From: Candidatus Nanohalobium sp.
GTDB taxonomy: Archaea > Nanohalarchaeota > Nanosalinia > Nanosalinales > Nanosalinaceae
NCBI GenBank assembly: GCA_042217555.1
Contig: JBDGSL010000075.1
Span: 1 to 19,237, forward strand
DNA length: 19,237 nt
Direction of reading: 5' to 3'
In this document: in pieces, positions 1 to 19,237 of the stretch
Numbering within the stretch: the stretch's first letter is position 1
How the letters are laid out: each line of letters opens with the position of its first letter
The notes under the pieces: generated by a model
What the model was told of the DNA's origin: nothing
Seen by the model: the letters and a program-made list of their open reading frames with translations, nothing else
Databases searched by the model: none
Position numbers and translations under genes: made by a program

Positions 1-1
1 A

Positions 2-154
2 AGCCCCGAGAGGGATTTGAACCCTCGACCTGCTCCTAGCTTGTGACTGTTTTTGCCGATCTTGGCAGGCATTCGATGAATGCCTGATTGCGTGTGGACC
101 GAGCGTAACCAGTCCTACAAGGGAGCTGCTCTAGCCAGGCTGAGCTATCGAGGC
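2..154 (-). tRNA. tRNA-Thr(UGU) with 78-nt intron at 37/38 (intron 38..115)
   Basis: Reverse complement gives acceptor GCCTCGA/TCGGGGC, D arm TAGCTCAGCCTGGCTAGAGC, anticodon stem GCTCC/GGAGC, loop CT-TGT-A^A, T arm GAGGG TTCAAAT CCCTC and discriminator U. Central BHB helix is CTTG/CAAG. Mature length 75 nt; no encoded CCA. Confidence 0.93.
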
Positions 155-212
155 CTGTTGTATAGGTGGGTTCTGTTAAAAGTTAAATAGGTGAAGTTGT
201 GGAGTGGTGTGT

Positions 213-1166
213 ATGGTGGTGTCGAGAGTTCAGGAGTTGAAGGATAAGGACCTTGACGGGGGCAGGATTGCTGTGGGTTTTAGGCCTTCTGGCAGTCTTC
301 ATGTTGGGAATCTTGTGACTATTACTTATGCGGCGGTCTTGGCGGAGGAGCTTGGTAAGGATTTGGATTTGATGGTGTGTGATACGGATTGGTCGGCGCA
401 TATCCATGAGCATCATTTGCCGGGTGAGAACCGTGTGATGAAGCTGTTTTTCCAGAGGGAGTGTCCATGTGGTTCTCATTCAGATATTGCTGAGCATCGT
501 CTGGATGAGATATCCGGGTTTCTGGAGGTGTTGAAGCGTGAGACTGTTGGTTTTGAGCCTGGTTTTCTTTCTGAGCTTGAGGATGAAGAGTATGTTGAGG
601 CTTTGAGGAACGTGTTGCGGAGTATGGATGAGTTTGATGGTATTTTTGGCGGGGGTTTTCGGAGGCGTTATAGAAGTCCTGTTGCCGCAGTGTGTTCCAG
701 TTGTGGTTTTTCTGATGCGAAGGGTTCTTCCTACTCCAGTGAGATGGATTTGCTGGTTTCTGCGTGCAGGAATCCTGGGTGTGATGCGGGTTTTATGGAG
801 GCCGGGTTGTCGGAGTCGGAGAAAGGTGTTTACTACCTGTTGGATCCTGTTAGGGATCCGGGCAGGGATGTTGCTGTTCACGTTTTTGGTGGTGATTACC
901 GTGATGCGGAGAAGGAGATGAAGACTCCTAAGGTTGAGAAGGTTGAGAAGATCACGGAGTTGGCGTGTGGTGAGTCTCCTGAGTACTTTCTGGCGCCGAT
1001 TATAACTGATGAGGATGGCCAGCCGCTTAGCAAGTCTCACGGTACTGGTGTCACTGTTGATGAGGTAGATGACCTGGAGGAGTTTGCGGAGAATCTGGTT
1101 GAGAAAGTTAGAGAATTGGTAAGGGAGAGTAACGAGTTTGTGGTGCAGGAGGAGCTTTTAGGTTAG
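213..1166 (+). CDS. Class I lysyl-tRNA synthetase catalytic-domain paralog, lacking the anticodon-binding domain
   Basis: HIGH-type motif GFRPSGSLHVGN, CGSHSDIAEH (cf. LysRS1 GCHESYAEH), Zn knuckles CSSC and CRNPGC, FGGDY (cf. FGKDH), KMSKS-type PLSKSHG. The protein ends about 40 aa later. ATG at 213 preferred over GTG at 204. Confidence 0.8.
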   Translation: MVVSRVQELKDKDLDGGRIAVGFRPSGSLHVGNLVTITYAAVLAEELGKDLDLMVCDTDWSAHIHEHHLPGENRVMKLFFQRECPCGSHSDIAEHRLDEISGFLEVLKRETVGFEPGFLSELEDEEYVEALRNVLRSMDEFDGIFGGGFRRRYRSPVAAVCSSCGFSDAKGSSYSSEMDLLVSACRNPGCDAGFMEAGLSESEKGVYYLLDPVRDPGRDVAVHVFGGDYRDAEKEMKTPKVEKVEKITELACGESPEYFLAPIITDEDGQPLSKSHGTGVTVDEVDDLEEFAENLVEKVRELVRESNEFVVQEELLG

Positions 1167-1469
1167 GTCTACGTCGTCTGGTGCGTCTGCGTCTGCTCCT
1201 CTGTCTTTTATCTGGCGTTCCATGGCGTCTTTGATGCGGTTGACGTTGATGCTGCGTGTGCATTCCGGGCATTCGATCCACCAGGGTCTCTGACCGAGTT
1301 CTTGGGAGTCTTCCCATGTGTGGCCGCAGTAAGGGCATTTTATCTCGTAGTGGTATGTTTCGTTGTCGTAGGAGAACATTTTGACTCTTCCTGTTTTTTC
1401 TCCTTCGTCGTTTTCTACCTTCCTGTTGGTCGAGTACTCTACCCTTTCGAAGTCTATATCCTTTTCCAT
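1158..1469 (-). CDS. Small zinc-ribbon hypothetical protein
   Basis: 103 aa, acidic, CPYC...CPEC pair, ATG start. Confidence 0.8.
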   Translation of the reverse strand: MEKDIDFERVEYSTNRKVENDEGEKTGRVKMFSYDNETYHYEIKCPYCGHTWEDSQELGQRPWWIECPECTRSINVNRIKDAMERQIKDRGADADAPDDVDLT

Positions 1470-1526
1470 GGCTACACTTTCACCTTGGTAACAACTAATT
1501 TTAAGTCCTTGCCTCTTCCAGGTTTT

Positions 1527-1979
1527 TCACTCTGTCAGGAATTCTCTGTAGATGGCGTCAAGTTTTTCCTGTGGTAGTTCTGTTTCCTGTTCCAGTTCGT
1601 TGATGTCCAGTTTTTCCACGAGTTTTCTGTCAGCCTGTTTTATCTCTGAGTTGTACTTCTTGAGCTGTCGGAGGTCCCATTCCCTGTTGGTTGAGATGTA
1701 GAGGGTGTATCCATTGACGGTTGCGAGAAAGGCCTTGGCTGCGTCAATCCTTGTCTCCACTTGGGTGAATGCTTCTCTGTGGATAGGTTTTCCTCCTAGC
1801 CCATCTTTTGTCTCTTCTTCAACCGTGTATTCTTCTATTCCAGGTGTTCTGGCCAGTTTTTCTGGTTCTTCTGTTTTTACAATTATTTTGTCGTTTTTTC
1901 TGGTTACTTCGCTGTGTCGTGGTTTCAGGTATTCTACAAGTCTTTTCTTTTTTTCCGTGGGTTTTACTTCTGCTTTCAC
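1527..1979 (-). CDS. Hypothetical protein with degenerate ThiI-like motifs
   Basis: Likely GTG start at 1979 (150 aa); the longer ORF extension is the antisense shadow of 2038..2361. EKLARTPGI and GLGGKP...RIDAAKAFLATVNG resemble ThiI segments. Confidence 0.6.
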   Translation of the reverse strand: MKAEVKPTEKKKRLVEYLKPRHSEVTRKNDKIIVKTEEPEKLARTPGIEEYTVEEETKDGLGGKPIHREAFTQVETRIDAAKAFLATVNGYTLYISTNREWDLRQLKKYNSEIKQADRKLVEKLDINELEQETELPQEKLDAIYREFLTE

Positions 1980-2037
1980 AGCGGTTTGGTTGACGGGGAA
2001 ATCTTTTATTTGAGTATTCGAAAGTTTTTTCCTGTGT

Positions 2038-2361
2038 ATGGGTATATTTGATAGAGAGGATGATACGGATGAGGTGAAGATCTCTCCTCGGAGCGGGGAG
2101 AAGTCGGAAAGCCGTTTGAAGGATGAGGTTGAGGACGAAATAGTTGACAGAAACGGTTCGGAGAAGTCTTCAAGCCGTGGGAAGCAGATACGTGAGAGAA
2201 GTAACTCCCATGGGAAAAGCACGTTCGGGGATGACGGTGTGTCCCTTGAGGATGTGCACAGGCAGAACAAGAGGATTATCGAACTGCTGGAAGAGTTAAA
2301 TGGAGAGGATTCCAATACTGAAGAACAGGATATGGAAGGTGACTTGAATGGGGTACTATGA
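2038..2361 (+). CDS. Acidic, low-complexity hypothetical protein with short helical motif
   Basis: 107 aa, D/E/S-rich, motif SLEDVHRQNKRIIELLEEL; overlaps the next gene. Confidence 0.75.
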   Translation: MGIFDREDDTDEVKISPRSGEKSESRLKDEVEDEIVDRNGSEKSSSRGKQIRERSNSHGKSTFGDDGVSLEDVHRQNKRIIELLEELNGEDSNTEEQDMEGDLNGVL

Positions 2362-2707
2362 CAGTGTGAAGGATTCGGTGAAAGAAGAAAACCAGAACTC
2401 GGGAAAATCAGGTAGCAATGGTTCAGGGCCTAGCTTTGATACTCTCCGTGAATCCGCTGAGGAGAACACTCAGTCAGATGAGGAGAAAGGCGATGACACA
2501 CCTATAGAGGTTCTTGAAGAGGACGGCCTGCAACGTAGTAAGCCTTCCAGCAGCCGGGAGAAGTCTGAAACAGGTAGTTCCGACAACAGTAATCCTCTGA
2601 CAGGTTCGGAAGACGGTTCCCGTGGTAGTGCGGTAGAGGAGAAGCTGGACAGGATTATAGAGCAGAATCAGAGGATGATTGAGATACTGGAAAGCTTCGG
2701 TAACTGA
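2348..2707 (+). CDS. Acidic, low-complexity hypothetical protein sharing a C-terminal motif with the upstream gene
   Basis: 119 aa, motif KLDRIIEQNQRMIEILESF; SD-like GAAGGTGA just upstream of the ATG. Confidence 0.75.
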   Translation: MGYYDSVKDSVKEENQNSGKSGSNGSGPSFDTLRESAEENTQSDEEKGDDTPIEVLEEDGLQRSKPSSSREKSETGSSDNSNPLTGSEDGSRGSAVEEKLDRIIEQNQRMIEILESFGN

Positions 2708-2774
2708 ACCCCTCTTCTTTTCCTGGAATGCAGTGCAGGAGGAAAAAGGGTTTTTTGAAGGGAGTAACCATTTT

Positions 2775-3047
2775 TTAGACTATTTCGACTTCTATCTTCT
2801 GTCTTCCTTCCTCGGTGGTTTCGATTTCTTCCATCAGGCTTACTTCAAGCTCCAGTATTTTGCGGTCTTCCTGTTCTTTGAACTCCATCTCAAGCTGGTT
2901 TGGTGTGTTAGGTTCTATCCTTACTTCTTCCTTGCCCTTGAAGCTGAGACCTACCTTTCCCTCTCTCAGTTTGCCGGCGAAGTTTTCCAGGAAGTTGGCC
3001 AGTTCATCGTTTGTAAACTCGAAGTCAAGATCCACTTCTTTGCTCAT
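2775..3047 (-). CDS. Amphi-Trp domain-like protein
   Basis: Pattern TNDELANFLENFAGKLREGKVGL...EEVRIEP...LEMEF...LELEVSL matches the amphi-Trp family as I recall it, but the eponymous Trp is absent. Confidence 0.65.
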   Translation of the reverse strand: MSKEVDLDFEFTNDELANFLENFAGKLREGKVGLSFKGKEEVRIEPNTPNQLEMEFKEQEDRKILELEVSLMEEIETTEEGRQKIEVEIV

Positions 3048-3151
3048 AGTGACTGATGAGAAGTAAAAAGTTTTAACTCTTTGCGGCAGACAGGATTGAC
3101 TGGGAAGGGGTTAAAAAGAAGTATAGGTGGGAAAAAGGTTTTTCCTGGTCT

Positions 3152-3418
3152 CTAATCGTCTTTGTTCATAAGTTTCCTTGAGAGGAAGTGGTCCTTCTCC
3201 TCGAGTTCTCTCACTGCTTCAATTATGAACAGGTATGAGACTGCTATCATCAGCAGGCCGAGAACTGCAGGTGCGGCCAGTGTGTTAGTAGTGTAGAGAA
3301 CCGAGAACAGGAGCAGGTTGCCCAGTATGAATAGAGTGAACGAGATACCTACCTCGGCGTTCGTGGATAGTTTAGGCAAGCCGAATATGTCCTCCTCTCT
3401 AACTTCTTCATCTTCCAT
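3152..3418 (-). CDS. Small membrane protein with two TM helices
   Basis: 88 aa with two hydrophobic stretches; purine-rich GGAGGG upstream. Confidence 0.75.
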   Translation of the reverse strand: MEDEEVREEDIFGLPKLSTNAEVGISFTLFILGNLLLFSVLYTTNTLAAPAVLGLLMIAVSYLFIIEAVRELEEKDHFLSRKLMNKDD

Positions 3419-3495
3419 CTTTATTATTACCCTCCTAACAGAAAAGTTTTTACAGGGCTTCCGTATAAAACTTCCGCTGGAAAAACCATGGTTTC

Positions 3496-3879
3496 TTAGA
3501 GTTCCTCTATCTCCACGTCCTTGTCTCCTGGTTTAAACGCAGATGGTAGGTGGATTCTGTAAATGCCTTCATCTTTCTCTATAACCAGTGGCATCTCCTC
3601 AAGAAGCCTTGAAACATTTATCCTGTAGACTCCTTCCTCCTCTACACTTATCGAATCCAGATCGAACTGGAACTCTATATCTCCACGTTCTTCCTCCCCT
3701 TCTTCAACCATTTCCTCGATATCTGACTTGACCTTGGCCCTTTCTTCTTCAAGTTCGTCCTCACTCATCTCTGGCTCGGACTCGTACATGAAGAGACTGG
3801 AACCGCATTCACATCCGTCAACTATCTTGTCAGAGTCGTCCGCGTAGGTTCTGCCGCAGTTCATACACCTGTGTGGCAT
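3496..3879 (-). CDS. oapC: OapC/ArvC zinc-ribbon protein (DUF2072)
   Basis: MPHRCMNCG...GCECGSSLF and C-terminal GVYRINV...GIYRIHLP; third gene of the GTPase-DUF2073-DUF2072 operon. Confidence 0.88.
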   Translation of the reverse strand: MPHRCMNCGRTYADDSDKIVDGCECGSSLFMYESEPEMSEDELEEERAKVKSDIEEMVEEGEEERGDIEFQFDLDSISVEEEGVYRINVSRLLEEMPLVIEKDEGIYRIHLPSAFKPGDKDVEIEEL

Positions 3880-3926
3880 TCAAGCACCGCCTCCAAGTTT
3901 TTCGTTTCCCATTTTTTGAACCACTT

Positions 3927-4319
3927 TTAGTTGTCGGCCTGGTCTTCCAGTTTGGCAAGGAAGGATATAGTATCTCTTTCCTCCTTGATTTTTTCCATTA
4001 CACGGCTGTTTCCCACGATCGTCAATCCTTTCCTGTACTTCTCGTTCAGTACTTTCTCGTAGAACATGTTCCTCAGCTTGTCGAAACGGTTGTCCCCTGA
4101 TTCAAGACCCATGAACTCGACGCCCGGAAAGTCCTCGTCGACCTCCTCCATCGAGTTCTGTATAAGCTGCCTCTTCTCCTCAGGAGTCCAGGCCTCTTCC
4201 AGTACAAGGACAGAGTCGTTACGTACCTTTTCAAGCACCAGGTCCAGTTTCTCATCGAAGTCCTCGGCTGAAAGCTTTTCCCTTGAGAGAAATTCTATGG
4301 TAACCCCTTCCTCGCTCAT
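3927..4319 (-). CDS. oapB: OapB/ArvB protein (DUF2073)
   Basis: EKLDLVLEKVRNDSVLVLEEAWTPEE...FPGVE...GLTIVG; directly downstream of the Era-like GTPase. Confidence 0.88.
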   Translation of the reverse strand: MSEEGVTIEFLSREKLSAEDFDEKLDLVLEKVRNDSVLVLEEAWTPEEKRQLIQNSMEEVDEDFPGVEFMGLESGDNRFDKLRNMFYEKVLNEKYRKGLTIVGNSRVMEKIKEERDTISFLAKLEDQADN

Positions 4320-4948
4320 TATGACAACCTTTCTATTATCTCCTCATAAAGTTTGTCAATGTTTTCACCTTCCTTCGCCGAGATCTCAAGTACAGGATGC
4401 TGAGGGAACGCGTCACGTACACGGGAAGGATCAGAGTCCTCCAAGTCCACTTTGTTCGCAAGGATCAAAATCGGTATATCCTTAGCCTCAAGGTTACCGA
4501 TTATAGTAACGTTTACCTGCGTATATGGATCCTCCGTAGAATCAAAGATTACAAGGCACGCATCAACATCATCAAGGTACTTTATAGCCTCTACAATTCC
4601 CTTGGTAGCTTCCTTGGCTCTACCCTTTGCCTGCTCCTCTTCCATACCGTGCTGGGTAAAATCCTTGAAATCGACGTTCGTGGAGATACCAGGCATGTCC
4701 AGAAGATTCAGGTCAAGGCTTCTGCCGTCATCCGATTCTATAGTAACTTTCTCCTTTTTCTCGACAGCCCTGGTCTCGTGAGGGACCTCGGAGACATTAC
4801 TCATCTCCTCACCGGTTAAATCCTTTGATATCTCGTTAGCCAGTGTTGACTTACCTGCATTCGGAGGTCCGTAGATCCCTATACTGACATCTTCCTTTTC
4901 GGAATCACCGAACAAACTGCTGAACAAGTCCTTGAGACGACCTATCAT
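4319..4948 (-). CDS. oapA: OapA/ArvA Era-like small GTPase
   Basis: G1 GPPNAGKS, PHETR, G3 DMPG, G4 NKVD, G5 SA, plus RAKEATKG and DPYTQVN. Likely ATG at 4948 (MIGRLKDLFSSLFG, amphipathic N-terminal helix). Confidence 0.92.
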   Translation of the reverse strand: MIGRLKDLFSSLFGDSEKEDVSIGIYGPPNAGKSTLANEISKDLTGEEMSNVSEVPHETRAVEKKEKVTIESDDGRSLDLNLLDMPGISTNVDFKDFTQHGMEEEQAKGRAKEATKGIVEAIKYLDDVDACLVIFDSTEDPYTQVNVTIIGNLEAKDIPILILANKVDLEDSDPSRVRDAFPQHPVLEISAKEGENIDKLYEEIIERLS

Positions 4949-5127
4949 TTTGACACCGCTCAATGATAAAATCGAAGCGGAAATATAAAAAGCCGTTGCC
5001 AGTATAGGGCCGTAAAGTTTGAACTCTGTGAACAGAAAGATCCAGGTTCTACTCCGGGGGGCTTTCAACAGGGTTCTGCCTTATATCACCTGGAAAAGTT
5101 AAAAAATACGGGATGGAAGTCCGGTGT

Positions 5128-5571
5128 ATGGAGACGGAGAAAGGAGTGATGATCGTAGCCTACAAGCAGTCACGGAGAAGCAACCGTTACGCTCTGCTGA
5201 AGAGGAAGAAGAACTGGGAGGGTTGGGAGCTGCCCAAGGGCCACTTGGAGGAAGACGACTACAGGAAGACCGTGAAGATCGAACTGATGGAGGAGTGCGG
5301 GATAGACGAAAGCCAGATTCAAAGCATGGAGGACCTGAAAGAGGCTACTTCCTGGAAGTACGAGCAGGACGGAACAGAGTTCAGAAAGGAGTACAAGGCC
5401 TTTGCCGTAAAGGTCGATGAGGATGTCCGGATCGACACTTCTCAAAACCCTTGTGACGAACACGAGCAGGGATTCTTCCTGAAAAAGGAGGATGCGGAAA
5501 GCCTGCTGACTTATGAGAACAACAGAGAGCTACTTCAGAGAGCTGCAGAAAAAATACAGGAGGAAGAATGA
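5128..5571 (+). CDS. NUDIX hydrolase (Ap4A hydrolase-like)
   Basis: WELPKGHLEE...ELMEECGI Nudix box and EH motif; alternative start at 5113. Confidence 0.85.
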   Translation: METEKGVMIVAYKQSRRSNRYALLKRKKNWEGWELPKGHLEEDDYRKTVKIELMEECGIDESQIQSMEDLKEATSWKYEQDGTEFRKEYKAFAVKVDEDVRIDTSQNPCDEHEQGFFLKKEDAESLLTYENNRELLQRAAEKIQEEE

Positions 5572-5810
5572 TGAAAGAACTACTTGAACTCTACCAGTTC
5601 GAACAGTGTCCTTACTGCGGTAAGGTAAGGAAGAAACTGACGGAGCTAGGTATTGACTTCATTGCACGTCACGTTGATCCGTACGACAGGGAACGTGTAG
5701 AGGAGATCTCAGGCCAGGAAAACGTCCCGGTGCTCAGAGATCCCAACACAGGAGAGACAGTGAACGAGAGCGATGATATTATAGAGTACCTTGACGAGCA
5801 TTACGGCTGA
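5568..5810 (+). CDS. Glutaredoxin / GST N-terminal domain protein
   Basis: CPYC redox motif, SGQENVPVL, ESDDIIEYL; 4-nt overlap with the NUDIX gene. Confidence 0.9.
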   Translation: MMKELLELYQFEQCPYCGKVRKKLTELGIDFIARHVDPYDRERVEEISGQENVPVLRDPNTGETVNESDDIIEYLDEHYG

Positions 5811-5850
5811 AAGGATAGTCAGAACCTTTCAACTTTGTTTCTGGACCTGT

Positions 5851-6150
5851 TCAGCCGTGAAACTCCTGGAAGTCTCCTATCCTGTCTCCGTATTTCTTTG
5901 AAAGCGTCCTTCTGAATGCGACCTCTACTGTGGCGAACACGGTCAGGGCTGCTGCTATGTAACCCCATTGCTGGATTGAAAGAGGTTCTACTCCGAAGAA
6001 GCCGGAGATAGGTGTGTAGAGTATGATCAGGTGTGATGCTGAAGCTCCCAGGATCCCTGCTATCAACCAGGGGTTGTCTTTCAGTTTCAGGCCGTAGTCT
6101 CTTCTTATCACCTGGAACATCATGATCTCGCAGAATACCAGGGAGAAATG
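5851..6150 (-). pseudogene. C-terminal remnant of a P-type cation-transporting ATPase
   Basis: FSLVFCEIMMFQVIRR...NPWLIAGILG...ILYTPISGFFGVEPLSIQQW matches the last TM helices of P2-type ATPases. The frame closes at ~6154 and the rest of the protein is missing. Confidence 0.8.
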
Positions 6151-6157
6151 TAATCAG

Positions 6158-6408
6158 ATGGAGACAATATCGGTAAAAGCAAGATATTCCACTATCCAGA
6201 ACCTAAAGAAAAACGGAGAACTGGTACATCCTGAAGAAAATCTTCAATTAGTGGAAGATGATCCTGATGACGATAAACTGTTTGAAGCAGCTTTAGAAGC
6301 AGGTGCAGATTACGTGGTATCGGGTGATAAAGAACATGTCCAACCAATAGGATCATCCGAGAAATAAGCGTAATTACGCCAAGAGAACTGGTTGAAAAGA
6401 TGGAATAA
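6158..6408 (+). pseudogene. PIN-domain toxin remnant (PIN_3-like), N-terminally truncated and frameshifted
   Basis: DDPDDDKLFEAALEAGADYVVSGDKEH. The expected C-terminus ISVITPRELVEKME* continues in another frame (6361..6408). Confidence 0.78.
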
Positions 6409-6421
6409 ATACAGGTTGAAG

Positions 6422-6629
6422 TGGACCGGCCCAGATTTGAACTGGGGATCTCCACGTTTCTGACTTTCTACGGCAGTAACTGCCGTAAGCCATGCATGGC
6501 ATGGCTTCTGATGACGCATCCATCTCGACAGAGATGGCTGCTTGAAGCAGCAACTTCAAGTTGCTGCGGATCAAACTTTCAGAAGTTTGATATCAGCGTG
6601 GCGCTCTAACCTGGCTAAGCTACCGGTCC
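6422..6629 (-). tRNA. tRNA-Ile(GAU) with 133-nt intron at 37/38 (intron 6458..6590)
   Basis: Acceptor GGACCGG/CCGGTCC plus A73, anticodon stem CCACG/CGTGG, loop CT-GAT-A^A, T arm CCCAG TTCAAAT CTGGG. Central BHB helix is CTGA/TCAG. Mature length 75 nt. Confidence 0.93.
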
Positions 6630-6725
6630 GTTGTCCGTGGTTGTGGTTTGGGACCTAAGTTTCTAAAAAGGGATGCTGGTTTTGTGGGGGGAAGTTTTAT
6701 TTTTGTGGTTGGGGAAGTGTGGTTT

Positions 6726-7196
6726 GTGAGTTGGAAGTCGGATGCTGTGCGGTGGGTGAAGAGTGTTGAGGAGGATGCTGAGAGTTTTGTTCCTCGTAGG
6801 TATGCGGCCAGGGTTAAGATGTTTCTGGATCGTTTTCTGCCGTATGCTTTGTTGTTGATGGGTTCTCTTTTTGTACTTCATTTTGCAGTGGATGTAGGTT
6901 CTTCAATGGCTGGTTTCATCAGTTTTTTGAACTGGGTGATGGTTTTCTACTTTGTTTTGAGGCTTGCGATGGGTTTCAGGTTGGCGGAGAGTGACAGTGG
7001 GTTCTTGAGACAGCACTGGTTTGATGCCTTGCTTGTGCTTCCGGCCTTTGCACTTGTCCGTGAGTTGAGATTTCTGAGTTGGGTTGAAGGTTTTTCTGCT
7101 GAGGAGGCTGCCGGGACGGAAGCTGCGAGAGATGCCGGTCTTGCCTCTCAAATTACAAGGATTATCAGGATAGCGAAGAGAAGCCTCAGTCTTTAA
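6726..7196 (+). CDS. Membrane protein resembling an isolated voltage-sensor (S1-S4) domain
   Basis: Hydrophobic helices, S3-like FLRQHWFDALLVLP, Arg-periodic VRELRFL and TRIIRIAKR; no pore or filter motif. GTG at 6726 is the likely start. Confidence 0.6.
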   Translation: MSWKSDAVRWVKSVEEDAESFVPRRYAARVKMFLDRFLPYALLLMGSLFVLHFAVDVGSSMAGFISFLNWVMVFYFVLRLAMGFRLAESDSGFLRQHWFDALLVLPAFALVRELRFLSWVEGFSAEEAAGTEAARDAGLASQITRIIRIAKRSLSL

Positions 7197-7232
7197 AATA
7201 AAAACGATTGAAAACACACCCCCTCTTTTTTT

Positions 7233-7736
7233 ATGGAGACTGCAGTTCTCGGCGGCGGATGCTTCTGGTGCATAGAAGCCGCATACAAAGGTTTGAAGGA
7301 GGTAGAAAACGTAGTCAGCGGTTACGCAGGAGGCCGCAAAGAAAGCCCTGCCTACAGAGAAGTATGCAGCGGAGAAACCGGCCACGCAGAAGTGGTCAAA
7401 GTACAGTACAACGAAGAGGAAATCTCATACAGGGAGATCCTTGAGTTCTTATTCCGTATCCACAACCCAACCACAAAAGATAGGCAGGGGCCGGATACGG
7501 GAAGCCAGTACCGCTCAATAATACTGTATCAAAATTCCGAACAGAAAGAAACAGCAGAGAAATTCCTGGAGGAAAAACAGTCAGAGTACAAAGACCGAAT
7601 CGTCACCGAGTTGAAAGAACTCAACAACTTCTGGAAAGCAGAAGAAAAACACCAGGACTACTTCGAAAAGAACCCAGAGGATGCGTACTGCACAATGCAT
7701 GCTCAGCCGAAAGTAGAGAAAGCAAGGAAGTTTTAA
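7233..7736 (+). CDS. msrA: Peptide-methionine (S)-S-oxide reductase
   Basis: GGGCFWC, GYAGG, YREVCSGETGHAE, RQGPDTGSQYRS, AEEKHQDY. Confidence 0.97.
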   Translation: METAVLGGGCFWCIEAAYKGLKEVENVVSGYAGGRKESPAYREVCSGETGHAEVVKVQYNEEEISYREILEFLFRIHNPTTKDRQGPDTGSQYRSIILYQNSEQKETAEKFLEEKQSEYKDRIVTELKELNNFWKAEEKHQDYFEKNPEDAYCTMHAQPKVEKARKF

Positions 7737-7806
7737 CTAGCTGATAGGTTTTGTAGAACTTATTCTTTAGAATTTTTCCGAAAGCCGCCCTGTACAGCTT
7801 AAGCTT

Positions 7807-7928
7807 GATCAAACTTCCGCAAACTCCTTGAGTTTGCTGGTTGCAGAAGATCTCCGATCTTCGAATTCAGAAGTTTGGGCCCGAAGCAACTACGTTGCTT
7901 CTGAAACCAGCTTTCCAGAAGTGGAAAG
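7807..7928. repeat. Array of short perfect palindromes related to the tRNA intron modules
   Basis: Hairpins at 7819-7837, 7846-7862, 7883-7901 and 7911-7928. Longer-range stems 7810-7817/7870-7877 and 7836-7849/7898-7911. Confidence 0.85.
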
Positions 7929-8053
7929 ATGGGCCAGACGAAGTATTACTCCATAAAGCCAGTATTCCGCCCGGACTCTGGGTTGTAAGTCGGGTTTTAC
8001 AGTATAAATAATAGTAGAATAAAGGTAAAAATGTGAGGGAGACTGAGGAGGGA

Positions 8054-8173
8054 TTAAACCATAAATCCCATTTCCTCTTCCTCCTGATCGATGAGGTCTT
8101 TCTCTGCTTCCTTCTCCTCTATCAACTCTCTGATCTTCTCGTCCAGTTTCTCATCGAGGTCTTTGTCTGTCAT
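8054..8173 (-). CDS. 39-aa acidic peptide MTDKDLDEKLDEKIRELIEEKEAEKDLIDQEEEEMGFMV (absent from the ORF track)
   Basis: ATG at 8173 and TAA at 8054-8056; strong SD GGAGGTGA a few nt upstream; halophile-like composition. Confidence 0.7.
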   Translation of the reverse strand: MTDKDLDEKLDEKIRELIEEKEAEKDLIDQEEEEMGFMV

Positions 8174-8331
8174 TATTTCTCACCTCCTGTTTCTCAAGTT
8201 CTCTGACGATTTTCGCAATCCCTCTCATTCGGAAGTAGTGGGGTATGATGTCGCCATTTCTTTCTGAATTAATTGAGAATATTTAGAGATTCTCAAATCT
8301 GGTGTTGAGCTCTGTTCTGGGGATAGATGAC

Positions 8332-8348
8332 GGAAAAAACTTAAGTAT
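8332..8348 (+). promoter_or_regulatory. Putative BRE/TATA promoter for the GNAT pair
   Basis: GGAAAAAA followed by CTTAAGTA, about 23 nt before ATG 8370 (leaderless-type spacing). Confidence 0.4.
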
Positions 8349-8369
8349 AAGAGTTCGTTAATCTTGACT

Positions 8370-8891
8370 ATGTTCTTGGAAAAAGAAGATGTTGGTTTGA
8401 GACCTGTCGAAATATCAGATTATGAGTTTGTAAAATCTCTGTATGATATGGATGATATCAAGCAAAATTTTGGAGGGGTTCCAAGACCATTAACTCTGTC
8501 AAGGTTTGAAGAAAAAGTAGAAAAGTTTGAAAATTCATCACCAGAGGCTTATTTCATAATAGAATATGAATCTGAACCTGTTGGCCAGATTAAGCTACAG
8601 GATATAGATGACTTTCATAGAACAGCGAATCTGACCGGTTTAGCATTAAAACCTGATGTTAGAGGAGAGGGGGTAGGAAAAAATGCGATAGAGATGGTTC
8701 TTAACTACGGCTTGGATGAGCTCAATCTACATAAAATAAGAGCAGATATTATCGAAGGAAACGAACAAGGAAGATCGGTATTGGAAAAATGTAATTTCAA
8801 GGAAGAAGCAGTTTTAAAGCAGGAAATTTTTAGAAATGGAGATTATCTTGATGTTATCAGATTTAGAAAATTTCAAGGTGAGATAGAATGA
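8370..8891 (+). CDS. GNAT N-acetyltransferase, RimJ/RimL (SpeG-like) family
   Basis: LRPVE, acetyl-CoA motif VRGEGVGK, YGLDELNLHKI, N...LEKCNFKEEAVLK. Confidence 0.9.
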   Translation: MFLEKEDVGLRPVEISDYEFVKSLYDMDDIKQNFGGVPRPLTLSRFEEKVEKFENSSPEAYFIIEYESEPVGQIKLQDIDDFHRTANLTGLALKPDVRGEGVGKNAIEMVLNYGLDELNLHKIRADIIEGNEQGRSVLEKCNFKEEAVLKQEIFRNGDYLDVIRFRKFQGEIE

Positions 8892-9415
8892 ACAAAAATT
8901 TTATTGAGGGAGAAAGAGTCAGTCTTCGAGGAATAGAGGAAGAAGATGCCTCATTTATCAAGGAAAACATCAATAAATCTGATATTAGGCTTTTTGTCGA
9001 TCATAGAGGCCCTACAACTTCGAGAAAGGAAGAGGACTTTATTAGAGAAGTAAACAACGATGATTCAAGGTTCTCTTTCATCATTATGTATGAAGGCGAG
9101 AGAGTAGGATTTATCGAGTTGAAGACATTATTGACCGAGTCACGACTTGGAGAGATTGAGATATGGGTTGATCCCGAATATCAAGGAGAGGGAATCGGTA
9201 AGAAGTCATCTGAAATGATTGTAGATTTCGGCTTCAACCATCTTAATTTCCATAAAATAATAGCTAAACTCCACTCATCTAACAAATCATCAGAAAGTAT
9301 TTGGCAGGAATTAGATTTCGATAGAGAAGGAAGAATGAAGAAGGCTTTGATTTTAGATGGAGAATGGGTTGATGCTCTAACTTATGGTATGTTAAGAGAA
9401 GATTGGGTTGAATGA
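8888..9415 (+). CDS. GNAT N-acetyltransferase, RimJ/RimL family (second copy)
   Basis: IEGERVSLR, PEYQGEGIGK, FGFNHLNFHKI, YGMLREDW; ATGA overlap with the first GNAT. Confidence 0.92.
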   Translation: MNKNFIEGERVSLRGIEEEDASFIKENINKSDIRLFVDHRGPTTSRKEEDFIREVNNDDSRFSFIIMYEGERVGFIELKTLLTESRLGEIEIWVDPEYQGEGIGKKSSEMIVDFGFNHLNFHKIIAKLHSSNKSSESIWQELDFDREGRMKKALILDGEWVDALTYGMLREDWVE

Positions 9416-9444
9416 GATTTAGAGGTTGAGCAATTTAGCCTCTT

Positions 9445-9759
9445 CCTCAAATTTTATCCATATTTTCGGCCAGCAACTCTGCCGAGTTCTTCTCTATTAT
9501 ATCGCCTTCATCAAGATTGAGTTCTTGGAGAATAATGTCCAATATCTCTCGATGCCTCATCTATCTTGAAGTCGATGTGAGGAGCTATGGTACTCCATCG
9601 AGAGGCGAATCCTGAGTTTGAAGCAGAGTCTGTCCGACTTCTCCACCTGTCAAAGTACTCGTCCAGTACTTCCTTGTTATGTTCTGATAGTTCTTTGGTT
9701 TTAGCAAGACTTGAGTTGATGTGATATAGATTCGGGTATTGTTCTTTGTAGTTTGCCAT
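9445..9759 (-). pseudogene. Probable N-terminal remnant of a tyrosine integrase
   Basis: ELSEHNKEVLDEYF...IDFKIDEASR, continuing after a frameshift as ILDIILQELNLDEGDII..., resembles archaeal integrase N-domains. It starts about 105 bp from the tRNA 3' end and has no catalytic domain. Confidence 0.5.
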
Positions 9760-9865
9760 TTCTGGGCGTCACCGTGCCCGGAGCCCGGCGGAATTACTTT
9801 CTTATATCCCGGTTCGGACTTGAACAGAAACAGTCTTGGGCGAGGGATATGCTATATGGAGTAAA

Positions 9866-9995
9866 TGGGCCAGACGGGATTTGAACCCGCGACTACCAGG
9901 TATCTATGCTTTTTTGGCTCTGTAGTCCATGCATAGCATGGCTTGGAGGCGCAGGCGTAAGAGCCTGGTGCTCTGCCAGACTGAGCTACCGGCCC
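9866..9995 (-). tRNA. tRNA-Lys(CUU) with ~56-nt intron at 37/38 (intron ~9902..9957)
   Basis: Acceptor GGGCCGG/CTGGCCC, anticodon stem CCAGG/CCTGG, loop CT-CTT-A^A, T arm GCGGG TTCAAAT CCCGT. Central BHB helix CTCT/ATAG has one mismatch. Confidence 0.9.
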
Positions 9996-10067
9996 TTTTT
10001 GTCAGGATAGCTCTGTAGTTGTGTTCTGATGGGTTAAGGTTGTTGGAGGGGAGAAATGAGGGAAGAT

Positions 10068-10622
10068 TTATTTCCGGAGTTCGGTTTTCCGGATTTCGAG
10101 TTCTCTGAATGGGTAGATCTTCTCCGCTTTGTCTCTCATCTCTTCCTGGATGTTGTCGGTGAAGATGTTTTCCATGAATTCGTTGTATACTTGTTCGGAT
10201 GCGTTTTCTTCCAGGATTTCCTGCATCTTTTCTCTTACTGCTTGAAGTGTTCTTGTGGATGTCTTTCTCAGTGTTGATCCGACGATTTTGACTCTGACTT
10301 CTCTTCCGTCTTCTGTTTCTACGTCGTGGACCATGTCGAACCGGTCGCTTCTCTTTGAGACAAGTCTTGATACGAACTCGGATGAGCATTCAAGGCCTTT
10401 TATCTCTGTGAAGGCTTTGTTGCCTTCTACTTCCGTCACTTTCAGGGTGACGTCCATGTAGTATTTGCTTGTGTTATCCATCAATTCGTTTAGTCCTTCC
10501 TTGATGGTTCTTCCTTTGACCTGTGAAGCTTTCTCGGCCGGAGTCTCAGATACTTCCTCGACGTCAAATATATCCGGCGCCTGAACAGTAAACCAGTTTT
10601 TCTGCAGTACAGCCTTAGCCAT
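10068..10622 (-). CDS. rps3ae: 30S ribosomal protein S3Ae (eS1)
   Basis: KNWFTVQAPDIF, ETPAEK..VKGRTI, KIYPFRELEIRK. Confidence 0.95.
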   Translation of the reverse strand: MAKAVLQKNWFTVQAPDIFDVEEVSETPAEKASQVKGRTIKEGLNELMDNTSKYYMDVTLKVTEVEGNKAFTEIKGLECSSEFVSRLVSKRSDRFDMVHDVETEDGREVRVKIVGSTLRKTSTRTLQAVREKMQEILEENASEQVYNEFMENIFTDNIQEEMRDKAEKIYPFRELEIRKTELRK

Positions 10623-10656
10623 ACAATTACCCAGAAGTCAAAACTTTATAAACAGT

Positions 10657-10941
10657 GTGTGGAGCAGGGAGGAAATATACAAGGAAGCGGTTGAAGAAGC
10701 CTACCACGACTTCAGAGATGTTTTCGGTCTGGACAGAGATATCAGTTTTGTGCTGGCTGAAGCCGTTGTCTCAGTATTGGAGGACGGGCATAAGGAAATC
10801 CCAGCGCAGGCTTATAGCCAGGGCTTCTCCGTTGACCTGGATACGGAAGGCCATGATATGGAAGTGCCTACAGTCTTCCTGATAACGACCAGCCAGTACG
10901 AGTACTGGGAAGACTCACTGAAGTGTGGAGGTAAGAAGTAG
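10657..10941 (+). CDS. Hypothetical acidic protein
   Basis: 94 aa, GTG start, acidic, divergent from rps3ae; no recognised family. Confidence 0.55.
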   Translation: MWSREEIYKEAVEEAYHDFRDVFGLDRDISFVLAEAVVSVLEDGHKEIPAQAYSQGFSVDLDTEGHDMEVPTVFLITTSQYEYWEDSLKCGGKK

Positions 10942-11382
10942 AAAAATCAATAGAAAATCTCTACGGTGAAGACTGAATGTAACTGGATGATATTCCGAAA
11001 GTTTCAGATGAGAGATTGAGGGAGAGTGTTGAGGAGGGTTTTGAGAGTATTCTAACTTGATAGTTGACATCTCTTTGTTTACTTTCTTTTCCAGTTCCGG
11101 TATCTCGTTCTGTATTATGTCCCAGATTATGTCTTTGTCTGCTCTGAAGTACTGGTGTACAAGCACGTCTCTGAGATCCGATATATTTCTCCACTCAAAG
11201 TCGTCATCTTCATCTTCAATGATCTTGGCTGCTTCTCCTATATTTTCCAGATTGTTTATGGTCGTATCTACTGTTTTCTGATTTGAAACAAAACTTTCGT
11301 AGTCCATCTCTTTAGTGTATTCTTGAATACGTCGGATGGACTATAGGATGTCTTCAAGGTAGTCTTTACGCTTCCTTGCCAT
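10915..11382 (-). pseudogene. hepT: HepT-like HEPN (DUF86) RNase toxin with in-frame amber stop
   Basis: Start ATG 11382 gives MARKRKDYLEDIL*SIRRIQEY (TAG at 11341-11343), then IGEAAK and the HEPN motif RDVLVHQY. The C-terminus appears to run on into unrelated sequence. Confidence 0.85.
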
Positions 11383-11668
11383 ACTTTACCTCTTCCAGAA
11401 TCCTGTCCTTCATCGAAGGCTTGACGGAACTCTTAGTCACGAGATCAACTTCTTTCCCTAATTCATTTTCGAGAAAACGCTTTAAACCTATGAAATTCCT
11501 GTATGACTTCTCACTATCCACGAACTCGACAAGAAAGTCGATGTCGCTTGATTCATCTTGTTCTTCCCTGCTCACAGAACCGAAAACACCGATTCTCTCA
11601 ACCCCAAAGGATTCAATCTCACCTCTGTTCTCATCCAGGAAATCCAAAACCTCATCGGAAGACATCAT
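11366..11668 (-). CDS. mntA: MntA minimal nucleotidyltransferase antitoxin
   Basis: FGVERIGVFGSVSR...SSDIDFLVEF...LGKEVDLVT; overlaps the HEPN gene start. Confidence 0.92.
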   Translation of the reverse strand: MMSSDEVLDFLDENRGEIESFGVERIGVFGSVSREEQDESSDIDFLVEFVDSEKSYRNFIGLKRFLENELGKEVDLVTKSSVKPSMKDRILEEVKYGKEA

Positions 11669-11712
11669 AACTAACACTTATTCCCACAAATCTAAAACAT
11701 TAACGGAGTCCT

Positions 11713-13092
11713 TCAGACTGCCTCAGATACTTTCTCTTCCAGAGACTCCATGAAGTTCTCCTTCTTTTCTCTCGGTATTTTTGCTCCTGCTGCGACGTTG
11801 TGGCCTCCTCCTTCTCCGTCAACTTCCTCACATATTTCACCTATGATTTCTCCGAGGTTGAAGCCGTCTTCTACTACTTCTTTTGAGGCCCGGGAAGATA
11901 TCTTGATTTTTTCCTTCTCTGCGTGGGCAGCGCCTACTACGATGGGTGCGGAGAATACTCCGTTGCTCATGGTGATGGTTGTGACTGTTCCGATGAAGTC
12001 GGCGTCGATGTTGTCTTCTGCGTCGATAACTCCGATAGAGTCTTCGTAGACCACATCGGTATCGTCCTTGTTTTCTTCGACGTATCCGAGAGATGAGCTG
12101 ATTTTCCGTCCGTATTTCCGTGAGATTTTTTCCGCCAGTTCCAGGTCGTTTTCAAGCAGTATTTTGACACCTTTACGTGGTTCTCCGAGTCGGCCGCAGG
12201 CGTTGATTATAGTGGAGAATTCATCGATCTCGTAGCCGTTGTCCAGGGTGTAGATGTCGTTGAGAAGTTGTTGGACGGGGTAGCCGCGTTTGATCATCTT
12301 GTGTATAAGCTTCTGTTCTTCTTCCTCTGATAGATCTGCAAGTGTACGGAAGTCTCCGTTTTCCCTGATGTCTATTCCTGCTGACTTTACCAGTTGGATT
12401 GCTCCGGATTCGTTGTTAGATACTCCTTCCAGGTGTGGGTCGGAGGTGTACATAAGCGATTTCTGAAGTGGTTTCGTCGTTCTACCATACAGATCGAGGC
12501 CTTGTCGCTTCTCTACTATATCGTTTTCAACTGCTTCCTTTTCAAGATCTTTGTTTAAGCCTAGGAACTCTCCATCCTGTTTCTGGACGTCTCCGGTCGC
12601 ACCTATTAATGCGTACTTAACCAGGTCCGTGTTTTCTTCGTCGACTGCCTTCGCCAGCAGATAGGTCATCCCTGCTGCTGAGATAGCTTCTCCTCCGTCA
12701 TGGCCCAGGTAGTGAGGGTTGAGATGGATCATGTCTTCCAGTTCTGTGGACTCCTCAGAGTCAAGAGCCGGCTCGTGGTGATCCGAGATGATGACTTCTT
12801 TGTCCGTTTCCTCCAGTATGTGCTGTTTTACAAGGTCGCTCTGCCCTGACCCGATATCAACAAATAAGATAAGTTCTTCCTCTTCTTCTGCGATTCTTTC
12901 CACGTCTTCTTCGTACAGCTGTTTCAGTATCTCGTATTTAAAGTTTTTTCCAAGTCTTTCAAGCATTTCATGGGCTACTGCAGTGGCGTTAATACCGTCA
13001 GCGTCGTACTGTCCGATCAACCGGATTCTGCCTTCGTAATTTCTTATTTTTTCAGCTGCCGGTTCCGCCTCTTCAAGGATGTCGTCAACCAT
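11713..13092 (-). CDS. recJ: RecJ/GAN (Cdc45-like) DHH family protein
   Basis: YDADG, DIGSG, SDHH, HLNP, GATGD, NACGRLG, GGGHNVAAGA; lies between rps15 and rps3ae as in many archaea. Confidence 0.9.
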   Translation of the reverse strand: MVDDILEEAEPAAEKIRNYEGRIRLIGQYDADGINATAVAHEMLERLGKNFKYEILKQLYEEDVERIAEEEEELILFVDIGSGQSDLVKQHILEETDKEVIISDHHEPALDSEESTELEDMIHLNPHYLGHDGGEAISAAGMTYLLAKAVDEENTDLVKYALIGATGDVQKQDGEFLGLNKDLEKEAVENDIVEKRQGLDLYGRTTKPLQKSLMYTSDPHLEGVSNNESGAIQLVKSAGIDIRENGDFRTLADLSEEEEQKLIHKMIKRGYPVQQLLNDIYTLDNGYEIDEFSTIINACGRLGEPRKGVKILLENDLELAEKISRKYGRKISSSLGYVEENKDDTDVVYEDSIGVIDAEDNIDADFIGTVTTITMSNGVFSAPIVVGAAHAEKEKIKISSRASKEVVEDGFNLGEIIGEICEEVDGEGGGHNVAAGAKIPREKKENFMESLEEKVSEAV

Positions 13093-13214
13093 CTCTAGAA
13101 AACGGTTGAGTAAAAGCTTCTTTTATGCATTTTGAATCTGAAGTTTCTACCCTGGTTTTCCCCGTAAACCCGGCCCAGGTTTTTATATTACGGGAGGTGT
13201 AAGAGGGTTTTTTT

Positions 13215-14027
13215 ATGGACTTGGAGATTGATGAGTCCAGGATTTTCTATAGCCTGGGTTCTTTTCTCGGTGTGCTGGCGTTGATTTACTTTGGACATGA
13301 GCTTATATTTGATCTTTCACCTACTGTGAAGACCTTTATGCTTCTTTCAGGGACCGGTCTTTTCCTGTCTGCTGCAGATGTCTTTGAGAACGGTTTGATG
13401 AAGACTTCTCTCTATGTTCTGTCTGCTTTTTCCTACCTGGTATTTCTGGTCTACATGTTTGCACGTTTTGATTTCACGAGCAGCCAGATCTTCGCTGTAT
13501 TGACAGTTTCTTCTGCGGTTTTCATGGCGCTCGGATACGTCAGAAGTGAGAAAGGTTTCAGGCTGGAAACCGGGAATGCAAAGAAGGTTATCGCGGGTTT
13601 AACGGTGTTGCTTTTTGCAGTGGTTCTGTTTGACGTGACCGGTGCGCAGCCTGAATACAGTCTTTCCCTCCGTGAGGAAGTTAAAGTGGTTGAAGGCAGA
13701 GAGTTCTCCGTAGGCGTCCTTGAAGTCAGTAACAGTTTTCCTCTTTCCCGCAGTCTTGAACCTCCAAGCTACGAGGGATGTATCTCGAAAAAAGGTAATG
13801 ATTCACGTCCGATCTATATCAGTCCTTCCAGTAACGGTCTTATTGCAGGTGGAGAGACTGAACGGTTTAACCTGACTGATGAAGTTTATCCACGGCGGGA
13901 CGAAAACGTCAGTTACTCCGGAATTTACGGCGTTGAAAACAGTAGATGTCCGGATAAACCGGATAGATATATGATCTACCTGAGTGAATCCGTGGATAGT
14001 GAGGTAGTACATCGGTTTGACCGATAG
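13215..14027 (+). CDS. Membrane protein with about five N-terminal TM helices and a C-terminal soluble domain
   Basis: 270 aa, hydrophobic N-terminal half and a C-terminal domain with two Cys; TATA-like TTTTATAT upstream. Confidence 0.8.
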   Translation: MDLEIDESRIFYSLGSFLGVLALIYFGHELIFDLSPTVKTFMLLSGTGLFLSAADVFENGLMKTSLYVLSAFSYLVFLVYMFARFDFTSSQIFAVLTVSSAVFMALGYVRSEKGFRLETGNAKKVIAGLTVLLFAVVLFDVTGAQPEYSLSLREEVKVVEGREFSVGVLEVSNSFPLSRSLEPPSYEGCISKKGNDSRPIYISPSSNGLIAGGETERFNLTDEVYPRRDENVSYSGIYGVENSRCPDKPDRYMIYLSESVDSEVVHRFDR

Positions 14028-14086
14028 AACAGTTTAACTGGAAAAAATAGGTTGAGGAAGAGATACGAGAAGAGAAACCTGTTTTT

Positions 14087-14521
14087 TTACTCTTCTTCGT
14101 ACTTCCAGTTTTCCGGGATGTTGCCGTTTTCTCTGTGGTAGTTGGCTACTTTTCTGATCTTGGCTTTTGTAAGTTCCAGTCTTCTCTCTGCCTGTTCGTC
14201 GTTCCCGTTTTCCTTCAGATGTTCTTCGATGCTTTCTGCTTTCTCAACCAGGTTGTTGAGATCTTCCGGAGTCTCCGGTGCAACATCGTTCTCTTCAAGT
14301 ACTTCGGTTATCTTCTGTCCTGTGGCCTGTTTCACGCTTGGAACGCCGTACTGGTCTCTTAACTTCAGTCCTATCTGGGCAGGTTCAAGGCCGTCTTCCC
14401 TGAGTTCCAGGATGATCTCCTTTATCTCGTCTTCTCCGTATTCTACCCAGTCAGGGTTGTTTTTCTCTACAGGTTTGGAACTTCCGGAACTTCCGCTTGC
14501 GCTGTCATGCATTCTGCTCAT
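14087..14521 (-). CDS. rps15: 30S ribosomal protein S15 (uS15)
   Basis: MSRMH...GSSGSSKP, IGLKLRDQYGVP, PEDLNNL, KIRKVANY, WKY; SD AAGGTGA upstream. Confidence 0.97.
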   Translation of the reverse strand: MSRMHDSASGSSGSSKPVEKNNPDWVEYGEDEIKEIILELREDGLEPAQIGLKLRDQYGVPSVKQATGQKITEVLEENDVAPETPEDLNNLVEKAESIEEHLKENGNDEQAERRLELTKAKIRKVANYHRENGNIPENWKYEEE

Positions 14522-14533
14522 AGAAAAACTATT

Positions 14534-14619
14534 TCACCTTTGGTACCGATCCAGTTCAGCCCTCCTTGATGGAGAACTCCGCTGGTCTAAAATCTAAAAC
14601 CGTGGAAAAACATTATAAA
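14534..14619 (-). promoter_or_regulatory. rps15 promoter and structured 5' leader
   Basis: TTTATAA at 14613-14619, hairpin at 14551-14585, SD at 14534-14540. Confidence 0.55.
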
Positions 14620-15159
14620 CTACTGCTTCTTCCTGCCGCAGGAATCACTCCAGATACCGACTTCTTCCCTCCGGGCCTGTCTCTCAAGACCTCTGTACTT
14701 CTTCCTGTAACTGAAAGAAGAGTTGTACACACGTGCATACCCTTTCCTGAGAAGTTCACGGCCCAGATCCGAAGAGTTATACCTTACATACGCCAGCAAG
14801 CGACCGTAACTACCTCTTAAGTCGCTTTCACTGTCCGTAACAACCTTCACCTCCCTGCCCTCCAGGTTTTCTCTGACATATATTGAAGCTTTCTCCCCCA
14901 TCTCTCTGAGGCATCTAAGGCTTCTTGAACTGTTTGGAAGGAAGAACTCAGCCGGGTGGTTTGATCCACTGGTTTCAGGAGTGTCAACGCCCAGCAACCT
15001 CACTACCTCTCTTCCATCACTTTTCTCCACTTCCAGCGTATCTCCATCTCTGACATGCGTAACAGTAGAACCGGATTCACGACTGAAATCAACACCTATA
15101 TTCAGCAGTGCCACTGCAAAAACCACTGCCAGCAGCACATCGATCAGTTTACGTCCCAC
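14620..15159 (-). CDS. Thermonuclease (SNase) family protein with N-terminal signal or anchor
   Basis: VRDGDT, VRLLGVDTPE, YGRLLAYV, LLRKGYARVY, ARREEVGIW; hydrophobic N-terminus. Confidence 0.93.
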   Translation of the reverse strand: MGRKLIDVLLAVVFAVALLNIGVDFSRESGSTVTHVRDGDTLEVEKSDGREVVRLLGVDTPETSGSNHPAEFFLPNSSRSLRCLREMGEKASIYVRENLEGREVKVVTDSESDLRGSYGRLLAYVRYNSSDLGRELLRKGYARVYNSSFSYRKKYRGLERQARREEVGIWSDSCGRKKQ

Positions 15160-15225
15160 AGTTCAAGAAAAAACAATCCAGGTTTAAACCATACACGGAA
15201 AAAACACATAAAGTTGAGAAAAGTG

Positions 15226-15345
15226 GTCAGGCAGCGTTCTGATTTTTCCGCCGTGAAGGGCAGTACCAGTCAGATCGCTTGAGGGACTTTACTTCCGTGT
15301 TCGGAATGGGTACGGGTGTTAACCCCCTCGCTATGGCCGCCTGTA
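15226..15345 (-). rRNA. rrf: 5S rRNA (stand-alone)
   Basis: Reverse complement AGGCGGCCATAGCG...ACACCCGTACCCATTCCGAACACGGAAGTAAAG...GGTACTG...CGCTGCCTG with complementary ends. TATA-like TTTATAAG about 25 nt upstream. Ends approximate. Confidence 0.93.
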
Positions 15346-15431
15346 CTAGGACCATGTACGCCCTACTCTTATAAACCACATGTATAGGAAGGGCCTTGCT
15401 TTATTTACATGGGCTTTCCAAAGTTTGCTGT

Positions 15432-15677
15432 ATGTCCCATGGTCGTTCACTCAGTGAGAAACTGGAGCATTCTACATTGCTGGATCTGCTGAGTATAGGT
15501 GTATACATCTATTTTGGACTGGTTTCGTACAGCAACCTGGGTTACAGCAGGGATCAGCTTATGTCGGTTTCGTTTAACCCTACTGTCGTAGCGGTTCAGC
15601 TGGCTGGCCTGCTTGTACTTGTAAACCTGGGGTTCCTTCTTCACGACCGTTTCTCCGGTAGGGATTCTCCTTACTGA
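15432..15677 (+). CDS. Small membrane protein with two TM helices
   Basis: ATG at 15432, two hydrophobic segments. Confidence 0.6.
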   Translation: MSHGRSLSEKLEHSTLLDLLSIGVYIYFGLVSYSNLGYSRDQLMSVSFNPTVVAVQLAGLLVLVNLGFLLHDRFSGRDSPY

Positions 15678-16090
15678 ATGAAGTCCACAAGTTCTCTGAA
15701 TCGGCCCTCAGGGATCCTGCTGGACACAAGCCCGTCCATGTAGAAACCGCAGCCTATAACCCTGTCACGGAACTTTAACGCTACATAGCCTTTGGATTCA
15801 AGTTCTCTCTCGATCATCTCTCCTTCTTCAAGACTGAAAAGTTCCTCCTCTGATATCTCTACCGTGTTACGGGTTATCTCGTTCTGTAATACTTGGAGCA
15901 GGTAAGTGGTAGGCTTCAAACCTATGTCCATGTCTCTGACTGCACGTATACCTCTGGTCTCGGTTTCAAGTCCTGTCTTTTCCGTTGAGGTCAGCCAGTA
16001 ATCGCCGTTTATCTTCTCGAGGTTGACCTCCCGGCTTACCCCGAACCTGTCCGTGAGGTATATTTCAGCTTTATTTTGAGAGCCTGGCAA
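15671..16090 (-). CDS. NIP7/PUA-like partner of the RsmB/NOP methyltransferase
   Basis: YLTDRFG, GIRAVR, KPTTYLLQ, GYVALKF...IGCGFY...SRIPEGR; start codon uncertain (TTG). Confidence 0.7.
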   Translation of the reverse strand: MPGSQNKAEIYLTDRFGVSREVNLEKINGDYWLTSTEKTGLETETRGIRAVRDMDIGLKPTTYLLQVLQNEITRNTVEISEEELFSLEEGEMIERELESKGYVALKFRDRVIGCGFYMDGLVSSRIPEGRFRELVDFIQ

Positions 16091-16937
16091 CGTATATCAC
16101 CCCTGACTTCAAGTGGTGTGGCAGGACCCGGACAGTATTTCTGGCCTTAGGATAGCTTTCTTCCTCAAAGCTTTCAACCCCTCTTACATGCTCTGCATCC
16201 GTCTCCACATCTTCCAGTCTGAGCTCTGTATTCTCAACCACGTCAGTCACCACGCCTTCGTTCTCCACCGGTGATATAGTACAGGTAGAATACACCACTG
16301 TACCTCCATCCTTAACAAGTTTACCGGCCTTCTCCAACAACTGTCTCTGTAGACGTGAAAGATCCTGGCTTTCCTCTCTATCAGCAGCACTGAAATCCCG
16401 GTAATAACTGTCGCCCTCCCCACTGCACGGTGCATCCACGAGAACCCGGTCGAACTTCTCGTCTTCTGGGATGTTCCTGCCGTCGTAGTTCGTTGCCTCG
16501 ACAATCTTCGACCCGGTCCTGTACACGTTAGCATGAAGACTCTTCATCCTCTTCCCCGAAGAATCATTCGCCACAACCAATCCTTGATTATCCATTTTAG
16601 CGGCTATCTGCGTTGACTTTCCGCCGGGAGCAGCACACATGTCCAGAACTTTCTCACCGGGTTGAGGGTCCAGAACATCAACAGGTAAAGCCGCAGACTC
16701 TTCCTGGACGTAGTACTCGCCACGCCAGTGCAGCAAAGTTTTTCCCGGCAACTCAGAACTCACACGGTAAATCTTCTTGTTCCAGGAGGCTTGTTCGTAG
16801 TCAAAGCTTTCTCCCAGTCTCTCCTTAAAATCACTGCGGGCCTTCAACGGGTTTCTCCGAATGCCCTGCAGCGGGTGATTCCCTGACTGCTGCTTGAAGG
16901 CCTCCCAGTTGTCGATTATGGGTTTGTATTTTTCCAT
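16071..16937 (-). CDS. RsmB/NOP2 family RNA (cytosine-C5) methyltransferase
   Basis: YYVQEESA, VLDMCAAPGGKS, FDRVLVDAPCSGEG, VYSTCT...ENE; both catalytic Cys present. Confidence 0.95.
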   Translation of the reverse strand: MEKYKPIIDNWEAFKQQSGNHPLQGIRRNPLKARSDFKERLGESFDYEQASWNKKIYRVSSELPGKTLLHWRGEYYVQEESAALPVDVLDPQPGEKVLDMCAAPGGKSTQIAAKMDNQGLVVANDSSGKRMKSLHANVYRTGSKIVEATNYDGRNIPEDEKFDRVLVDAPCSGEGDSYYRDFSAADREESQDLSRLQRQLLEKAGKLVKDGGTVVYSTCTISPVENEGVVTDVVENTELRLEDVETDAEHVRGVESFEEESYPKARNTVRVLPHHLKSGVIYVARLSK

Positions 16938-16976
16938 AGGATATTCTGGCCTTGAAGTCTTTTGAAAGAGGTTTCT

Positions 16977-17140
16977 TCACCTTTGATCATATAGGTTGAG
17001 AGTGTAGTCGGCGCCCAGCCAGGCAGTTGTGGAGTCTGCCTCGTAGATTATCTCTCTGTCTCCCAGGGCTTATCTATGGGGGTGTAGTTCAGGAGGTCTG
17101 CTATCTCGTCTTCTTTGACAAGCTGTCCGATGCTTTCTCT
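16977..17140 (-). pseudogene. Possible remnant of a small haloarchaeal-type protein
   Basis: EDEIADLLNYTPIDK, then in another frame LGDREIIYEADSTTAWLGADYTLNLYDQR*; no start codon found. Confidence 0.3.
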
Positions 17141-17163
17141 TCCCTGGTTAGCTGAAATTGGTA

Positions 17164-17730
17164 TTAGAGATCGCCCAGTTTCTGTTGTCCTGTGTCTTCT
17201 TTCCCGAATGCTTTCCTCAAGTCTTTTTCCAGGTCTGGTGTCTTGCTGCGGTCGTAGAGCGTGGCCGCAGGATGGTAGACCGGCATGATTTTTCTTCCGT
17301 TTCTTGTGAAGATCCTGCCGTGTATACTGCTGATGCCTTTCGAAGTGTCGAGCATTTCACGGGATGGGAAGTTGCCGAGCGTGACGATGATATCAGGGTC
17401 GACTTCCTCAATCTCTTTTTCAAGTAGCGGCGCCCAGGCCTCTATCTCCTCCTTCTTTGGGTCACGGTTGTCGGGAGGCCGGATCTTCACCAGGTTGGTG
17501 ATGTAGAGATCGCTTCTCTCCACGTCGATGTCGTGAAGGATGTCGTTCATTTTTTCTCCTGCCCGGCCGACGAATGGTTCTCCCTGTTCTACTTCATTGG
17601 CTCCTGGTGCTTCTCCTATGAGCATGAAGTCTGCGTCTTCCGGGCCGGTCGCGGGCACGAACCGTTTTTCGTCCATGTGTTCGGGTGAAAGGCTCTGGAA
17701 GAAGTCGCTGTACTTTTCCCTGAAGTCCAT
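17164..17730 (-). CDS. udg: Uracil-DNA glycosylase, family 4-like, cysteine-free
   Basis: IGEAPGANE...[31 protein letters not shown]. Confidence 0.92.
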
Positions 17731-17812
17731 GTTGAACGGTTTTCTATTCCAGTTTTTTATCCTTCTTCCGGGTCGGTGGTTTTAAGTTGGTGGAGGCCGT
17801 TTTCAGTTGTTT

Positions 17813-19171
17813 ATGAAAGAGTTTGATCTTGTGGTTGTGGGTTCTGGTTCGGGTCTGGATGTCGCTTCAGCGTATGTCAGGAAAGGCATGGATGTCGCGG
17901 TTGTTGAGAAAGGTTCTCTGGGAGGTACCTGTCTTAACAGGGGTTGTATACCGTCTAAGATGCTTTTGCATAGGGCTGACGTTGTTGACACTGTTGAGAG
18001 TTCGGAGAGGTTCGGTGTAGATGCCGAGGTCAGAGATGTTGATTTCCAGGGTATTGTGGAAAGGGTTAACGAGGATGTGTCAGGCGATGCGGAGAGCATC
18101 CGGGAGGGTCTGGAAAGTTCTGAAGGCCATACTCTTTACAGTTCTGAGGCCTGTTTTGTGGATGACAGGGTTCTGGAAGTTGGAGGGGAGAGGATAACCG
18201 GTGACAGGATCGTGGTGGCTGCGGGTTCACGGCCGTTCATCCCTCCGATTGAGGGCCTTGAGGATGTGGATTACATTACGAGCAGGGAGGCTTTGAAGCT
18301 GGAGGAGCGTCCTGACAAGATAGTTATGCTGGGCGGAGGTTACATCACCATGGAGCTTGCCTACTTCTACAGCAGGATGGGTTCGGATGTCAGTATAATT
18401 GAAAGAAATGACAGACTGCTTTCCCAGGAAGACCGGGATGTCTCAGAGAAGTTAACCGGTATCGCAGAGGAAGAGTACGACGTGTATCTCGATGCAGAGG
18501 CCTCCAGGGTAGAGGAAACGGACGGCAGGGTGAAGGTGCATCTCGAGGATGAAGTGGTTGAAGGCGATGAACTGCTGGTAGCAACCGGTAGACAGCCTAA
18601 CACTGACTTGCTGAATGTGGAGGAGACAGGTATAGAGACCGATAGGAAGGGTTTTATACAGGTGGATGAGCATATGGAGACCTCGGTAGACGGAGTGTAC
18701 GCACTGGGAGATATCGCTGACAACTGGATGTTCAAACACTCAGCCAACCTGGAGGCAGAGTACGTTACGTACAACTCGCTTCAGGGCAACGAACACGCTC
18801 TGCCCGATATTGAGATGCCTCATGCAGTGTTCACAGATCCACAGGTGGCAGGAATCGGGAAGACTGAGCAGGAACTGGAAGACGGGTACATCTCCGCTAC
18901 CTATAATTACTCAGATACAGCCATGGGTATGGCGATGAAGACAGATGGTTTCGTGAAGGTTCTGGCCTCGGAGGAAGGAGAGATACTGGGCTGTCACATC
19001 ATCGGCCCTGAGGCATCCACGTTGATACATGAGGTTCTTGTCTCGATGCACGCCGGTTCAAAGAACGTAGCAGACATACAGAACACTGTCCACATACACC
19101 CGGCTCTCAACGAAGTAGTGCAGAGAGCGTTTGACCGGATACGTAGACAGGTGTCAACTACCACCACCTAA
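17813..19171 (+). CDS. Dihydrolipoamide dehydrogenase-family pyridine nucleotide-disulfide oxidoreductase
   Basis: GSGSG FAD motif, GGTCLNRGCIPSK redox pair, GGGYI, ATGRQPN, YALGD, HIHPALNE. Confidence 0.93.
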   Translation: MKEFDLVVVGSGSGLDVASAYVRKGMDVAVVEKGSLGGTCLNRGCIPSKMLLHRADVVDTVESSERFGVDAEVRDVDFQGIVERVNEDVSGDAESIREGLESSEGHTLYSSEACFVDDRVLEVGGERITGDRIVVAAGSRPFIPPIEGLEDVDYITSREALKLEERPDKIVMLGGGYITMELAYFYSRMGSDVSIIERNDRLLSQEDRDVSEKLTGIAEEEYDVYLDAEASRVEETDGRVKVHLEDEVVEGDELLVATGRQPNTDLLNVEETGIETDRKGFIQVDEHMETSVDGVYALGDIADNWMFKHSANLEAEYVTYNSLQGNEHALPDIEMPHAVFTDPQVAGIGKTEQELEDGYISATYNYSDTAMGMAMKTDGFVKVLASEEGEILGCHIIGPEASTLIHEVLVSMHAGSKNVADIQNTVHIHPALNEVVQRAFDRIRRQVSTTTT

Positions 19172-19237
19172 TCAGAGATTAGGAAGGGGCTTGCTTACAT
19201 GGTGACCAACATGCAGAGACAGTTTAATTACCAGTCG

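Follow-up and report, generated by a model that had tools for sequence, protein, structure and literature searches.

Two families of short palindromic repeats, likely mobile, stacked at the 3' end of a nanohaloarchaeal tRNA-Lys(CUU) locus

The stretch of DNA analysed (19,237 nucleotides, termed the window) is contig C73 of a Candidatus Nanohalobium genome of 1.31 Mb that is 94% complete. Between msrA and an island bordering the tRNA-Lys(CUU) gene lies an array of hairpins, which consists of three short non-coding double-hairpin repeats, drawn from two families and stacked at the tRNA-Lys(CUU) 3' end (Table 1). Four perfect hairpins, with stems of 8, 7, 8 and 7 bp, had been named in a preliminary description and are present. 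The split that it reported of a hairpin unit from the tRNA-Ile intron (6569–6589) is likewise exact, the unit recurring as 10 nt, a 50-nt insert and 11 nt; an alternative stem pairs at 13 of 14 positions, as claimed, and results incidentally from the face-to-face arrangement of two related doublets. The array extends further left than first noted, to about 7778, where the decayed head of a Family II element begins, and the tRNA-Lys 3' end is present in it a second time, as a degenerate copy that had been overlooked. The tRNA-Ile(GAU) gene (6422–6629, minus strand; intron 6458–6590), whose GAT anticodon was read from the sequence, is wrongly labelled Leu by ARAGORN; its intronless counterpart, joining 6457 to 6591, is seen in runs X2 and X4. 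Just past the tRNA-Ile 3' end, at 5851–6367, are fragments of a cation-ATPase C terminus and of a PIN domain, probably the remains of another insertion.

Table 1 Features of the tRNA-Lys(CUU) 3' region and related features of the window
Feature	Position	Strand	Remarks
Intact Family II terminal hairpin	6570..6591	+	5' boundary of the tRNA-Ile(GAU) intron
msrA	7233..7736	+	Convergent neighbour; Pfam PMSR
Decayed Family II head (first hairpin and linker)	7778..7806	+	Same position and sequence type at orthologous trailers of G004, G033, G036 and G064
Linker end and left arm of Family II terminal hairpin	7807..7816	+	
Family I doublet 1, inside the Family II hairpin loop	7817..7866	+	Hairpins 7819–7837 and 7846–7862; spacer CTG-NNNN-CAG
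Loop and right arm of Family II terminal hairpin	7867..7877	+	Last two bases double as first two of the duplicated tRNA end
Degenerate duplicate of tRNA-Lys(CUU) 3' end	7876..7884	-	6 exact, 8/9 bases; read as target duplication of doublet 2
Family I doublet 2, opposite orientation	7882..7929	-	Hairpins 7883–7901 and 7911–7928
Displaced copy of tRNA-Lys 3' end, left border of island	7930..7940	-	11 bp (12 with preceding base), identical to 9866–9876
Island, 1.9 kb, two GNAT genes and small ORFs	7941..9865	.	Outside the array proper; 10-bp perfect inverted repeats 7946–7955 and 9855–9864
tRNA-Lys(CUU) gene, 56-nt intron	9866..9995	-	Target of all insertions at the site

Clusters of at least three perfect hairpins were absent from three order-5 Markov genomes of equal size; the real genome contains 70 clusters of at least two perfect hairpins and 10 of at least four. 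As DNA, positions 7785–7930 fold with z = −4.3 / −5.0. The split match was not reproduced in any of 2000 shuffles of the window, a comparison that the preliminary description had named as a check. The left 10-mer alone arose 175 times in 2000 shuffles and pairing forces 7 of the 11 right-hand bases, so that recurrence at other loci is the better evidence. Contigs from runs X1 and X2 (one study; X1 is possibly the source of the assembly) cross the array with no differences, which excludes an assembly artefact. The stable RNA fold (z = −3.3 and −3.0) and the location between convergent msrA and tRNA-Lys could be taken as signs of a host RNA element, whether a trailer or terminator structure of the tRNA or a separate small RNA. 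This explanation is highly improbable, however, in that the array returned no Rfam match at E ≤ 1, contains no terminator-like site, and at orthologous tRNA-Lys ends lacks counterparts of its outer hairpin (missing at 11 of 17) and of its doublets (missing at all 17). The array itself is probably neutral debris and not a functional RNA. RNase P and SRP RNA were considered as candidates and are both encoded on other contigs.

The hairpin of the tRNA-Ile intron is the right end of an element, termed Family II, which in the window copy spans 7778–7877 and is ordered as a first hairpin, a NTGATGAT linker, a terminal hairpin NN-AACTT-TCAG-AAGTT-N'N', and the target. The linker reads TGATGAT in intact copies and is decayed in the window copy. 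The unit is not special to the intron for which it had been named: seven intact copies occur in this genome, and 71 unsplit copies of the 14-mer were found in 28 of 70 genomes, as compared to 2 for a reversed-pattern control. The Family II hairpin was found in none of the 18 genomes of families f3 and f4. Among the 69 of 71 copies that were analysed in detail, the two outer pairs are Watson-Crick in 66 and 67, in seven combinations, against shuffle means of 34.5 and 28.8, whereas a third pair (13/69) is at chance level. The loop TCAG was kept in 52 of 57 copies when left free in the search, and each position of the TGATGAT linker is conserved in 54–66 of the 69. This one end of Family II is found directly against tRNAs, at either their 5' or their 3' ends, against intron starts, and against ribosome-binding sites. 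In 53 of the 69 copies, a T-loop motif is located no more than 260 nt away, on the strand of the element in 22, on the other strand in 30, and on both in one. Being located outside the tRNA gene, the array in the window is not a tRNA intron; sister copies are intronic.

Flanking duplications of the target accompany a subset of these copies. Among the 67 Family II copies with enough flank for the test, 14 score at least 9 (9–26 bp) as compared to 1.6% of 788 shuffled pairings, and a strong duplication is absent from the other 53; these counts and those given below for Family I overstate independence, because copies in related genomes are partly orthologous. Six of the 14 strong duplications include the terminal paired bases N'N', which in several cases are the last two bases of the tRNA. 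A third module, an imperfect hairpin with GCGTAACCAGT, was observed in tRNA introns and flanks (G000 C7:3966–3992, C31, C46, C48, C76, and C83; window 88–114); it is often joined to Family II heads and is also invaded by Family I doublets (L021, L212). At L267, a Family II end borders the 5' side of a tRNA gene in a nanohalarchaeotal MAG, and this gene apparently holds non-canonical introns. Duplicated tRNA 3' ends were also seen at G000:C27:61593–61866 (26 nt) and at C56:18922–18941, the latter tRNA-Thr(UGU)-like, with the corresponding gene at the start of the window contig.

Family I doublets are of the type CG-hairpin-CTG-spacer-CAG-AA..TT-CG, and the two in the window face opposite ways. 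A strict finder made 59 doublet calls at 40 loci in this genome, which is an undercount since the second doublet of the window was missed by it, and none in the three Markov genomes. Most copies lie outside ORFs of at least 90 aa (32 of 40 doublet loci and 75 of 98 single hairpins). The preliminary description had taken the insertion sites to be tRNA-associated, which fails as a general rule: 29 of the 40 doublets and 72 of the 98 hairpins are more than 200 nt from a tRNA. Eleven doublets lie within 200 nt of one, a zone that makes up 1.7% of the genome and 6.7% of its non-ORF DNA; tRNAs are thus favoured by Family I, yet are a minority of its sites. Other sites of Families I and II include ribosome-binding sites, gene ends, and DGR target ends. 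Stable GNA-triloop DNA hairpins were tried as a signature of the family and set aside, the difference being weak (17 of 51 triloops against 32 of 147 in other hairpins).

Flanking repeats of Family I were not in excess in this genome (5/59 against 5.7% in the control), whereas in relatives 5 of 31 doublets score at least 8, against 0.4% in the control. Two loci, L224 and L222, have the order seen in the window, namely a tRNA 3' end, a doublet, a second tRNA-end copy, and a Family II hairpin, with duplications of 13 and 6 bp, respectively, at tRNA-Gly ends. Because both show this layout exactly, the degenerate tRNA-Lys end in the window is read as the duplicate made by doublet 2, whose hairpin at 7883–7901 differs from that of L222 by one loop base.

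The filled form, a Family I doublet within a Family II hairpin, was found nine times in seven genomes; its sites are the 5' sides of tRNA-Lys(UUU) and tRNA-Phe, the 3' sides of tRNA-Phe and tRNA-Ser, a ribosome-binding site, and a position next to a protein gene. Four of 16 pairs in its stems are doubly changed and 92% of cells are paired, with the outer stem partly broken in three copies. A loose split pattern was matched at control level across the 70 genomes and was left out of the evidence. Several lake contigs match 7806–7878 and then continue into different flanks. Nested insertion had been proposed for the array. At L172, a different doublet occupies the identical position in the Family II hairpin and is accompanied by a clean duplication of 8 bp, and as this doublet entered independently, insertion at that base is repeatable; nesting as such is thereby supported. 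The further idea that the hairpin was split in place here is unnecessary, because a ready-made composite exists at about seven unrelated sites. Simple splitting in place also fails to explain the right arm, as the loop of the nearest empty allele is AGCTTG, not TCAG. Given this difference in the loop, conversion may have brought in the filled hairpin as a finished unit, instead of local splitting having produced it.

Comparison of the tRNA-Lys interval across 17 orthologous loci and lake contigs, as had been suggested for strains lacking the island, recovered alleles free of doublets and island. The outer hairpin lies directly at the tRNA in five of the 17 and at a displaced copy in one, and is absent from 11; Family I doublets are at none. 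The six occurrences support the earlier proposal that the array was the tRNA-Lys(CUU) 3' trailer. In G004, an unsplit outer hairpin with the TCAG loop stands at the tRNA-Lys end. G033 is identical to the window at 7799–7816 but carries AGCTTG in its loop, and this loop is also found in G003 and in contigs of X1, X2, and X4; an X4 contig matches 7774–7816. In lake contigs, 7816 is followed directly by 9866, with neither doublets nor island between them, the X1 and X2 joints having only 20 letters on their short side and possibly deriving from a relative.

The island has ends of its own, consisting of the 11-bp tRNA-end duplicate and the 10-bp inverted repeats (19/29 over a longer span). These ends occur without the array in G031 (L031, with another cargo of 0.7 kb) and in X2–X4 contigs; the island is an event separate from the array and, by its position, later. 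In the X2–X4 contigs, the left end of the island has other neighbours, and one contig has 479 other letters inside; the island appears as a cargo-swapping mini-island without an integrase. The order of events proposed from these alleles would begin with a Family II element landing against the tRNA 3' end. Its terminal hairpin would then receive a Family I doublet, or be replaced by a ready-made filled copy, and a second Family I doublet would enter between the hairpin and the tRNA end, duplicating 6–9 bases. Finally, the island would insert at the tRNA end with its own ends, displacing the array by 1.9 kb. The tRNA-Lys(CUU) locus records three or four successive insertions, and since it gives exact junctions, the insertion route is testable.

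Introns of at least 20 nt are present in 36 of the 38 ARAGORN tRNA calls of this genome, and 14 of the 36 hold a module of the repeat families as compared to 0.35 in random segments, a figure that leans upward because the motif set includes the third module, which was defined from the same genome. The tRNA-Lys(CUU) gene is intronless at 8 of the 17 orthologous loci. The elements may supply many of the tRNA introns of this organism, as creators or as invaders of existing ones. At G000:C1:15907–16071 and C12:32556–32692, two near-identical hairpin-rich stretches were noted, which may be duplicates of one intron-containing tRNA gene that escaped detection by ARAGORN.

Scanning 185,579 genomes for the exact pattern yielded 75 loci, with named carriers mostly in the Nanohaloarchaea. 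Most non-archaeal matches among the 75 lack pairing and head and were rejected as chance, as were six Family II motif matches in viral sequences, none of which has paired outer bases; the Family I doublet had no match in viral sequences. The full Family II element is also present in two MAGs labelled Ca. Hydrothermarchaeota (G074) and ‘Methanobacteriota’ (G075), respectively. Matches were found in 13 of 151 genomes around G074, five of which are or resemble nanohaloarchaeal genomes (matching coordinates). In the other eight, all 16 printed copies keep the outer pairs and 10 of the 16 have duplications that score at least 11. These duplications measure 41–57 bp at histidine-kinase ends (78 in one tandem case), 16–18 bp at the 3' ends of tRNAs, 11 bp at one tRNA 5' end, and 21 bp in the space between ribosomal-protein genes. 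In G074 and G075 (L313–L319), several histidine-kinase genes take their stop codon from the Family II element, after which comes a second copy of the gene end, 41–57 bp long; tandem repeats were seen at G074 C79 and C212. One and the same element end is shared by intron interiors, tRNA ends, ribosome-binding sites, and a distant archaeal lineage, and is accompanied by duplications and empty alleles, which bears on how archaeal tRNA introns arrive. For Asgard tRNA introns, no general arrival route is reported in the part of a 2026 preprint that treats them (10.64898/2026.10.13.758758), and the relevant section of a review calls the mechanism of the Thermoproteales introns unknown (PMC4090602).

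The data establish family membership, recurrence, covariation, duplications, and empty alleles; also put to the test were nesting at a fixed base, covariation that involves target bases, freedom of orientation, and the sharing of one element with a distant lineage. Since related copies are often flanked by two copies of the target sequence, the repeats are likely mini mobile elements, and that they move at all is very probable. The array is probably a pile of three likely non-autonomous mobile elements inserted at the DNA level, with the enzyme presumably acting in trans. A single strand in folded form would be joined to the target at staggered nicks, the likely guide being pairing or microhomology with the target over 2–8 bases; during repair, the interval between the nicks would be copied, yielding the duplication. 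Insertion at the DNA level is favoured by the free orientation, by conservation of loop, linker, and stem length across distant lineages, and by breakpoints in hairpin loops, and this nick-and-fill route has somewhat better than even prospects of being correct. The chances for and against targeting guided by pairing appear evenly balanced. Nicks in hairpin loops are suggested by several duplications that end in the T-loop, in either orientation, and by the entry of Family I into the Family II loop. More speculatively, an archaea-wide class of enzyme-less mini-transposons might be envisaged, in which two-hairpin single-stranded DNA, with its terminal stem completed by pairing to the first bases of the target, enters nicks in hairpin loops (tRNA T-loops, the loops of one another, and DGR target ends), duplicates 6–57 bp, and has brought and enlarged many nanohaloarchaeal tRNA introns; this generalization is tentative.

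Equal orientation is compatible with an RNA intermediate as well, in which excised tRNA-intron or read-through RNA would be reverse-transcribed (e.g., by a DGR RT) and inserted at nicks in a SINE-like manner. The fixed right end, variable left end, and 9–26-bp duplications would suit such a route, as would the frequency of modules in tRNA introns (14/36 against 0.35), the two DGR-type RTs of this genome, and the Family I doublets within about 40 nt of 4 of 8 DGR target-gene ends. Furthermore, the conserved TGATGA and CAGA/CTGA resemble box C and box D and could form a K-loop. In contrast, the RT family is present in 7 of 70 genomes (this one included; genomes incomplete) and the hairpin in 28 of 70, and the RT was not found in the element-rich G063, G007, and G006 (82–98% complete). 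DGR synthesis is adenine-mutagenic, with which perfect stems fit poorly; the C83 variant keeps its hairpin through a double change that alters the D-like box; and there is no orientation bias at tRNAs. Passage through RNA is therefore considered unlikely.

The histidine-kinase site L313 has two copies that differ at synonymous positions, and there an incoming copy fits better than fill-in. Minicircles carrying one flank copy could re-integrate at similar sites (tRNA arms, ribosome-binding sites, or paralogous gene ends) by Campbell-type crossover, using a host or viral tyrosine recombinase, and the synonymous differences at L313 favour this at the kinase sites. At the histidine-kinase ends of G074 and G075, moreover, the 41–57-bp copies can differ synonymously, units stand in tandem, and the first 7–8 bases follow the element, not the target; at three tRNA sites in G100 and G106, the first 8 bases are altered in an identical way, and tRNA ends are standard att sites according to the passage of PMC3293823 concerned. 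However, targets are very diverse, many duplicates match the local site exactly, and no member of the integrase family was detected in G063 or G006 (each 82% complete). As a general account, re-integration of circles is judged even less probable than passage through RNA.

Genes of the Y1, GIY-YIG, Cas1, RT, and integrase families were searched, and none tied to the repeats was found. The Y1 transposase occurs in 5 of 61 genomes. The sole Y1 gene here, of IS200/IS605 type with a doublet on one side, was rejected as a RAYT partner, scoring 135 against a cut-off of 55 for IS200 and 29.8 against 80 for RAYT. An Ssn-type nuclease was discounted as the two GIY-YIG hits lie in longer frames with no perfect hairpins within 500 nt, and a casposase or Cas1 as none was found in this genome and Cas1 in one of five element-bearing genomes. 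No autonomous version was found among 11 ORFs flanked on both sides (housekeeping genes) or around the G074 and G075 copies. Integrase was absent from the 25 scanned ORFs of the window and its family was found in 3 of 5 carrier genomes; in an overview of the integrase hits, no repeats tied to them were seen.

Several known systems share features with these repeats. As described in the parts of Nunvar et al. (2010; PMC2817692) that concern them, REP/BIME/REPIN repeats with RAYT are also short extragenic palindromes with inverted doublets, mosaic clusters of alternating orientation, and compensatory stem changes. The copy number here (40 doublet loci and 98 single hairpins, mostly outside ORFs) is below the >100 typical of REPs. 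Unlike REPs, these repeats have no GTAG-type head, their feet being CAGAA or NCGAA; their stems are perfect with freely varying interiors and no RAYT lies between them; and they are archaeal, favour tRNA introns and ends, and are flanked by long, variable duplications (6–57 bp). A hairpin with a conserved foot and a variable centre, made directional by conservation of one flank, is shared with dRS3/NTS/SRM repeats and SsnA, as far as these are characterized in the main text of Chenal et al. (2025; PMC11893778), in which archaea and tRNA each have no occurrences; no small GIY-YIG gene lies between the repeats here. Like MITEs in the corresponding part of PMC3184786, the repeats are small, non-coding, structured, and flanked by target duplications. 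In contrast to MITEs, Family II lacks terminal inverted repeats, its ends being unlike each other, the duplication length is not fixed, and no matching transposase was found. SINE-type retroposons have a fixed end, a variable other end, and variable-length duplications, as do the repeats, which in contrast have no poly(A) or other tail and are not tRNA-derived; RT was not found in most of the carrier genomes searched, which are incomplete. The repeats work like REP/BIME and dRS3/NTS and duplicate like MITEs and SINEs, while departing from the REP-RAYT, Ssn, and MITE systems in the defining features of each; they are likely non-autonomous palindromic mobile repeats. Near-identical units in different tRNA genes are known for the transposed tRNA introns of the Thermoproteales, in the portion of the review that covers the work of Fujishima 2010 on them (PMC4090602), and tRNA fragments duplicated at insertion borders for a Caldiarchaeum tRNA-Thr insertion, in the portion of PMC3293823 that reports it. 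Both traits recur here; as compared with those accounts, the present units lie inside and outside introns in both orientations, are 45–100 nt long, and carry no recombinase gene. The repeats are undescribed in the literature searched, with most subscription papers and the supplements of nanohaloarchaeal genome papers beyond its reach.

The DGR target-gene ends with a nearby Family I doublet are those at G000:C75:53233–53277, G000:C86:2809–2862, L150, and L144. Both DGR target-gene ends of this genome carry a doublet where a DGR homing hairpin is expected. The end motif resembles a tRNA T-arm, and the doublet there is either an insertion hot spot or a borrowed signal; as a required DGR homing hairpin it was rejected, being absent from 4 of 8 target ends. 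A scan of metagenomes for the DGR targets gave only distant matches. A DGR locus with avd, template, and RT lies at G000:C38:426–2142 (L131). At G000:C75:52121–53750 (L130), a target end runs into template-type downstream sequence without avd or template, and the RT start is apparently frameshifted, as in a collapsed DGR. An IS605-type element at G000:C11:15190–16400 (L034) comprises tnpA, a likely tnpB, and an assembly gap; a Family I doublet precedes its tnpA by about 60 nt.
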